Assembly: GCA_001606155.1 (NCBI GenBank)
Contig: LODT01000016.1
Coordinates: 449,870-513,869 of the forward strand
Source: Tieghemostelium lacteum
Lineage: Eukaryota
Length of the DNA: 64,000 nt
Reading direction: 5' to 3'
In this document: piece after piece, positions 1 to 64,000 of the stretch
Layout of the letters: each line of letters begins with the position of its first letter
Position numbering within the stretch: position 1 is the stretch's first letter
The notes under the pieces: generated by a model
What the model was told of the DNA's origin: nothing
Seen by the model: the letters and a program-made list of their open reading frames with translations, nothing else
Databases searched by the model: none
Translations under genes and position numbers: made by a program

Positions 1-2
1 AA

Positions 3-2009
3 ATGTGGGGTTCTGGTAAATCAACTCTTGGACAAAGATTCATTAGTTCATTGAGAGAAAATTTATATTCTATCAAAGAATATTTATTGGAGAATGTTAA
101 TCTACGTAAATATGATTTAAATGAATTTTCTAAGGATCTGGAAACAGATATAGAGAAGCTGGCAACTTATAAAACCATAACACTAGACTATAAAGCACTA
201 TTTCTCGATAAATTGAATTGTCTCTCAGGACAAAACATAGAGATTAATTGGGACAGAATTACATTAGTTACACTTTACAACATAGTGTTGAGTTCTTTAG
301 GTCTCATCCCAGAAAAGGAAAAAGAAATCACAGTTCCCTCACTTTTAGAATTGATCAAAGGACATAGATTCTTTTTCCATTTTGACGAGATTGATCTTAC
401 AATTTCTAAAGATGGTCAATTCCTAGATGATATTGATTCAGCAAGAGTTCTCTATGAAATGTGGCATAAAATCTTCTATCCATTAGCAAGTAAAGGGTTT
501 CCTGTTTATATATCTGGTAGATCAACAATTCTATTATCACTACACCAAGGTTTATACCAAGCACAAGGTGTAACATCACCACCGAAATCAGGCATTGTAT
601 ATATATTACTGCACATGTTTGAACCCAAACACATTGAAGAATTGCTCAAACTCTCCTCTATCACATATCCCAACAATGAAGAACTCTCAAAAAAAATACA
701 CCTAGTAAGTATTAACTTTTAACTTTGATTAATATTTTATTTATTTCCTCGTCAATTAACTATTCATTATAGTACACATCTGGTGTTCCGAGATTAGTCA
801 AATACACTATACAGTATTTGGAATTGAAAGGGAAACCTGATTTGGATATACACTCCCTTATGCATTATTTTAATAGCATTCTCATGTCATATGAAATTTT
901 GGCTATTTCAGATACTAAACTAGTTGACAAATTTTATTTTGAACTAATAAGATTATCTGTATTCCGAGTAAGTATTTTTCCAATATTTTCTTATTATTTA
1001 CAACACTAATATCATATTAATTTTACAGATACCATTTGATATTAACAAAAATATCATTTGTAATGACCTTTGGAGTACTAAAAATACCTATGTACCTGCT
1101 TTCCGTCTTATTCAGCACTATCATGTTTATATTCAACCCATACAAAATCCATATGTTTTGATAACAGTACCTCTTGTAACGATATATGAGATAATTTCTA
1201 AACTCAAAAAACTTACTCAGACCGATCCCACAATTGCCTATAGAATATCTCAATTTGAGAGTTTGAGAGACTGTATCCCAATTTTTAGAGGCTCATCAAA
1301 AGGGGATTTAATGGAACACATCTTTGCAAGTGCAATTTCAAATAGATTATTGTTTGGCCCAATGGAAGTTGGAAATAAGGAGCCAGTTCCTGAATCCTTA
1401 ATTTTCTTTTATATATCTAAAGATTTACTCAAAGGTAAAGTTGATATTCAACCAGAGGTATTGGGGATATTTCCAAAATTTGTATCTAAGGATAAATGTA
1501 AACAAAATCAAAATCAAAATCAAACTGGGTCAACAGAAATGCCAAAATCCAAACTCATAGAATATATCAAGAGCTCAAAGGTTCATGTACTCTATAAATG
1601 CGCACCACAATCTGAGAGCTGTGATTTTTATTTGAAGTTGAATCCAGAATTAGTTATTGGGTATTGTATAAAAAATCTACCTTCAAGAGGCTTTGGTTTG
1701 GGTGATTTACAAAAAGAAATTGAGAAATCTACAATTATTGATGACACCATAAAACTCATATTTGTAGTGGTATCAACTAATAACTCCAAACAATTTGAGT
1801 CATATCCACCTTCACATATAATTAAACATGGTGATGATATTGTCAGCTATCAATATGATCCAGAGTACACATTTAAGATACAGAAAGATAAAGATTGGAT
1901 GACCCCCAATAACCTTTATACAGTAATATTAACTCCAAAAGGAATAGAGATATTAATTGGTTTAATTTATCAACAATTATTAAATGATATAAATTATATA
2001 GATGATTGA
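3..2009 (+). CDS. P-loop NTPase-like protein (Walker A GSGKST at the N-terminus); 5'-partial, 3 exons: 3..704, 773..967, 1029..2009
   Basis: ORFs 3..722, 818..1009 and 1158..2009 join in frame through GTAAGT donors at 705 and 968 and acceptors tatAG/773 and tacAG/1029. Walker A motif WGSGKSTLGQ. No closer family identified. Stop TGA at 2007. Confidence 0.5.
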
Positions 2010-2650
2010 AAACAAATTTAATTTTCATCCTTTCCTCTACTAGGATTCTCACTCTAGCATAGTACTACTTTCTACATTAATTGGAAATCAAATAATATGG
2101 GTAAAGTCAAAAAAAATAAAATTTTTCTTGAGTTAATCAAATTCTTTTTTTTTTTTTTTTATTTAAAATTGATAATGTTCAAGATTTCATTTTTGATCAT
2201 ATCAATCTATGTGTTAGCAGTTATTAGCTAATATTTCCCATAAAAATCAATATGATGAGAGATTTGATATTATTGATAGATTTTATCTATTCTATACCTA
2301 AAATCTTGAAGATTTGGACCTAAATGCAAGATGTTCGTGCTCTTTAGAGAATTTAAATATGATTGATGTGATATGGTAGACTAATAGTAAAAATATAAAT
2401 TTAGTTAATTCTATTATAAATAGACAATCAACAGCAATTAAAACATGGATAGATTCACAGAATATAGGTGAATTTTTAAAATTACAAAAGACAAAGAGTT
2501 TAAGATTAAAGATACCTGTTAATTTCTTATTTATAGGTTTTAATGGTGACGGTAACAAAGGGTTTGATTTAACTGACAATTCTTTGATTGAGTGGTTTCA
2601 ACATATATAACATCTATAAATAATGTAATTGACCTATTGGAGAGTATCAA

Positions 2651-2869
2651 TTGAGTTCTGAAAAGATACCAACACCTCAAACTCACATTGAATATGCATT
2701 TGATATACATGTTTCTAAATTGGATTCAATGGTTACAACTCTGATTGAAGATGCTATTTATTGGCATTTGAGATCAGAGATGGGTGAGTCACATAACGAT
2801 AGTGGTGATGAAGAACATGTTGAATCAAAGAAAGAGCAATTGTATTACACTAACCCACATTTGGTATAA
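2651..2869 (+). CDS. hypothetical acidic small protein; may be the upstream part of the 2873..3394 ORF, from which it is separated by a single in-frame TAA
   Basis: 72-aa ORF in the same frame as the following ORF. No recognisable domain. Confidence 0.2.
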   Translation: MSSEKIPTPQTHIEYAFDIHVSKLDSMVTTLIEDAIYWHLRSEMGESHNDSGDEEHVESKKEQLYYTNPHLV

Positions 2870-2920
2870 TCATTGTTGTCTTCGTTATTGGAGGACCTTG
2901 GATTGCATACTATTGTAATT

Positions 2921-3394
2921 ATGAATCCTAATCCACCTACAAATGGGTCAAGTTATGGATATAGAACTGGCTATTCCAATGCAGAACTTAAAGTAATACA
3001 CGATAATCCTTATGTATTTAAAGAAAGTACTATAAAGAATGTAACCTCTGATTATGAGTATATAAAAATACTCAAAAATGCTAGAGGGCAAACATTTAAT
3101 GAACCTGGTGAAATACCTCAACAACAGCAACAACAGCAGCAGCAGCAACACGATCAACAACAACAGAATTACAATTTCAAATTTAGAGATGTTTCAAAGG
3201 CGTCTTCTGTATGGGCAAATACAATGGTACAGGTATTTAATAAGCATAGATACTACAAGTCACCCGGTGCATTCAAAAATGAATGTAAATGGTATGATGA
3301 TGGTGAGGAATATGGTTGTCAATTTAGTAATCTTTTGACTAGTGAAAACAGTGATATACTCTCACAGGTAAAGGAAGAATCTAATGCTGGGTGA
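2921..3394 (+). CDS. hypothetical protein with a poly-Q tract (QQQQQQQQQQHDQQQQ)
   Basis: ORF 2873..3394, first ATG at 2921. CAA/CAG repeat at 3118-3165. No family recognised. Confidence 0.3.
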   Translation: MNPNPPTNGSSYGYRTGYSNAELKVIHDNPYVFKESTIKNVTSDYEYIKILKNARGQTFNEPGEIPQQQQQQQQQQHDQQQQNYNFKFRDVSKASSVWANTMVQVFNKHRYYKSPGAFKNECKWYDDGEEYGCQFSNLLTSENSDILSQVKEESNAG

Positions 3395-3663
3395 TTCTCA
3401 TCATATATAAAATACTTTTCAGATTGTGAAGTTGGTTTAAGTTGAATTGTACAATATAATTTAGTTGCCAATTTAATACAACTAGGTATATATGTTTGAT
3501 TTGTAAAATCAGTTGTGATTTTTGTGATATTAACAGGGTTACTAGCAAGATATAAAATGAAATTTAATTTCGATTCTAAATTTTCTTCAAAATTAACTGA
3601 TGTTATTTGGGAGAAAATTGGTGATATTAGAACTAAACAATAAATTATAATTAAACATTTCAT
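3319..3663 (-). CDS. hypothetical small secreted protein (N-terminal signal peptide)
   Basis: 114-aa ORF with a hydrophobic N-terminus MKCLIIIYCLVLISPIFSQ. It overlaps the 3' end of the + strand ORF, so it is uncertain. Confidence 0.2.
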   Translation of the reverse strand: MKCLIIIYCLVLISPIFSQITSVNFEENLESKLNFILYLASNPVNITKITTDFTNQTYIPSCIKLATKLYCTIQLKPTSQSEKYFIYDENHPALDSSFTCESISLFSLVKRLLN

Positions 3664-4383
3664 ATTTTTAAAATAAGTTAATAATAAATAACAAAGAGAA
3701 TGATTTAAAAATAGCCTAGGTGTTGAAAAGGTAAAATTTGGTCAATAATATACATAATATAATATTTGATTAAAGGTAACCATCTATTACTGATATTAAA
3801 GTCGAATTCCAATTACTAATTATTATTTGTTTGAATACCAATCTGGAAGTTCATCTATCCTAAATGGTGAAATTTTTGGAAATGATATATCATTAATTCA
3901 AATAAAATTGGAAATAATTCTAACTCCAGATATACCCCATCACTCAATTAACATTATAAAGAAATTTTAACTGTATCTCCGAAAACAAACTATTATTGTA
4001 AATCAACAAATAAGTAGTTCATTGGAGAAACAATGATATTATTTTAATTAATAAAAATATCTTTGTTGTTGGTAAATGAGTGATATAAGTATTTTATGTC
4101 TTCTTCAGTGAATCAGAAAATCCTAACCAATAGCATATATTGTTTACATTTATTTTCTTATTAAATAATTAAAAATCAGCTGTATCCTAAAATCTATTTT
4201 TAGAAAAGTAGATCATAAATTTATGTATTTTTTAGATTTAAAAATAGCCTAAGCTATATTAATTAAATTCTCAAATTGAATACCTCCACATTAGAGAATT
4301 CTATTCTGTTTAGTAATAAAATACACCAATATCTAGTGTGGCATTACTTTTTTTTTTGTTCCTATGTGATTATCCTAAAGACA

Positions 4384-4731
4384 CTATTTTACCTCTTTAA
4401 TTAGGAAAATAAAAATAAGAGGTAGTATAACCATAAGAATAATTGCATATACTACTGTTTGAAAAGTCTCTTTTAGTATAGATGAATAGGTTTCTGGTGA
4501 AGTTGATTCAGTTTCAATTGTTTTAGTGTCCTCTAATAACTCCAATGGTTTCCTTGACTTGTATTTATGTGTGTTCTTATGCTTGATAACTGTTAAACTC
4601 TCTTTAGAGATATCTGATGATGATTCACAATTATCTCTTGAATTTACTACTACTAGTGAATGGGTATCTACTTTCTCTATGATTTCATCTTTATTGACTG
4701 ATCTTAAATTCATTTGATTATTTGGTCGCAT
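4384..4731 (-). CDS. hypothetical tail-anchored membrane protein
   Basis: 115-aa ORF with a single C-terminal hydrophobic segment VVYAIILMVILPLIFIFLI. Confidence 0.25.
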   Translation of the reverse strand: MRPNNQMNLRSVNKDEIIEKVDTHSLVVVNSRDNCESSSDISKESLTVIKHKNTHKYKSRKPLELLEDTKTIETESTSPETYSSILKETFQTVVYAIILMVILPLIFIFLIKEVK

Positions 4732-5086
4732 TTAAGATATGGTGGTATTTTAAACATAAATATTAAAATATACCAATCCTTTATGATTAGTAAAGAGTGA
4801 CTATATTCAGAGAGATAAATATTTTAAATCATGAAAAATAATATCAAAGCTGTGCACAAACTCATCCCTTCAAATTTCTTGTGGGTGCAATTTTAGATAT
4901 TTGTAAAAAAAATTATTTTAAAAAAAAAATCAGATACTGTTATGATAATATTAGTATTACTATTTATAATGTGGGGTTTGTGGTTGTTTAGTTTATGATT
5001 ATTAAAATAATTCCAATCTTTTTAATTGTAATTTAAAATTTTTTTTTAATTTTTCATTATATTAATTTTTCAAACAATACATAAAG

Positions 5087-5856
5087 ATGAGCCAAAATGA
5101 AGAAATTACCTATAAATACTTTGAAAAACAACGGTTGAAACTGTGTGGAATGCATGCTTTAAATAATTTAGTAACCTATTATCCAATAACTATTAAATTT
5201 AATTACGAAGGGTTTTTGAAAGAGAGTTGAAAACTAACACTATTTATGTGTAATACCCTACCTTTACCACCAATTGGAATGGACATTTAATTAATACATA
5301 GCTTCAAGAAGAGAAATTTAAACAAAAAGATTTAGATGCAATAGCATATGAGATTGATGTTTCAAATAGGTTTTTTAATCCACACAAGAGTGTATTGTAG
5401 GCATTAGAATTTTATATAAAGTCTTTAAACACCATCTATTAATTAAAAACTAGTGGAATAGGTAATTATGATGCAAATGTATTGATAAAAGCATTAACAG
5501 ATATAGGATACCAAGTAACTTGGTTTGATAAGAGAAAACCTACTACTGAAATTGACTTTTCAATGAATCTTTATGGTTTAGTCATAAATACAATGGAGAA
5601 GAGATTCTTTAATATCTATCATGCTAGACATTGGATAGCAATAAAGAATTTAAATTTTGGTAAACCTCCGACTCAACCCAATGAACATATAACTATAGAT
5701 CAACTTACTATAACTGAAAATCAAAGTAATCAGCAATATAAATTTGTTGAATTTAATTCTGAACATCGTCACCCAAAACTCATTGATAACATTCATACTT
5801 ATATACAAGACACAATAAAAAATAAGAATGGTGAAGTACTATTAGTTTATAGGTAA
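5087..5856 (+). CDS. Josephin-domain deubiquitinase (JOSD1/2-like); exons 5087..5170, 5302..5369, 5454..5856
   Basis: Exon 1 MSQNEEITYKYFEKQRLKLCGMHALNNL carries the catalytic Cys motif LCGMHALNN. It continues as LQEEKFKQKDLDAIAYEIDVSN and then GNYDANVLIKALTDIGYQVTWFDKRK...HWIAIKNL, matching JOSD GNYDVNV...WWDRR...HW. Donors GTAACC at 5171 and GTTTTT at 5370; acceptors catAG and aactAG. Confidence 0.7.
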
Positions 5857-5958
5857 AACCTAAATCAAACCCACCCACACCATTGTATATTAAAATTAAA
5901 AAAAGAAAAATTGTATATTCTATTATATATTTATTTATAAACAGTAGATTAAATTGAA

Positions 5959-8125
5959 TTAATCAACTTGTTCCATTTGAGATGGTTCATTGTTGTCAGA
6001 AACTAAAGGTGGTAATTCTTCATCAGTGGTGTTATTGTTGTTTGAAGAGTCATCACCAGTTGGGATTGATAAACCGAGTTTAATCATTCTGTGGATTCTG
6101 GTGGCGAATGATGATGGATCGTCTAATGAGAAACCAGAGGATAAGAGAGCGGTTTCATAAAGTAAGTGAACAAAGTCTTTGAAGGTTTTGGCTTTTTCAT
6201 TAGCTTTCTTTCTGAGTTCTTGAACGATTGGATGATCTGGATTGATTTCCATGGTTTTTTTGGATGACATATAAGTGGACATGGAGTTATCACGGAGAGC
6301 TTGAGCTTTCATGATTCTTTCCATATTGGCGGACCACCCAAATTCAGAAGTGACCAAAGCACATGGTGAGTTAACTAAACGAGTTGAAAGAACAACTTTT
6401 TCAATTTTGTCTCCGAGGACTTCTTTGATTTCACTGACGAGAACTTCATTGGCTTTTTTGTCTTCTTCAGCTTTGACTTTTTCTTCTTCAGTTTCGTCAA
6501 GTTTCAAACCTTCTTTGGTGATGGAAACTAATTTCTTACCATCATATTCTTTCAATTGTTGAACTGCATATTCATCAATTGGGTCAGTCATGTAAATAAC
6601 TTCGAGATTCTTCTTCTTGAGACCTTCAATGAAAGGTGAGGTTTCAACAGTCTTTCTGTTTTCACCAGTAATGTAGTAAATGTCTTTTTGACCTTCTTTC
6701 ATACGAGCAACGTATTCTTTGAGAGTGGTGGTTTCTTCACCAGATTTAGAGGTATGATAACGGAGGAGATCAGCAATTTTCTCACGGTTTTGAGTGTCTT
6801 CATGGATACCTAATTTGAGATTCTTGGCAAATGATTCGTAGAATTTCTTGTAGTCTTCATTGTTTTCAGCAACTTCAGCGAATAATTCAAGACATTTCTT
6901 GACGAGATTCTTTCTGATGACTTTGAGGATAGAGTTTTGTTGGAGAGTTTCTCTGGAAATGTTCAATGGTAAATCTTCAGAATCAACAATACCTTTGATG
7001 AAATTCAACCATTCTGGGATTAAATCTTGACAGTTATCCATGATGAAAACTCTCTTGACGTACAATTTAATGTTGTTGTGCTTCTTTTTGGATTCGAATA
7101 AATCGAATGGAGCTCTCTTTGGAACAAAGAGGATGGCTCTGAATTCAAGTTGACCTTCAACAGAGAAGTGTTTAACAGCTAATGGCTCTTCCCAATCATT
7201 GCTGATTGATTTGTAGAATGAGTTATATTCTTCTTTGGTGATTTCAGAAGCGTTTCTGGTCCAGAGTGGTTTGGTCTTGTTCAAAACATCCCATTCTTTT
7301 TCTTGAACTTTCTTTTTCTCTTTCTTGACTTCTTCGTCTTCAATCTCTTCAATTTTAGCATCACCGGTTTCTTCAGAGGTTTCAGTTTTCTTTTCTTCTT
7401 CAACTTCTTTCTCTTTAATGGTGAGTAAATTGATTGGGTATTGAATGAATTCAGAGTGTTTTTTAACAAGATTCTTGATTTTAGTTTCATCCAAGAAATC
7501 TAATTGATCATCTTTCATGTGGAGAACTAATTTAGTACCTCTTCCCAATGGTTCAGAGTTATCAATGGCGACAGTGAATTCACCACCAGCTGATGAAGTC
7601 CAAACGTATTGTTCATCATCATTGTGTTTGGAATGGACGATAACAGTGTCAGCAACCAAATAGGCAGAATAGAAACCAACACCAAATTGACCAATCATAG
7701 AAATATCAGCACCTCCAGTGTTCAATTGTTCCATGAATTTCTTTGTACCTGAAGAGGCAATGGTACCCAAGTTCTTTACCAAATCAGATTTAGTCATACC
7801 AATACCTGAGTCAATAATGGTAAGGGTTTTGGCGGCTTTATCTGGAATGATTCTGATTTCCAATTCTGGTTTAGATTCCAAAACAGAGTTATCAGTCAAT
7901 GATTGATATCTGATTTTATCTAAAGCCTAAGATTTATCAAATAGAGATTTAATTAGTAAATCTAAGATATATAGATATCTAATCAATTAAAATACATACA
8001 TCAGAGGCATTTGAAATCAACTCTCTTAAAAATACTTCCTTGTTTGAATAGAAAGTATTGATGATTAAACTCATCAATTGGTTGATTTCAGCTTGGAATT
8101 TGAATGTTTCAACTTCTTGTGACAT
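5959..8125 (-). CDS. hspD: Hsp90 (cytosolic HSP90/HtpG family), copy A; exons 8125..8000 and 7926..5959 on the minus strand, 73-nt intron
   Basis: Exon 1 [48 protein letters not shown] donor and cttAG acceptor. Exon 2 [12 protein letters not shown]...[15 protein letters not shown]...C-terminal MEQVD. Full-length HSP90 of ~697 aa. Confidence 0.9.
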
Positions 8126-8955
8126 GACTATATTGTTATTATATTTATAAAATTAATAGAAATAAAAATAAGAATATGAAGCTTGAAAAAAGAGAATGGA
8201 TTTTTTTTTTTTTTATTTTAAGTTTTTCAAAATGAATTTTATCGACTTCACAAAAATTTCAAGCAAATTTCGCTGTGTTTGCCACGAAATTTAATATGAA
8301 AAAACTTAAATTTATAACATATATTAAGTTTTTTATTTTCTTTTTATTTTAGGTAGTGTTTAGTCAATAGATCTATAACACAGTAGTTATCAAATATATT
8401 TCTATGGATTTTCAATAACCTTTCTTTTAATTTTAATTCTAATAATTCGAATATCCCACACTATATTTTTTTAAAACACACATCCACAAATCTTAAGATA
8501 TCAAATTATTACTATTTACTCCAATAATAATTTGACATTTCCAATATCTTAAAATATGCATTCTTCAGATCCATCTTTTGTATTTCTTTATTTTTATTTT
8601 TAAATGTATTTCTAGTACATTTACCATTTTAAAAATAATTTAAAGAGATTACAAAAGTAACTTATGAATTAACTGCAAGGTATAATTTTAAAACATATCC
8701 GCAATCAATTTAAACAGAAATGATATTCTGAAAAATTGATATGTACCTTGAATGTAAAATTTAATCACTATTTTTATTTAATATTAGTATTTAAATGAAA
8801 AATGGGAATACTCTATTTGAATTTATTTGGTAATTAGATGGATCTTCATAAAAGTGGTCTTCAGAAACCTTTAAAAAAAATTTTTTTTGTTTTTTTTTTC
8901 ATTTTCGTATCTTCAATAATTTATCTAACACATATTTTATCAAAGAAATACAAAA
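8126..8955. promoter_or_regulatory. shared divergent (bidirectional) promoter region of the two Hsp90 genes; AT-rich, with several imperfect GAA/TTC heat-shock-element-like arrays
   Basis: Position between two outward-facing start codons. GAAnnTTC-like triplets occur at ~8245-8300 (TTCacaaaaaTTTCaagcaaaTTTCg, cacGAAatTTaa) and ~8845-8870 (gatcTTCat..gtcTTCaGAAacc). None is a perfect nGAAnnTTCnnGAAn. Confidence 0.35.
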
Positions 8956-11148
8956 ATGACCCAAGAAGTTGAAACATTCAAATTCCAAGCTGAAATCAAC
9001 CAATTGATGAGTTTAATCATCAATACTTTCTATTCAAACAAGGAAGTATTTTTAAGAGAGTTGATTTCAAATGCCTCTGATGTATGTATTATATAAAGTC
9101 TAAGAGAATTCAAAAGAGATCTTTAAAAAGAATAGGTTATTAATATTTGGTTTGTAACATTACTACTATTTATACTATAGGCTTTAGATAAAATCAGATA
9201 TCAATCATTGACTGATAACTCTGTTTTGGAATCTAAACCAGAATTGGAAATCAGAATCATTCCAGATAAAGCCGCCAAAACTCTTACCATTATTGATTCA
9301 GGTATTGGTATGACTAAATCTGATTTGGTAAAGAACTTGGGTACCATTGCCTCTTCAGGTACAAAGAAATTCATGGAACAATTGAACACTGGAGGTGCTG
9401 ATATCTCTATGATTGGTCAATTTGGTGTTGGTTTCTATTCTGCCTATTTGGTTGCTGATACTGTTATCGTCCATTCCAAACACAATGATGATGAACAATA
9501 CGTTTGGACTTCATCAGCTGGTGGTGAATTCACTGTCGCCATTGATAACTCTGAACCATTGGGAAGAGGTACTAAATTAGTTCTCCACATGAAAGATGAT
9601 CAATTAGATTTCTTGGATGAAACTAAAATCAAGAATCTTGTTAAAAAACACTCTGAATTCATTCAATACCCAATCAATTTACTCACCATTAAAGAAAAAG
9701 AAGTTGAAGAAGAAAAGAAAACTGAAACCTCTGAAGAAACCGGTGATGCTAAAATTGAAGAAATTGAAGACGAAGAAGTCAAGAAAGAGAAAAAGAAAGT
9801 TCAAGAAAAAGAATGGGATGTTTTGAACAAGACCAAACCACTCTGGACCAGAAACGCTGCTGAAATCACCAAAGAAGAATATAACTCATTCTACAAATCA
9901 ATCAGCAATGATTGGGAAGAACCATTAGCTGTTAAACACTTCTCTGTTGAAGGTCAACTTGAATTCAGAGCCATCCTCTTTGTTCCAAAGAGAGCTCCAT
10001 TCGATTTATTCGAATCCAAAAAGAAACACAACAACATTAAATTGTATGTCAAGAGAGTTTTCATCATGGATAACTGTCAAGATTTAATCCCAGAATGGTT
10101 GAATTTCATCAAAGGTATTGTTGATTCTGAAGATTTACCATTGAACATTTCCAGAGAAACCCTCCAACAAAACTCTATCCTCAAAGTCATCAGAAAGAAT
10201 CTCGTCAAGAAATGTCTTGAATTATTCGCTGAAGTTGCTGAAAACAATGAAGACTACAAGAAATTCTACGAATCATTTGCCAAGAATCTCAAATTAGGTA
10301 TCCATGAAGACACTCAAAACCGTGAGAAAATCGCTGATCTCCTCCGTTACCACACCTCCAAATCTGGTGAAGAAACCACCACTCTCAAAGAATACGTTGC
10401 TCGTATGAAAGAAGGCCAAAAAGACATTTACTACATTACTGGTGAAAACAGAAAGACTGTTGAAACCTCACCATTCATTGAAGGTCTCAAGAAGAAGAAT
10501 CTCGAAGTTATTTACATGACTGACCCAATTGATGAATATGCAGTTCAACAATTGAAAGAATATGATGGTAAGAAATTAGTTTCCATCACCAAAGAAGGTT
10601 TGAAACTCGACGAAACTGAAGAAGAAAAAGTCAAAGCTGAAGAAGACAAAAAAGCCAATGAAGTTCTCGTCAGTGAAATCAAAGAAGTCCTCGGAGACAA
10701 AATTGAAAAAGTTGTTCTTTCAACTCGTTTAGTTAACTCACCATGTGCTTTGGTCACTTCTGAATTTGGATGGTCCGCCAATATGGAAAGAATCATGAAA
10801 GCTCAAGCTCTCCGTGATAACTCCATGTCCACTTATATGTCATCCAAAAAAACCATGGAAATCAATCCAGATCATCCAATCGTCCAAGAACTCAGAAAGA
10901 AAGCTAATGAAAAAGCCAAAACCTTCAAAGACTTTGTTCACTTACTTTACGAAACCGCTCTCTTATCCTCTGGTTTCTCATTAGACGATCCATCATCATT
11001 CGCCACCAGAATCCACAGAATGATTAAACTCGGTTTATCAATCCCAACTGGTGATGACTCTTCAAACAACAATAACACCACTGATGAAGAATTACCACCT
11101 TTAGTTTCTGACAACAATGAACCATCTCAAATGGAACAAGTTGATTAA
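8956..11148 (+). CDS. hspD: Hsp90, copy B, inverted relative to copy A; exons 8956..9081 and 9181..11148, 99-nt intron
   Basis: The protein matches copy A except MTQ vs MSQ at codon 2 and RNAAE vs RNASE, plus 2 synonymous differences. GTATGT donor at 9082, tatAG acceptor at 9180. Confidence 0.9.
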
Positions 11149-11361
11149 ACCAATCCCTAGACTCCCCCTAATACACTTTTTTTTCTTAGTTAGTTTAAAA
11201 AATAAATATCAGTCTTTAAAAAATCTAGTGAAATTTCATTGTTTTCTTAATTTCAAGAGTTTTGGCATTCAACTTCCCCAACCACCAACACAACACCCTT
11301 TTAAAAACAAAATTTTTTTTATTTCAAATTTTTTTGAACACATAAATCAACACAACAACAA

Positions 11362-13797
11362 ATGGCAAACCCAAAAGGACTGTTAATTGGTGGTCTATTG
11401 TTATTTGCTGTTGGAACTACATTACTAGTAATTTCACTAGTTTTATTCCCATCAGTTTTGACAAAAGTTGGAAACAAAGCAGTTTTGAGTAATTTGATTG
11501 TTGATTCATCAGTATGTATATTAACACCATTGACAATCTTTTGATAATTTGCATAAGAATATATTATATTTACTCTTTATTATTAATTAGCAAAGTACAA
11601 GATATGATGATTGGCAAGGTGATGCATCAATTGAGAATTCATATATACAATATTATTACATGTGGAATCTAGTAAGATATTTTAGATAGTTTAATAGGAT
11701 ATTTTATATATCGTAAAAAAAAAAAACATGATATTAATATATAGTGGTTGTATAATTTAGACTAATCCACAACAGGTTATAAATGGTGGTATTCCAAATT
11801 ATGAACAAATTGGACCTATAAATTATAAATATGAATGGACATATGAAAATGTTAGTTTTATAGATTCAGGTAATCAGGTGTCTTATCAACAGAATAAAAT
11901 CTATATATACACTAGCGATGGATCAGTAGTTGATCCTACAACTACAATGATTACCAATATCAATCCAGCATTCTATGGACTAATGAGTCAATTATCTGTG
12001 GCTGCTGAAGAGATTAATGCACAATTTCATGGTTTTGTAACATTTACTGTAGAGGAATTACTATTTATTATAGGTAGTGGAGGTCAAATGAAATACTTTT
12101 TAGATTATTTGAGTTCACCACAATCTAATTTCACAGAGTTAGCCTATGCTGTAAATTCACCTAAACAATTTACCATTGAATTGAATAGACTATTGAATGA
12201 GTTGGGTCCAAATTCAATTTATACCTTTTTAGATGGATGGGCAAATTCAACTGCTACTGGACCTACTGGTGCTGGTAATTGGACTGGTATGTATTTGGGT
12301 GAAGATACTCAAATCTCTAGAGAATCAGCATCACAGATACTCAATATCTCCAATCCCATGTCTATTCTACACTCTCAAGCTGTAAACTATTGGTTGAGTG
12401 CATGCTTTGGAAATCAAACTCAATCTAGTATTTTACAATCAAATTTGGGTATAACCAATAGTCAACTATTACAAGTATGTCAATGGTGGTTATATGACTT
12501 TTCACCAAAATTCACAGATTCAGTATTAATGGAGATGTGTAATGTCACCTCTATGACTGAGGTTGCATACTGTCAATACCTTACCGCTCAGCCATTAGGT
12601 TATAAATCCATTTCAAGTTTCCACTACACTCAAGAACCTTTTGCATTGGGAGCTATTGAATTTACAATGGTTGCACAACAAAACTTTACATTACCCGCTA
12701 TGAAACTCTATGAGATTTTGTTTACTGGAAATCTAACTCTTTTGAATGCAAATAACATTGGTCTGTTTTTGAACCCATCTAATGCATCTCTATGGCCATT
12801 AAATAACAATGACTATGCAATAGTTCAAGAATACATTTTGACAATGGGTCAAACTTATACTCGTCAGACTATAATGGACCAGTTCTATCCAACTAGTGGT
12901 TTCATAGCCACTCGTTCAATGTATGATTGGTTGTGGAATTGCTCTGATCCTTTACTTGATTTCTTAGGTCAAGGTATCGACTGTTCTCTACAACAAAACA
13001 ATACTTTGGAGCAATTATCTACCATCTATACCGGTAAAAGTAACTCATCAATGATCAATCAGTATATTATATATCAAGGCTATTCTGTAGTTCCCTATTG
13101 GAATGGTACAGTTCCAGTCGAAGGTGTTACTGAAAGTGGTCAATTTGCACCAGGACAATCACCAGATACTCTAACATTATTTGAAGAGAATACATTAAGA
13201 TCAATTGACTTGGTCTATGTTGAAGATTCTACAGTACAAGGTGTTGATACCAAGAGATATTTCCTAAAGAATAACTCCTTTTCTGCCAGTCCAGTGTTTT
13301 ACTCTCCAGTTGATGGTCTAACCAACATGTCATCTACCTTAAATCCACCATTACCCATATTCATTAGTCTTTGGGATATGTATGAGGTACCAACTGACAT
13401 TGTCAACAAAGTTCAAGGTCAAAATCCATCGTTTAATCTCTCTGGAGTTCCTTTGGATCTTGAACCTATTACAGGTAATGCATTGTACTATAATCTAAAA
13501 CTTCAAATTAACTTTTATATTGCCAATGACTCTTTAATGTTTGAGCCACAAACCACCTATCAGAATCTGACTAGTGATTGTTATTATCCACTCTTTAAAG
13601 TCGGTCAAACTGGTACGCCATCTTCTTCTACCATCAGTACTTTGAAATCCCAATTCAAAGATTTACATATTCTCAAATTGGCACCAGTCATTATGGCTGC
13701 AATTGTTGGTGGTATTCTAATAGTCATTGGTGCCATTATGGCATTCTTTGGATATAGAAGATTAAGAAAAGTTGCAGGTTATGAAATTATTCAATAA
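11362..13797 (+). CDS. CD36/LIMP-2 family scavenger receptor-like glycoprotein (Lmp-like); exons 11362..11511 and 11776..13797
   Basis: N-terminal TM segment MANPKGLLIGGLLLFAVGTTLLVISLVLF. GTATGT donor at 11512, aacAG acceptor at 11775. The CD36 signature IGPINYKYEWTYENVSF, many NxS/T sites and a C-terminal TM plus short tail (LAPVIMAAIVGGILIVIGAIMAFFGYRRLRK). Confidence 0.75.
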
Positions 13798-14034
13798 TAT
13801 TATTAGTTTTTTATAATACACCCTCTCCCCTTCCCCATTTCTCAAAATAATTACAATAAAATTAATATTTTGTATATACCATATGTTATACTTTACAATT
13901 TTAAAAAAAAATAAATTATAATAATTCATTTGGTTTTATTTATAGTACTGTTGTTTTGGAGGAGGTGGAGGGTATTGTCTATTATTATTAAAAAAAAGTA
14001 TCCATTGTTTATATAGTTAATGAATAAAAAATCT

Positions 14035-15784
14035 TTATCTTAATAAACGATCAATGGCATCATTTACATTTCCATTCGATTGTGTAAGTGCAATGATATT
14101 TGCTTGTCTGTCCAAGAAACCTAATTCCTCCAATTGATTCAATTGAATTTGGTATCTGACTTCAGGTGGTTCTTGATTTTGAGTTGTTTGAGATTGACCA
14201 CCCATTCCACCACCCATACCACCCATACCTCCAAAAAGATTGTTAAAATTACCCATTCCGCCTAATAAACTATTTAAATCACCTAAACCTGCAAGAGGAT
14301 TTGCACCTTGGTTTGCACCTTGACTTGCACCTTGATTTCCACCTTGATTTCCAAACATTCCATTATTTTGCAATGTATTCAATGATTGTTGCATTTGCAT
14401 CATTGCTTGTAAATTTTGTGGGTTACTTAACATATTCAAAAACTGTGGACTCTGAATAGCGTCTCTAATTTGTGGATTAGCTTGAATCATTTGTCTAATT
14501 CTTGGATCAGATTCCATCATCTATATATATTTCAATTTTAAAAATTAATAACTATCACTTGAGGTTATTGAGTATTTTATAAATTTAATACAAACCTGTT
14601 GTAAAATTTGTGGATTGGCTGTCAATTGCTGTAGTGATTGTTGAAACATTGGATTACTTAAAAGTCCTTGCAAGGCTTCTGGTGACATATTGGTTGGATC
14701 AAATCCACCCATTCCACCCATTCCACCCATTCCTCCTAAACCACCAAATCCACCTAAACCTGATAGACCTGCAAATGGATTGGCTGTATTTGGTGATGTT
14801 GTAGAAGTTGGATTAGTAGTACCACTATTTGGTGATGTTGTAGATCCACTTGGTTGTTGTTGTTGTTGCTGTTGAGGTGACCATGGATTTGGAAGAGGTT
14901 GATTATTTGGATTTGGGTTATTAAAAAGATTTGTAAAAGGGTTACTATTGGTTTGATTCTGAGTTTGATTTGCTGCTGCGTTTAAAAGTGGTTCTTGAAC
15001 ATTTGTGTACATTCTTCTGAGTAGATTGAAACCTTCTGGATGATTTTCAATATTAATCATTGCTCTATCAGCATTACGCATCATTTCTCTCATTAATTCT
15101 GGGTTTCTCATCATTTCAAAAGATTGTCTAAGTGTCTATTATAAATAAGATTTTGATAAAATTAAGGGTGTTAACAACAAAACTACTACTTTTTAAATTC
15201 TAATTTACATACTTGGGGATCATTTAAAATCTGTCTCATTTCTGGATTATTATTAACAATTTCTCTCATTTCTGGGTTACTCATCATCATTTCTCTAAGG
15301 ATATCTGGATTAGAAAAGAGATTTTCAAACATTGGTGAATTTAAAAGGTTTTGCATTGCTGGATTATTCATCATATTTTGCATATCAGTTGGCATACCAG
15401 GGAACACTGGTGCTTGTGATGTATTTTGAGTTTGTGGATTTGGCACTTGTTCTGTTGGTGGAGGTGGTGGTGCTGATCCTCTAACTAAATGTAATGTGTG
15501 ACCTTCTTGAATCTCTATAAAAATATTTTCATAAATTTAATAATATTAGATATTCAAGTTACTCCTATCCTGTCTCATTCTTAATTTTATCTTTGATAAT
15601 TACTTAATTCCTCTAATGTTTGATGATCTTTTAATATTCTACCTGAATAGATAATTCTTTGTTGGTCGGCTGGAATAGATCCTTTCTCTGCTAAAATTGT
15701 TTTTAAAGCTGCAACTGTTATACTTAGATCAACATCTACAGACAACTTATTATCAGTTGATGATTTTATATTAAGATGTACCAT
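14035..15784 (-). CDS. ubqln: ubiquilin (UBL-STI1-UBA, Dsk2 family); 4 exons: 15784..15604, 15514..15213, 15135..14596, 14520..14035
   Basis: N-terminal ubiquitin-like domain ending [22 protein letters not shown]1 repeats [18 protein letters not shown] / [19 protein letters not shown]...[11 protein letters not shown]-terminal [35 protein letters not shown]. Donors GTAATT, GTATGT, GTTTGT; all junctions keep the frame. Confidence 0.8.
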
Positions 15785-16068
15785 TAATTAATTAAAAATT
15801 GTGTTGTTCAACAAACTAGGAAACAAAAAAAAAATAAACAAAAAAAATTTACAAAAAAAAATAATGTATTTATTTGTTGGTGTGGAAATAATTTATTGAT
15901 TAAAAAATTTATATAAAACTTAAATTTTCACTGAAATTTTGATTAATTTTTGTTTCATTTATGTTTAATCCCAATAAAACATTTAAATTATTTAAAATGA
16001 GTCATAAGTATTTTTAAAAATTTGAGTGAAAATGAATTTTCAAAAATTTCAAACCACTATTAGCTGAA

Positions 16069-17007
16069 ATGGATAAATTAAAGGATATTAATAAGATTGA
16101 GTACACAATCAGAGGCGATATTGTATCATTATCAAATTCCTCAACAGTATTACAAATTCAAACATATAACACATCAATTAAAACCAATTTAGATATATTA
16201 CATAATTTAATAAAAGTAGAGTAGAGTTTATATGCATAACCCTCCCCATAGAAAATACTAATTTAAATGTGAATTTTAGGAAGGTTCTATTGAATTAAAT
16301 GAAAAGAATAAGAGTATTGATATAAAGAGATTTGAAAAAGAACTTGAAATTCACAAAGAGGAATTTAATAACCTCAAAGTTTTACAGAAAAAAGTAAATT
16401 TAGATACCACAAAGAAATTACATGAACAATTCCTTTTGGATAAAAAGAAATTATTAGAAACATCGACAACTCAAAAGAATGGTGATCCTATAACACAATA
16501 CTCTAGAAACTATACTACAATTTCAAAGTATGTTGATATTTTGAATATTCATTATAAATGATGAAATGATTTAAAGAATAGACCCTAACTAATATATTCA
16601 TTATTAGCAATAGATCTAATGAAGATATATTGAAAACATCTGTATCATTGACAGAGACATTAAGGAAAACTAGAAATTTTATGAATTCACAAGTGAATAG
16701 AAGCTCTACAATGTTAAATGAGGTTACAGCTTCTTCGAGAGTTTTGGAGAAGACTGTTGATCAACAGAAGGAATATTCATCTAGAACTGCTGAAGCAAAG
16801 TCAAGTATAACAAAATTGAGAAGGAGAGATATGACTGATAAGCTTCTTATCTATTTTGCAGTGTTTGTATTTATGTTGGTTGTATTATATGTTTTCAAGG
16901 TACGTGTTGGTAATAAGTTTTTGAGTGTATTTTATAGTTTAATCGGATCAAATACCTCTCCAGCAAATACTTTGACACCTACCACTGCCATTGGTGACAC
17001 AATATAG
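16069..17007 (+). CDS. Sec20/BNIP1-family tail-anchored SNARE-like protein; exons 16069..16215, 16280..16527, 16608..17007
   Basis: C-terminal region SLTETLRKTRNFMNSQVNRSSTMLNEVTASSRVLEKTVDQQKEYSSRTAEAKSSITKLRRRDMTDKLLIYFAVFVFMLVVLYVF matches the Sec20 domain plus a TM anchor. The exon 2/3 acceptor is ambiguous (16608 or 16614). Confidence 0.55.
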
Positions 17008-17385
17008 TACAATAAAAACAAATACAATACATCAAGTTATCAGATTTATGTTGATTTCTCATTATACATATTTTAATAATCAATATAAAAAAATATTTTT
17101 GAATGTTTAGAAATCTATTAATAAATCGATTACTTATTTGTAAAAACTAATAATACCCCATTTAAAAAACAAAAATTATCAAAATTGTATACAAATACAT
17201 CAAAATTCCCAATAAAATAGTATTTTCATCTTCATATAATTTACTTTAGTATACAGTCAATATATCAAACAATTTAAAACAAATATTTATTTTAAAAATA
17301 AATTAAATTATTAAACAAACAAGTTAAATTAAAGTAAAATTTAAATATCATATTCTATTAATTAATTAGATAAACTTTTATAAAA

Positions 17386-17601
17386 ATGAAATGGACATTA
17401 ATAGTTGTTTTAGTTTTAATTGCTTTTATTTGCTTCACAAAGGCTGACAACTGTGATGATCAATACCAATCCAAAATAGATGAAGCCAACTATGTCTTTA
17501 GCCAAGACCAAGATTCTCAAAAATTATCTCAAACATTGAATATTGCTAGTTCAGAATTGGATGCTTGTAACTTTAAAAATATACAAGAAAAACAAGAATA
17601 A
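17386..17601 (+). CDS. hypothetical small secreted protein (signal peptide)
   Basis: 71-aa ORF, MKWTLIVVLVLIAFICFTKA followed by a polar region containing Cys residues. Confidence 0.25.
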   Translation: MKWTLIVVLVLIAFICFTKADNCDDQYQSKIDEANYVFSQDQDSQKLSQTLNIASSELDACNFKNIQEKQE

Positions 17602-17840
17602 AAATATTTTATAATCATTTGAATAATAGTATGAAAATTAGTATAAATTTATTTTCATTGAAATTCAGTTAAAGTATCATAATAAAAATTTTATTTTATT
17701 ATTTTGAATTAGTTCTTTTATATATATTCAATAGTTTCTATGTATAAGTATTATTATAAAAACTATTTTATTCGCAAAGATTGTGATTATATTATATTTT
17801 TAAAAAAAAAGAATATACAAGATAAGAAAAAAATAATATT

Positions 17841-19391
17841 CTATCCAGAGACACCAGAGGCAGCTGCAGGTGTACAAATGGAATCAAAAGTTAGATTTCT
17901 ATATTTTACAAAATCGATACCTTCGGTGACACACAACAAAACGGTACTGACTGCAATGACAGCACCAATAAGGAATACTATATATGATCTTCTCTTGTAT
18001 TTGTTTACTACCCAAATGAGAGTTTGTGTTCCAATGAAACAACTGATAAAACCAATAAAATAGTAAACTACACCATAATCCAAACGAAGTTTACCTACTA
18101 GAATGTATTGAATGGCACTACTGGCACTGGTAAAAAGAATCATATAAGAGGATGTTGCTGCAGTGACATCTGGTGACAATCCCATTTGTAAAAGAACTGG
18201 ACCTTTAATCATACCACCTCCAATACCCAAAAGAGATGCCAAACAACCTGCTATAATTGAAAGGAAACCAAGAATAACTATATTCTTTTTAGTGTATTTG
18301 ATCTCACCTTCAATTTCACGACCTTCTTTAATCTTCAAATTTGACTCTTTATACAAATATTTGGCTGTAAATACCCAAGCTATAATAATCAATGGAACAG
18401 CGATAAAAGAGAGTACCCAGTATACTGGGGAACACAGTCTAACACCTGCAATTGAATACTCGTCATTTCCACCTTTGAGAATTGAAAATATAGTACAAAT
18501 GGTTAAAATTACCAAAAGAATACATATCTTTGGCCAATCAGCATCATAAAACATATAAAATCTTGAACGTGGCATTTTGGTTGGGAATGGCTCCATTGCA
18601 CCATTGACAGAGCTTTGATTCTTATTTAAAAGTGCTTCGCTATTGAGTTTCTTTTTTTCGGCCTTGGCAATATCCAAACCTTTGGTAATGGTTTTGTAGG
18701 CTGTAAAGGAGAGGGTTACCACCAGCAATAATAAAATGAGTAGAGGTGGGAAGAGAGTGTGCAAATAGACACCAAAAATAGTTCCTGCCAGTGTTAATGG
18801 TTCAATGAGAAGTGCAACACTGTAATCTATTAAATGTCTGTCAGTGTGAGGATGACGTCTTGAAAAATTTTGAATTAAATTTGCTAATGCACAACCTGCT
18901 ACCAAACAATTGGATAGAGGTATAGCTGATTTAGGATCCCATTTACTCACAAGAATAAGTACTGGAATGTAAATTCCACCACCTCCTACACCACCACCAC
19001 TTGATAGTGCACAACCTATAAATAATAGAATGAATCCAACCATATCCAATCCAGTGAATTCATTATGGAATAGAGTTTTATGGACACATAAACCATCGTC
19101 ATCAGTTGGAGAACCTCCACTGCATATCCACTGACTATTAAGATCATAGCATTCTAGATTGTCTATACATCCTGTACATGTAGAATTTCTACAAACTTGA
19201 CCTATTTGACATTTATCATGACAAAAGGACATGGATTCCCCGGGGGAATATATTCCTGTGGGTGCTAATTGAACTGTTTGTCTGTCTTCTAATTTAATTC
19301 CATAGCTTTCTAAAAGTGAACCTATAACTACCTGACTACCAATACTTAAACATATTGTCACTACTAAAAACAATATATTTGATTTTAGCAT
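17841..19391 (-). CDS. TSUP/TauE-SafE (DUF81) family anion permease with an N-terminal Cys-rich extracellular domain
   Basis: 516-aa single ORF. Signal peptide, then a Cys-rich region (CHDKCQIGQVCRNSTCTGCIDNLECYD). Two TSUP half-repeats with the Gly-rich motifs SSGGGVGGGGIYIPVLIL and LLGIGGGMIKGPVLLQMGL. Confidence 0.7.
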   Translation of the reverse strand: MLKSNILFLVVTICLSIGSQVVIGSLLESYGIKLEDRQTVQLAPTGIYSPGESMSFCHDKCQIGQVCRNSTCTGCIDNLECYDLNSQWICSGGSPTDDDGLCVHKTLFHNEFTGLDMVGFILLFIGCALSSGGGVGGGGIYIPVLILVSKWDPKSAIPLSNCLVAGCALANLIQNFSRRHPHTDRHLIDYSVALLIEPLTLAGTIFGVYLHTLFPPLLILLLLVVTLSFTAYKTITKGLDIAKAEKKKLNSEALLNKNQSSVNGAMEPFPTKMPRSRFYMFYDADWPKICILLVILTICTIFSILKGGNDEYSIAGVRLCSPVYWVLSFIAVPLIIIAWVFTAKYLYKESNLKIKEGREIEGEIKYTKKNIVILGFLSIIAGCLASLLGIGGGMIKGPVLLQMGLSPDVTAATSSYMILFTSASSAIQYILVGKLRLDYGVVYYFIGFISCFIGTQTLIWVVNKYKRRSYIVFLIGAVIAVSTVLLCVTEGIDFVKYRNLTFDSICTPAAASGVSG

Positions 19392-20298
19392 TATTTATAT
19401 ATGTATTTCTAAATAAGCTAAAGTTTAAAAATTTTATAAAACGTGTAGGGTGTGAATAGTGTTAATATTATGCTTTATAATGAACAAGAGACAGATATAA
19501 ATATATATCTTTACTATAACAAAACACACACCTAAAATAAATTTAGAAATATGAATAATTTTGATTTTTTTTTTAAAATTATTCACACTGCCAATGGTGG
19601 TCACCCAAAGATTTTTTTTTTTTATTCGGAGCGATTTTGAGATTTGACCTTACATACAAATAATGAATAAATAGATAAATATTGTAGATTCTAATTAAAT
19701 AGATAACTACTAATATATTTACAACGAAATAATAAATGGGATGGGGATTTTTTACTCTTAGTTTTTTTCAATATACTATAAACAAGAAAAAAATCAAAAA
19801 ATATCTGTTTTGTTTAAAACATTCTGAAATTTTGATGGAACATTGATGTCATTCTATGTTTTTTTCAAAATACAATTCAACTTGATGCATTTTTCAAAAA
19901 GAATAATAATAATTATGTTCCCAACTCGATATTCCAATGTATCATTTTGGTGTATATTCATAATTAATCATGCAAAAAACAAATAACTCCAATGATATTT
20001 AAAAGTATATATAATTAAATCTTATAAAGAGTTGGAAATTAAAAATGAAAAATTTTAAAATCCAATTGTATTTAATGACATCATCAATGTAAAAAGTAAT
20101 GTAATAATATCCCTACTATCCAAGATCTTTTCCTCAGGTAGTGAGTTAAGTTAGTTTTTTTTTTATTTTAATCTTTAACAGAAATCAACAAAATATTAAA
20201 TAATTATTTATATAACTCAACTCTAACACTATATAATATCTAGATATTACATTTTTTTAAAATTAAATTATTATTATAAATATTTTAATTTATTAAAA

Positions 20299-21053
20299 TT
20301 AAAAGATACTTGATTTAATAACAGATTTGGAGGCTGGAGCACAATATCCACCACAAGTTTGTTGAGCCATACCTGAACCAGAACCTGAACCTGAACCTGA
20401 ACCAGAACCAGAACCAGAGCCTGAACCAGCTGTAATATTAAAAATTAAATAAGGTAAGTTAGTATACTAGATGAAATTAAAGAATGTGGGGAGGATATAG
20501 AAAACATACCTGAAGCTGAGGCGGAGGCTGAAGCGGATGAGGAGGCAGAGGAAGATGGGTTACCAGTGGCAGAGGTACCTGTTTGGGAACCAGTTTGACC
20601 AGTAGTTTGAGAACCAGATTGGGAACCAGAGGTACCAGTTTGGGTTGAAGATGAGGAGTGTGGACCTGATGAGGATGGACCAGATGAAGATGGACCAGAT
20701 GATGAGTGTGGACCAGATGAGGATGGACCAGATGATGAGTGTGGACCAGATGAGGATGGACCAGATGAGTGTGGACCTGATGAAGATGGACCTGAGGAGG
20801 ATGAGGTAGTTGGTCTGTTAGTACATCCAACAATAGTACCATTGGTGTAGTTACAGGTACAGGTAGAGATTTGACAAGCAATAGCAGTTACTTCATTATC
20901 AGCAATTTCGTTACATTTTCTGGAACAGTCTCTTGGTCTTTGGACAGTGATGATACGGGCTTCACCGTTATCGAATTCACATAAACAGTTTTTGGTGGCC
21001 ATAGCACCCAAAATTAAAAAGCATAGAGCAAAGATAATAGTTGATTTCAACAT
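20299..21053 (-). CDS. secreted Cys-rich / Ser-rich (SSGPSSSGPH repeat) mucin-like protein with a GS-repeat C-terminal exon; exons 21053..20510 and 20429..20299
   Basis: Signal peptide MLKSTIIFALCFLILGA. An 8-Cys N-domain. (S)SGP(H)SS repeats. GTATGT donor; an 80-nt intron containing TACTAAC; attacAG acceptor. Exon 2 encodes AGSGSGSGSGSGSGSGSGSGMAQQTCGGYCAPASKSVIKSSIF. Confidence 0.55.
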
Positions 21054-21492
21054 TTTATATATAGTCGGAAGTAAGTAATTACAATTAATAAAAACGAAAT
21101 TGAAAAAATAATTAGGAATCTAAAAAAAAATTATAACTGAAAATATCAGCAATCAAAAAAATCTGATATTTTGTTACGGTTAGAATATTCAAAAGAAATT
21201 ACTTTGTAATAATTTTTTTGGAATTTATCTTTCAATTTCCGATACCATCTTAAAGTTCTCTTTATTTCCCACTTAACCCCTTTCGGAATTTGAAAGTTTT
21301 TTTTATTTGAAATAAACAAGGTATTTAATTGAAAGTAATAACTAGTGTATATTTAAAATTTACATTTAAGATTATATTTATTGATTAATTATTTTGGTGT
21401 TGGAAGATCGAATACTCCCTTAATTTTAATTCTTTTGTATATTATTATATATTATATATTTTTATAGTAGTAGTATAGTAGTAGTAATTGTA

Positions 21493-24101
<2,609 letters not shown>

Positions 24102-24199
24102 AATGTAGATAAATTGAGTAAAAGAATTGAATTGGAGAAGGATAGGAATAAATTTTGATAAATTATTGTTTAATTTAGATAGGATATTACTGAGAATAA

Positions 24200-25270
24200 A
24201 GTTTAAATGAAGATGAATTGATGGGGGGAAAAACAAACAATGAAATTACTGAAAACACACAAATATTTAAATTTCTTTTTGGGGAATAATTATTATTTTT
24301 TTTTAAAAAAACACGGTTTTAAATAAAGTAGGGGTATATATTGAGGAGGTGATATTTTTGTGAAGGAGTTTGGAAATATAAATATAAAAAGAAACTAAAA
24401 TTCTTTAAAAAAGGGGGTATCTTTTGGCGAGAGAGAAAGAATGAAGAGAACTCGATTTAATGATTTTTTAAAATACTTTTAGGACAGGACTTATAAGACC
24501 CAAAGTCCTGTTCAAATTTAAAGTATATAAAAAATTTTGAAGGGGGTTTGTTAAGAATTGTTTATCGTCGAGACGATTTTTTTAGTACTTATACTAAATG
24601 TTATAGTATTACTAAAAAAGTTGACGGAAATAAAGAAGGAGGATAATTTAAATGATAAAAAAGAGATAAAAAGTTAGGGAAGAGGAGAAGATACGAGAGA
24701 GAATTTCACATAAGGGGGCAGTGTAATAGAATTTTAGAATTCAAGTGATTTTTTCATCAAAAGTTTGTATATAAGTATAGAGGAGAGAGAAATTTATGTA
24801 AATATATTATTTTCATTAAATTTGATCAAGAATATTTATCTCTACCTTTAAAGTTTGTTTATGAGACAAAAAATCTTATAATGAAAAAAAAAAAATATTA
24901 TCTTCTTCAGTGAAAAAACAGATCAATTTTTTTAAATTTACAATGGCTTCACCCCCCTTCAACTTTATTGTTTTTTAGTCCTTCATTTTTTCGTAAAATA
25001 AAAAGAAGAAAGATATTTTTGAACATTAAAAAAATAAAGGAATATTCGATATCATTTTCAAACCATTTCCCATCTTATTTATCTATTGTCATCATTTATT
25101 TAGAATATTACAACAACACACTAAAATAAATCCAAATTAACTTTAGATCTTTAAATAAATCAATAAATATCCATAGATACACCTCTCTAAATTAGACCAA
25201 TTGGGTTCCACCGGTACTATTTATTATAATTATAAATTTGCTTTTGGGTGGGGGGTGTCAATGAAGTGCT
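24200..25270. promoter_or_regulatory. upstream region of the Zn2Cys6 TF gene, containing multiple G-rich (G-box-like) elements and a small palindrome
   Basis: GGGGGG (24224), AAGGGGGT (24410), GAAGGGGGTTTG (24541), AAGGGGGCAG (24712), CACCCCCCTTC (24951), GGGTGGGGGGTG (25246) sit in an otherwise AT-rich intergenic region. The hairpin CAGGACTT-N10-AAGTCCTG is at 24484-24509 and CGTCGAGACG at 24568. Confidence 0.3.
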
Positions 25271-25290
25271 ACTGAGTTTTTTGATAGTTT

Positions 25291-26351
25291 TTAGTTTCTT
25301 TGTAAAGATTGTGTTTGTGTTGGTTCAGTTTCATATTCAATATTAACTCTAGGTTTACTGGGTTTCTTATTGAGATTACCAGTACCTTTTCTATTGGATG
25401 TTGATGGAGTTCTCTTTTTACTATTTGGTTTAGGATCATAATCTTCTTCATCAGAGTCCTCTTCACTATCAGATTGTTGTTCTTCATCATCATCTTCATC
25501 AGAGAAACCATGTTGATTTCTATAATTATCTAATTCATCTTCTTCATCTTGATATTCATCATCACTATCGCCTTCAACATATTCAACATCACCATTTTCT
25601 TCTTCTTCTTCTTCTTCATCATACTCTTCATTTTCCATTTCTACTTCTTCTTCTTCTTCATCCTCAATATCTTCATGTTCAAGATTCTCATCAGCTTCAC
25701 CTTCTTTATTTAAAACATCATTGAAAACCTCTTGTGGGAAATAGTACAAATCACCATAAACAGTGTTCTTTTTCAATCTATCTAGAAGTTCTTTCTTTAT
25801 ATTAACAGTTAATTGTGCTGCTACAACTGCTTTGTGTTCTCTCTTTGAATCTCTTTGTTCTGATCTAGATTTAATAGGTACTAATTCACGTCTATAGTAT
25901 TAAAACATTATTATATATATATTAGTATAATATTCTAATCAATATTACCTCCACTACTATAAGGTGAGGGTATAATAATTGAAATACTATCAAAATACTT
26001 TATCTGTTTTCTTATTTTTCTCATTCTAATTAGATATTGAGTGATTCTAATGTATCTTTGTTTGACTCTGTGTATCATATGTGATGGCCAAAATTCCATA
26101 TTTTTATCTATAATCTCAATAGATTTCATAAAGTTTGGATCTAATTTAATCTTTTCCCATAGTTTAGCAGGAGTATGTGCTCTTTCAATAGTCTTTATAT
26201 ATAAATATGAAACACCATTCTCTTCACGAACTGTTGCATATCTAGAATTTGCTAATGGACATGATACCTTATTACAAACACCTGTTACATTATATTCATT
26301 TCTACAAAATTTGGTTTTATTGAATCTATATAGAACATTCACCAAAGCCAT
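25291..26351 (-). CDS. mak16: MAK16 ribosome biogenesis protein; exons 26351..25999 and 25891..25291
   Basis: FCRNEYNVTGVCNKVSCPLANSRYATVRE...YLYIKTIERAHTPAKLWEKIKL...ITQYLIRMRK is the Mak16 N-terminal domain. 107-nt intron (GTATTT...ctatAG). Exon 2 is RELVPIK...KELLDRLKKNTVYGDLYYFPQ followed by the typical acidic D/E tail. Confidence 0.85.
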
Positions 26352-26670
26352 CAGTTAGAATCATAGTTTATCAATCAAGATTTTTTATAATTTCTTAGTG
26401 GTAACATACGTTGTTTTAAAAGAACAAAAGTTCTTACTTATAACATCCCAAATAATATCATCAGATTGCATTTGTGTTTATGTGTATAAATATTAAATAT
26501 TAACCTAAAGAAAATAGATTAATTTGAGTGGGCTTTTGATAAAATAAAAAACGAAAGAAAGTTTTTAGTGGGAGTCGTCTTTTTTTAATTTTTTTTTTTT
26601 TAATTTTTTTTTTTTTGAAATTTTGCATTCTGATCAGAAGTAGGGATATTGCAAATAGTTGTTACAGAAA

Positions 26671-27244
26671 ATGTCAAATCTATTTGGTGGAAGATTTTTA
26701 AAAGACGGTCTATTTGCAATTGCAAAATGGAAATATATTAAAGGTGATAAAATACAGATTATATCAGGTAGAGATAAAGGAAAACAAGGAATTGTAAAAT
26801 CAGTCAATAGAAAACACAATAATGTCATAGTTGAAGGTCTAAAATTGATTAGAAAACAAACAAAGTCATCTAAGCAACAAAGAGCAACAACATATACAAA
26901 AGAATCACCAATTCACTATTCCAATTTAGCACACATAGATCCAAAATACAATGTACCATGTAAAGTTAGATTCCAATTAATCGATGGAGTTAGAGAAAGA
27001 GTTTCAAAAATTACAAATACAATTATACCAAAACCATCTTTAGAAAAATATAAGTCTTGGAAGAAAGATAATATCGGTATGTTTCCTCAATTCTATCCTC
27101 ACTTTCTCTCTTTTGGACTTTGTATTTATACTAACACTACTTACAATTCATATAGATGGTGTTTTAGATACTCAACCTCAATATGTTAACCAAAAGACTT
27201 ATGATGGTCTTATCAATCACATTGACCCAAGACCAACTATTTAA
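26671..27244 (+). CDS. mitochondrial ribosomal protein L24 (uL24m, KOW domain); exons 26671..27076 and 27156..27244
   Basis: KOW motif GDKIQIISGRDKGKQGIVKSV, then ...RVSKITNTIIPKP resembling MRPL24. GTATGT donor at 27077; intron with TACTAAC; catatAG acceptor. Confidence 0.65.
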
Positions 27245-27830
27245 AGAAAATAAAAAGTTGGTTTTATTTATATATAGTTATAGTGGTAGATAGAAGATAC
27301 AGTTTGTAAATGAAATAATAATTCAATTATTGTTTTTTTTTTGTAATTATAACAAAGAAAGGATTCAAATAGTACAAAATTCAAATACTATGCAATATTT
27401 AATCAATGAATATAGCAATTAATTGAGAACCTTCTAAGAAATCATACTCACTACAAAATAAGATACAATTCAAATTTCAAATTAAATAAGTCAGCATACA
27501 ATAATTTCCTGATTCCTTGCTATTTTCTAAACTCTCAATTATATAAACTAGAATAGTAGAGTTTGAAGATAAAATGGAAGTCACAAAGGTATCCTTCTGA
27601 GATCAAAACTTTATTGAAATAGAATCTCAGAAAGAAACTGATAATTATGAACATTGTGAACATGGTTTCAAATTTAATTAGATTGAGAATGAATACAGAG
27701 ATGATTAATATATAGATATATAAATTGGAACAAATATTTTTATTATTGTATTGATATTTAATTAAAATTGAATTGATAAAACTGATAAAATATGATATTG
27801 ATAATGTAAGTGATAAATACCAAAAGCTAA

Positions 27831-29144
27831 TTAATGTTTAGCAGCAGATGGTTTTGATTTTGAGAATTGAATTGTATTATCCTCCTTGATTGTAAATCTC
27901 TTACAATTGATAACTTTTTGGAATTTGTCATCTTGGAAATCAGAATTTAATAGTGATTGAGTGTGTTGCTTCAATACTTCAATGGATACTTGTCCATTCT
28001 GATGAACAAAGTTATTTACAATTCCATTTATATTAGCTTTTCTTTCAGAATGATTTCCACTAGCTTGCTTTTTATCAAGTTTCTCTTGTCTTTTTTGTTC
28101 TCTGATTTGCTTTCTATCAAGTTTCTCTTCTTCTTTTTGCTCTGGTTTAGAATCATCATTAGTATTGGAGGCTATTGGCTTTTCTTTTCTTTCCAATCTC
28201 TCTTGTTTCTTTTGTTCTCTGAGTTGTTTTCTTTCAAGTTTCTTTTGTTTTTTCAAATCTTTTTTAACTTCATCAACTTGTTGAGATTGGCTAGTTGATT
28301 CAGTTTCTTCAACTTTTTGTTGACTGAGTTGACTAATGAAATCATTGGTTGAAATTAAGATTTCATTTGAAGGAGAGGTTGAAGTTAATTTTTCAGGAAG
28401 TTGAAGTGTTGGTAACTGTTGAATATCACTATCATTATTATTTGGTTGTGTCTTTAGTTGTCTTTTCTCCAATTTTACCAATTTTCTTTGTTCCTTGAGC
28501 TGTTTTCTCTCAAGTTTGAGTTTATCATCATGAGAAAGAACATTAGCATCTTTAGTTTTAAGATCATTCTTGAGTTGTTTTCTCTCGAATCTTTCTTTCT
28601 TTCTTTGTTCTTTTAATTGATTTCTATAAACCTTTTCTTGATCTTTTTGAGAATCAATAGAATCAACAACTGAAGAGTTTATTTGTTCCTTCTTTAGTTG
28701 CTTTCTTTCCAATCTCTCTTGTTTTCTTTGTTCTCTTAGTTGTTTCTTTTCAAGATATTCAGAATCACTATCACCTTGTTTTCTTTGTTCTTTTTTAAGA
28801 GCTCTCAATTGTTTTCTGGAATTAAGAGAATCACCACTATTGGTTGTAGTGGGTGTTCTTTCTTGAGAATTAGAACTAATGACTACAGGTTGAACATCTT
28901 GAATGGATAAAGAAGCTAACTTGTTGAGTTCTTGAGCACTAGAATCAATGTTACTGTTTTGCTTCTGTTGAATTTTTAACAATCTAGATTGTAATTTTTC
29001 AATTTTTTGTTGATTCTTTACATTCTCTTCTTGATTATCTGCTAAGAATTGGATTTTTGATTGGATTTTTTCAATTTTGAAAATTCCTTTGTTGTTTTTG
29101 TTTACAATTTTGTTTAATTTAGTATTATTATTATTGTTTTCCAT
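27831..29144 (-). CDS. charged coiled-coil protein with iterated (L)ERKQLKEQRKxERLERK repeats; hypothetical
   Basis: 437-aa ORF. At least six copies of the ERKQL(K/R)EQ(R/K)K(Q/L)(E/V)(R/K)LE(R/K)K motif separated by Ser/Thr/Asn-rich linkers. No known family recognised. Confidence 0.5.
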   Translation of the reverse strand: MENNNNNTKLNKIVNKNNKGIFKIEKIQSKIQFLADNQEENVKNQQKIEKLQSRLLKIQQKQNSNIDSSAQELNKLASLSIQDVQPVVISSNSQERTPTTTNSGDSLNSRKQLRALKKEQRKQGDSDSEYLEKKQLREQRKQERLERKQLKKEQINSSVVDSIDSQKDQEKVYRNQLKEQRKKERFERKQLKNDLKTKDANVLSHDDKLKLERKQLKEQRKLVKLEKRQLKTQPNNNDSDIQQLPTLQLPEKLTSTSPSNEILISTNDFISQLSQQKVEETESTSQSQQVDEVKKDLKKQKKLERKQLREQKKQERLERKEKPIASNTNDDSKPEQKEEEKLDRKQIREQKRQEKLDKKQASGNHSERKANINGIVNNFVHQNGQVSIEVLKQHTQSLLNSDFQDDKFQKVINCKRFTIKEDNTIQFSKSKPSAAKH

Positions 29145-29692
29145 TTTGTTTGATATTATTAATTGATTGTTGTTTGTTAATTACTGTTGTTTTTAAATGA
29201 TAATAATAATAATTAATTTAAATAATTCACAAAAAACTCAAAAATGCAAGAAATGAATATTTCTCACAAAAAAAGAGTTTTATTATATTTTTAAGATTAT
29301 ATTGAGGAATATCAAATAATAGAAAGCTTAATAGTACGAAAAAGATTAATATACCTTAAACAAATAATAACAGGTAAGAATTCAATAAAGGTAGAAAAAG
29401 GTAACGGTTAGAATTATGTGTTTCAATTGATAACCAGGATTTTGAATTTAAGTACAGATCTGATTACTTGGTTTCTAAGGATTCTATTAAAAGATGAGGT
29501 GATACCAAAATATAACTGGTAGGAAAAAACTTTTTTAATGGTATGACCTTTTATAAATATAAATAAAAATTATGTCATTGGAACACATAAAAATTATACA
29601 AAGTGTTTATATAAAGAATAATTTTTTTTTTTTTATAATAATAATAACAATAACTACAACAACTATAATACACTAGTAATAATATTGATAAA

Positions 29693-30375
29693 ATGAGTAT
29701 ATTTAGAAGAATTTGTCATCCAGGTTTTTATGCTAAATTTAAAATTCATGAAGTTCCTAATAATGGATGGCATCATCATGGTAGATGTTTTTCTACATCA
29801 AGAATAAATCTTAGTAATAGTAATACTCCTTCTGAAACTAATAATTCAGCTAAATCTGATAGTAGTCACAGTATGTATTTATAAGAGTGGGGAAATATTA
29901 TAAAAACAATTTTATATTAATTTAAATTATTTCTAAGATTCATTCTTTGATAGATGTGTTGAAAAATTCACAAAGAAATGGTATGAACATGATGATTTTG
30001 AAAAGGTATCAGAATTCTTTGACCAAGCTGAAAATGAACTTTATAAAGGTAAAGGAAGTAGATTCCCAAGAACTCATCAAGAGGAATCAGAAAGTGAATA
30101 TAAAATCAATTTTGAATTACCAGGTATGAGTAAATCTGATGTTTCCATTCATTGGAAATCAGGTAATACTCTAGTCTTAACTGCCAACAAACAAGTTGAA
30201 GAAGTATCACAAGATAAAAAAATCATTTAAATCCTATTTATCATCATTCAACAAAACCATTAAATTCCCAAAAGAAGTTGAATCATCTAAAATTGCTGCA
30301 AAGATGGATAATGGTCTATTAGAAATTCAAATTCCAAAGAAAATTGAAGATCTAAAAAATATTAAAATAGATTAA
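29693..30375 (+). CDS. small heat-shock protein (alpha-crystallin/Hsp20 domain) with an apparent +1 frameshift in an A7 run, so either a pseudogene or a sequencing error; exons 29693..29870 and 29938..30375
   Basis: Exon 2 encodes ...YKINFELPGMSKSDVSIHWKSGNTLVLTANKQVEEVSQDKK. The frame breaks at AAAAAAA (30216-30222). The shifted frame continues SFKSYLSSFNKTIKFPKEVESSKIAAKMDNGLLEIQIPKKIEDLKNIKID, the canonical ACD C-terminal half, to the stop at 30373-30375. Removing one A restores a single ORF. Confidence 0.55.
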
Positions 30376-30682
30376 ACTCTATCACTAAGTCTCCTATTTT
30401 CTGTAATTTTTAATATAAATAAACTTTTTCATTTAATTTTACAATAAAAAGTTGCAAGTATTTAAATGATTGTTGTGGATAAAAAGTTTAAAAGAAGAAT
30501 AAAACATTTACTCAGAAGAATATTTATATGTTGATTAATTTACAATTTTGAATTTATTTTAAAAGTTTTGTTTTAAAATATACTGTCTTAAAGAATATTT
30601 GTATTATATTGTTGTTGTTTTTTTAAAGTGGTGTTGAATGATTGATTATTCAATTGAACTAGAGTGGGAAATTGGAAGTTGT

Positions 30683-33319
30683 TTACTTCTTTGGTGGTAC
30701 ACCTCCAATGAGACCATTTGCAGTGTTGAAGAGATTGATTGGTGAAGAACCATCAGTAATCATAAATGATTTAAGACCCAAACCTTGTAATAATTTAGCT
30801 TGCATTTCTGGACCAGCTTGAGCGATGGATTTAAGGGTATCTTGACCAATGGATTGAACCAATGATTTGAATTTAGAAGCTTCAATAGCAGAGATTTCTT
30901 TGGATTTGCTTAATTCCAAATCATCCAAAGCCTTCTTGTAGTTGAGTTCAGCTTCACGAGCTTGTTTCAATAAGGCAATTTCAGATTCAGAACGAATCTT
31001 ACTGGCTTGAGCTCTCAATTCAGCGTGTTTGACATTGGACTCAGCAGCAATAGAGTTGGCTTCAGCAGTAGCTTGAGCTTCAGCGGTAGCTTGACCAGAT
31101 GATTCAATGGTAGCAGATTGGGCTTGTAATTCAAGGAGTTCTTTACGAGCCATCTCAGCTTTAGCTTCATCAGTAATCTTTTGTCTTTCTAAACGACCAC
31201 GAGCTTCTTGTTCGAGTTTTTCAGCATCATGTCTAGCAGCAGCTTCTTGTGATTTAGTGGTGATTTCAATAGCCAATTGTACAGATTTTTGGAGTGAGTC
31301 TCTGGTTCTTTGGTCAACTGGTTCGACAGATTGAATATCAATGTTGCTAATGACTAATAAGTTGCTGTTGAAGGCAAAGTTCTTACGAATGTTACCGTTT
31401 TCATCGGTACCAAAGACAGATTGTCTGATAACTTCAGCAGAACGTTTATGGAAATCATCGAAGGATACAGAAGCGACAGCACCTCTGACACGAGAGGCAA
31501 TAGCTTTACAAGAGTCACCAACAAAATCTGGGACTTGGAAGATCTTTTGAGCATCTTCTTTCTTGGTCTTGTCGACTTTGAATTCCCAATTGTATGATAA
31601 TTTCAAAGAGAGACGAGCATGATCAGAGGTTTCGACAATGACGATATCAGTCATGAAATCTGGACCGAGAGACAAGGCGATGGCTTTGATTTGATGTGGT
31701 CTCTTTGGTTTGTCACCAGAGAGTGAGAGAACAGTGAAATGTTCGTCTGGACCTAACATGACTAAATCTGGACCAAATACAACTCTTTGTTTCTTTTCTT
31801 TGTAATCGTAGATTTGGACAGCACTGTTATGTGGAGCTCTGTAAGTTACAACACGAGTTGGGTCACGGTCTTCAGTGTACTCGGAGAGGGACTCTTTAGC
31901 AAGAACTTCTTCGACAGTCTTTGGGAGTTCCTTGTGCCACAATTGTTCGTTGGCTTTCAACATGTAAGATTGACCGATAATGGATTGAACTTTACCAGAT
32001 TTGATGTCTCTGATATAGATACCTTCATTGTCGTCCAATGGGATTGAAGATCTCTTTTCAACGACTTCAACTTGGATTTGTGGTACGTAATCAGTTGGAC
32101 CATAGATCATCCAAAGGTCACCAGCAAGATGAGTTTGACCAGATTGTTCAGTGAAGGTTTCTTTGGCTTTCAATAACAAAGCTTCTTGTTCACCGAGAAC
32201 ATAGACATTGAAGATCTTTCCACCTTCTAATGATTCACCTGGACGTAAAAAGAAGGAAACTTCACCTTTTCTAAGTTCCTTTTGACCGAGTTGTGGTTTA
32301 CCAGATGGACCAATTGGATCTAAAACAACACAATATTGTCTGTTGTTGAGAGTTGTGATATTGACTTCACCAACAACTTGTTCGTAGACATCTGGAATAT
32401 GGGTTTCATTGTCTTTGGAGGTTACTAACCATTCCTCACCAGCCTTTCTTTGTACAGATGGTTTACGAGTTTCATCAACAAAGGTCTTGGTAGCTTTCAA
32501 ATGAAGAGCTTTCTTGTCAGTTAAGATTACAGCGTTAACAACTTCAATAACCTTTTCATCGATACCTGGGAGATAGGCACCTTGTTGACGGACTAACCAT
32601 TCCTCACCAGCTTTTCTTTGGACTTTGAATTTATCCAAACAGGCTTTATTGGCTCTGACACGAAGAGCTTGGTTTGGTGCAATGATGGTAGCTTTGAGCT
32701 CTTCAACAATTTGAACTTCAACTTTTGGTTCATATGTACCTGGACCTTCATAGAGCCATTCATCACCAGCATTATGTAAGACACCTTTATCATCAGTGTA
32801 GTCTCTAGTGGCTTTTAATTTAAGAGCTTTCAATGGTGGAATAACAGTCAATGGAGTAACTTTTCCAGTGAGTCTCTCACCTGGGTATAATGGGAATGGT
32901 TCTTGAGCGAAACGAATTTCTTCATCACCATGCTTTAATTTAACTTGACCATATTCATCTAAAACTAATTGTTTCTTTTCATCACGTAAAACTGGGTTAG
33001 AGATGGTACAGTAATTTCTTGGTGGAATTTGAACCATGTTTTCTGGTCCCAAAATGATCTTTTCATGATCTTGTCTGGTGAAAGTTTGTGGACCAATCTC
33101 AATACGAGTAACACTTGAATTGTTATCTAATACATGAATGAATTGGTATGGTTTAATTCTAATAACTACATTAATAAAAATTTTAAAAAAAAAAAATAGT
33201 TAGATATAATCTATTTTTAAATGTGTGATCCATCACTTTTAATTCCATTTTTCTAGTGGGGCTGTTATATTTGATTATAGTGGGTTATACATTTACATAC
33301 CTGAATTTACATCTGACAT
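30683..33319 (-). CDS. major vault protein; exons 33319..33301 (19 nt) and 33165..30683
   Basis: MSDVNS|[53 protein letters not shown]... matches the MVP N-terminus, followed by MVP repeats and the shoulder and coiled-coil regions. GTATGT donor; 135-nt intron; tgtAG acceptor. It could be an mvpA- or mvpB-type paralogue. Confidence 0.9.
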
Positions 33320-34026
33320 GATTTAGAGTATTGTATTAGATGATATATAGATAAATTAAATTTGATTGATAAAAAAAAAAAAGATTTTTATTGAGAGAGT
33401 CAAACAGACAATAATAAATGAAAAAAAAAATTTTAGATTTTTATGTTTTTTTCAAACTGATTAAAATTCTGATTTTTTTCAGGTTTAATAATTTCTACGA
33501 AAATATTTTGATTATAATTAAAATTTCTTATTATCTTTTAAAATTCAAATTTCTCACAGTTATTAAAAATTAGGTTACTTAAATTGATATCATAAAAATT
33601 GTTTTTTCTGTTTTACCATCACAATAACAACAAACATCAAACAATTTAAATTTCTTTAAAATTGCAATTTTTGTTGTTCCAATTGAATATTTTGGAGGTA
33701 CTTTTGAAAACATGTATCCTTAGCTTTACAATTCTGATCAACAATTTCTTTCTGAGTGATGAAATTGAATTCCGGAATTTATAACTTTTCTCATTTTACG
33801 TTGTTTCTTAAATATAATAAGAAAACCTACATAGTCTATACAATAGTTCCAACACCTTTACATCCTGGAAATGGATCAAACATATAAATAAATTTGGATT
33901 TAAAAATAAAACTTCAAATGGTCGCACATTAGCTGAATGAAAACTGTTTTACAACTTATAATTTTAATTAAATTTTAATTCAAATTAATACATATAAGTA
34001 GTCCAAGTTATTTAATTATAAATTGA

Positions 34027-36436
34027 TTATTGATTACTAATTTTATTGATAATTTGCATAAGAGCACTATTATTCAGTAATATTGGTTTGATTTGATTGA
34101 AGTACTTTCTAGAGACTGATTTGAGGTAACCAGTGATCAATTTGAGATTGAGGGGGTGAGATTGAACAACAGAGGATTGAATTTGGTCATTGAGACCATT
34201 GAGCAAGGTGATAAAGAGTTGTTGTTGCTCTTGTAGTGCTGAGTCTAGTTTTTGTTGAATTTCAGCAGAGTCCTTGTTAGCTTCGAGATCTTGAGAGAGA
34301 ACATCAATGACAATCATTGTCTTTTGAATACTGTTATGAATAATCTCCCATGTCGATGTCTCTGTGATTTGACTGTAATTCTCAGGTCTAAAGAAATACT
34401 GAATGGTGTCCTGTGGATTGAGTATCTTAAATGTCACAAATTTATCAATGACAATAACCTGATGTTGTTGAGAATTTCTCCAGAATTCAAGAATGGATCT
34501 AATGCATTCTTGGTGATCTGCAGGAGTCTTAAAGACAGCTTTGAATAATGTGATATATCTCTCAATTGCATAGGTCAAATGACTGAAACTTGTCACACCG
34601 ATATGTAAGATACATTTAGTCAACAGTTCAACAACATTCACAGATGCAGGGATATTGGCAATATGTGAAATGATTCCATCTAAAGGCTCTTTAGTTGTGA
34701 ATAGTAACAGTAGTTTATGTGATTCTGATACCAATTCCTTGTTCTCCATAGGTTCCACAGTCTTATCACCCATAGAAACATCAGTAGTCTCTTGATAGAA
34801 TTTAAAACATGGTGAGACACTAGGTGGGAGATAAGCATGATATTCCAAAGGTAATACAGATTTGATCTTTTCCAGATAAGACAAACGAACTATGGATTCC
34901 AAAACTCTCTTGATAAAGTATCTCTTGAGCAATGTACTCTGATCAGCAGAATCTCCAACTAAAATTGGTTCCCAATCATTCCAAATCCACTTGTAATCAA
35001 AGTTTGATAAATGATGAGCAAAGGCACCAGCAAATCTATCAATAATTTCAATATCCAATTGATCCAATGTCTCAAAGAGATGATTAGTTGCAAAGGCAAA
35101 TGCAGGTATAATCGATTGCTGTGTTTTGAATAAATCAATAAACAATACACTATAGTAGATTGGCTTAAATGTAGATTCTGGTAATCTAAATATCTCTGAG
35201 AGAATACATTCAACTACAATCTCATCAATTTCAAAGGTCACTGGTAAACTATAGAGAAATCTAGATGCCTCTCTATGATTACTATTGAAAAAGTACATTA
35301 TATCAACTAAATACTCTTCCACTATAAATTTCTCTATTGGTTTCATTGGTAGATCATCAATCAAACGAAAACATGATCCTGTGAATAATGGATATTCATA
35401 TTTCTACAGAATTCAAATTAGTACTCTACCATTGCCTGTATTTAGATAACATGTTGTTTAAAGATATACCTACTGAATCATCGGGAATTACTATAGGTGG
35501 TAATATATGTTGTGTTGCTGTATTTAATACCTCTTGGAAATGTAAATAGGGTTGAAGAATAGAATCAACATGCCAATTACTTTCGTCTCTTAGAGATTTA
35601 ATATATTTTAAAATGGACTCTAATTTATCATCCGATTCTTTGTATGGTTGATAAAATTTCTTTTCACTGTTACTTCTGGTACTAAAGTAGCTTTCAACTT
35701 CCTCAACCAATGCATTTAATTGTCCTAAATTAGTTTTTGAAAGTCTTTCACCAATCTATATTTCAATGAATTATTAAAATTATTAGAAAATTTGAATATT
35801 TTTAAAAAAAGTCTAGAACCTAGGGTGTGTGGGAAGATGAAGATACAATACCCAAGGTAAAGTTGCTAAAACTAAATATACATAATAATCTGATTTGTTT
35901 TGTGTGTAACTGTTACTATTCAAGAATGATAACAATGTTTCAAAGAGTTCAAAGATTGCAGTGATAGGTAGAACATTAGCATTAATTAACTCTGGAATAA
36001 ATCTAATTAATAATTTCAATTGATTAAACTGTTTCTTTAGCAATGCACTATTAATTTCATCTACTAATCTACAAACAACCTCTTTACCAAACTCTGCATT
36101 CTTTGCATTTATAATACCAACTATAGTTCCATAAATTGGTGTTTTATAAGGCAATTGTGATATACTATACTGGATATTAATATTCAAATTCTACATTTTA
36201 CTATCTATAGCTTTAACTTACCATTTAAATAGAATATTTTGAATAGCTTCTTTTTGAGTTGTAATATCATGTAAAAGTGCATTTACTAAACCATCTATAT
36301 TTGATTCTATTGCCGATGATGGTTTGTCGCCAATCTTAATGATCAATGATGTCAATCTGTTTTTTAGATCTTCATTCGAATCTACATGACCCCTATTGCC
36401 ACCTCTTGGATTAAAACCTCTATTTTGATATGACAT
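34027..36436 (-). CDS. ncbp1: nuclear cap-binding protein 80 kDa subunit (CBP80/NCBP1, MIF4G domains); exons 36436..36222, 36164..35852, 35755..35470, 35378..34027
   Basis: [31 protein letters not shown] aligns with human CBP80 [52 protein letters not shown] aligns with [46 protein letters not shown] aligns with [22 protein letters not shown]. Introns are 57, 96 and 91 nt with GT...AG boundaries, and all junctions are in frame. Confidence 0.85.
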
Positions 36437-36887
36437 ACTATAAATAGTTTTTTAATCTGTTGTTTGGCTCCAACAACAATCTTCGTGTCCAAAAATGAAA
36501 ATAAAAAAAAAAATTATTAATAAAAAAAAAACTCAAATGATATTTAAGAAATTAAATGTTTTTTAATTAGTGATGTATTGGCAATAAGCAATTTTTAATG
36601 AATATAGGTTCATCTTGAATAGCAGCTTTAGAGGAAAATTTTTGTGCCATTATCCAAAATTTAAGACAAACTTATATGCACCTTGGTGAACTTAAATAGT
36701 CCAATTTGGTTCTTTGTCAAAATCAACTTCTAAACTTGTTGAAAAATAGTTATATTTATTAGATTAATTATAATAAAATCAAAATATAAGATTTAAAATT
36801 ATTTATGGAATGGTGTTAATTGAAATTTCGTAAATGAAATTTTTTTTTTTTATATTTTTATTTAAATTTACTAGTAATGTAAATACA

Positions 36888-38144
36888 ATGTTAACACATA
36901 AACAGATTGCAAATAGAATTAAATCCAAAGGTCTAAAGAAACTTAAATGGTATTGTCAATTATGTGAAAAACAATGTAGAGATGAAAATGGATTTAAAGT
37001 AAGTTAATGTTAATACCTATTGAAGTTAATGCGAAGTACTAATATAGTTGTGTTATAGAACCATTGTTCGTCAGATGGACATCTTAAACAGATGGAAATC
37101 TATGAAAAGAAATCGGGATATATGCAACAACAGTTTTCTAATGATTTTGAAAAAGAGTTTCTAAAGTTGGTGTCTATAAGGTATCCTACAACTAGGATAT
37201 CTGCAAATCATGTTTATAATGAGTTTATAAAGGATAGAGATCATATTCATATGACAAGTACGAATTGGTCTTCACTGACAGAGTTTGTCAAACATTTAGG
37301 TAAAACTAGTAAATGTGTGGTTGAAGAGACACCTAGAGGTTGGTTTATAACCTACATAGACAGAGATCCTGAGGTATTAGCAAGACAGGAATTCAAAAAT
37401 AAAAAAGAACGTATGGAAATCTCACAAGAAGATAGAGAGAAATTAGAAATCAACAAGAAAATTGATAAATTGAATAAACTCTATGGAGAGAAGACAACTG
37501 AATATAAACCTACTGAACTAAATACACTGGATACTGCAAATATAAAACTAAAACTAAAGCCTCTTGAACTTACAACTACATCAACTACAACAATAACACC
37601 TTCAACAATGGTTTTTAAAGAACTACAATCTAATGATAATGAAGAGGAAGTAAATACAGGTCCTATTCAACTTAAACCAATGAAGAAAGTAACAGCGCTA
37701 GATGAAATTATGAAAAAAAATCAGATTAAATTCTCATTTAATAGTGGTAGTAAAGTAACTGAGATAAAGAAGGAAGAGGTAATAGAGGAAGATGAAGAGG
37801 ATGCTTGGATAAGAGAAGGTATTATAGTAAAGATTGTTGATAAGGATTTAGATAAATATTATAAACAAAAAGCTGTTGTTCAATCAATAGAATTAAAATA
37901 TTTGGCAAAAGTTACTTTATTGGATAGCCCAGGTATCAGTATGAAAATTGACCAAAACTTTTTAGAGACTGTAATACCTCCGAAAGGAGGTACAGTACTG
38001 GTACTTAAAGGAGCTTACAAAGGATGTAAAGCTAGACTTGTTGATATAAATGTAAATAGTTTCTCTGCAACTTTGGATTTGTTACAAGACACTCCCAAAA
38101 CCATCGAATTATCATACGAAGATTTTTCAAAATATGGTTTGTGA
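36888..38144 (+). CDS. KIN17 DNA/RNA-binding protein (C2H2 zinc finger, winged helix, KOW-like/SH3-like C-terminal); exons 36888..36998 and 37059..38144
   Basis: KGLKKLKWYCQLCEKQCRDENGFK|NHCSSDGHLKQM...HVYNEFIKDRDHIHMTSTNWSSLTEFVKHLGKTSKCVVEETPRGWFITYIDRDPE closely follows the KIN17 consensus. GTAAGT donor at 36999, ttatAG acceptor. Confidence 0.85.
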
Positions 38145-38813
38145 TGAAATTTCATTGAAACATTATCCTAAAAATATTTTTTCATTTTATTTTAATGAAA
38201 TCAGTGATTAATAGGAGATTTTGAAATAAATCACAACTAAAAAAAAATCAAGCAAAAAAAAAAGTACCAAATCACTTCACTTGTACTTTATTAAACAAAG
38301 ATATTTTATTTTTCCCATTGTTCCAATAGAATTATAATCAAAACTTTACCACTATTTATTAATTTTTTTAATTTTTTTTTTTTTTTTTTTTGGTTTTATT
38401 ATTTTTTGTCATTCATTTGTATTCAATTATTTAAAAAAAAGTAAATTAAGTTTACTTTTTTTGCTGGATATGAATATCTTTTCAGTTCAATTGATTGATC
38501 AATATAGAAAAGTTGTATACTGAAATCAATAGAAAATATAAAACTATTTATTATTTAAAGGAAAATTAAAAAAACAAACAAATATCACAAAGAAGGTAAC
38601 AGACAACAAACATCAATCAAAAGAAACCCAACCAAACAAAAAAAAAAGAAAGGAAAAAAAGACAAAAACCTAAAATTAAATTTCAATCAAAGAAATAACT
38701 GTAGAATATAGTCGACTGTTTTTGTATCTTTTTTTTTAAAATATAAACTCAAGAAGAGGAAGGGAGGTTCTAGCAGAAAGAAGAGATATAGGAGGAGAAC
38801 GTGTGTATATAAT

Positions 38814-39498
38814 ATGTGTAGGCTAGAAGAGTTGTTTGTCGATAAAGTCAGCCAACATTTTATATGTCCAATTGGAAAAGGTGTGATAGAAGACCCTATT
38901 ATAACACCTTGTGGGCATACATTTTGTAATTCATGTTTGGGAGGTTGGTTAAATACCAGAAGACAATGCCCAACAGATAGACTACCAGTTACACACAAAC
39001 AACTGATACCAAATTATTTGGTATTAAATTATATAGCGGACCTATCAGTTAAATGTGATCATCATGCGCAAGGATGTCAATGGATTGGTAAATGGTCTGC
39101 ACTATCTTGTCATTTAAGACAATGTCAAGCAGCATTACCTAAAATAAGATTTTGGGTATGTTTTTTTTATGTACATAAAGTGTTCAAACTATTCTAACTC
39201 GACAATTTATAAACAGTTAAAATATCATGTTCCATTTGGTCAACAAATTAGAGTAACAGGTAATTGTGAACAATTGGGTAACTGGGACCCTAAAAAAGCA
39301 TTTCCCCTCAAGTTTAGTCAAGGTGATACTTGGGAAGGAGAAATTATATTGGGATACCAAAGCGGACGTATAGAATATAAATATTTTATCTCTTATTTTG
39401 ATACTGGAGAATTAGTTTATTGGGAAGGTGGTGCAAATAGAGTAGTTTTAATTTCAGGTTCTTCTATATACAGAAGAGATATTTTTCGAAATCCATAG
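38814..39498 (+). CDS. RING-HC + TRAF-type zinc finger E3 ligase-like protein with a C-terminal CBM20 starch/glycogen-binding domain; exons 38814..39155 and 39217..39498
   Basis: RING: CPIGKGVIEDPIITPCGHTFCNSCLGGWLNTRRQCPTD. TRAF-ZnF: KCDHHAQGCQWIGKWSALSCHLRQC. Exon 2: QIRVTGNCEQLGNWDPKKAFPLKF..DTWEGEIIL...IEYKYFISYFDTGELVYWEGGANRVVLI, the CBM20 pattern (LGNW, two conserved Trp, YKY). GTATGT donor at 39156, aaacAG acceptor. Confidence 0.7.
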
Positions 39499-40478
39499 TT
39501 TCATTAAAACTACCTTTTAATATATAATAATAATATAATAATAATAACAATATAATAGTAACTTATAATTTCACAATCATTCAAATTCTCATATAATAAC
39601 ACACTTGACATATAACACACTCCAAATCAGGAATCCAAAAAAAAATCAACAACCATATAAGGTCAACCAAAACAAATCAATAATTTTACTTCTAGATTCA
39701 ATTCATAGAATACTTTATTCATTATAAAATATAGGTCCTCCTTTTCATTTAATTGTTTTTTGTTTAGTTTAGTTTTAGAGAGAAACCAGTAAAATAGAAA
39801 ATGGGAAATCTAAATGCACACACTTAACACCACCACACCACACTCTCAATACATCAAAAATATATTTATTCAATTTATTATAGATGCATTATCCAATAAA
39901 AAAAACATCAAAACACCACACACTCTGACATATAACACAATATTAGTGAGAATGTACATTAGTAATTTTTTATTAAATAATGAAAATAATAGGGAAAGTG
40001 AGATAGAGGGGGTGAATTTCAGAAAAACAAGTTCACCATACAATAATAAAGAATATATTGTTTTATATGTTACATTTTATATAATTAAAAAATCTGAGAT
40101 AACAACATTGGTGAAATTGGCGATTAGGTTTGAGAAAAAGGAGGACATGAAAAAACATTTGTCAGAATCTTGATTTTGATAATCGGAAAACTACTGTTTG
40201 TGGTGTGATTCAACCAGAAAGACATTAGGGTTGGAAATCAACAGAAAAAATGTGAAAATATGAAAATCTCTAAAGAGGAAAACCACCAACTTTTTTTTTT
40301 TTGTTAACTTTTCAAATAATATCAATTTTAATATAAATATATCAATTTATTTATAATCGTGTCAGGTTGTTTGAATATTTAAATAAGTTTTTATATTTAT
40401 TTTAAACAATTTTTTAATTAAAAAACTCAATTGTATATATATATATTTAAACTTATAAAATTATTTAAATAATAAGAA

Positions 40479-41005
40479 ATGGCAAATCAACATAGAGTTA
40501 GTTTAGCATTTGTTATATTGTCTATATTAGTTGGAGCACTTATGCTTGCAACTGGTATTTACATTTTTGCCAGCTCATTTTGGAGATCCATAACTTCATT
40601 TGTTATTGGATGTTATTATATTCTATTTGGAGTATTTATTATCTTATTTGAAATTATTCATATTCCACAGGTTCAAAAATTCATTGCCTTCTATTATTAC
40701 TGGATTGGTAAAGGTTTATTATTTATATTGTAAGTATAATTTTTGATTCTCTTTTGATGAATATACATATTAATTATTAAATTATTTTATTTAGTTTTGG
40801 ATTTTTAATATTACAAGATCATGGATTCTTTTTATTTGTTGGTATTGTTATTTTAGTAGTTGGTGTATTATTATGTGTAATGCACTTTATATTACCTGCT
40901 CCAACCGCTTTAATTGTTAGAGAACGTCATTCTTCTGATTATGGTCAAAAACATTCACATACAACAACAACAACAACTCAATCACAACATAACTCAAATC
41001 CATAA
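40479..41005 (+). CDS. small four-TM membrane protein (hypothetical); exons 40479..40729 and 40795..41005
   Basis: Four hydrophobic segments. GTAAGT donor at 40730, atttAG acceptor. C-terminal polar tail ...SDYGQKHSHTTTTTTQSQHNSNP. Confidence 0.45.
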
Positions 41006-41209
41006 ATTATAACATTTTAAATAAATATGTAAATTCTCATATTTAAAAATTTTTTTGTATAGGTTCTATAAATAAATTATTATAATGAAATCCTATTTGG
41101 GTTCCACAATATGATTTTTTTTTTTTGGGTTTTTTTGGTTAAATATATTTATTCTAACAAAGATTTTAAAATATAAATCTATTACTATTATTATGTTGTA
41201 TTATTATTA

Positions 41210-42247
41210 TTATTTTGAATGGGATTCATTTGTATGTTCAGCATGGAATTTTTCTAGTAAAGATACATCATGAGATGAACCCATAAATACTGGATTTCTT
41301 TGATGAATATTCTTTGGAACCAAATCTAAACAAGCAGTTTTACCATCTGATGATTTACCACCAGCTTGTTCAACAATAAAAGAAAGTGGAGCTACTTCAT
41401 AGAGGAATCTTAATTTACCTTGAGGTGATTTGGAGTCAGCTGGATACATAAAGATACCACCGTACAATAGTGTACGATGAACATCACTGACCATTGAACC
41501 TATATATCTACTGGAATATGGAGTTTTACCACCTTCATTTGATTTTATATGATTTACGTAGTTTTGAGTTGACTTATCCCAATAGACAGAGTTTCCTTCA
41601 TTGATAGAATAGATTTGACCTTTATGTTTGATGGTCATGTGACTGTGAGTTAGAATGAATTCACCAACTGTATTATCAAGAGTGAATCCAAATACACCAT
41701 TACCCAATGTCAATACCAACATGGTTGCACTACCATACAATGCATATCCAGAAGCAATCATATCACGACCTTTTCTAAGAACATCTTTCTCAGAGAAATT
41801 CTTGTCTGAACTGATTTTAGGCCAGACACCAAAGATAGAACCTACACTGACGTTACAATCCAAATTTGAACTACCATCTAATGGATCGAATGTGATTACA
41901 AAGTTACCAGATTGACCTTCTGGTACTGGGATAATAGAGTCTTCCTCTTCAGATACCATACAAAATACCTCTCTAGTTGATTTCAGTGCCATTTTAAATG
42001 CATCATTTGCAATGATATCCAGTTTCTTTACATCCTCTGAATGTACATTGGTTATACCAGCTAGACCAAACAATTGTTCGAAACCTGCTCTCTTAATAGC
42101 ATTATTAGTGATCTTACAAGCCAATTGAATACCTTGCATAAGATTAGCCATCTCTAAACGATGTGCTAAATCCTTATGTGTTTCTGATAGTAACCATCTA
42201 TTTAATGTTATTAAATTGGTATGTGACATTCTCTCTCTAAACCACAC
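41210..42247 (-). CDS. fbp: fructose-1,6-bisphosphatase (class I FBPase)
   Basis: Single exon. [14 protein letters not shown]...[44 protein letters not shown]...[21 protein letters not shown] gives the FBPase metal-binding and active-site motifs. An alternative start MSHTNL lies 6 codons downstream (42229). Confidence 0.9.
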
Positions 42248-42764
42248 TAATAAACTTTAAAAAATTTTTTTTAGAAATGATTATGCTTTAAATTAAATTT
42301 TAAAATTGAAAATTGGAAATTTACAAATCATTTTTTTACAAATTTAAATATCTTTTTTTTACGAATGTTGGAAGTATTCTTTTATTTCATTCAATATTCT
42401 GGATTTTTCACCTTTGAATATTAATACCATTAGGATTTCAAAGATTTACAATTAAACCATTATGGGTGGTGAAAAGTGGGGAAAACAGAATTTTGTACAA
42501 ATCTTAAAAATACAAAAAAAATCTACAAACACATACAAGATTAAAAAAAAAAATATTTTTATCTATCAAAATTTTTAATGTAGCTACCCATCTCCTTGAA
42601 GTAACTTTTTCCTAAAAAGGTAAAATTTCAAAAAGAAATTTGTTAATTAAATTTTAAATTTTCAAACTTCAAAAAGAAATTTCTTTTTTTACTCACTTTT
42701 CACCACCAAAGTTTTGATTAATTATTTGGGTTATAGTTATTTTTATATTTTACAAAATAACTAT

Positions 42765-45252
42765 ATGAAAATGGATAGTTATAGAAATTTAATAGAGAAA
42801 GAATTAAAATTAGATGATGCATTGGATCGAATTCCATTGTATAATGCCGATAGAAATCATTGTATTTTAAATGATCTAGTTATATCATTTCCATTGACTT
42901 CTAAACAGATTAGAGAATACAATGAGGTGTCTAGTAGATACAATAATTGTAAACAATTGTTTATAGATTACCAAAAAGAGTGTACTCAACAAGATTTCAG
43001 TAAACAGCCTATTCCGCCTCACCTTATCAATGCCAATAAATCACACATCCCAAGAGAATTAGATGATAAAATTAAAAGTATTTTATCACCATTCGAATAT
43101 CAACAATATATAGTATCCAAATTTAATTTTTTTGGATTAAAAGAACCAAAATCCAAAAAGGATAAATTATCACCAGTATCCCTCAATACCCTAGCTGAAA
43201 GCATTTCACAATTCTCATTAGTCTCACAAAATTTTCCAATTCAATTTCTAAAAGTTTCCAAATCTAAATCACAAAATAGAATTCCTCACATTAACTCTAT
43301 AAAACTATACGATAGAATTGGAAATACTTTTAAATTTTTTAAATCTAATATTCATAATGATGTAAGTTCTAAAAATGAATATTGATATCATATAAATCAA
43401 AAACTAATATATATATATTTTAATATAAATAGTTATTATTTAAAATGTATTTTAATTCAACATGCATTTTTAATAAGGAACCAATTGTAGATGATAACCA
43501 AGTGGAATATAATGTAAATTTAATAAGGAAATCCAAAAAGACTAATGAAATTATACTCAGTAAAATCATTATACCAAAACCCAATTTCTCAGATAAATAC
43601 TCTATTATCTATTTTGAAGGAAAAGAGAATTTTGAAACACATAAAAGAGTGGAATACAGTACTATAGATTTTGCAGAGGCTGTCAATCTATTTAAAACCA
43701 TTTTCAAATTGAAAACCTCAATTGATTTTCCAATAGAAACCAAAGACAGTAAATCCAAGGACTTAGAAACATCTTACCTAAATTTAGATTTTAAAAAATG
43801 TCAAGTTGTAAAGAAATTTCCAGAATTTAATAACATACCAAAACTTAAAGATATCGCATTTTCAATGATTAGAGAATTAATCTTATTGTATGTATTAATA
43901 TTTTAAATAGCTTAAATTATTATTTTAATAATTAATTTTTTTTGGAAAATAGGGATAAACAATGGTTCGACAAATATTTAACAAGATTACCTAAGGAGTT
44001 AATTGAAGATTTAATTGGGTCATGCCAGTTGGATAAAACTCCTAATGGGTTTAATAGTATGATATATTTGGTGGAAAAGTGTAGAATGATAAACAATAGA
44101 AATGAATTTACAGAAAATAATATAGTTTTACCAACGGTTGAAAAGGTAATTAAATTGGCAAATGAACATGATCATTGGTTTGCATATTCATTGGAAAAGG
44201 GAATTTCACAGAATATATATCACCCTTACAATACTGATTTTCTAATTGATGTATTTGAAAATCATGATAGATTTATACTGAAACAATGGGAGGATGAATC
44301 ACAATATATACTTAAATCTAATGAATACATAGATTATGGTAAACCATCTATAGTGTCAATGGATCAATTTCATTTGAATTTCAGTAAAGAAACTTCCATG
44401 CGTTTGAACAGTGATTTTGATTGGTCTAATACTGTTATTATGGGTGGTTTGGTATTATTATGTTTACTAGAAAACGGAGACAATAATAGTCATCTATTAG
44501 AGTCATTTAAATCCACTAGTGTGAATTTCTATTTTTATGGTCTCACACAAAACGAAATTATACAAAAAATTAATGGATTTATAAGTAATGTGTTAAAAGA
44601 TGATTTTAAAAACTATTCTATGACCAAGTCGTTAAAAGGTACTTTGACTCTATCGAAACATCACCCTTATAGACATCTTACATTTCATTTGGAAGCATAT
44701 CAAAGTAAATCACATATTTTGGTTACTAATGATATGAATTCCAATGCATTTCTCTATGATGGTGATAGAGTTTTTTGCTTGTATAGATCAATGGAATCTG
44801 TAAATTATCGTGTAAATTTTGCATCTAAATTCTCATGGATGTTGAATGGTGATGTAAATTACCAAAATAGATTAGTTACCTATTACGAACGTGGTTTTTC
44901 AGTTATATCCTTTGATTTGGGATTCTTTAAAGATATTCAAGAATTTGATCCACATCATAATCATTCTGGGTTGGCATTATTATATTCATGTCATAAGAAT
45001 AGTGCTGTATTGGATTTTCTAAAATCATCAGTACTCACTATACCCTATGGAGAAGATATTGATAAAAATGAATTTCAAACCCTTATACATGATCACACCT
45101 ATTTCTCAAGATACCAAGAGGTTTCAATGGATTATCTCAACCTAGACCATCATCACCAATACCCAAATAATAGAAAGTTCTCATCACTATCAGCTAATCT
45201 ATTCCCTTATCTAACTATTCAACCACCTTTTGATGTCTTATTTGATATCTAA
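42765..45252 (+). CDS. hypothetical protein, 3 exons: 42765..43361, 43433..43887, 43953..45252
   Basis: Three long ORFs join in frame via GTAAGT (43362) to aatAG, and GTATGT (43888) to aaatAG. No recognisable domain from the sequence alone. Confidence 0.45.
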
Positions 45253-45276
45253 TAAATACTATAGATTCTATATTTA

Positions 45277-46787
45277 TTAATATTTTAAAGATTTAAGTTC
45301 TTGTTGAATATTTGATAGATTTACTAGAGATTGTTGACTTGTACTTAAATCTTTAATATAAACTTGATTGGATCGGTATTCATTCTCACCTAGAATGATT
45401 GCATATTTTGAGTTTAATTTATCAGCTTTTTTAATTTGCTTGGTGGTTGTAAGATTCTCTAAATCAAATGAAGGTATCATTACATAGAATCCTTGTGATC
45501 TTAGTTTATAACATAATTTATATGCATTATCAATCATTGTAGAATCTGTAATTATAATAGATATTGGTTGTGATTTTTTAGGTAACAAATCTTGATTCAT
45601 AAATAATAATACTCTATCGATACCTGTAGCCCACCTGTAAAATTATTAGATTATTATATTACTATAATGTGCGTGTGATATTTCACACTTTTTTGAAATT
45701 ATTAATAAAGTTATTTTACATACCCTATAGAAGGTAGGATATATGAACCTGTTAGACCTAGTTGATTAGCTAAACCATCATATCTACCACCACCTAATAA
45801 TGCAAGTGGTATAGAATCACTTTGATTTGGATCTTTATATACAACTTCAAATATTGTATGTTTATAGTAATCTAAACCTCTGACTAAAGAATTATCACAT
45901 TGATATGGAATCTCCAATTGAGTTAGAGATCTTAGAATGGAATTATATCTATCTTTTGACTGTGTATTGAGATGATCTAATAATATAGGTGCCAATTTAT
46001 TAATTTCAATATCACTTGCGTCTTTTGAATCTAGAATTCTTAATGTATTTCCTCTCTCCAAACGCACTTTTGAGTCATTTGAGAGTACATCTTTATGCTT
46101 GCTATAAAACTGTTTAAGTGATTGGTTATAACTAGTAATAGACTCTTGATCACCTAACGAATTAATTCTAAGACTTAAATGATCTTTTTCAATTCCAAAT
46201 CTTTGAATAAAATCCCATGCCATACTTATAATTTCCACATCCGATTGAGGATGTGAATCACCTATTAATTCACATCCTAACTGTTCAAATTGTCTAGATC
46301 TACCTTTTTGTGGACGTTCATAACGAAACATTGGACCTTCATAAAAATATCTTTGGTTTGGTAGTGCAGGATTTGTAAGAGATGCTTGAACAATTGCACG
46401 TATTACACCAGCTGTACCTTCAGGTCTCAATGATATTCTCTGACCTGACTCATCAGTCCAATTATACATTTCCTTTTGAACTATATCTGAAAATTCACCA
46501 ACACTTCTATTAAAAAGTTCATAGGGTTCTATAATGGGTGTTGATATTTCTCTGTAACCGTAGAGTGATGATAGATTTCTGCCGATTTCTTTTACATAGT
46601 TATATTGTTCTTTTTTATCTGGGAAATAGTCATTACAGCCTTTTATACTTTTTATAGTTCCTGATCCTGGTATACTACTCGTACTAAAATATCTAAAATT
46701 ATAAAATTGAAATGGTAATTTAATTCTTTGAATTATCATTTTTTTGATTTTGTAAAATAAAAAAATTATCAAAACACACAAAGTCAT
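45277..46787 (-). CDS. histidyl-tRNA synthetase (class II aaRS; bacterial/organellar type, probably mitochondrial); exons 46787..45724 and 45634..45277
   Basis: Class II motifs (...RYERPQKGRSRQFEQLGCELIG...; GGGRYDGLANQLG) and RGLDYY, the HisRS signature. C-terminal anticodon-binding domain. GTATGT donor, 89-nt intron, tttacAG acceptor. The N-terminus looks like a presequence; the alternative ATG at 46739 (MIIQRIK) is possible. Confidence 0.8.
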
Positions 46788-46863
46788 TTTATATATCTTA
46801 TACTGTTTTTTTTTTATTTTTTTTTTATTGTTAAAGTAGTAGATTAATAACAACAACAAAGTA

Positions 46864-47868
46864 ATGGATATCTATCAGAATAAAGAAAAAGCAGTTAAAA
46901 AATGGATAGAATATTTATTAGAAATTGATAATTTGAATGATAACAATATATATGAACTGCTAAGAGATGGTAGAATGCTTTGTAAAATTATGAATAAATT
47001 TCATTCTAGAATTGATTATATACATTATAGTGATAGTGGAAATCTACCAAAATTCAAACAGATTGAAAATATCAATTTGTTTATAAAGAAATGTAGATTG
47101 TATCTACCAGAAGAACAGATATTTCACACTAATGATCTATTGGATCCTCAGAATCTTGAAATTGTTTTTGACACTCTAATCTACCTAAGTAACTATTTTG
47201 AAAAAAATGGAATCGTAGAACAACAACCTGATATGGATATGAGTTCAAGTAGTATATCTTCATTCTCAAGTAACTCAAGTGAAGATAATTTAAATGATAG
47301 AACTAGACAACAACAACAACAACAACTACAACTACCACTACAACCTCAACAACAGTCTACAAATGTATTTATAGATAATAGTAGTATAGAAGAAGAAGAA
47401 GAAGAAGAAGAAGTAGAAGATATAGATGAAGAATATGACTCTGATTATGATTTACAAGATGACATAATGGAGAATGAAGAAGATAGTTTTCAAAATTTAT
47501 TTTCATTAGATAGTTCATTATCAAAGAGTAATTCAAAATCACAGAGTAATATAAATACTAATAGTAGAAATAGAGTAGCACCTTTTAAGAAAGGAATTAA
47601 TGGCTATATTTTAGATGGTATAATTGAAATTAAATATAGTATTTTAGTACCATTTTTTATTAGTTTAGCTACTGGATTTGGTATCAAATTTGGAAGATCT
47701 TGTTTTGTTCAAGTATGTAAATATACCAAATGGCTTGAACAAAACCATCATAGTATATTCAATTTTAGTAATTCACAACTCATGATGCAATCCTATTATA
47801 ATAGTCTAAAATTATTCCTAAATACAAGTATTGAAAGACTATTTCAAAGTTCTTCATTTTTAAAATAA
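46864..47868 (+). CDS. calponin-homology (CH) domain protein with an acidic/Ser-rich C-terminal region; hypothetical
   Basis: N-terminal ~110 aa KKWIEYLL...GRMLCKIMNKFH...FKQIENINLFIKKC...LEIVFDTLIYLSNYF fit a CH domain. poly-E stretch and poly-Q. Confidence 0.5.
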   Translation: MDIYQNKEKAVKKWIEYLLEIDNLNDNNIYELLRDGRMLCKIMNKFHSRIDYIHYSDSGNLPKFKQIENINLFIKKCRLYLPEEQIFHTNDLLDPQNLEIVFDTLIYLSNYFEKNGIVEQQPDMDMSSSSISSFSSNSSEDNLNDRTRQQQQQQLQLPLQPQQQSTNVFIDNSSIEEEEEEEEVEDIDEEYDSDYDLQDDIMENEEDSFQNLFSLDSSLSKSNSKSQSNINTNSRNRVAPFKKGINGYILDGIIEIKYSILVPFFISLATGFGIKFGRSCFVQVCKYTKWLEQNHHSIFNFSNSQLMMQSYYNSLKLFLNTSIERLFQSSSFLK

Positions 47869-48000
47869 ATTATAGTAATAGATTTTAAATTATATATATG
47901 GATGGATATATATAGGTTTGTGCTCTTGGTTTTTTTACACAATAGTATTGCAAAAACTAATATTAGTATTAGTAACATGTTATTTTATTAGAATGACTGT

Positions 48001-48405
48001 TTAGGCATATTTTGGTCTTAATTTAGCAACAAGGTCAACGTAAGCTTTTTGTGCAGCCTCTTTTGAGGTACCTTTGTGTTTGTTCCAAGCTTCCCATTTA
48101 GCTTTGGCTTCAATTTGAACAGCCCATGGTTGACTGCCAGTGTTATCACCTAATTTCAAAATAAAAATATATAAACTTTATATTAGAAAGATCTGAACAG
48201 ATATCTAAAGAATTCAAATCTCTTACCTTCAGTAGCTTGTTTGTATAAACCATATAATTCTAAAAGTTCTTCATTGATTGGTTTTGTGGTGAAGGTTTTA
48301 ACTTCAGCAGATGCTTTGGTGAATTCCTAAAATCAAAGTAACTTGATTAGTATCCATAGATTGAGGAACTACAAATTTAATGGTAAAAATTCTTACTTCT
48401 GACAT
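48001..48405 (-). CDS. acbA: acyl-CoA-binding protein (ACBP/AcbA); exons 48405..48397 (9-nt micro-exon MSE), 48326..48227, 48149..48001
   Basis: MSE|[34 protein letters not shown]|[48 protein letters not shown] is full ACBP homology ([16 protein letters not shown]). Donors GTAAGA and GTAAGA; acceptors ttttAG and aattAG. Confidence 0.85.
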
Positions 48406-48735
48406 GTTTTAGTAAGTGTGTTATGATTTTTATAATAATGAAAATAAATAAAAAAAAATTTTCAATTTAAAAAAAATACTGTTCATGAATGGTGTTAGAA
48501 ATTACTAAAACTTATCAAAAAATATATAATTATTATTAGTTATTTGTTTATAAGAATCAATCTATTTTCTTTTGATTTGTTTTATTATAATAGTATTGAT
48601 TTAGTGCAAACTGGAGGTGTAAAATATAATATAAATGTACTATTTTCAATTAAATTTATATTATATATAATTAAGTAATAATTATTTATCAGTTTTAGAA
48701 TGTATTTTTTTTAGTACTATTGGTATTTGGAGGGA

Positions 48736-50682
48736 TTAATCATTTAGATAAGGTATTTTAATTTCAGTGTGTGGGCAATCTGGACCTAAATTACCAATAG
48801 ATTTTAATTTATCAGTCATTGTAGTAATTGAATTGAAAACTAAGTCACTACCATCAAGTGGGACTATGAATTTGAAACCTAGAGGGAATTCAGTTGAAGG
48901 AGGTACATCTTCCCTAGATACACGTTTATGAGTTGGTTTGGTGGCTTTAATCTTACTAATGGTGAATGGAGTCTTTATAGGATCATTAAGAGACAAACGA
49001 ATAAGAAAAGTGTTCTCTGGTCGACCTCTCAAACGTCTCTCAGCAGTATCTTTTGAGATATCGTAATGGAACCATTTTCTCTTGAGAAGTTCTAACATGT
49101 CTCTCAGAATGGCAGGTCCAACTTGATTTGAAAAGAACTGACCAAACCATTTTGACATGAGATCGAATTTCTCTAGACCCACAAAACCATCAACTTCTTC
49201 ATCATGGTTCTGAGAGACAAAGAGATTAAAAAGTGGTTTTAAAGTGGCAATGTCAATCTGCACCTGTTGAGATAGTTTCTTTAAGAAATCCACCCATTTT
49301 ACTTCATCAGGAGCTACAAAAGAATGTTTCCAAAACTGAGAAGACTCAGCATTTGGTAGTGCGATATCAATGAGTACGTTATTAAGTTCTGAAGAAACCT
49401 CACTAAATGAAGGTCTATTCTTGGGATCATGGTCCCAACATCTAGTCATAAGTGTTCGGAGGGATTTTGGAAAATGTGGTGGTATAGTAGGACGAATTCT
49501 CTTATTGCAAATAGCATCGTAAAATGGTTCGACATCAGAATACTCTGGGAACAGTTCTTCACAAGTTGCCAACTCATGAAGAATCAAACCAAAACTATAG
49601 ACATCAGCCTTCTCATTGAACTCTTGTTTCATCATAACTTCAGGACACATATACAACATTGTACCTCTAGGACCTCTTTGATCTGATAAAGTAGTTCCAC
49701 TCTTTATAACTTGACTGAACCCAAAATCACCAATTTTAACAGTTTTATCTTTACCAATCATTAAATTTGCCAATTTCAAATCTCTATGAATTATATTACA
49801 GATTCCATGTAACCAGTTCATACCCAATGCAGCATCCGATGCCATTTTCATTCTTTGAAATAGTGATGGTGGATCTACATCTGGATTATGAATTACTTTC
49901 TCTAAATCCGAATGCATGAGTTCAGAGACAATCATAACTTTTCCAGGTTTAGTACAAGCACCTAGAAACAATACAACATTCGGATGAAATATCTGTCTCA
50001 TAATCTCCACTTCATTCTTGAATGATTTCAATTCGGATTCTGAGAGTGTTTGTTTTTTTGGTACTTTAACTGCAACTTTTTTACCTTGACATAATGCTCT
50101 ATAGACTTTACCATAGGCACCACCACCTAATAAATCTGTTTTACTATCAAATGTAACGTATTCTGGTGGAATTTCTGGTGGTCCATAATGTCTATGATGA
50201 TGATGTGTTGATAATGATTTCTTTTTTTCACTATCACCTTGTACTATTTGTGGTTGAATTTGAATTGGTGTTTGTGTAGTTGTTATGGTTACAGGTATAT
50301 TTTGAGTAGTTGTAGTTGTAGTTGTAGGTAATGGTGTAGTTGAAGGTGTTGTTTGTTTAGGTTGTTGTACATCATAACCATAAAATTCAACAACTTGTGT
50401 TTGTTGAGCTGTTGCACTAGTAGTTGATGTAAGACTTGGTGATGGTGAATTTGGTGATAATGCCATAAGATCATTGAAATTACCTTCAATAAACTTTAAT
50501 TTTGTCTCTATAGAAACAATAATTGATTTATTTGAATCATTATTCTGTTGTTGATTTTGATTCTTTAATAAGATATTTAAAATATTTCTCAATTGTTGAT
50601 AGTAGTTTATAACTCTGTCTCTATCTGTTGGTGTATCTGATTCAAGATACTGTTTAATTAAATTTAAATCTAAATCTGCCAT
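48736..50682 (-). CDS. SH2-domain protein kinase of the Shk (dual-specificity, TKL-like) family
   Basis: Single ORF of 648 aa. Kinase subdomains GGGAYGKVYRA, VAVK, HRDLKLANLMI, DFGFS, MCPE. C-terminal SH2: WFHYDISKDTAERRLRGRPENTFLIRLSL. Kinase followed by a C-terminal SH2 is the Dictyostelium shkA-E architecture. The N-terminus has a poly-Thr linker. Confidence 0.8.
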   Translation of the reverse strand: MADLDLNLIKQYLESDTPTDRDRVINYYQQLRNILNILLKNQNQQQNNDSNKSIIVSIETKLKFIEGNFNDLMALSPNSPSPSLTSTTSATAQQTQVVEFYGYDVQQPKQTTPSTTPLPTTTTTTTQNIPVTITTTQTPIQIQPQIVQGDSEKKKSLSTHHHHRHYGPPEIPPEYVTFDSKTDLLGGGAYGKVYRALCQGKKVAVKVPKKQTLSESELKSFKNEVEIMRQIFHPNVVLFLGACTKPGKVMIVSELMHSDLEKVIHNPDVDPPSLFQRMKMASDAALGMNWLHGICNIIHRDLKLANLMIGKDKTVKIGDFGFSQVIKSGTTLSDQRGPRGTMLYMCPEVMMKQEFNEKADVYSFGLILHELATCEELFPEYSDVEPFYDAICNKRIRPTIPPHFPKSLRTLMTRCWDHDPKNRPSFSEVSSELNNVLIDIALPNAESSQFWKHSFVAPDEVKWVDFLKKLSQQVQIDIATLKPLFNLFVSQNHDEEVDGFVGLEKFDLMSKWFGQFFSNQVGPAILRDMLELLKRKWFHYDISKDTAERRLRGRPENTFLIRLSLNDPIKTPFTISKIKATKPTHKRVSREDVPPSTEFPLGFKFIVPLDGSDLVFNSITTMTDKLKSIGNLGPDCPHTEIKIPYLND

Positions 50683-50892
50683 TTCATTCCTCTTTGAAAA
50701 GGGGGGAAAACTTTAATAGGACTAATCAAAAAAAATAAAAATAAAAAAAAAAATAATGAAATCACATGTGTTTCTCAAAATGAATGATTATTTCAAAGGG
50801 ATTATATCTTTACATCTTCTAATAAAATTACAATATTATAGGAACAAAATAAAAAAAAAAGATAATATTTGCTTTTTTTATTATAATTTTCT

Positions 50893-52647
50893 TTACATAC
50901 GGAATACACCAAAACCATCGGAAGGAACATTAATTGGTTGATTTAAACATGAGGATAAAGATAAGGCGATAACTTTTCTGGTATCTTGTGGATCAATAAC
51001 ACCATCATCCCAACAACGTGCAGAGGAGTAGTATGGAGAACCTTCAACTTCATATTTATCTTGAATTGGTTTTTTGAAGGCATTTTCTTCTTCAGTAGTC
51101 CAAGGTTTCTTACCATCCTTTGCAAGATTGTCTTTTTGAATTTGAGAGAGTACAGAGGCAGCTTGTTCACCACCCATAACTGATATTTTAGCATTTGGCC
51201 ACATGTAAAGGAATCTTGGTGAATAGGCACGACCACACATACCATAATTACCAGCACCAAATGAACCACCAATGATCACTGTAATCTTTGGAACTTTTGC
51301 AGTACTTACAGCCATAACCATTTTAGCACCATCTTTTGCAATACCTTTAGCCTCATAGGATTTACCAACCATGAAACCAGTTATATTCTGTAAGAATAAC
51401 AATGGGATACCTCTTTGATTACATAATTCAATAAAATGTGCACCTTTAACTGCAGATTCGCTGAATAGAATACCATTGTTTGCAATGATACCTACAGGCA
51501 TTCCATGAACTCTTGCAAAACCACAAACTAAAGTTTGACCATACAATTCTTTGAATTCATCAAATCTACTTCCATCTACAATTCTAGAGATCACCTTTCT
51601 GACATCGAATGTCTTTCTTAGATCGCTTGGTACTATACCAGAAAGATCTGAAATTGGGTATAAAGGCTCTTCAACAGGGGTCAAAGTTACAGAAGGTTGT
51701 TTCTTTCTATTGAGATTCGAAACAATTCTTCTGGTTATTGAAAGTGCTTCTTGATCATTTCTAGCATAGTGATCTGTTACACCTGATGTCTTGCAATGTA
51801 GATCAGCACCACCTAATTCTTCAGCAGTTACAACCTCACCAGTTGCAGCCTTGACCAAAGGTGGACCACCTAGAAATATAGTACCAGTACCTTTAACAAT
51901 AACTGATTCATCAGCCATTGCAGGTACATATGCACCACCAGCTGTACAACTACCCATTACAACTGCAATCTGTGGAATTCTCTTTGCAGACATGTTAGCT
52001 TGATTAAAGAAAATTCTACCAAAATGATCACGATCTGGGAAGACATCAGCTTGTCTTGGTAAATTAGCACCACCAGAATCAACTAAATAGATACATGGTA
52101 AGTTATTCTCCTGTGCAATTTCTTGTGCTCTAAGATGTTTCTTTACAGTTATTGGAAAGTATGTACCACCTTTAACAGTACTATCATTGGCAACTATAAC
52201 ACATTCTTGACCTTGAACTCTACCTATACCTGTAATGATACCTCCAGCAGGTACATCTTCACCGTACATTTCATGACCAGCCAATTGAGAAAACTCTAAA
52301 AATGATGATCCTGCATCTATCAGTGCATCAATTCTCTGACGTGGTAGTAACTTTCCTCTGGAAATATGTCTTTCATTCAGTTTTGCTCCACCTCCCAATT
52401 TTACCTTTTCAATTGTCATTTTTAGTTTGTTTACTGTTTCTGTCATCTTTTCTAAATTCTCTTTAAATTCAGCAGAGTTCTTATCTACACTGCCATCTAG
52501 AATATTAATAGTTTTATCATCAGAGTAATATCCTCTTTTTTGATAAAATAGACCATTACTACTACTACTGCCGATTAAACCACTATTATTTAATTTAAAA
52601 TTAAATAATTTATTACTTTTGGATATTAAATTATTTAATCTCAACAT
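50893..52647 (-). CDS. mccb: 3-methylcrotonyl-CoA carboxylase beta subunit (carboxyltransferase)
   Basis: [113 protein letters not shown] is near-identical to MCCC2. Probable start MLRLNN at 52647 (mitochondrial presequence). The ORF extends to 52683. Confidence 0.9.
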
Positions 52648-52796
52648 TATATGTAATTTTCGAAAAGTGATGAAAATGAACACACTCTAGATGATTTCTA
52701 AATCAAAAATAAAAAAAAAAAAAAAAAAAAAATAAAAATTTTTTATTTTATGTTCACAATGAGAGCATATCCTGAAAAGGATTAGAAAGGATTTTA

Positions 52797-53302
52797 TTAA
52801 AGTTTTGAATCATTTAATTCTAGTAATAGAATTTTTTCTTTTGATTTAATCTGGTCAACCATTTTCAAATAAGTATGGTCATTAGTAACTAAATTATGGT
52901 CTAAATGATTTCTATGGAATATAGACAACCAATAGACAACCAAGAAACTTCTTAAAATATCTTTTGGAAGATATGAAGTTGATAAACCATTATGGTGTGG
53001 TAACATTACACTATTTGAATTTGGACTATTACTCAATGGAATAGTTGATGATATGGATAGTTTAAGTGGTGATTTATCAGTTGAACTACTAGTACTACTA
53101 CTTCCACTAGTACCATGTATCAAATGTAAAGAATCAAATGATAATTTTGGTAGTTGTGTACTATATAAAACACTAAGTAATGATGCTTTTCCATTTGGTG
53201 TTGTTGTAGTTCCTAGTGATGATCTAGGAGGTGAATAATATTCTAAATCTAATAGTAACCAACCTTGTTTTTGTAATTCAAAACTATAAGGTAATTGAAT
53301 GA

Positions 53303-53339
<37 letters not shown>

Positions 53340-56010
53340 GTTATTATTATTTGGTGGTATATGATGATTAAATATATTTTGATATCTATTAATATTTTCA
53401 TTTAGATTGGATATTTTAAAATGGTAATTGGGAATGATGGAAATGGAATTCTCTAGGAAAATGGCATTTGGTCCTGAAATGTGAGTTTTAGCTCTTGCAT
53501 TTCTATTTAGAATCTCAACAGATTCTGATAATAATTCTTTACATATATCCCATCCTTTATACATTGATATACTAGAATGACCATGTAAAAATCCACCATT
53601 GGTTGATGGACTTGATGACATTAGTATAGGTGATACTGATGATGATGTTGATGGACTACTTCCAGGTGATATCTGTACATTTTCCATTGAATTACTATTT
53701 GATGGCAATGAAGATGATAATACACCATCATGTACAACATGTCTATCTAAAAAGACACTAGATATCAAGCCACAATTACTTTGTAAATAATATGAAAACA
53801 CAACAGCACCAACTATAAAAGGTACTAGTGAATCATCTCTATATGCTAAGGATAGAAGTATATGTAAATCTTCATTGGAGGTTACTCTATTCTTTCTAGT
53901 TAACAATGCTTGTAGTTTATCTTTAGGTTCAATATCACTGGAAACTGGAAGTGAACTATAAAATTGATCAAAAAGATCTTGATGGAAATTCTGAGCTAGA
54001 TCGAGGAACATGAAGGGTCTTTGCCATGGCATGTGTAGTAATGGAATCTTTTCTCTTCTCATGAGAGAATCCATCATTTTTCTGTAATCGTGGTCATCTT
54101 CAAACCAGTATCCAGTACGTGCACATGTATTCTTCCAGAATGAACTAATAAAGTTGATTAAGAGTGTGTTGGGTAGATAATGAAGTTCTCTAGAGACACC
54201 ATTCTTGGAGGTTGATGGTGATTTTACCATATCTAGATTCTGACGTTCCAATGGGATTCTTGGTGTGATTAGAACTATTAAATTCAATGATTTACTAGGT
54301 TGTTTATCATAGGATAGAGGAGGTTGTAGATAATGAAAATCCACTTTTCTCCATCCCATTTTTTCTAAAAATTCTTGTTTATAAGAAATCTCTGCAATTT
54401 CTGATGATTCTTCAAAAATAGTACCACAATTTTGTGAGTGGTTTTGGTAACTTGTCTCTAAGAATATAGCATTACATCCAGCTAAATGACCACAATCTAC
54501 TGCGTTCTGTTCGAGGATATCAACAGCTCTTTGTATCAGTGCTCTTGCCATACGTTCTGCACGGTTATTAGGACCACCTCCGACTAAGAGATAAGTCAAT
54601 AGACCACAATTGACAGACTTGTGATACTCAAATGCCAAACCACCACAGATAATAGGTTCTTCACCTTGGTTATCTTGGTCTGGGTACCGTAGTGCTACTA
54701 GTAAATGAAAATCTTCAGTTTGAGTTTTGTTTTGTGAATTTGTAGATGTGGTGTTTGGTAACATGTTTATCCAACTTTCTAAAGGTTCAAGTTCATCAGA
54801 ACCTGAGAAATTAGGTACCAGTACATTATTATAGAACTTTTGTATCAGAGGTTGACTATTGAATGTGTCTCTCAGGTCTACTAATGTCCATGGTCTCTCC
54901 CAAGGAAGGTCTAAAAGAGGTATTCTGTCTCTACGATTCACTTGATCCATCATTCTCTGATAGTCTATATCCAACTCCCACTGGTTTTGGTCTAATCTCG
55001 AACAACAACTATCCCAAAATACCCTCAAAAAGTTCTTTAATAATGTAGATGGTAAATAATATCTCTCTTCTTTACCTAATGTATATTTTGGTATATTAGG
55101 TGTAACCAAACATGTCAATAATAAATCTTTACATTTTCCTGCTTCTTTTGATAATGGTGGTTGAATATAATCAAAATCTAATAATTTAATTCCTAATTTA
55201 TGAAATATACTATGACGTCTATTTTTACAAAGTAATATAAATGTGGGTGTTAGTGGGGGTTTATAAAACATGGTTTTTTAATGTAAATAGTTATGATGAA
55301 TACAAACTTTACAGGATCCATTACATCCTCTTCTGGTGAGACTTTTTCTGAAGAATTTGTTTCAAGAAATATTGCATTACAGCCACCTAGATGACCTCTA
55401 ATTCTACCATTTTCCATTAATCTCTCAGTAGCCTCTTTTAGAAGAGTACCAGCTAGACCTTGGCCTCTATACTCTGAACTAACTAATAAATAAGTTATGC
55501 AACCACAATTTATAGTTGGATAGAACTCAAATACCACACCACCCATGATATCTGATTGTTGTGGGTTTTGTTTCATATCAGGTGGACATAGAGCTAAAAT
55601 GATATGAAAATCAATGTCACTGCCTAACATGTTTAAATCTGTTCTATTACTTTGATTATTAGTACTACCCTGTTGATTAAGATTTAATGGATCAACTGAT
55701 AATGTATCACTATTGCTAAATGATAAATTCTCTTGAAACATTTCAACCCAATTATCTAAAGGTTCAAGTTCTAGAAATATAAACTATTAATAATCTATTA
55801 TATTAATACTTTATATTATTATCCAAACATACCATCTTCTTTTGGAAAATTAGGTACCATTAATTCTTCATAGAATCTTTTTAATACCGTATAATCGTAA
55901 TCTTTTCTTAAATCTATAAAATGTGGTGTGATTTTAGTGTGTTGTTGTTGTCCACCACCACCACCACCATTTTGAGTACTATGATTTCCATTCTGATGAT
56001 CAGATTTCAT
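52797..56010 (-). CDS. protein made of 3-4 tandem divergent GNAT-like (acetyltransferase-fold) modules; exons 56010..55833, 55769..55308, 55218..52797, with an apparent 1-nt frameshift near 55740
   Basis: Module 1: FYEELMVPNFPKEDE|LEPLDNWVE..FQENLSF...GGVVFEFYPTINCGCITYLLVSSEYRGQGLAGTLL...GCNAIFLET. Module 2: FYNNVLVPNFSGSDELEPLESWINML...ICGGLAFEYHKSVNCGLLTYLLVGGG...GCNAIFLETS. Module 3: ...IVGAVVFSYYLQSNCGLISSVFLD...GPNAIFLENS. Introns are 63 nt (GTATGT..tctAG) and 89 nt (GTTTGT..aatAG, containing CACTAAC). The LEPLDNWVE frame and the MFQENLSF frame are offset by one base at GTTGAATG (55744-55737). Confidence 0.55.
53291..53352. repeat. (ATT)n microsatellite encoding poly-N in the GNAT-repeat protein
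   Basis: ttattattattattattattattattattgttattattatt. Confidence 0.8.
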
Positions 56011-56300
56011 AGTATTTCTAATTTGTTATTACAAAAAAAAAAATAGATTTCTTTTGAAAGGATAAAAATTTAAAAATATCTGATATACGATTTTGTTTTA
56101 AAACATATTTTTATTTTTTTAAATTTATTTTTAAATTTCTAATAATAAGTTATTTAAACATAGGAATTTTTTGTTTTTTAAAATCTAAATAAAGTTCAAT
56201 AAAGTTTAATCAATTCATAATATATGTTTAATTTTTAAAGATAAATTAAAAATTTTGTTCGTTTTTTTTAATTTTCGTTAATTTCATTTTAAGTTAAAAC

Positions 56301-57557
56301 ATGTCTTCCAATTATAATTCACACAGAAATAATAATCATAAAGATAATAGAAATTACGATAAAGTTCATAGTGGATATTATAAGAGAGAAAGTTACAAAA
56401 AGAGGCATCCCAATCACTATAAAAGTGATAATTCCCACAATAATTATGAGAATAATGAATGGAATCCAATAAACCGATATAGTAATCAGAATCCAAACTA
56501 TCATTATCATTATCATTTTCAGGATTATCAACAATATTATGATAATCCAGATCCAAATCAATATTCACAATTCTACCAATCAGAAAACTATAGGCAGAGT
56601 GATTCTGTTGAATATTATAATCATTATTATAATGACACCTATAATAGTAATAATCTATCACCCACACACTATTCAAAGAAAAAAAATGACTATAATAGCA
56701 ATTACAATGAATGGGGTCGTGTTAACAATTCAAATATTTCAAATTTTCAATACTTTGGTTCAAAAGAAATTGTACCAAAATCATATCATGTAAAATATGG
56801 TAGCAACATTCCTGAGATAGATAACGACATGGATTTTTTCACAGAATCTACATCATTTATAAATTTACCACAAAGTATTAATAGTATCTATCGAGCTGCT
56901 GGTGTGTTATTGTACAGTATTCACAATAAAGAAATTCAATTTTTATTGGGATGTGAAGACAGAACTGAAAAACTAAAGAAACGGCCAAACAAGTTCAATT
57001 CACAACCATTTGTTTTCTTACCATTTGGTGGAAAAGTAGAAGAAGGTGAATCTGTGTATTTTACTGCATTGAGAGAACTCAATGAAGAAACTGGTTATAT
57101 ATTTCAAAATTCCTTGTCTCAATTTAAAAAAGAAATGAAACAATCTATAAAATATTGGATTCATGATAGTAAATATCTACTGATATGTTTAGAGATTCCC
57201 TATGATGAGGATCTTCCTAAAAAGTTTCAGGCTGTTGATAAAACAATGATGGCACATACAGATCAGGTGTATTTGGAGTGGGTAAAAATGGAAAATCTCT
57301 TTGCTGCCACCTATACGAATCCACAATTTATAAAAAATGATGGAACAACTGGTGAATGTCTGTCGTTCTTTGCATCAATGTTTCCTAGAATTAAACCTGT
57401 ATTCAATCACCTGTTAAATAATGTTAGAAATAAAGAAAAAATTGAAGAAAAGAAAGAACAGAGAATGGAACATATAAAATTAAATAATGATAAACAACAA
57501 AAAGTTCAAAAATCATTTAAACCTAATCCAAAAAAGGAATTTTCAAAAAAGAAATAA
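56301..57557 (+). CDS. Nudix hydrolase with an N/Y/H-rich low-complexity N-terminal half
   Basis: Nudix box GGKVEEGESVYFTALRELNEETG (GX5EX7REUXEEXGU). Single ORF. Confidence 0.7.
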   Translation: MSSNYNSHRNNNHKDNRNYDKVHSGYYKRESYKKRHPNHYKSDNSHNNYENNEWNPINRYSNQNPNYHYHYHFQDYQQYYDNPDPNQYSQFYQSENYRQSDSVEYYNHYYNDTYNSNNLSPTHYSKKKNDYNSNYNEWGRVNNSNISNFQYFGSKEIVPKSYHVKYGSNIPEIDNDMDFFTESTSFINLPQSINSIYRAAGVLLYSIHNKEIQFLLGCEDRTEKLKKRPNKFNSQPFVFLPFGGKVEEGESVYFTALRELNEETGYIFQNSLSQFKKEMKQSIKYWIHDSKYLLICLEIPYDEDLPKKFQAVDKTMMAHTDQVYLEWVKMENLFAATYTNPQFIKNDGTTGECLSFFASMFPRIKPVFNHLLNNVRNKEKIEEKKEQRMEHIKLNNDKQQKVQKSFKPNPKKEFSKKK

Positions 57558-57651
57558 CCACCCACTCTACAACAACTAAGTTCTCATTCACTTTATATTC
57601 TAATAAATATTCAATATTGAAATACAAAACTACTCTAGATATAGAATTCTT

Positions 57652-58812
57652 TTACTTTTTATTGAAAAAAGATTTCTTTTTACCCTCAAAACCAGCACGC
57701 TTCAAATTTGGAGAAGCAGAACCACCTGTTGATTTCTTCTTTTTAATACCCATTTTTCTATCTTTTTTATCTTGAATCTTTTTAGCAATGTTATCTTCAC
57801 GTTTCTGAATTCTAGATTTAACCTTTTCTTTCTCCAAATGTTTACGTTCCATGTAGTTTCTAGCTGATTTTAGTTTCTCTTTTTCTCTCTTTTTCAGTGA
57901 TTTCTTAATAAGTGCTGCATTGTCTTTTATCTTTACACCATTTACCTTGTCCAATGCCGAAGACCATTTAAGAGCAGTTACAACATCTTTACCCTCACCA
58001 GTCTTTTGAGCATTCTGAAAGATCTTTTCTTTCTCCTCAGCAATCTTTAGTAATTGATGTTTATTCAATTTTCCTTTGTTGGCAAGATAAGATGGAATAG
58101 GTTTACCAGTACTGAAATCAAATGTACTAAATTGTATATCTTCTTCTTTTATATTTTTTAATTTCACCTTTTCACTAGATAAACTATTTTTCTCTTTTTT
58201 AACTTTAATTTCTTTTTCTTCTTCTTCTTCTTCTTCATCTTCATCTTCGTCACTATCTTCATTTATATCACTTTCATAATCTTCATCGTCCATATCACTT
58301 AAATCACTTTCTTTTTCTTCTTCTTCTTCTTCTTCTTCTTTTACTTCTTCTTTTATATATATATCATCACCTACATTTTTTCTTTTTCTAGAGTTTTCAT
58401 TTTTTGATGTGTTGGATGTGGTAGTGGTGTTACTATTATTTGAATTTTTATTATTAGATTTGGTATTATTATTATTATTATTGGATGTTGATGTAATTTT
58501 AGTGTTTCCATCTTCAGATTTTAGTTTCTTTTTAGGGTGAGAAACTTCTTCTTCATTATCACTATTATATTCCTGTTTAGTTGGTGGAATATTTAACTTT
58601 TCTTTTGGTGCTCTTTTTGATTTTAGATCATCTAGTTGTTTCTTTAAAAGTTCTTTCAAATCTTTTTTATTTGAATTGTTGAGTTTATTATGTGTATTAT
58701 TGGTATCTGGTTTCAATGGTGTACTTAATCTACTAGAAAATGATGCTGTTTCAGATGTTGTTGGATCCTTAATGATATCAAATATAGAGTTCATCCCTAT
58801 CACAAACATCAA
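57652..58812 (-). CDS. SURF6/Rrp14-family nucleolar ribosome-biogenesis protein
   Basis: C-terminal ~150 aa are Lys/Arg-rich: KHQLLKIAEEKEKIFQNAQKTGEGKDVVTALKWSSALDKVNGVKIKDNAALIKKSLKKREKEKLKSARNYMERKHLEKEK...KMGIKKKK, the SURF6 domain pattern. Acidic poly-E middle. Confidence 0.6.
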   Translation of the reverse strand: MMFVIGMNSIFDIIKDPTTSETASFSSRLSTPLKPDTNNTHNKLNNSNKKDLKELLKKQLDDLKSKRAPKEKLNIPPTKQEYNSDNEEEVSHPKKKLKSEDGNTKITSTSNNNNNNTKSNNKNSNNSNTTTTSNTSKNENSRKRKNVGDDIYIKEEVKEEEEEEEEKESDLSDMDDEDYESDINEDSDEDEDEEEEEEEKEIKVKKEKNSLSSEKVKLKNIKEEDIQFSTFDFSTGKPIPSYLANKGKLNKHQLLKIAEEKEKIFQNAQKTGEGKDVVTALKWSSALDKVNGVKIKDNAALIKKSLKKREKEKLKSARNYMERKHLEKEKVKSRIQKREDNIAKKIQDKKDRKMGIKKKKSTGGSASPNLKRAGFEGKKKSFFNKK

Positions 58813-59070
58813 AGTTAGTAAATCAACATTTGTAAATTCATCATAATCACTTTATATTAATCATACAATTTGAAGATTCTTTCAATCTACTAGATATATC
58901 CATTTTTTATAATTTCAGTAATAGATACAGATCTTTTTCGTCAATCGTTTAGAAAAAAAAATAAAAATTAAAAAAAAATAAAATCTTTTTTTGGGGTAAA
59001 AATTAAATTTAATATTTGAGAACAAACACTTTGATATTCTAATAATATTACACGAATTTTTAAAAATATA

Positions 59071-60330
59071 ATGAAAATATCATATATATTGTTACTTTTG
59101 TCACTATTTAGTTTTATAGTAATTGGATTATTAGGTGAAGAAGTGGATATTGGTGTTGGAAATGTTGAAGATGAAGATGATTTTATAATGAAAAAGAATG
59201 TTCAACAGAGAAATCTAATAAGAGAGAACATAAAACCAACTAGTATACTAAATAATTATCAGAAATACTATATAAAGACTGACCATAGAAATTTTGGTGA
59301 GAATGATAATAATATAAAGACACTGGCTTATCTTACACCTTGGAATAAAAAAGGATTTGAAAGTAGTGTAATGTTCAGAGAGAAATTCACCCATTTATCA
59401 CCAGTTTGGTTTCAGATTAAACCCTATTCACCATCACCCAATACATTGATTATAGAAGGTCAACACAATGTAGATAAAGAATGGATATTTAAGATTAAGA
59501 ATGGTAATAATCGTACTCTTATAGTGCCAAGATTTAATTTTGAAGGTGAGAGTTTAACTCTACAGTTACTTCACCAAGAGTTTCAAAGTAAAAGGTTTAT
59601 AGATTCATTAGTAAAAACTATAACAGACAATGATTTTGACGGTTTAGTAATGGAGGGTATATATTATGTAGAGAATAGACAAATCAGAAAACATTTCCTT
59701 GAAAATTTATCAAATTTACTGCATAAACTTGGTAAACAGTTATTTATTGTAATACAGGTAAAATATTATAATCCTGATTTATTATTTTTATAATGAATAC
59801 TAATTTCAATGAAAATTTAGCCAATACATAAAAACTCACAAAGAGCAATTTCATTTACTAAAGAAGATGTTAGTGAATTATCGGCATTTGTAGATGGATT
59901 TTCTTTAATGACTTATGACTTTGATCCTAGAAATGCTGATAATTCACCTATTCATTGGATGAGGGACAATTTAAAATATTTCCTTGGTGATGATATACAG
60001 AATATAAATCAATATATAAGTAAGAAGATTTTGATGGGCGTTCCATTCTATGGTTATAAACATTCTTTGGCTACAAATGAGTTTCATGCTGTAATGTCAT
60101 GGGACTTTACAGAGGTATTGGAAAAGAATAGCAAAGGTAAATTCCAATGGAATCAAGCAACCTATGAACATAATTTCTCTTATAAGGATTCAAATAACTA
60201 TAATATGAAACTCACTTATCCAACTCTACTGTTTTTGGATGAGAGATTAAAACTCGCAAAACAATATCATTGCTCTATATCTATTTGGGAGTTAGGTCAA
60301 GGCATGAACTACTTTTATGACCTTTTATAA
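59071..60330 (+). CDS. chitinase-domain-containing protein 1 (CHID1-like, GH18 fold, non-catalytic type); exons 59071..59757 and 59821..60330
   Basis: Signal peptide. LAYLTPWNKKGFESSVMFREKFTHLSPVWFQIK...FDGLVMEG...; exon 2 PIHKNSQRAISFTKEDVSELSAFVDGFSLMTYDFD...[19 protein letters not shown] matches the CHID1 C-terminus ([21 protein letters not shown]). GTAAAA donor at 59758, aatttAG acceptor. Confidence 0.8.
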
Positions 60331-60752
60331 ATTATTAGGTTTATACATTTGATATGACATTAGAAATAATTATAATAAAAAATTTTACACATGGGTTCCA
60401 CAAAAGTAAATTATTGACTGCGTTATAGGTTTCAAGTTATTTGAATTCTATCAAATAACTGTTGATAAATTTTTATTTTCAAAAATAGTCGATTTGATTT
60501 TACAACACTACCACTTTTGTAAAATGGCTAATTTTAGATTGAGATATTGACAAAAAAATGTAAAAAATATACTCGATTTGGTGGTGGTGTTTGTCTTTCG
60601 TAACGTTAAAAAAAGCGAGGCACTTGCTGATGAGATTATAATAATATATATTTAAATTAAATTCCTCCAATCATTTCAATTCAAATTATAAATTTTTTTT
60701 TAAATTATTTTATACATTCACAAGAAGAAGGAAAGAGATTAATATACAGAAA

Positions 60753-61607
60753 ATGTCAACTGAAAGAGGATTTAAAGATTCAATTGCAGGAACAGTATCA
60801 GGAGCAGCATGTCTATTTACAGGACATCCATTTGATACCATTAGAGTTCGTCTTCAAACATCAAATACACCAGTTGGTATTATAGACATGTTTCAAAAGA
60901 CTGTTAAATACGAAGGTTTTAAAGGATTATATAAAGGGGTTACATCACCTCTGTTAGGTGTAATGTTTGAAACTGCAATTCTTTTTACAGCCTACGGACA
61001 AATGAAAGAACTTTTAAGAGGAAAACACGAAAAGCAAGATCGTATTATAAACTGTGGTATAAGTGGTGGTTTCGCAGGTCTAGTTGCATCACTATTTCTA
61101 ACACCTATTGAATTGGTTAAATGTCGATTACAAGTTCAAACTACAGGACCACAAAAATATAAAGGTTCTTGGGATTGTTTAGTTAAAACCATTCAAGAGT
61201 CAGGCGTAAAAGGAATCTATAAAGGATATGTGCCTACAATGGCTAGAGAAGTTGTAGGAAATGTAGCATTCTTTAGTTGTTATGAATCTCTAAAGAGATA
61301 TTTCACAATAAGAGCCGCTCAAAAAAATCCAGATAAACCTGCAACTCTATCTCTACCATCATTGATTATGGCTGGTGGTATCAGTGGTATGGCATACTGG
61401 ACTGTCTTATACCCAGTCGATGTTGCAAAATCACAAATTCAAACTTCTGAAACTAGTCAATCAGTTTTCAAAATTTTAGGTGACACTTATAAAAGAGAAG
61501 GTCTAAAAGGTTGGTTCCGAGGTTATACACCAACTATCATTCGTTCTTTCCCAACTAATGCTGTAATGTTTTCAGTTTATGAAATTGTTATTTATTTATT
61601 AGGATAA
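60753..61607 (+). CDS. mitochondrial carrier family protein (SLC25; carnitine/acylcarnitine- or ornithine-carrier-like)
   Basis: Three Mitochondrial carrier repeats with PFDTIRVRLQ, KGLYKG, PIELVKCRLQ, PVDVAKSQIQ. 284 aa, single exon. Confidence 0.85.
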   Translation: MSTERGFKDSIAGTVSGAACLFTGHPFDTIRVRLQTSNTPVGIIDMFQKTVKYEGFKGLYKGVTSPLLGVMFETAILFTAYGQMKELLRGKHEKQDRIINCGISGGFAGLVASLFLTPIELVKCRLQVQTTGPQKYKGSWDCLVKTIQESGVKGIYKGYVPTMAREVVGNVAFFSCYESLKRYFTIRAAQKNPDKPATLSLPSLIMAGGISGMAYWTVLYPVDVAKSQIQTSETSQSVFKILGDTYKREGLKGWFRGYTPTIIRSFPTNAVMFSVYEIVIYLLG

Positions 61608-61820
61608 AATACTTTTTATCCCGTATTTATAAAAATAAAGTAAAGTTATAATAACAATTTTAGGCGCACTCATTAATTAATAACATTTTAAAATGTAAAA
61701 TTATTATAATAAAAATCTAGGTATTTTCAAAAACCCAATATGTCTTCATTGTTGTGATTGAAACTTTTCGTTCGTTTTTGTTTTAATTTTAATTTATTTT
61801 TATTTTTTTCATTTGTCGAC

Positions 61821-64000
61821 ATGATTCTAAATAATTCAACATTAATTGAATTGATAAATGGTGATATCACCACAGTTAAAGAAGTAAAATTAAATGAAAA
61901 GGATTTAGAAAGTGTAGAGGATCTATCAAGTTGTGTTGATCTAAAGAAATTAGATTTAACCAATAACAAAATAAAATCTATAGATGGTTTAAAGGATAAC
62001 ACATCTCTAGAATGGATCAATTTATCATCAAATGAATTGGATCGTATGAATGGAATTAAAACATTATTGAATTTAAAAGGTTAGTTTATGAATTTCAATA
62101 ATATATCAATTTGTATAAGTACTAATGCTTTCTAATATTTGTTTGATATTAAATATTAAAGTATTAAACATTTCACATAATAAATTAAAGAAAATAGAAG
62201 GTCTTATGAAATTAAAATCATTGAAAGCATTGATTTTGAATAATAATGAAATTACTGTTATTGAGAATCTAGAATTTGTACCTTCACTCAATACATTAGT
62301 TTTATCAAAGAATCAAATTTCAGAGATTTCAAATAATATTAGATTTCTAAAGGAGTTGACAAAGATATCTTTAACTAGTAACTTGATAAAGATATTACCT
62401 GATTTAAGTCAAAATATTTTAGTATGTATTTACATAGAATTTGAAAACTCTATTTATATATACTAATTTCATTGAAAATACAGTTAAAGGAAATTAAGAT
62501 TTCAAATAATAAAATATTTAAAATTGATCCCAAGATACAGAATCTTCTAAATTTAACAATTCTCGATCTATCTAATAATTTATTGGAGGGATACAAAGAT
62601 ATTGAATGTCTAACTAATGTAAAAAAGCTATCAAATCTCAATTTAATTGGTAACCCTGTTTCTAAATTAGAAGATTATAAGGAAAAGGTATGTTTGTAAA
62701 TCATAATTTCCATTATTTCCTAAACAGATTAACTAACCATTTCATAGATGAGAGAAATGTTTCCAAATCTTAGAATGCTAGATGGAAAACCTTTCAATGA
62801 ATTAGCAATCAATAGATTGAATAAAAGAAAACAAAATATAGCAAATAGAAATGAATTGGCATCAAAAAAAGGTTCAGTTATTAATAATAACACTACCACA
62901 CCTCCCAAAACTGATGAAAAATTATTAGAACTAAAGAAAAACTATTTAAAAGAAAAAGAAAAAAGAGAAAAGCAATCCAATAGAATTCAAAAATCCAAAG
63001 ATAGTAATTATAATAATAGTAATAATAACAATAATAATAGTAAAATTGAAAAACCAACTCAAAAAGAGTTTGTAGAGAAAAATCAAAAGAAAGAAGTGGA
63101 AGAGAAAGAAATGGATGTTGATGATGAAGATAGACCTGAAGAACTTACATCTACAGTCCAAGCAGTTGGTGGTAGAAAGAATTTAAAAAGAAAAGAATTT
63201 GAGAAAAAACTGAAAAGTGGTACGAAAGTTAAACAATTAAAAATATCACATGGTCCTATTGTTTTGGATACTTCTTCTGCTTCTGATTTGGTTAAATTTG
63301 ATGATTCTGATAATGAAAATCAAAATGATAAAAAAAATGGAATGGATGATTCAGATAATGAAATTTCATATCCCCCAAAATATCCAATTCAATATCCATT
63401 ACAACAATCTAAACAAGTTGATCAATCTGATTCTGATTCCGATACTAAACCAATTCCAAAACTAAAAGAAAAAGTAAATAATAAACAAGTATCGCAACCA
63501 CCTATGAAGACTGAAATTGTAGAGAAACCAACTAAAGAAAAGAAAGAACAGAAAGTATCTAAAAAGGAAATAGTAAAAGAGAAAATAGAAACACCTAAAG
63601 AGAAACCAACTAAAGAAAAGAAAGAAATTATTGAAAAGAAAGAAGTTAAAACACAACAAAAACCAAAAGGACCAATTCAAAAAGAAGTTAAACAAAAGGA
63701 GGAAGAGAATATAAAGACTATTGGGTTTGGTGATGATGATATCTCTGAAAAGAAAATTAAATCTATAGAGACAAAGAATCCTCTAAAAGAAGAGACTTAT
63801 TCATACTTTGATAATGATGATAATGATAATGATGATGATGGTCGTGCATTCAAATTCAGAAAAGATAAGGATGAAAATTTGTATATGAAACCTTCTCTAG
63901 ATCAAATTAAAGCAATGAATGAAAAACTAAATTACAAGGTTGAAATTGTAAAGAATAATAATAACAATAGCAATACTAGTAATAATAATAATAATTCAAA
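61821..64000 (+). CDS. leucine-rich-repeat protein (SDS22-like 22-residue LRRs plus LRRcap) with a long K/E/N-rich C-terminal region; 3'-partial; exons 61821..62079, 62162..62421, 62484..62687, 62748..>64000
   Basis: About 9 LRRs (LxxLxLxxNxIxxIxxL). Donors GTTAGT, GTATGT, GTATGT; acceptors ttaaAG, atacAG, tcatAG, all in frame. Exon 4 begins MREMFPNLRMLDGKPF (LRRcap) and stays open to the end of the window. Confidence 0.7.

Follow-up and report, generated by a model that had tools for sequence, protein, structure and literature searches.

The window analyzed here, a 64-kb stretch of the genome of Tieghemostelium (Dictyostelium) lacteum, contains two complete, two-exon Hsp90 genes that lie head-to-head and are transcribed divergently, with 830 nt between their ATGs. 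Each coding sequence (CDS) is 2094 nt long and encodes 697 amino acids, and the spliced models translate exactly into two adjacent deposited proteins, KYR00249.1 (copy A) and KYR00250.1 (copy B). An earlier note on this DNA had described a divergent pair with 2094-nt CDSs and a spacer of ~830 bp; our gene models agree, and the pair structure is real. The features of the locus, in window coordinates, are as follows.

5959..7926, minus strand: Hsp90 copy A exon 2 including the stop codon (CDS nt 127–2094); open spliced CDS, translation identical to KYR00249.1, Pfam HSP90 match of 757 bits
7927..7999, minus strand: copy A intron, 73 nt, GT..AG, phase 0 after codon 42 (between ..NASD and ALDK..)
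8000..8125, minus strand: copy A exon 1 (CDS nt 1–126)
8126..8955, no strand: spacer between the two start codons, 830 nt, AT-rich (about 20% GC)
8956..9081, plus strand: Hsp90 copy B (KYR00250.1) exon 1
9082..9180, plus strand: copy B intron, 99 nt, GT..AG, same site and phase as that of copy A
9181..11148, plus strand: copy B exon 2 including the stop codon; translation identical to KYR00250.1, Pfam HSP90 match of 757 bits
6947..7059, minus strand: copy A change-point interval (CDS nt 994–1106) from change-point permutation; a putative and speculative crossover scar
10048..10160, plus strand: copy B change-point interval (CDS nt 994–1106) from change-point permutation

A repeat search recovered the pair as inverted arms at 5953–7929 and 9178–11154 (1977 nt, 99%), with a second arm pair at 7988–8143 and 8938–9093. 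The short extensions of these arms beyond the coding sequence (18 nt 5′ of the ATG and 6 nt 3′ of the stop) are at chance level, and we do not count them as homology.

Judged from their sequences, both copies are cytosolic Hsp90 proteins of the HSP90A / Hsp82-83 type. Each carries an N-terminal GHKL-type ATPase domain (PF02518 and PF13589 above gathering score, residues 30–181), followed by the middle and C-terminal dimerization region (PF00183, 757 bits, profile positions 1–506 of 518). The solved structures of Hsp83, HSP90-beta, and HSP90-alpha are colinear end-to-end with both copies (E = 1e-291 to 1e-301), and endoplasmin is a far poorer match (1e-199). Alignment to the solved cytosolic proteins begins at their residue 2–3, with no extension for targeting to the ER or mitochondria. 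The C-terminus of each copy reads ..SQMEQVD and so carries a pentapeptide of the MEEVD type, which serves in TPR co-chaperone docking; the orthologues of A. subglobosum and D. purpureum end in MEQVD and MEEVD, respectively.

Alignment of the two CDSs yielded 23 nucleotide differences (1.1%; 98.9% identity), where the earlier note had counted about 5; similarity at this level greatly exceeds chance. Twenty are synonymous third-position changes lying between CDS nt 228 and 1896 (6 G/A, 13 C/T, and 1 T/A), in place of the two silent a/g changes given there. The remaining three bases fall in two codons, codon 2 (TCA/ACC, S2T) and codon 269 (TCT/GCT, S269A; RNASE versus RNAAE), and these amino acid differences are exactly those it had claimed. 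The resulting dS is 0.051 (21 of 423 sites) and dN is 0.001, for a dN/dS of ~0.02; both copies are intact and constrained. Because third codon positions hold 21 of the 23 differences (P = 1e-8) and transitions make up 19 of the 20 synonymous changes, we conclude that the differences are real and selection-filtered and do not represent sequencing noise or errors. Synonymous differences are evenly spaced along the CDS, the longest identical run being 237 nt (P = 0.96) and the coefficient of variation of the gaps not elevated, and blocks of identity alternating with diverged blocks, as expected from conversion tracts, were not seen. This is compatible with complete homogenization followed by divergence, and so it leaves room for conversion.

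Similarity between the copies is lost abruptly at the ATGs, at both intron borders, and at the stop codons, and all four homology boundaries coincide with coding limits; the loss at the stop codons and near the ATG had been pointed out before, and the intron borders behave in the same way. The introns (73 and 99 nt) and the 400-nt flanks of the two copies resemble each other at the level of shuffled sequence (z from −1.0 to 1.9), with only the splice-site consensus alike in the introns (z = −1.0). The earlier note had held that identical introns and flanks would mark a very recent duplication; this is not what the shuffle test returned, and the gene models likewise bear out its description of introns that differ in length and diverge after a common start. 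Both introns open with GTATGTATT, a shared start that we rejected as evidence of homology, GTATGT being the commoner 5′ splice-like hexamer in the window and the 9-mer occurring six times. Simulated divergence of 0.05–0.5 substitutions per site left z of 8–72, and the observed z requires d of about 1 or more per site, at least 20 times the exon dS, under a simple substitution and indel model; slippage may make the AT-rich non-coding DNA of dictyostelids change faster than this model allows. The intron site is common to both copies, P. violaceum, and C. fasciculata and is ancestral; its retention in both copies indicates that the duplication was DNA-based and included the intron. Comparison of the left and right flanks by tblastx and blastn found no relics of a larger duplicated unit.

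We examined the same gene in other dictyostelids. D. purpureum, P. violaceum, H. album, C. fasciculata, and A. subglobosum each have one Hsp90 gene at the locus, and a protein search returned one cytosolic Hsp90 protein per species among the other dictyostelids. Because these five are single-copy at the locus, the duplication looks lineage-specific. The earlier note's suggestion of a lineage-specific or unrecognized structure stands in its first part; KYR00249.1 and KYR00250.1 were already deposited, so the genes themselves were not unrecognized. Its comparison with D. discoideum hspD is irrelevant, the organism being T. lacteum. A literature search found no published description of the T. lacteum pair. 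The nearest orthologue shares 84% protein identity, and a scan of metagenomes for close relatives gave matches of at most 73% identity, all on contigs of transcript size. Divergence between the copies is far below that between either copy and the five orthologues (dS 0.051 versus 0.8 to saturated), and third-position identity is 97% between the copies versus 39–65% between dictyostelid species. When the five orthologous loci were compared with the window by tblastx, only Hsp90 matched, and the flanks are therefore uninformative as to which copy is ancestral.

How can two genes share nearly identical exons and nothing else? Near-identical inverted arms of 2 kb are known to trouble assembly, and the earlier note had raised assembly collapse; a palindromic mis-assembly of a single Hsp90 gene, or a join between two strains or haplotypes, is nevertheless very unlikely here. 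The introns are copy-specific with valid GT..AG borders, the flanks are unique and lead into different neighbors (a Josephin-like gene on the left and a CD36-family gene on the right), the 830-nt spacer is unique and asymmetric, and the differences between A and B are selection-shaped. Dictyostelid amoebae are, moreover, haploid. An old duplication held similar without recombination, by purifying selection and strong selection on the codon usage of a highly expressed gene, would fit the low dN/dS and the strong codon preferences (for example GAA 73 versus GAG 6 and CCA 18 versus CCT 2), but it is effectively refuted by the synonymous divergence and third-position identities of the same gene between dictyostelids, to which the 97% between the copies stands in contrast. 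Exon 1 makes the point locally: codons 3–42 are identical between the copies at 120 of 120 nt, and the orthologues differ at 8–23 of these 40 third positions, so that selection alone is insufficient.

A further alternative is a simple recent inverted duplication without conversion (about dS 0.05), in which indels and slippage changed the AT-rich non-coding DNA so rapidly that it can no longer be aligned. The differences are evenly spread, as after a single event without disturbance, the other sampled species are all single-copy, and the spacer and flanks are of low complexity at 20–27% GC. Yet the introns and both 400-nt flanks retain zero residual similarity (z ≤ 1.9) when sequences simulated at as much as ten times the exon dS still gave z of 8–25, and all four homology boundaries match the coding boundaries. 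We consider this account improbable. The likely explanation, and in our judgment the best one, is that an inverted duplication specific to this lineage was followed by homogenization of the exons through interlocus gene conversion, together with purifying selection. We infer conversion as the mechanism from the discordance between exons and non-exonic sequence in these two copies. The earlier note had proposed an old duplication kept identical by ongoing conversion; the discordance favors conversion over a simple recent duplication, as it held, but the even spacing of the differences does not bear out the word ongoing. The last homogenization was not very recent, lying about dS 0.05 back, and there is no evidence of continuing conversion.

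Under the conversion reading, an inverted, head-to-head duplication at the DNA level in the lineage leading to T. lacteum would have produced two predicted-functional cytosolic Hsp90 genes, each of whose promoter, 5′ UTR, intron sequence, and 3′ UTR would then have diverged to saturation. The coding exons would have been kept or re-made near-identical by non-reciprocal recombination between the inverted copies, with purifying selection acting on the protein as well. Since unrelated introns lie between the two homogenized exons, exon 1 and exon 2 must, on this reading, have been converted separately, in distinct tracts covering the 1968 nt of exon 2 and the 126 nt of exon 1 and each ending where homology is lost; homogenizing a 126-nt exon between non-homologous sides needs short conversion tracts, which are plausible given the range of 12–2958 bp in Caenorhabditis (PMC3966223). 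Roughly 5% synonymous divergence, evenly spread, and the two amino acid changes would have accumulated since the last homogenization. Dosage or differential regulation may be the selective reason for two copies.

Earlier publications describe concerted evolution limited to the ORF in mosquito Hsp82 genes and in several hsp70 and hsp16 pairs, and the T. lacteum pair is a neat example rather than a new phenomenon. One of the closest parallels is the Hsp82 pair of Anopheles albimanus, for which the title of Benedict et al. (1996) reports concerted evolution limited to the ORFs, a pattern interpreted as interlocus gene conversion. Both cases involve the cytosolic Hsp90/Hsp82 family and two genes for the same or nearly the same protein; the insect duplication is independent, whereas T. 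lacteum is an amoebozoan with an intron inside the ORF that was left unhomogenized. Gene conversion underlies the concerted evolution of the inverted Drosophila hsp70 pair at 87A7 and related copies (Bettencourt & Feder 2002, J Mol Evol 54:569, as cited in PMC5865164 and PMC2793513), likewise a divergent heat-shock gene pair but intronless and encoding Hsp70. The inverted hsp16-1/hsp16-48 modules and the adjacent inverted hsp70-7/hsp70-8 genes of C. elegans also combine head-to-head heat-shock genes with diverged flanks, and their identical modules and wholly diverged flanks were read as conversion over recent duplication (PMC3966223). Those genes encode small HSPs or Hsp70, and Caenorhabditis tracts span 12–2958 bp and often include introns (PMC3966223), unlike in T. 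lacteum, where conversion would leave the intron out. Mammalian HSPA1A/HSPA1B are an old duplication in which paralogues are closer within species than orthologues, attributed to conversion and purifying selection (PMC5865164). They too differ mostly synonymously and have diverged UTRs; they are intronless Hsp70 genes whose age is proven by placental synteny, whereas the T. lacteum pair is compared here with orthologues of at most 84% protein identity.

Although it represents no new class of biology, the locus offers a compact amoebozoan example of exon-restricted concerted evolution. A 73/99-nt intron would act as the barrier between two separately homogenized exons, and the shorter of these, at only 126 nt, would give a natural ceiling for the length of homology that ectopic conversion requires in Dictyostelia. 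T. lacteum has two cytosolic Hsp90 genes with unrelated promoters, compared with one gene in each of the five sampled dictyostelids, which is relevant to copy-number use, to knock-outs (both copies must be targeted), and to phylogenetic work on this species that uses Hsp90 as a marker.

The divergent orientation raises the question of whether the two genes share one bidirectional heat-shock promoter in the 830-nt spacer, with common heat-shock elements (HSEs) that would co-induce both copies, as in the Drosophila hsp70 pairs. Drosophila hsp70 genes are strictly heat-inducible and have well-defined HSEs; the T. lacteum spacer, in contrast, has no canonical HSE (three or more alternating nGAAn units with ≤1 mismatch) at 8126–8955, and the count of three-unit HSEs at this threshold across the whole window equals chance. 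HSE-like words with two mismatches are enriched in the spacer (13 versus 4.9 ± 2.5 per 830-nt tile; shuffle P = 0.002) and cluster close to each gene, in keeping with a shared promoter. However, three of the five orthologous Hsp90 promoters lack an HSE at ≤1 mismatch and the other two have 1-mismatch matches only, the two halves of the spacer are dissimilar, without internal symmetry or a shared motif, and 830 nt is ample room for two separate promoters in a compact genome. No significant similarity emerged when the A and B promoters were footprinted against each other and against the upstream regions of five orthologues, and the spacer contains no tRNA, no Rfam match, and no ORF of >44 aa. 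A scan for bacterial-type promoters and terminators, irrelevant to T. lacteum, was at chance level. The bidirectional stress promoter suggested by the earlier note is thus without sequence support, and we regard it as unlikely. The spacer presumably comprises two independent divergent promoters with their 5′ UTRs, with the two copies under independent regulation. S. cerevisiae HSC82/HSP82 and vertebrate HSP90-beta/alpha are pairs of constitutive and inducible cytosolic Hsp90 genes that likewise have different promoters and encode very similar proteins, and such pairs offer a plausible model for the retention of two copies in T. lacteum; unlike the T. lacteum pair, those genes are unlinked or otherwise arranged, more diverged, and not known to be maintained by exon-limited conversion.

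The codon choices of the two copies contain one further pattern. Codon preference does not differ significantly between A and B, and B has the commoner codon at 13 of the 20 synonymous sites. Polarizing these sites with outgroups was uninformative, as AT-rich outgroups match A/T and GC-richer outgroups match G/C, whichever copy carries them. The copy with the G/C-ending codon switches from A to B at CDS nt 994–1106 (change-point permutation P = 0.0036): of the 9 sites upstream, 8 have the G/C-ending variant in copy A, and of the 10 downstream, 9 have it in copy B. One possibility, which we think unlikely, is that the locus is a recombinationally active "flip-flop" module, in which a reciprocal crossover of the 2-kb arms near this interval would have inverted the center, comprising the two promoters, first exons, and introns together with the 5′ halves of exon 2. 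Such an event would have joined halves of two copies with different evolutionary rates, and it would account both for the switch in G/C-ending codons and for the occurrence of both derived amino acid changes in the A/T-rich half-gene lineage (the 5′ half of B). One copy would then be constrained and presumably highly expressed, the other relaxed and presumably differently regulated, and the two would be tied by conversion and inversion both; T. lacteum populations may carry both orientations.

In Tieghemostelium lacteum, formerly Dictyostelium lacteum, copies A and B of the divergent Hsp90 pair each splice to a complete coding sequence (CDS) of 2094 nt (697 aa), with start codons 830 nt apart, bearing out the earlier note's description of two complete, inverted, two-exon genes. 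The inverted repeat spanning 5959-11148 has arms at 5953-7929 and 9178-11154 (1977 nt, 99% complementary), with a second arm pair at 7988-8143 and 8938-9093, and was the sole repeat of at least 80 nt found by a search of the whole 64-kb window. We rejected as homology the arm bases lying past the ATG and stop codons, which are few in number and represent chance extensions.

Features of the Hsp90 pair and adjoining genes (window coordinates)
8125-8000, minus strand, copy A exon 1, splicing to a complete CDS
7999-7927, minus strand, copy A intron, 73 nt
7926-5959, minus strand, copy A exon 2
8956-9081, plus strand, copy B exon 1, splicing to a complete CDS
9082-9180, plus strand, copy B intron, 99 nt
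9181-11148, plus strand, copy B exon 2
6947-7059, minus strand, G/C switch interval in copy A, CDS nt 994-1106
10048-10160, plus strand, G/C switch interval in copy B, CDS nt 994-1106
5482-5856, plus strand, Josephin-like ORF, Pfam E = 6.5e-4, below the gathering score
11362-13797, plus strand, CD36-family gene, E = 1.8e-35

The spliced products are identical, residue for residue, to the deposited T. lacteum proteins KYR00249.1 (copy A) and KYR00250.1 (copy B), which bear consecutive accessions and share one contig of 563 kb. This match assigns the window to T. lacteum and not to D. discoideum. The pair is already annotated, and not unrecognised as had been thought possible; our literature search found no paper discussing it. 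Both proteins match Pfam HSP90 (757 bits), contain the GHKL ATPase domain, and end in MEQVD. They are colinear end to end with the solved structures of Hsp83, HSP90-beta, and HSP90-alpha, to which structure-sequence matching places them far nearer than to endoplasmin. By their sequences, both copies are bona fide cytosolic Hsp90s.

The two CDSs differ at 23 positions, rather than the approximately five counted previously. Twenty of these are synonymous third-position changes, located between CDS nt 228 and 1896 and including 19 transitions; the remaining three bases fall within two non-synonymous codons, S2T and S269A, the same amino-acid differences already recognised at codon 2 and in RNAAE/RNASE. 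Third codon positions hold 21 of the 23 differences (P = 1e-8), and this bias, coupled with the transition excess, indicates that the differences are clearly biological. By the Nei-Gojobori method, dS between the copies is 0.051 (21/423 sites) and dN is 0.001. Residue 269 lies directly after the charged linker, in the context ..WTRNxS[DE].. At this position copy B (window 9859) encodes Ala where every other dictyostelid Hsp90 examined has a conserved serine (S/T/N), and copy A retains the ancestral Ser; the substitution could eliminate a putative phosphorylation site.

Resemblance between the copies is restricted to their exons. Global alignment yielded 96-100% identity in exons and background values (30-56%) elsewhere, and comparison against shuffles gave z = -1.0 for the introns, 1.9 for the promoter-proximal spacer halves (415 nt), and 0.4 for the 3' flanks (400 nt), in keeping with the earlier observation that homology stops at the stop codons and near the ATG and that the introns have diverged. 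The introns do share their initial bases, GTATGTATT, as previously reported; we rejected these nine bases as a homology signal, as the window has GTATGT as its commoner 5' splice-like word and contains six copies of the 9-mer. When the intron and flanks of copy B were diverged in simulation by substitutions and indels, 0.05-0.5 substitutions per site returned alignment z-scores of 8-72, and the observed values were attained only at approximately 1 substitution per site or above. Taken with the exon dS, these simulations place non-coding divergence at no less than roughly 20 times exon synonymous divergence. A search around the pair detected no remnant of a more extensive duplication.

We consider it probable that the pair arose through inverted duplication at the DNA level, intron included, followed by interlocus gene conversion that reached only the coding exons, while the Hsp90 protein was also under purifying selection. 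A recent duplication with ultra-fast non-coding turnover is an improbable alternative, given that the simulated z-scores of 8-72 far exceed the observed range of -1.0 to 1.9. Selection alone, acting without conversion, is still harder to credit: between T. lacteum Hsp90 and five dictyostelid orthologues, dS ranges from 0.8 to saturated (dN = 0.13-0.16), against 0.051 between the copies, and thus codon-usage selection by itself cannot keep synonymous sites constant. Equally remote is an assembly artefact, against which stand the biological character of the differences (21 of 23 at third positions), the unrelated introns, and outer sides that lead into unrelated genes, Josephin-like beside copy A and CD36-family beside copy B.

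Under duplication followed by conversion, exons 1 and 2 must each have been converted in a tract of their own that stopped at the end of homology. Codons 3-42 of exon 1 are identical between the copies (120/120 nt), while 8-23 of the same 40 third positions differ in the orthologues; this identity, together with the unrelated intron between the exons, argues for separate tracts, which the range of 12-2958 bp reported for Caenorhabditis conversion tracts (PMC3966223) renders plausible. The synonymous differences are evenly spaced along the CDS (longest identical run 237 nt, P = 0.96), and their spacing revealed no positive conversion-tract signature. We infer conversion from the discordance between exon and non-exon sequence, not from direct sighting. 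Of the earlier proposal of an old duplication under ongoing conversion, the discordance favours all but the word ongoing: the data agree equally well with a past homogenisation followed by approximately 5% synonymous divergence and with conversion at a low, steady-state rate.

Nineteen synonymous sites carry G/C in one copy and A/T in the other. Of the 9 such sites up to CDS nt 993, copy A has G/C at 8, and of the 10 from CDS nt 1107 on, copy B has it at 9 (change-point permutation P = 0.0036, runs test P = 0.03, both tests chosen post hoc). Outgroup polarisation of the synonymous changes was uninformative, as each outgroup simply reflects its own base composition. The switch is what a reciprocal crossover of the two arms within CDS nt 994-1106 would generate if one ancestral copy had drifted A/T-ward; we hold it unlikely, if conceivable, that the switch is such a scar. 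An event of this kind would have flipped the central part of the Hsp90 locus. Both derived amino-acid changes sit in one A/T-rich lineage, the 5' half of the copy B CDS.

As the earlier note had proposed, we compared orthologous loci in other dictyostelids, covering 10 kb either side of Hsp90 where contig extent permitted.

Orthologous dictyostelid Hsp90 genes (locus coordinates)
L001, 2991-5090, D. purpureum Hsp90
L002, 8226-10392, P. violaceum Hsp90
L003, 10001-12189, H. album Hsp90
L004, 10001-12343, C. fasciculata Hsp90
L005, 10001-12097, A. subglobosum Hsp90

Each locus contains one Hsp90 gene, and a protein search recovered one cytosolic Hsp90 per species; the duplication is thus either confined to the T. 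lacteum lineage or has disappeared from the others. A metagenome scan for closer relatives reached a best identity of 73%. P. violaceum (73 nt) and C. fasciculata (85 nt) also have an intron at the site common to both copies (phase 0, between ..NASD and ALDK..), and the intron therefore belonged to the duplicated DNA. D. purpureum and A. subglobosum Hsp90 lack introns, H. album has a single 89-nt intron at a different, earlier site after codon 7, and C. fasciculata has introns at both sites (170 and 85 nt); across species, these introns show no sequence resemblance. From this varying content, we infer that the intron between ASD and ALDK is ancestral and has been repeatedly lost in dictyostelids. 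Flank synteny between the five loci and the 64-kb window was not found. Hsp90 has a GRAM/VASt gene nearby in D. purpureum, H. album, and A. subglobosum, and a FYVE/Arm gene nearby in D. purpureum and P. violaceum; a search of window 1-64000 detected neither of them, which places T. lacteum Hsp90 in a rearranged neighbourhood.

Searches of the 830-nt spacer (8126-8955) for HSEs, motifs, and symmetry gave no support to a shared bidirectional heat-shock promoter, as once envisaged. The spacer contains no three-unit HSE with at most one mismatch, such elements occur at chance frequency across the window, and three of the five orthologous promoters also lack them. Its halves have no common motif or symmetry except A/T runs, and we found no other encoded features. 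Degenerate HSE-like words with two mismatches number 13, compared with 4.9 +/- 2.5 per 830-nt tile (tile maximum 11; shuffle P = 0.002), and cluster near each gene (8178-8258 and 8840-8907); as the DNA is T-rich, this is weak evidence. The promoters differ completely, which suggests that the copies may be regulated independently, as happens in yeast and vertebrates, where one Hsp90 gene of a pair is constitutive and the other inducible.

Classic examples of inverted or adjacent heat-shock genes kept alike by conversion are Drosophila hsp70 (PMC5865164, PMC2793513), C. elegans hsp16 and hsp70-7/8 (PMC3966223), and mammalian HSPA1A/B (PMC5865164). A published case within the Hsp90 family is the duplicated Hsp82 of Anopheles albimanus, whose concerted evolution is limited to the ORF (Benedict et al. 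1996). The T. lacteum pair is a well-defined new example of this known class in a new phylum-level lineage, and is instructive for having an intron that was left out of the homogenisation.

Gene packing around the pair is very compact. The Josephin-like ORF, convergent with copy A, ends 102 nt from its stop codon, and the CD36-family gene starts 213 nt past the copy B stop and has a GTATGTAT donor near 11513 at the end of its first exon. Two adjoining ORFs at 14035-15114 (minus strand), rich in Q/N and GMGG repeats and with a UBA-like C-terminal tail, resemble exons of a single ubiquilin-like gene; they returned no Pfam match at E of 1e-3 or better.

What the first reader, a model, noticed from the sequence alone, without database searches (positions are those of the whole stretch)
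38814..39498. RING + TRAF-zinc-finger E3 fused to a CBM20 starch/glycogen-binding module
Exon 1 encodes a RING-HC finger and a TRAF-type zinc finger (CDHHAQGCQW...CHLRQC). After a 61-nt GTATGT...AG intron, exon 2 encodes a ~95-aa domain with the CBM20 hallmarks: LGNWD, conserved Trp in DTWEGEI and VYWEGG, and the YKY motif. This puts a ubiquitin-ligase module and a glucan-binding module in one polypeptide. It is functionally reminiscent of the separate malin (RING E3) and laforin (CBM20 phosphatase) pair that controls glycogen in animals. It would be a candidate glycogen/starch-granule-targeted E3 in an organism that stores glycogen during development.
Basis: partly seen in the sequence, partly recalled or inferred. 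Interest (0 to 1): 0.65.

Follow-up and report, generated by a model that had tools for sequence, protein, structure and literature searches.

The report
Glycogen-binding RING ubiquitin ligase gene
This is a real, expressed two-exon gene of the social amoeba Tieghemostelium lacteum that joins a TRAF6-like ubiquitin-ligase module to a starch/glycogen-binding module in one 207-residue protein; social amoebae keep it almost unchanged, nobody has studied it, and it probably directs ubiquitination to glycogen particles.

Summary
Exon 1 (38814-39155), a 61-nt GT..AG intron (39156-39216) and exon 2 (39217-39498) encode a 207-aa protein. It is identical to the annotated T. lacteum hypothetical protein DLAC_03429.

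- **Splice:** an RNA-derived contig lacks exactly those 61 nt. In Polysphondylium violaceum one uninterrupted exon encodes both domains.
- **Domains:** Pfam CBM_20 scores E=5.7e-17 across the junction. The five sugar-binding site-1 residues are present and invariant in orthologues. The N-terminal half models at pLDDT 94 and superposes on TRAF6 RING plus zinc finger 1 (rmsd about 1.5 Å).
- **Atypical RING:** zinc ligand 2 is Gly in every orthologue. A Cys 16 residues upstream (Cys2) co-varies with this loss across relatives, so it may supply the missing ligand.
- **Distribution:** orthologues, including D. discoideum DDB_G0270014, are 72-87% identical. The neighbouring Kin17 gene is only 42% identical in one species pair. 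No protein outside Dictyostelia combined both domains among the best 150 hits from 1.84 billion representatives. No paper mentions the gene.

Best reading, which is inferred and not shown: a glycogen-anchored E3 ligase. It follows the logic of malin-laforin in one chain, arrived at independently. I rate it a new variant of a known kind, moderately interesting and easy to test in Dictyostelium.

The parts
38620..39945 (+). Minimum transcribed region (mRNA) of the gene
   Evidence: The 1268-nt Logan transcript contig L001 aligns at 99.6-100% identity to 38620-39155 and 39217-39945.
38620..38813 (+). 5' untranslated region
   Evidence: It contains no ATG and has an in-frame stop before ATG 38814.
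38814..39155 (+). Coding exon 1 (residues 1-114): N-terminal Cys2 segment, RING, CCHC zinc finger, and the first strand of the CBM20
   Evidence: The protein is identical to KYR00266.1 DLAC_03429.
38817..38819 (+). Codon for Cys2, the candidate substitute for the missing second RING zinc ligand
   Evidence: Cys2 is present in every full-length orthologue. Among RING-like relatives that lack Cys at ligand 2, 21 of 24 have a Cys 13-20 residues upstream of ligand 1. Among those with a canonical ligand 2, 5 of 57 do (Fisher p=7.6e-12). Residues 1-10 model at pLDDT 95.
38865..38978 (+). RING / U-box-like core, Cys18 to Asp55 (C-x2-G ... C-x-H-x2-C-x2-C ... C-x2-D)
   Evidence: Pfam zf-C3HC4_2 scores 40.5 bits, zf-C3HC4 37.4, zf-RING_UBOX 38.0 and U-box 35.2, all above their cut-offs. 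C18, H35, C38, C41 and C52 are invariant, and C33 nearly invariant (at least 90%), among 66 relatives.
39054..39125 (+). CCHC zinc finger equivalent to TRAF6 zinc finger 1 (C81-x6-C88-x11-H100-x3-C104)
   Evidence: It aligns to TRAF6 ZF1 in the solved-structure search. C81, C88, H100 and C104 are invariant. Foldseek places the model on TRAF6 RING-ZF1 at TM 0.79-0.83 and rmsd 1.4-1.6 Å.
39156..39216 (+). Intron, 61 nt, GTATGT..AG, phase 0, after Trp114
   Evidence: It is absent from transcript L001. D. firmibasis and Acytostelium have an intron at the same position; P. violaceum has none there.
39217..39498 (+). Coding exon 2 (residues 115-207 plus stop): the bulk of the CBM20 domain
39141..39456 (+). 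CBM20 starch/glycogen-binding module (residues 110-194, interrupted by the intron). Site-1 residues are W137 (39283-39285), K169, W183, E184 and N188.
   Evidence: Pfam PF00686 gives E=5.7e-17. These residues align to CGTase W616, K651, W662, E663 and N667 and are invariant in orthologues.
39499..39945 (+). 3' untranslated region (minimum extent), with AATAAA at 39895-39900

Best explanation
The locus is a conserved gene found only in dictyostelids: T. lacteum DLAC_03429, with D. discoideum orthologue DDB_G0270014. It encodes a minimal, cytosolic, single-chain ubiquitin ligase.

**Proposed mechanism.**
- Residues 1-108 form a TRAF6-like RING plus one CCHC zinc finger. This module would recruit a ubiquitin-charged E2.
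- Residues about 110-205 form a CBM20 with an intact canonical sugar-binding site 1. This module would dock the protein onto alpha-1,4-glucan.
- In the cytosol of a social amoeba, alpha-1,4-glucan means glycogen particles.
- The ligase would therefore be concentrated on glycogen. There it would ubiquitinate proteins riding on the particle (glycogen synthase, phosphorylase, debranching enzyme, glycogenin, or itself).
- The outcome would be control of glycogen turnover or delivery of the particle to autophagy.

**Shown here:** the gene structure, its expression as one spliced mRNA, the two domains, the fold of the RING-ZF model, the conserved site-1 residues, and strong purifying selection.

**Inferred:** glycogen binding, E3 activity, the choice of E2, the substrates, and the physiological outcome. 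Also inferred is that Cys2 takes the place of the missing second RING zinc ligand.
For: - **One gene, one protein.** The transcript contig lacks exactly the 61-nt intron. The product is identical to the deposited gene model. In P. violaceum the RING-ZF and CBM20 lie in one uninterrupted exon.
- **CBM20.** Pfam gives E=5.7e-17. Solved glucoamylase and CGTase CBM20 domains match at E about 3e-7. W137, K169, W183, E184 and N188 align to CGTase W616, K651, W662, E663 and N667. From my own knowledge of the CGTase and glucoamylase literature, these are the maltose-binding site-1 residues. All five are invariant in orthologues.
- **Ligase module.** RING HMMs score above their cut-offs. TRAF6 RING-ZF1 matches at E=1.6e-12. 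The AlphaFold model has pLDDT 94.2 and superposes on TRAF6-Ubc13 complex structures at rmsd 1.4-1.6 Å. The E2-contact-type positions Ile20, Trp45 and Pro53, and an Arg directly after the last ligand (as in RNF4 CPTCR), are conserved.
- **Missing ligand 2.** Its loss co-varies with an upstream Cys.
- **Selection.** The protein is 85% identical between two species whose adjacent Kin17 genes are 42% identical. The CBM20 part is 70% identical in the divergent Acytostelium copy P0004 and 85-89% in the other orthologues.
- **Precedents in the literature.** TRAF6 RING plus zinc fingers build K63 chains with Ubc13. The Dictyostelium TRAF-like E3 TrafE deposits K63-ubiquitin that recruits autophagy (PMC10181826). 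Malin-laforin brings a RING E3 to glycogen through a CBM20 (PMC6116066). Artificially tethering an E3 to a CBM20 ubiquitinates glycogen and sends it to lysosomes (PMC13345935).
- **Location.** By inspection the sequence has no signal peptide or membrane segment, which fits a cytosolic ligand.
Against: - No biochemical or genetic data exist. No paper mentions DDB_G0270014.
- The RING lacks canonical zinc ligand 2 (Gly21). I could not obtain model coordinates, so the proposed Cys2 substitution rests on covariation among related sequences. That covariation could reflect a single ancestral event.
- The TRAF6 residues equivalent to Leu74 and Met75, which contact Ubc13, are Lys22 and Gly23 here. The E2 partner is therefore unknown.
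- The CBM20 could not be modelled. The full-length model built from 5 sequences reached only pLDDT 42.8.
- Sugar-binding site 2 is altered. The loop carrying CGTase Tyr633 is 4 residues shorter, and the aromatic positions are Phe.
- A CBM20 does not guarantee glucan binding. The role of the RNF213 CBM20 is unresolved (PMC11549300).
Confidence: 0.6

Rival explanations
1. Glycogen-state sensor. The CBM20 is a regulatory input, not a targeting anchor. Glycogen binding switches the ligase on or off, much as the carbohydrate-binding module of the AMPK beta subunit senses glycogen. The real substrates lie elsewhere, for example signalling proteins that link nutritional reserves to development or to the stalk/spore choice.
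For: Glycogen content of amoebae is reported to bias cell-fate preference in Dictyostelium (PMC8606421). The protein is tiny and has no other substrate-binding domain. The whole CBM20 is very strongly conserved, not just its binding site, which fits additional intramolecular or partner contacts.
Against: Nothing indicates an interdomain interface, because the full-length model was uninformative. The simplest reading of an intact site 1 on a ligase is localisation.
Confidence: 0.14
2. Pseudo-ligase or adaptor. With one zinc ligand missing, the RING may be catalytically inactive. The protein would then act as a glycogen-bound scaffold, for example by dimerising with other TRAF-like RING proteins or by acting as a glycophagy receptor in the manner of STBD1.
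For: Gly21 replaces ligand 2 in every orthologue. The positions equivalent to the Ubc13-contacting Leu74 and Met75 of TRAF6 are not conserved. TRAF RINGs are known to form heterodimers, as in solved structure 7l3l.
Against: The other seven ligands, and the Ile, Trp, Pro and post-ligand Arg that typically contact E2~Ub, are conserved. Loss of ligand 2 co-varies with an upstream Cys in a large and diverse set of relatives, which points to a maintained metal site. The model is confident throughout, including the N-terminus. U-boxes are active with no zinc at all, and the Pfam U-box family also matches.
Confidence: 0.1
3. Cytosolic pattern-recognition ligase. The CBM20 would recognise alpha-glucans of prey or pathogens, for example the glycogen-like capsule of mycobacteria (my own knowledge). 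The ligase would then coat them with ubiquitin for xenophagy, as proposed for RNF213.
For: RNF213 is an E3 with a CBM20 that is proposed to be a pathogen receptor (PMC11549300). The Dictyostelium TRAF-like TrafE acts in xenophagy. The closest RING-ZF relative found (P0020) carries the same MCR...CSIGLG cassette fused to DM9 repeats, and other relatives carry beta-helix domains. From my own knowledge, DM9 is a mannose-binding immune-lectin domain.
Against: The CBM20 is under very strong purifying selection: 85-89% identity across most dictyostelids, with binding residues invariant. This is the opposite of the positive selection seen in the RNF213 CBM20. It points to a constant endogenous ligand.
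Confidence: 0.08
4. Direct ubiquitination of the glucan. Held on glycogen by its CBM20, the ligase would work with an ester-forming E2 to attach ubiquitin to glucose hydroxyls, as HOIL-1 does in animals.
For: Ubiquitinated glycogen exists in cells. Bringing an E3 to glycogen through a CBM20 is enough to produce it and to trigger lysosomal delivery (PMC13345935).
Against: That chemistry is documented for the RBR ligase HOIL-1, which uses a thioester intermediate. A RING only activates the E2, so the reaction would need an unusual E2. Nothing in the sequence speaks to this.
Confidence: 0.04
5. Gene-prediction artefact: two separate genes (a RING gene and a CBM20 gene) wrongly joined.
For: Reading through the intron gives a stop at 39195-39197. 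An ATG at 39169 opens the exon 2 frame.
Against: A transcript joins the exons exactly. The CBM20 HMM match starts in exon 1. P. violaceum has both domains in a single exon. Every full-length orthologue has the same architecture.
Confidence: 0.01

Closest known systems
Malin (NHLRC1) - laforin (EPM2A) complex of vertebrates
   Same: A RING E3 is brought to glycogen by a CBM20, and both are tied to glycogen quality control. Malin works with UBE2N to build K63 chains (PMC6116066). UBE2N is also the E2 used by TRAF6, the best structural match for this RING.
   Different: Malin-laforin is two proteins, not one. Malin pairs a C3HC4 RING with six NHL repeats, and laforin pairs the CBM20 with a dual-specificity phosphatase; neither extra domain is present here. 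Malin is restricted to vertebrates and amphioxus. This CBM20 is closer to those of glucoamylases and CGTases, and laforin is not among the solved-structure matches at E<=0.01. This is convergence, not orthology.
TRAF6 RING + zinc finger 1 (PDB 3HCS, 3HCT, 5VNZ)
   Same: It has the same fold (TM 0.79-0.83, rmsd 1.4-1.6 Å over about 100 residues). The last RING ligand is Asp in both. A CCHC finger packs against the RING in both.
   Different: Here there are no further zinc fingers, no coiled coil and no MATH/TRAF-C domain. Ligand 2 is Gly, with a conserved Cys 16 residues upstream. A U-box-like 'DP' motif is present. The Ubc13-contact positions Leu74 and Met75 are Lys and Gly.
RNF213 (mysterin)
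   Same: It is the only characterised E3 I found that carries a CBM20 in the same polypeptide (PMC11549300).
   Different: RNF213 is a giant dynein-like AAA+ protein of more than 5000 residues whose key ligase element is the RZ finger. Its CBM20 is under positive selection and has no demonstrated ligand. It is an animal protein. There is no sequence relationship beyond the domain family.
Synthetic FKBP-GFP-CBM20 + FRB-HOIL-1L induced-proximity system
   Same: A CBM20 tethers an E3 to glycogen. This results in ubiquitination at glycogen and delivery to lysosomes (PMC13345935). The amoeba protein looks like a natural, covalent version of that design.
   Different: The synthetic system is engineered and depends on a chemical dimeriser. 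Its ligase is an RBR enzyme that esterifies sugars. Here the ligase is a RING, whose expected targets are lysines of proteins.
STBD1 (genethonin-1) and GPCPD1, animal non-enzyme or non-amylolytic CBM20 proteins
   Same: Both are cytosolic CBM20 proteins that act on or at glycogen without being amylases. Both match this CBM20 in the solved-structure search (2z0b at E=2e-5, 8x8k at E=2.7e-3).
   Different: Neither has a ligase domain. From my own knowledge, STBD1 links glycogen to autophagy through an Atg8-interaction motif, not through ubiquitin.

Membership tests
CBM20 (Pfam PF00686, starch-binding domain) | Significant match to the family HMM over most of its length | tested here: met
   E=5.7e-17 and 61.8 bits against a cut-off of 23.3; profile positions 3-88 of 97 match residues 110-194. 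The orthologues carry the same precomputed Pfam hit.
CBM20 (Pfam PF00686, starch-binding domain) | Sugar-binding site 1: two Trp plus Lys, Glu and Asn (CGTase W616, K651, W662, E663, N667) | tested here: met
   W137, K169, W183, E184 and N188 align to these positions and are invariant in orthologues. The assignment of these residues to site 1 comes from my own knowledge of the CGTase and glucoamylase literature.
CBM20 (Pfam PF00686, starch-binding domain) | Sugar-binding site 2 (CGTase Tyr633 loop; glucoamylase Tyr527 and Tyr556) | tested here: inconclusive
   Phe121 and Phe147 occupy the glucoamylase Tyr positions in the alignment to 6fhv. The CGTase Tyr633 loop is 4 residues shorter.
CBM20 (Pfam PF00686, starch-binding domain) | Beta-sandwich fold | tested here: inconclusive
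   The full-length AlphaFold model from a 5-sequence alignment reached only pLDDT 42.8, although it predicted strands throughout residues 111-202.
CBM20 (Pfam PF00686, starch-binding domain) | Binding of alpha-1,4-glucan (starch, glycogen, cyclodextrin) | not testable with these tools
   This needs a pull-down or calorimetry with the recombinant domain.
RING-type E3 ligase (C3HC4 / TRAF6-style C3HC3D) | Match to RING HMMs above the curated cut-offs | tested here: met
   zf-C3HC4_2 scores 40.5 against 27; zf-C3HC4 37.4 against 21; zf-RING_UBOX 38.0 against 25.2; zf-RING_2 32.4 against 27.3.
RING-type E3 ligase (C3HC4 / TRAF6-style C3HC3D) | Eight cross-braced zinc ligands at canonical spacing | tested here: not met
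   Seven of the eight are present (C18, C33, H35, C38, C41, C52, D55). Ligand 2 is Gly21 in all orthologues. A substitute (Cys2) is suggested by covariation but is not demonstrated.
RING-type E3 ligase (C3HC4 / TRAF6-style C3HC3D) | RING fold | tested here: met
   The model has pLDDT 94.2. Its top Foldseek matches are RING E3s bound to E2s: TRAF6-Ubc13, LNX, RNF125 and TRIM21.
RING-type E3 ligase (C3HC4 / TRAF6-style C3HC3D) | E2-dependent ubiquitin transfer | not testable with these tools
   This needs an in vitro ubiquitination assay.
U-box | Match to Pfam PF04564 above its cut-off | tested here: met
   35.2 bits against 21.4; residues 14-70 match profile positions 3-60 of 73. The F-x-C-P-I ... 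D-P ... L-I-P-N motifs are present.
U-box | Zinc ligands replaced by hydrogen-bond and salt-bridge networks (no metal sites) | tested here: not met
   Seven RING zinc ligands are retained and conserved. At most, this is a RING/U-box intermediate at site 1.
TRAF family (TNF-receptor-associated factors) | RING followed by TRAF-type zinc fingers | tested here: inconclusive
   One CCHC finger is homologous to TRAF6 ZF1 by sequence and by structure. Pfam zf-TRAF (PF02176) gives no hit at E<=1.
TRAF family (TNF-receptor-associated factors) | C-terminal coiled coil plus MATH/TRAF-C domain | tested here: not met
   The C-terminal half is a CBM20, and there is no MATH hit. The protein is only 207 aa long.
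Malin / laforin | NHL repeats (malin) or a dual-specificity phosphatase domain (laforin) | tested here: not met
   Neither domain is found by Pfam. Laforin is absent from the solved-structure matches to the CBM20 at E<=0.01.

The most novel reading that the evidence does not exclude
Social amoebae independently evolved a one-protein equivalent of the malin-laforin system. It would be a natural counterpart of the synthetic CBM20-E3 tether.

In this reading, a glycogen-anchored RING ligase ubiquitinates the glycogen particle, meaning its resident proteins or, with an ester-forming E2, the glucan itself. This would drive glycophagy or glycogen mobilisation during starvation-induced development. 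It could also couple glycogen reserves to the stalk/spore decision.

In addition, its RING would represent an undescribed subtype in which the second zinc ligand is donated by a Cys about 16 residues upstream of the first.
Probability: 0.25. Interest if true: 0.75.

Novelty: new variant of a known kind. Interest (0 to 1): 0.55.

Why it matters
How ubiquitin controls glycogen is an active and unsettled question. It touches Lafora disease (malin-laforin), polyglucosan disease (HOIL-1) and the recent finding that ubiquitinated glycogen is routed to lysosomes.

All known natural systems rely on separate proteins or on very large multi-domain ligases. This protein wires the ligase module directly to the glycogen-binding module in 207 residues. 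It is found in an organism with easy gene knockouts and well-described developmental glycogen mobilisation. Glycogen content is also reported to bias cell fate there.

That makes one question directly testable with a single gene: what does recruiting a ligase to glycogen do? The gene is D. discoideum DDB_G0270014.

The apparent relocation of a RING zinc ligand to the N-terminus, seen across many uncharacterised relatives, is a separate structural lead. It matters for anyone who classifies RING domains by ligand pattern.

Tried and rejected
- **Full-length structure prediction.** The run with the 5-sequence orthologue alignment gave an unusable model (pLDDT 42.8).
- **Combined alignment.** I built a MAFFT alignment of RING-only and CBM20-only fragments together with the full-length protein (A2). 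It placed the CBM20 fragments over the RING region, so I discarded it.
- **Chimeric alignment rows.** I assembled artificial RING+CBM20 rows to force a correct alignment but did not use them, because they are not real sequences. The last prediction job went to the RING-ZF half alone, so the CBM20 has no confident model.
- **Model coordinates.** They are not exposed to the scripting environment. I could not measure the distance from Cys2 to zinc site 1.
- **Profile-based homologue search.** The word-indexed search with the orthologue profile added only a few amylase CBM20 fragments.
- **His15 as substitute ligand.** I first considered His15, which is invariant in the orthologues and sits three residues before Cys18. 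I rejected it because relatives with the same C-x2-G variant do not conserve it, whereas the upstream Cys is conserved.
- **Literature.** Searches for DDB_G0270014 and for RING + CBM20 architectures found nothing about this protein.
- **tRNA scan.** A scan of the whole window found no tRNA genes.
- **Two-gene hypothesis.** I considered it and refuted it.
Full report
**1. What is in the sequence**

Window 38814-39498 (+) contains an ATG-initiated ORF that runs into GTATGT at 39156. The 61-nt AT-rich segment (24.6% GC, against 33-36% in the flanks) ends in AACAG at 39216. The same reading frame then continues to a stop at 39496-39498. Splicing gives a 207-aa protein. The window as a whole is 29% GC.

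The protein is 100% identical over its full length to KYR00266.1, hypothetical protein DLAC_03429 of Tieghemostelium lacteum, a dictyostelid social amoeba.

**2. Is it one gene?**

Three independent lines say yes.
- A 1268-nt contig assembled from sequencing run ERR3252990 (Logan) carries the 207-codon ORF uninterrupted. It aligns to window 38620-39155 and 39217-39945, so precisely the 61 nt are missing. It is therefore a spliced transcript. ATG 38814 is its first ATG, and an in-frame stop lies upstream.
- The Pfam CBM_20 match begins at residue 110, inside exon 1. It scores higher on the spliced product (61.8 bits) than on exon 2 alone (57.7 bits). Exon 2 on its own lacks the first strand of the domain.
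- The P. violaceum orthologue has no intron at this position, so a single exon encodes everything from Gly21 to the C-terminus. D. firmibasis and Acytostelium share the phase-0 intron after Trp114. They also have an additional intron inside codon 21, and Acytostelium has a third after Trp90.

**3. The C-terminal half is a CBM20 with an intact binding site**

Pfam CBM_20 scores E=5.7e-17 against a 23.3-bit cut-off. Against solved structures, the best matches are the CBM20 domains of a fungal glucoamylase (6fhv, E=2.5e-7) and of cyclodextrin glucanotransferases (CGTases, E=3.6e-7). GPCPD1, STBD1 and the Aspergillus niger glucoamylase domain score lower. Laforin does not appear at E<=0.01.

In the CGTase alignment, W137, K169, W183, E184 and N188 fall on W616, K651, W662, E663 and N667. 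From my own knowledge of the CGTase and glucoamylase literature, these form maltose-binding site 1. All five are invariant in the dictyostelid orthologues.

Site 2 is less clear. Phe121 and Phe147 occupy the glucoamylase Tyr positions, and the CGTase Tyr633 loop is four residues shorter here.

I could not get a confident 3-D model of this half. The fold therefore rests on sequence evidence.

**4. The N-terminal half is a TRAF6-like RING plus one zinc finger, with a twist**

Several RING HMMs and the U-box HMM all pass their cut-offs. Residues 13-109 align to TRAF6 RING-ZF1 at E=1.6e-12.

An AlphaFold model of residues 1-114, built on 66 relatives, has pLDDT 94.2. It superposes on TRAF6 RING-ZF1 from the TRAF6-Ubc13 complexes at TM 0.79-0.83 and rmsd 1.4-1.6 Å. 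The next matches are LNX1/2, RAG1, TRAF2 and RNF125.

Pfam zf-TRAF does not match, and there is no MATH domain. This is a TRAF6-like cassette, not a TRAF protein.

As in TRAF6, the last RING ligand is Asp. Unlike any canonical RING, ligand 2 is Gly21 (CPIG) in every orthologue. This is not a splicing artefact. T. lacteum has no intron there, and the transcript reads CPIGKG directly.

Among the best RING-ZF relatives, each a representative of a 50%-identity cluster, 24 RING-like sequences lack Cys at ligand 2. Of these, 21 have a Cys 13-20 (mostly 16-17) residues upstream of ligand 1, in a C-x2-[DE]-x-[ILF]-F motif. Among the 57 with a canonical ligand 2, 5 have an upstream Cys in that range, and they do not share that motif (Fisher p=7.6e-12). 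Many of the canonical relatives start MG[YF]..., with Gly where this protein has Cys2.

Cys2 is conserved in all the full-length orthologue models, and residues 1-10 are modelled at pLDDT 95. I therefore propose that Cys2 completes zinc site 1.

This is an inference. The sequences are related, so the association may trace back to one event. I could not read coordinates to measure distances.

**5. Distribution and selection**

Orthologues were found in several species.

| Species | Orthologue | Identity to the T. lacteum protein |
|---|---|---|
| P. violaceum | P0002 | 87% |
| D. firmibasis | P0003 | 82% |
| D. discoideum | DDB_G0270014 / EAL72357.1 | 79% in the A2 alignment |
| D. purpureum | DICPUDRAFT_149039 | 84% in the A2 alignment |
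| Synstelium polycarpum | P0011 (fragment) | 83% over the 38% of the query it covers |
| Acytostelium subglobosum | P0004 | 72% |
| Acytostelium subglobosum | P0005 (partial) | 86% over the 62% of the query it covers |

A merged gene model (P0006) from an unnamed EukProt species fuses the upstream Kin17 gene to this one. It allows a same-species comparison: Kin17 is 42% identical to the T. lacteum copy, and this protein is 85% identical. The CBM20 is the most conserved part, at 85-89% in all orthologues except the divergent Acytostelium copy P0004 (70%). Kin17 is also the upstream neighbour in P. violaceum.

A profile of the family was searched against 1.84 billion representative proteins. It returned 12,364 hits, of which the best 150 are listed. 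Re-scanning those 150 with separate RING-ZF and CBM20 profiles showed that only the dictyostelid family has both domains. The rest split into 99 RING-only and 50 CBM20-only proteins: tandem-CBM20 proteins, GH77 glucanotransferases and amylases.

A fusion made of two weak domains could still lie below rank 150. 'Confined to Dictyostelia' is therefore well supported but not proven.

**6. Mechanism**

The protein has a RING that resembles E2-engaging TRAF6 and retains the usual E2-contact-type residues: Ile20, Trp45, Pro53 and Arg56 after the last ligand. It has a CBM20 with a complete site 1. It has no signal peptide or membrane segment (by inspection) and no other domain.

The most economical reading is a ligase that sits on cytosolic alpha-glucan, which in these organisms means glycogen, and ubiquitinates what it finds there.

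The literature supplies precedents for each step.
- TRAF6 RING plus zinc fingers make K63 chains with Ubc13. The Dictyostelium TRAF-like TrafE deposits K63-ubiquitin that recruits autophagy (PMC10181826).
- Malin, recruited by the CBM20 protein laforin, places mainly K63 chains on glycogen-associated proteins (PMC6116066).
- Tethering an E3 to a CBM20 with a chemical dimeriser ubiquitinates glycogen and routes it to lysosomes (PMC13345935).

None of these steps is shown for this protein. The E2 is unknown, because the positions matching Ubc13-contacting Leu74 and Met75 of TRAF6 are Lys22 and Gly23.

I put 0.6 on the targeting-ligase reading. The rivals are a glycogen-state sensor (0.14), an inactive adaptor (0.10), a pathogen alpha-glucan receptor in the manner proposed for RNF213 (0.08) and direct glucan ubiquitination (0.04). 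The pathogen-receptor reading is disfavoured by the extreme conservation of the CBM20.

**7. Comparison and novelty**

In how it would work, this protein most resembles malin-laforin collapsed into one chain. It is not a member of either family: there are no NHL repeats, no phosphatase domain, and its CBM20 is not laforin-like.

RNF213 is the only characterised E3 I found with a CBM20 in the same chain (PMC11549300). It is an unrelated giant AAA+ ligase.

The gene is already in public databases as a hypothetical protein, with both Pfam domains precomputed, so the architecture itself is discoverable. No paper in the searchable library mentions the gene or a RING-CBM20 architecture.

I rate it a new variant of a known kind. 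A glycogen or ubiquitin specialist would find it a neat and readily testable lead, but not a shock. The RING ligand relocation adds a second, structural point of interest.

Noticed in passing
window 38817-38819 and 38874-38876 (Cys2 and Gly21 codons); relatives P0020, P0033, P0035, P0038, P0074 and others: A large and diverse set of uncharacterised eukaryotic RING-ZF proteins shares the C-x2-(G/N/D/K/S) variant of the first zinc knuckle. They also share a conserved Cys about 16-17 residues upstream, in a C-x2-[DE]-x-[ILF]-F motif. Canonical relatives have Gly at that upstream position and often start with MG, which from my own knowledge could be a myristoylation signal. This may be an undescribed RING subtype with a relocated ligand.
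   Followed up: partly
protein P0020 (264 aa, environmental contig of 907 nt; not in the window): The closest RING-ZF relative outside the family starts with MCR and has CSIGLG, like this protein. Its C-terminal module is a pair of DM9 repeats in place of the CBM20. Other relatives carry right-handed beta-helix (NosD-like), BTB or dynein-light-chain domains. The RING-ZF cassette seems to be combined with interchangeable binding modules, and several of them are carbohydrate-related.
   Followed up: partly
window 37092-38144 (+): The upstream neighbour is at least part of a Kin17-type gene. P0006 and the P. violaceum gene carry additional N-terminal sequence, so the T. lacteum gene may have an upstream exon. 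The Kin17-then-RING-CBM20 order is conserved in P. violaceum (L004). It underlies a merged 611-aa gene model (P0006) in a EukProt species that wrongly fuses the two genes.
   Followed up: partly
L002 4001-4822, L003 4001-4820, L004 4001-4705: Intron positions differ between orthologues. An intron inside codon 21 (CPI|G) is present in P. violaceum, D. firmibasis and Acytostelium but absent in T. lacteum. The intron after Trp114 is absent in P. violaceum. Acytostelium has a third intron after Trp90. This shows intron gain or loss within a very conserved coding sequence.
   Followed up: yes
proteins P0004 and P0005 (Acytostelium subglobosum): Acytostelium has two copies. The partial P0005 is more similar to the T. 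lacteum protein (86%) than the complete P0004 is (72%). P0004 has Cys where the others have Asp as the last RING ligand. This looks like a lineage-specific duplication with one diverging copy.
   Followed up: no
protein P0009 (D. purpureum DICPUDRAFT_149039, 192 aa): The deposited D. purpureum model ends early (...ANRIVYN) and lacks the conserved C-terminal YRRDIFRNP strand of the CBM20. The 3' end is probably mis-predicted.
   Followed up: no
window 39814-40173 (+): A 119-aa low-complexity ORF overlaps the 3' UTR of this gene as defined by the transcript contig, which extends to 39945. It is probably not a gene.
   Followed up: no

What the first reader, a model, noticed from the sequence alone, without database searches (positions are those of the whole stretch)
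52797..56010. Tandemly triplicated GNAT-like module protein with internal linker repeats
The ~1020-aa product contains at least three divergent copies of a unit made of an ~80-aa linker (F..W......D..Y.KM.D.......IPLL..PW.RP) followed by a GNAT-fold acyl-CoA N-acyltransferase core (h-GG-hVFEaY....NCG-h-TYLLV....RGQG-A..L and GCNAIFLET). A fourth partial copy of the linker sits at the C-terminus. Modules 2 and 3 have lost the RGQG acetyl-CoA pyrophosphate-binding loop (GGGPNN in module 2, none in module 3), so only module 1 looks catalytically competent. A GNAT enzyme followed by degenerate pseudo-GNAT copies is an unusual architecture that I cannot assign to a described family from memory.
Basis: partly seen in the sequence, partly recalled or inferred. 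Interest (0 to 1): 0.6.

Follow-up and report, generated by a model that had tools for sequence, protein, structure and literature searches.

The report
Three-module peroxisomal GNAT acetyltransferase protein
This gene from a social-amoeba-like genome encodes one 1020-residue protein made of three tandem copies of an extended acetyltransferase (GNAT) module, of which only the first keeps the acetyl-CoA-binding loop. It ends in a peroxisome-import signal and belongs to a widespread but undescribed protist family whose single-module relatives are repeatedly fused to polyamine-oxidase-like enzymes.

Summary
Window 52797-56010 (minus strand) is a three-exon gene for a 1020-aa protein made of three abutting homologous modules (aa 28-323, 324-615, 616-1020). 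BLASTP gives m1/m2 E=1e-60. Profile-profile comparison gives 5e-64 (m1/m2), 1e-31 (m1/m3) and 4e-34 (m2/m3).

Each module is a GNAT core plus two N-terminal helices and a C-terminal two-helix-plus-strand extension.

The same rule holds family-wide. In 32 proteins with two to five recognised modules, never more than one module per chain carries the full ancestral signature. The protein ends in -SKL, and PTS1-like ends recur across the family.

Single-module relatives are fused to polyamine-oxidase-like flavin amine oxidases in ten sequence clusters. Bacterial relatives sit next to amine oxidase genes in three lineages.

Best reading: a peroxisomal amine (probably polyamine or diamine) N-acetyltransferase with built-in pseudo-subunits. 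The substrate is inferred, not shown. I found no description of this family.

The parts
52797..56010 (-). Whole gene: 3 exons (56010-55833, 55770-55308, 55218-52797 including stop), 1020-aa product
   Evidence: ORF list, sequence and in-frame splice. Best database relatives are dictyostelid proteins of 878-1101 aa at 42-57% identity covering 84-98% of the query.
55771..55832 (-). Intron 1 (62 nt, GTATGT..AG)
   Evidence: The junction FPKED|ELEPLDNW is colinear with orthologues P0001, P0002 and P0007.
55219..55307 (-). Intron 2 (89 nt, unusual donor GTTTGT..AG, phase 2)
   Evidence: Of the donor/acceptor pairs I tried, only this one keeps the frame (read). The junction DPVK|RHSIFHKLG matches DPAKRHAIFHKLG in orthologues.
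55930..56010 (-). N-terminal low-complexity leader (aa 1-27, Gly/Gln-rich), not part of a module
   Evidence: pLDDT below 50 for residues 1-23. Absent or different in orthologues.
54891..55929 (-). Module 1 (aa 28-323; spans both introns): the canonical, presumably catalytic GNAT module
55451..55468 (-). Motif A pyrophosphate-binding loop R-G-Q-G-L-A of module 1 (aa 161-166)
   Evidence: Fits [RQ]xxGx[GAS] and is conserved in all six 3-module orthologues.
55212..55363 (-). Post-beta5 signature ETNSSEKVSPEEDVMDPVKRH of module 1 (aa 196-216, interrupted by intron 2)
   Evidence: Shared with single-module relatives, and within tandem proteins restricted mostly to the module that also has motif A.
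54015..54890 (-). Module 2 (aa 324-615): conserved pseudo-GNAT module
   Evidence: 35% identical to m1, E=1e-60. HMM 337 bits. No Pfam hit. 51-67% identical to module 2 of orthologues, against 56-73% for m1.
54546..54581 (-). Degenerate motif A region of module 2, GGGPNNRAERMA (aa 427-438)
   Evidence: R-A-E-R-M-A lacks the central Gly. The same degenerate string R[AS]E[RN]M[AGS] is kept in five of the six orthologues (P0017 has a deletion there), and RGERMA/SGERMA in module 2 of the 4-module proteins.
52800..54014 (-). Module 3 (aa 616-1020): divergent pseudo-GNAT module with low-complexity insertions
   Evidence: HMM 190 bits. hhalign E=1e-31 and 4e-34 to m1 and m2. Same order of secondary-structure elements in the model. 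Only 27-36% identical among orthologues.
53541..53741 (-). Module 3 motif A position: 60-aa Ser/Pro-rich insertion (aa 707-766) followed by YKGWDIC (aa 767-773)
   Evidence: pLDDT below 50 for residues 712-766. Y[KR]GWD[IV] recurs in orthologues P0001, P0007 and P0017.
53307..53351 (-). Poly-Asn tract (15 N, aa 837-851) inside module 3
   Evidence: Lies in a disordered segment, residues 809-849.
54891..55061 (-).
   Evidence: YYLP...FW...DYQRMMDQ...IPLLDLPWERP. Modelled as two helices plus a strand at pLDDT mostly 95-98, falling to 80 at the very end. Best GNAT structure matches cover at most 168 of the 296 module residues, so most of the N- and C-terminal additions are unmatched.
54015..54182 (-). 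C-terminal extension of module 2 (aa 560-615; 'linker' copy 2)
52812..52976 (-).
   Evidence: Modelled as helix, helix, strand at residues 966-1013.
52800..52808 (-). C-terminal tripeptide Ser-Lys-Leu (aa 1018-1020): PTS1-type peroxisomal targeting signal
   Evidence: A PTS1-like end ([SAPCTHVNG][KRHN][LMI]) is found in 39 of 174 family proteins, including four of the six 3-module orthologues and the eight complete 4-module proteins.

Best explanation
The gene encodes one polypeptide that acts as a built-in hetero-oligomer of GNAT-fold modules and is imported into the peroxisome through its C-terminal -SKL.

Module 1 is the working enzyme. It binds acetyl-CoA (or another short acyl-CoA) through the beta4-alpha3 loop R-G-Q-G-L-A and transfers the acyl group to an amine. 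Modules 2 and 3 are pseudo-enzymes: they keep the GNAT fold and its core strands (NCG..., GCNAIFLE) but have lost the pyrophosphate loop and the post-beta5 DVMDPxxRH signature. They most likely serve as fixed structural partners, or as substrate-binding or regulatory surfaces, for module 1. That would be the role that a second subunit or an inactive second domain plays in other GNATs.

The most likely acceptor is a polyamine or diamine, which would make the protein the acetylating step of a peroxisomal polyamine catabolic route coupled to a flavin polyamine oxidase.

Shown: gene model by homology, triplication, GNAT fold of m1, motif loss in m2 and m3, constraint on m2, the family-wide 'at most one fully canonical module per chain' pattern, recurrent PTS1-like ends, and recurrent fusion or adjacency of the module to amine oxidases.

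Inferred: peroxisomal location, inactivity of m2 and m3, their scaffold role, acetyl-CoA as donor, and polyamines as acceptor.
For: Architecture:
- Three abutting modules.
- One uninterrupted ORF across the end of m1, m2 and m3.

GNAT identity of m1:
- Pfam hit above its cut-off.
- Model pLDDT 89.8.

One active module:
- Only m1 has [RQ]xxGx[GAS] together with the DVMxPxxR signature.
- Among 117 modules of 32 family proteins, 25 have motif A, 35 have the signature and 22 have both. No protein has more than one module with both. Its position varies: first in the 2- to 4-module proteins, fourth of five in the dictyostelid paralogues.

Pseudo-modules are maintained, not decaying:
- m2 is 51-67% identical among orthologues, against 56-73% for m1.
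- Its degenerate loop R[AG]ERMARALI is shared with module 2 of the 4-module proteins; the cluster of one of them, P0011, contains an Echinamoeba exundans sequence.
- WIN m1 scores best against their m1, and WIN m2 best against their m2 or m3.
- All three modules have the same order of secondary-structure elements in the full-length model.

Peroxisome:
- The protein ends in -SKL. 39 of 174 family proteins end in a PTS1-like tripeptide, mostly xKL placed after a variable spacer.

Amine or polyamine link:
- Ten cluster representatives at 50% identity consist of one module plus a C-terminal Pfam Amino_oxidase domain, and four of them end in -SKL or -AKL.
- The oxidase domain of P0091 is closest to the LSD1 / spermine oxidase / plant PAO / PAOX group, and matches spermine oxidase 7oxl over its full length at E=3.9e-47.
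- No other fusion partner recurs.
- In bacteria, 5 of 47 loci from three lineages (Nitrosospira/Nitrosovibrio, Saprospiraceae, Cyanobacteriota) have an amine oxidase gene next to the module gene.
- D. discoideum holds millimolar 1,3-diaminopropane, putrescine and spermidine (PMC11428646).
- Amoebozoans have PAOs of the clade that contains the plant AtPAO2-4 group (PMC7576179). That AtPAO2-4 are peroxisomal is my own knowledge.
Against: - No biochemical, localisation or expression data exist for any member found.
- The fusions are to single-module relatives, not to the tandem proteins, so the substrate may have changed.
- The fused oxidases are as close to LSD1 as to PAOs.
- Some active GNATs depart from the motif A consensus. 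Module 1 of the 4-module proteins itself has RG[LM][QSNR][ILV]G, so loss of the glycines in m2 and m3 does not prove that CoA binding is lost.
- NCG and GCNAIFLE are kept in all modules and could reflect residual ligand binding.
- The inter-module geometry of the model is of moderate confidence (pTM 0.59).
- Asp at position -4 (…NDSKL) is not ideal upstream context for a PTS1 (my own knowledge).
Confidence: 0.5

Rival explanations
1. Same architecture and location, but the acceptor is not a polyamine. Module 1 would acylate another peroxisomal substrate: an amino acid, a protein lysine or N-terminus, a xenobiotic amine, or it would use a longer acyl-CoA from beta-oxidation.
Against: The only recurrent fusion partner and the only recurrent bacterial neighbour found for the module is a flavin amine oxidase of the PAO/LSD1 group. 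That points to a small amine whose acetylation is coupled to oxidation.
Confidence: 0.3
2. All three modules are catalytically active, with non-canonical CoA binding in m2 and m3, so the protein is a multi-enzyme with three active sites or three substrate specificities.
For: m2 is almost as conserved as m1. The beta4/beta5 core motifs NCG and GCNAIFLE, which line the CoA cleft in GNATs, are kept in every module. Module 1 of the 4-module relatives also lacks the central Gly yet keeps the other signature.
Against: m2 and m3 lack both motif A and the DVMDPxxRH signature that all single-module relatives keep. m3 has a 60-residue disordered insertion exactly at the loop. Across 32 proteins, at most one module per chain keeps the full ancestral signature.
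Confidence: 0.1
3. The protein is not an enzyme at all but a peroxisomal binding or scaffolding protein built from GNAT-like repeats, for example a CoA or polyamine sensor.
For: Two of the three modules are degenerate. No activity has been shown for any family member.
Against: Module 1 keeps every feature of the single-module relatives, including motif A, and is the most conserved module.
Confidence: 0.05
4. An artefact of the gene model: the modules belong to separate genes, or modules 2 and 3 are a decaying pseudogene tail.
For: There is no transcript evidence here. The donor of intron 2 (GTTTGT) is non-consensus.
Against: One 2.4-kb ORF runs from the end of m1 through m2 and m3 to -SKL. Six dictyostelid orthologues have the same colinear three-module protein. 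m2 is under strong constraint. The targeting signal sits at the far end of m3.
Confidence: 0.02

Closest known systems
Mycothiol synthase MshD (M. tuberculosis Rv0819, PDB 1ozp)
Other solved tandem-GNAT proteins: clavulanate-pathway ORF14 (2wpw), Legionella VipF (6wqb, 7wx5), histidine acetyltransferase HisAT/NAT16 (9emp)
   Same: These are the top Foldseek matches of the full-length model, spanning two modules (about 420-450 alignment columns). They share the theme of duplicated GNAT domains with unequal roles.
Spermidine/spermine N1-acetyltransferase (SSAT1/SSAT2) with peroxisomal acetylpolyamine oxidase PAOX
   Same: This is the pathway logic proposed here: a GNAT acetylates a polyamine and a peroxisomal flavin oxidase of the PAO family oxidises the product. 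Single-module relatives of this protein are physically fused to PAO-group oxidases that carry -SKL or -AKL.
BT putative GNAT acetyltransferase, PDB 3ey5 (Bacteroides thetaiotaomicron)
   Different: A structural-genomics protein of unknown function with a single 176-aa domain. It covers only the GNAT core, not the rest of the module.

Membership tests
GNAT (Gcn5-related N-acetyltransferase) superfamily | GNAT fold: mixed beta-sheet with the beta4/beta5 splay, flanked by helices alpha1-alpha4 | tested here: met
GNAT (Gcn5-related N-acetyltransferase) superfamily | Sequence match to a curated GNAT model above its threshold | tested here: met
   Module 1: Pfam Acetyltransf_1 28.4 bits against a cut-off of 20.7. 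Modules 2 and 3 have no Pfam or NCBIfam GNAT hit; they are tied to the superfamily only through homology to module 1.
GNAT (Gcn5-related N-acetyltransferase) superfamily | Motif A pyrophosphate-binding loop Q/R-x-x-G-x-G/A | tested here: met
   Met in module 1 (RGQGLA). Not met in module 2 (RAERMA) or module 3 (KGWDIC after a 60-aa insertion).
GNAT (Gcn5-related N-acetyltransferase) superfamily | Acyl-CoA binding and acyl transfer to an amine | not testable with these tools
   Needs purified protein. No ligand docking or co-folding tool was available.
Tandem-GNAT proteins with one inactive domain (MshD / VipF / ORF14 type) | Two or more GNAT domains in one chain, with catalytic motifs retained in only one | tested here: met
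   Three modules, with motif A plus the post-beta5 signature only in module 1. Inactivity of the others is inferred.
Tandem-GNAT proteins with one inactive domain (MshD / VipF / ORF14 type) | Common descent or common domain arrangement with the solved tandem GNATs | tested here: not met
Polyamine/diamine N-acetyltransferases (SSAT, SpeG, PaiA, Dpa) | Specific sequence or structural affinity to these enzymes above other GNATs | tested here: not met
Polyamine/diamine N-acetyltransferases (SSAT, SpeG, PaiA, Dpa) | Acetylation of polyamines | not testable with these tools
   Only indirect support: fusion of the module to PAO-group oxidases in ten clusters and an amine oxidase neighbour in three bacterial lineages.
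PTS1-targeted peroxisomal matrix proteins | C-terminal tripeptide of the [SAC]-[KRH]-[LM] type at the extreme C-terminus | tested here: met
   The protein ends in -SKL.
PTS1-targeted peroxisomal matrix proteins | Conservation of the signal in orthologues | tested here: met
   Orthologues end in PKL, AKL, PKL and SNL. The eight complete 4-module relatives end in AKL, AKL, VKL, SKL, PKL, SKL, PKL and HKL. In all, 39 of 174 family proteins have a PTS1-like end. The dictyostelid 5-module paralogues do not; five of the six end in -DK.
PTS1-targeted peroxisomal matrix proteins | Pex5-dependent import into peroxisomes | not testable with these tools
   Needs a localisation experiment.

The most novel reading that the evidence does not exclude
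These proteins define an undescribed, ancient family of 'poly-GNAT' enzymes of amoebozoans and other protists, in which one catalytic module has been concatenated with one to four conserved pseudo-modules. Members carrying a PTS1 would be the missing acetylating partner of the peroxisomal polyamine oxidase. Polyamine back-conversion or 1,3-diaminopropane metabolism in these organisms would then run on an acetyltransferase unrelated to SSAT, one that in some lineages is literally fused to the oxidase.
Probability: 0.3. Interest if true: 0.65.

Novelty: new variant of a known kind. Interest (0 to 1): 0.5.

Why it matters
GNAT enzymes and pseudo-enzyme domains are well known. A family that concatenates three to five extended GNAT modules while keeping, as a rule, only one of them fully canonical has not, as far as I could find, been described.

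It offers a natural series of one-, two-, three-, four- and five-module proteins for studying how pseudo-enzyme subunits become fixed in a chain.

The recurrent fusion of the module to polyamine-oxidase-like enzymes, together with the peroxisomal signal, gives a directly testable candidate for the acetylation step of polyamine catabolism. The relevant organisms (dictyostelids and other protists) have an unusual polyamine pool and a poorly charted catabolic route.

It also flags a domain, the N- and C-terminal additions to the GNAT core, that current Pfam and NCBIfam models do not cover.

Tried and rejected
- **NCBIfam scan of the three modules:** only sub-threshold noise.
- **phmmer of module 1 against PDB sequences:** weak spurious GRK5 hits at E=0.02 and dopamine N-acetyltransferase at E=1.2, discarded.
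- **Profile A1 against PDB sequences:** only AAC(6')-I at E=0.002.
- **Literature:** seven accepted full-text searches (one search was rejected for syntax) and four papers checked. None describes this family, a GNAT-PAO fusion, or a Dictyostelium peroxisomal GNAT.
- **AlphaFold-database fold search:** library not available.
- **Bacterial genome scans:** The scan with P0141 alone found nothing. The scan with alignment A3 succeeded.
- **Second and third word-indexed protein searches:** added protist names (Stygamoeba, Diplonema papillatum, a record labelled ANDGO), but no characterised member and no D. discoideum identifier.
- **Cluster look-up:** gave one organism name only (Echinamoeba exundans).
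- **Full-length model against the PDB:** tested whether the modules pack like known tandem GNATs. They do not, or the model's inter-module geometry is unreliable.
- **Bacterial neighbours other than amine oxidase** (ABC transporter, NMT1-like, glyoxalase, sulfatase, TPMT, TetR, GFO/IDH/MocA oxidoreductase, AAA/TPR): not recurrent, so not used.
- **Considered and rejected:**
  - separate adjacent genes, because there is a single ORF;
  - a pseudogene tail, because of the constraint on m2 and the terminal PTS1;
  - a functional link to the neighbouring carboxyltransferase gene, for which there is no evidence.
Full report
**1. The sequence and the gene model**

The window is AT-rich (25-36% G+C) and has short introns and poly-Asn/poly-Gln tracts. 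The best relatives of its proteins are dictyostelid, so it is a social-amoeba-type genome.

On the minus strand, ATG 56010 opens a 178-nt exon. A 62-nt GT..AG intron follows, then a 463-nt exon, an 89-nt intron and a 2422-nt exon ending at the stop 52797-52799. This gives 3063 nt in frame and 1020 aa.

No RNA data were available. Both junctions read straight through conserved peptides of the orthologues (FPKED|ELEPLDNW and DVMDPVK|RHSIFHKLG). For intron 2, whose donor GTTTGT is unusual, none of the other donor/acceptor pairs I tried keeps the frame.

The last exon is a single ORF that covers the end of module 1 and all of modules 2 and 3. That excludes separate adjacent genes.

**2. The repeat**

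The protein divides into three abutting units: aa 28-323, 324-615 and 616-1020.

| Comparison | BLASTP | hhalign of 7-orthologue alignments |
|---|---|---|
| m1 vs m2 | 35% identity over 317 columns, E=1e-60 | E=5e-64, 266 columns |
| m1 vs m3 | E=3e-9 | E=1.1e-31 |
| m2 vs m3 | E=9e-11 | E=3.7e-34 |

A family HMM scores the three units at 355, 337 and 190 bits, each over essentially the whole 266-position model.

Stand-alone relatives of 245-330 aa contain it too. The true unit is therefore two N-terminal helices + GNAT core + a C-terminal two-helix-and-strand extension. The 'fourth partial linker' is just the end of module 3.

**3. What the module is**

Module 1 passes Pfam Acetyltransf_1 (28.4 bits, cut-off 20.7). 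Modules 2 and 3 hit nothing in Pfam, and only noise in NCBIfam.

The full-length model has pLDDT 72.8 and pTM 0.59. It gives all three modules the same order of strands and helices, and it leaves only the low-complexity insertions disordered (residues 78-109, 712-766, 809-849, 914-958).

**4. Which modules look competent**

Module 1 has the canonical beta4-alpha3 loop R-G-Q-G-L-A and a second signature after beta5, ETNSxxKVxxxxDVMDPxxRH. Module 2 has GGGPNN-RAERMA and lacks the second signature. Module 3 has a 60-residue Ser/Pro-rich insertion at the loop, followed by YKGWDIC.

These states are conserved among the six dictyostelid orthologues. Module 2 is 51-67% identical to its orthologues, close to the 56-73% of module 1. 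Module 3 is only 27-36% identical. Module 2 is thus a constrained pseudo-module and not a decaying copy.

Its degenerate loop R[AG]ERMARALI is also found in module 2 of the 4-module relatives. The cluster of one of these, P0011, includes an Echinamoeba exundans sequence. WIN m1 scores best against their m1, and WIN m2 against their m2 or m3. At least the m1/m2 duplication, and the degenerate state of the module 2 loop, therefore predate the split between these groups.

**5. The family**

The first search found 31 relatives, none identical to the query; the best were 56-57% identical. By recognised module count:
- 3 modules: dictyostelid orthologues of 878-1101 aa.
- 5 modules: dictyostelid paralogues of 1467-1784 aa.
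- 4 modules: proteins of about 1100-1300 aa.
- 2 modules: proteins of about 600 aa.

Across 117 modules in 32 proteins, 25 have motif A, 35 have the DVMxPxxR signature and 22 have both. No protein has more than one module with both. The position of that module varies: first, third, or fourth of five.

An exhaustive profile search of 1.84 billion representatives found 1443 relatives at E<=1e-3 and 836 at E<=1e-10. Many are single-module proteins. Sources that carry names are protists: Stygamoeba, Diplonema papillatum, and a record labelled ANDGO that I take to be Andalucia godoyi. All are annotated as hypothetical or generic GNAT.

A distinct branch consists of the module plus an unknown ~450-aa domain and what looks from the sequence like a C-terminal membrane anchor. 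It occurs in 47 loci of many bacterial phyla.

**6. Location**

The protein ends in -SKL. PTS1-like ends occur in 39 of 174 family proteins, nearly all of them xKL placed after a variable spacer. They include four of the six 3-module orthologues (the other two end in LLD, a record marked partial, and SNK) and the eight complete 4-module proteins. The 5-module dictyostelid paralogues lack a PTS1; five of the six end in -DK. Peroxisomal import is inferred, not shown.

**7. Substrate**

- Ten cluster representatives are one module fused to a C-terminal Pfam Amino_oxidase domain: P0082, P0090, P0091, P0098, P0103, P0118, P0135, P0154, P0165 and P0169. Four of them end in -SKL or -AKL.
- One fusion lies on a 155-kb contig as an uninterrupted 786-codon gene.
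- The oxidase domain of P0091 is closest to the LSD1 / spermine oxidase / plant PAO / PAOX group. Its match to spermine oxidase runs over the full length at E=3.9e-47.
- Other fusion partners (adenylate kinase, cofilin, PH) do not form a recurrent class.
- Independently, 5 of the 47 bacterial loci, from three lineages, have an amine oxidase gene next to the module gene. By my rough estimate, chance would give well under one such locus.
- Dictyostelium holds millimolar putrescine, 1,3-diaminopropane and spermidine (PMC11428646), and amoebozoans have clade IV PAOs (PMC7576179).

I therefore favour an amine, probably polyamine or diamine, N-acetyltransferase working with a peroxisomal PAO. This is a guilt-by-association inference drawn from single-module relatives.

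**8. Comparison with known systems**

So the principle is known, while this family is not a member of any of those lineages. It differs in copy number, in module architecture, in predicted packing and in its targeting signal. It is a member of the GNAT superfamily through module 1. Membership of the polyamine acetyltransferase families failed the one test I could run here, a specific sequence or fold affinity.

**9. Verdict**

The finding is a new variant of a known kind: an uncharacterised, widespread poly-GNAT family with, as a rule, one fully canonical module per chain, a likely peroxisomal location, and a testable link to polyamine oxidation. Interest is moderate (0.5). The architecture and the family-wide rule are solid. 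The substrate and the role of the pseudo-modules remain inferences.

Noticed in passing
window 56301-57557 (+): A 418-aa ORF with a Pfam NUDIX domain (E=3.5e-8) and an Asn/Tyr-rich N-terminus lies head-to-head with the GNAT gene, 290 bp from its start codon. It has no PTS1 (it ends in ...SKKK). Some Nudix hydrolases act on CoA and acyl-CoA, but no link was tested.
   Followed up: partly
window 50893-52683 (-): The downstream neighbour on the same strand is a 596-aa carboxyltransferase (Pfam Carboxyl_trans, E=7e-163), which looks like a methylcrotonoyl-CoA carboxylase beta subunit. No evidence of a functional link.
   Followed up: partly
P0003-P0006, P0008, P0010 (dictyostelid proteins of 1467-1784 aa): A paralogous group with five recognised modules. 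The canonical module is the fourth, the other four keep partial motif A variants (RNMGLE, KGKGLD, SGKGIG), and there is no PTS1. Five of the six end in -DK, so they presumably sit in a different compartment.
   Followed up: partly
L002-L048 (bacterial genome loci): A bacterial branch found in many phyla: one module, then a conserved ~450-aa domain with no Pfam hit (motifs GISPYLxxPH, LPNLFHYxTER), then a hydrophobic C-terminal stretch that looks like a membrane anchor.
   Followed up: partly
L041 6194-7408, L019, L036, L024 374-1558, L032 2439-3791: In 5 of the 47 bacterial loci (Nitrosospira/Nitrosovibrio, Saprospiraceae, Cyanobacteriota), a flavin amine oxidase gene lies directly beside the module gene.
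   Followed up: yes
P0082, P0090, P0091, P0098 (locus L001 6001-8361), P0103, P0118, P0135, P0154, P0165, P0169: Natural fusions of one GNAT module to a PAO/LSD1-type amine oxidase, several ending in -SKL or -AKL. I found no description of them in the literature searched. Their source organisms are unknown (metagenome and Logan assemblies).
   Followed up: partly
P0074, P0113/P0207, P0042: Rare fusions of the module to adenylate kinase (P0074), a cofilin/ADF domain (P0113, P0207) and a PH domain (P0042).
   Followed up: no
window 55219-55307 (-): Intron 2 uses the donor GTTTGT instead of the usual GTAAGT/GTATGT type. It is supported only by frame and homology.
   Followed up: partly
All modules (e.g. 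WIN aa 147-149 NCG and 189-191 GCN): Two motifs, N-C-G before beta4 and G-C-N-A-I-F-L-E at beta5, are kept in most modules. The degenerate ones keep them too, although WIN m3 has P in place of C in the second motif. Their Asn, Gly and Phe are invariant or >=90% conserved, and Cys is the consensus residue. Whether this reflects folding, residual CoA binding or redox chemistry is unexplained.
   Followed up: no
window 22041-24236 (-), repeat at 22707-22879: The spike in GC skew (+0.41) at 22-24 kb comes from a (TTG)57 array, which is a long poly-Gln tract on the minus strand. It lies inside a 731-aa ORF that carries a Zn2Cys6-like cysteine motif (CLNCRTSKVACDQQRPCTRCTKHG).
   Followed up: partly
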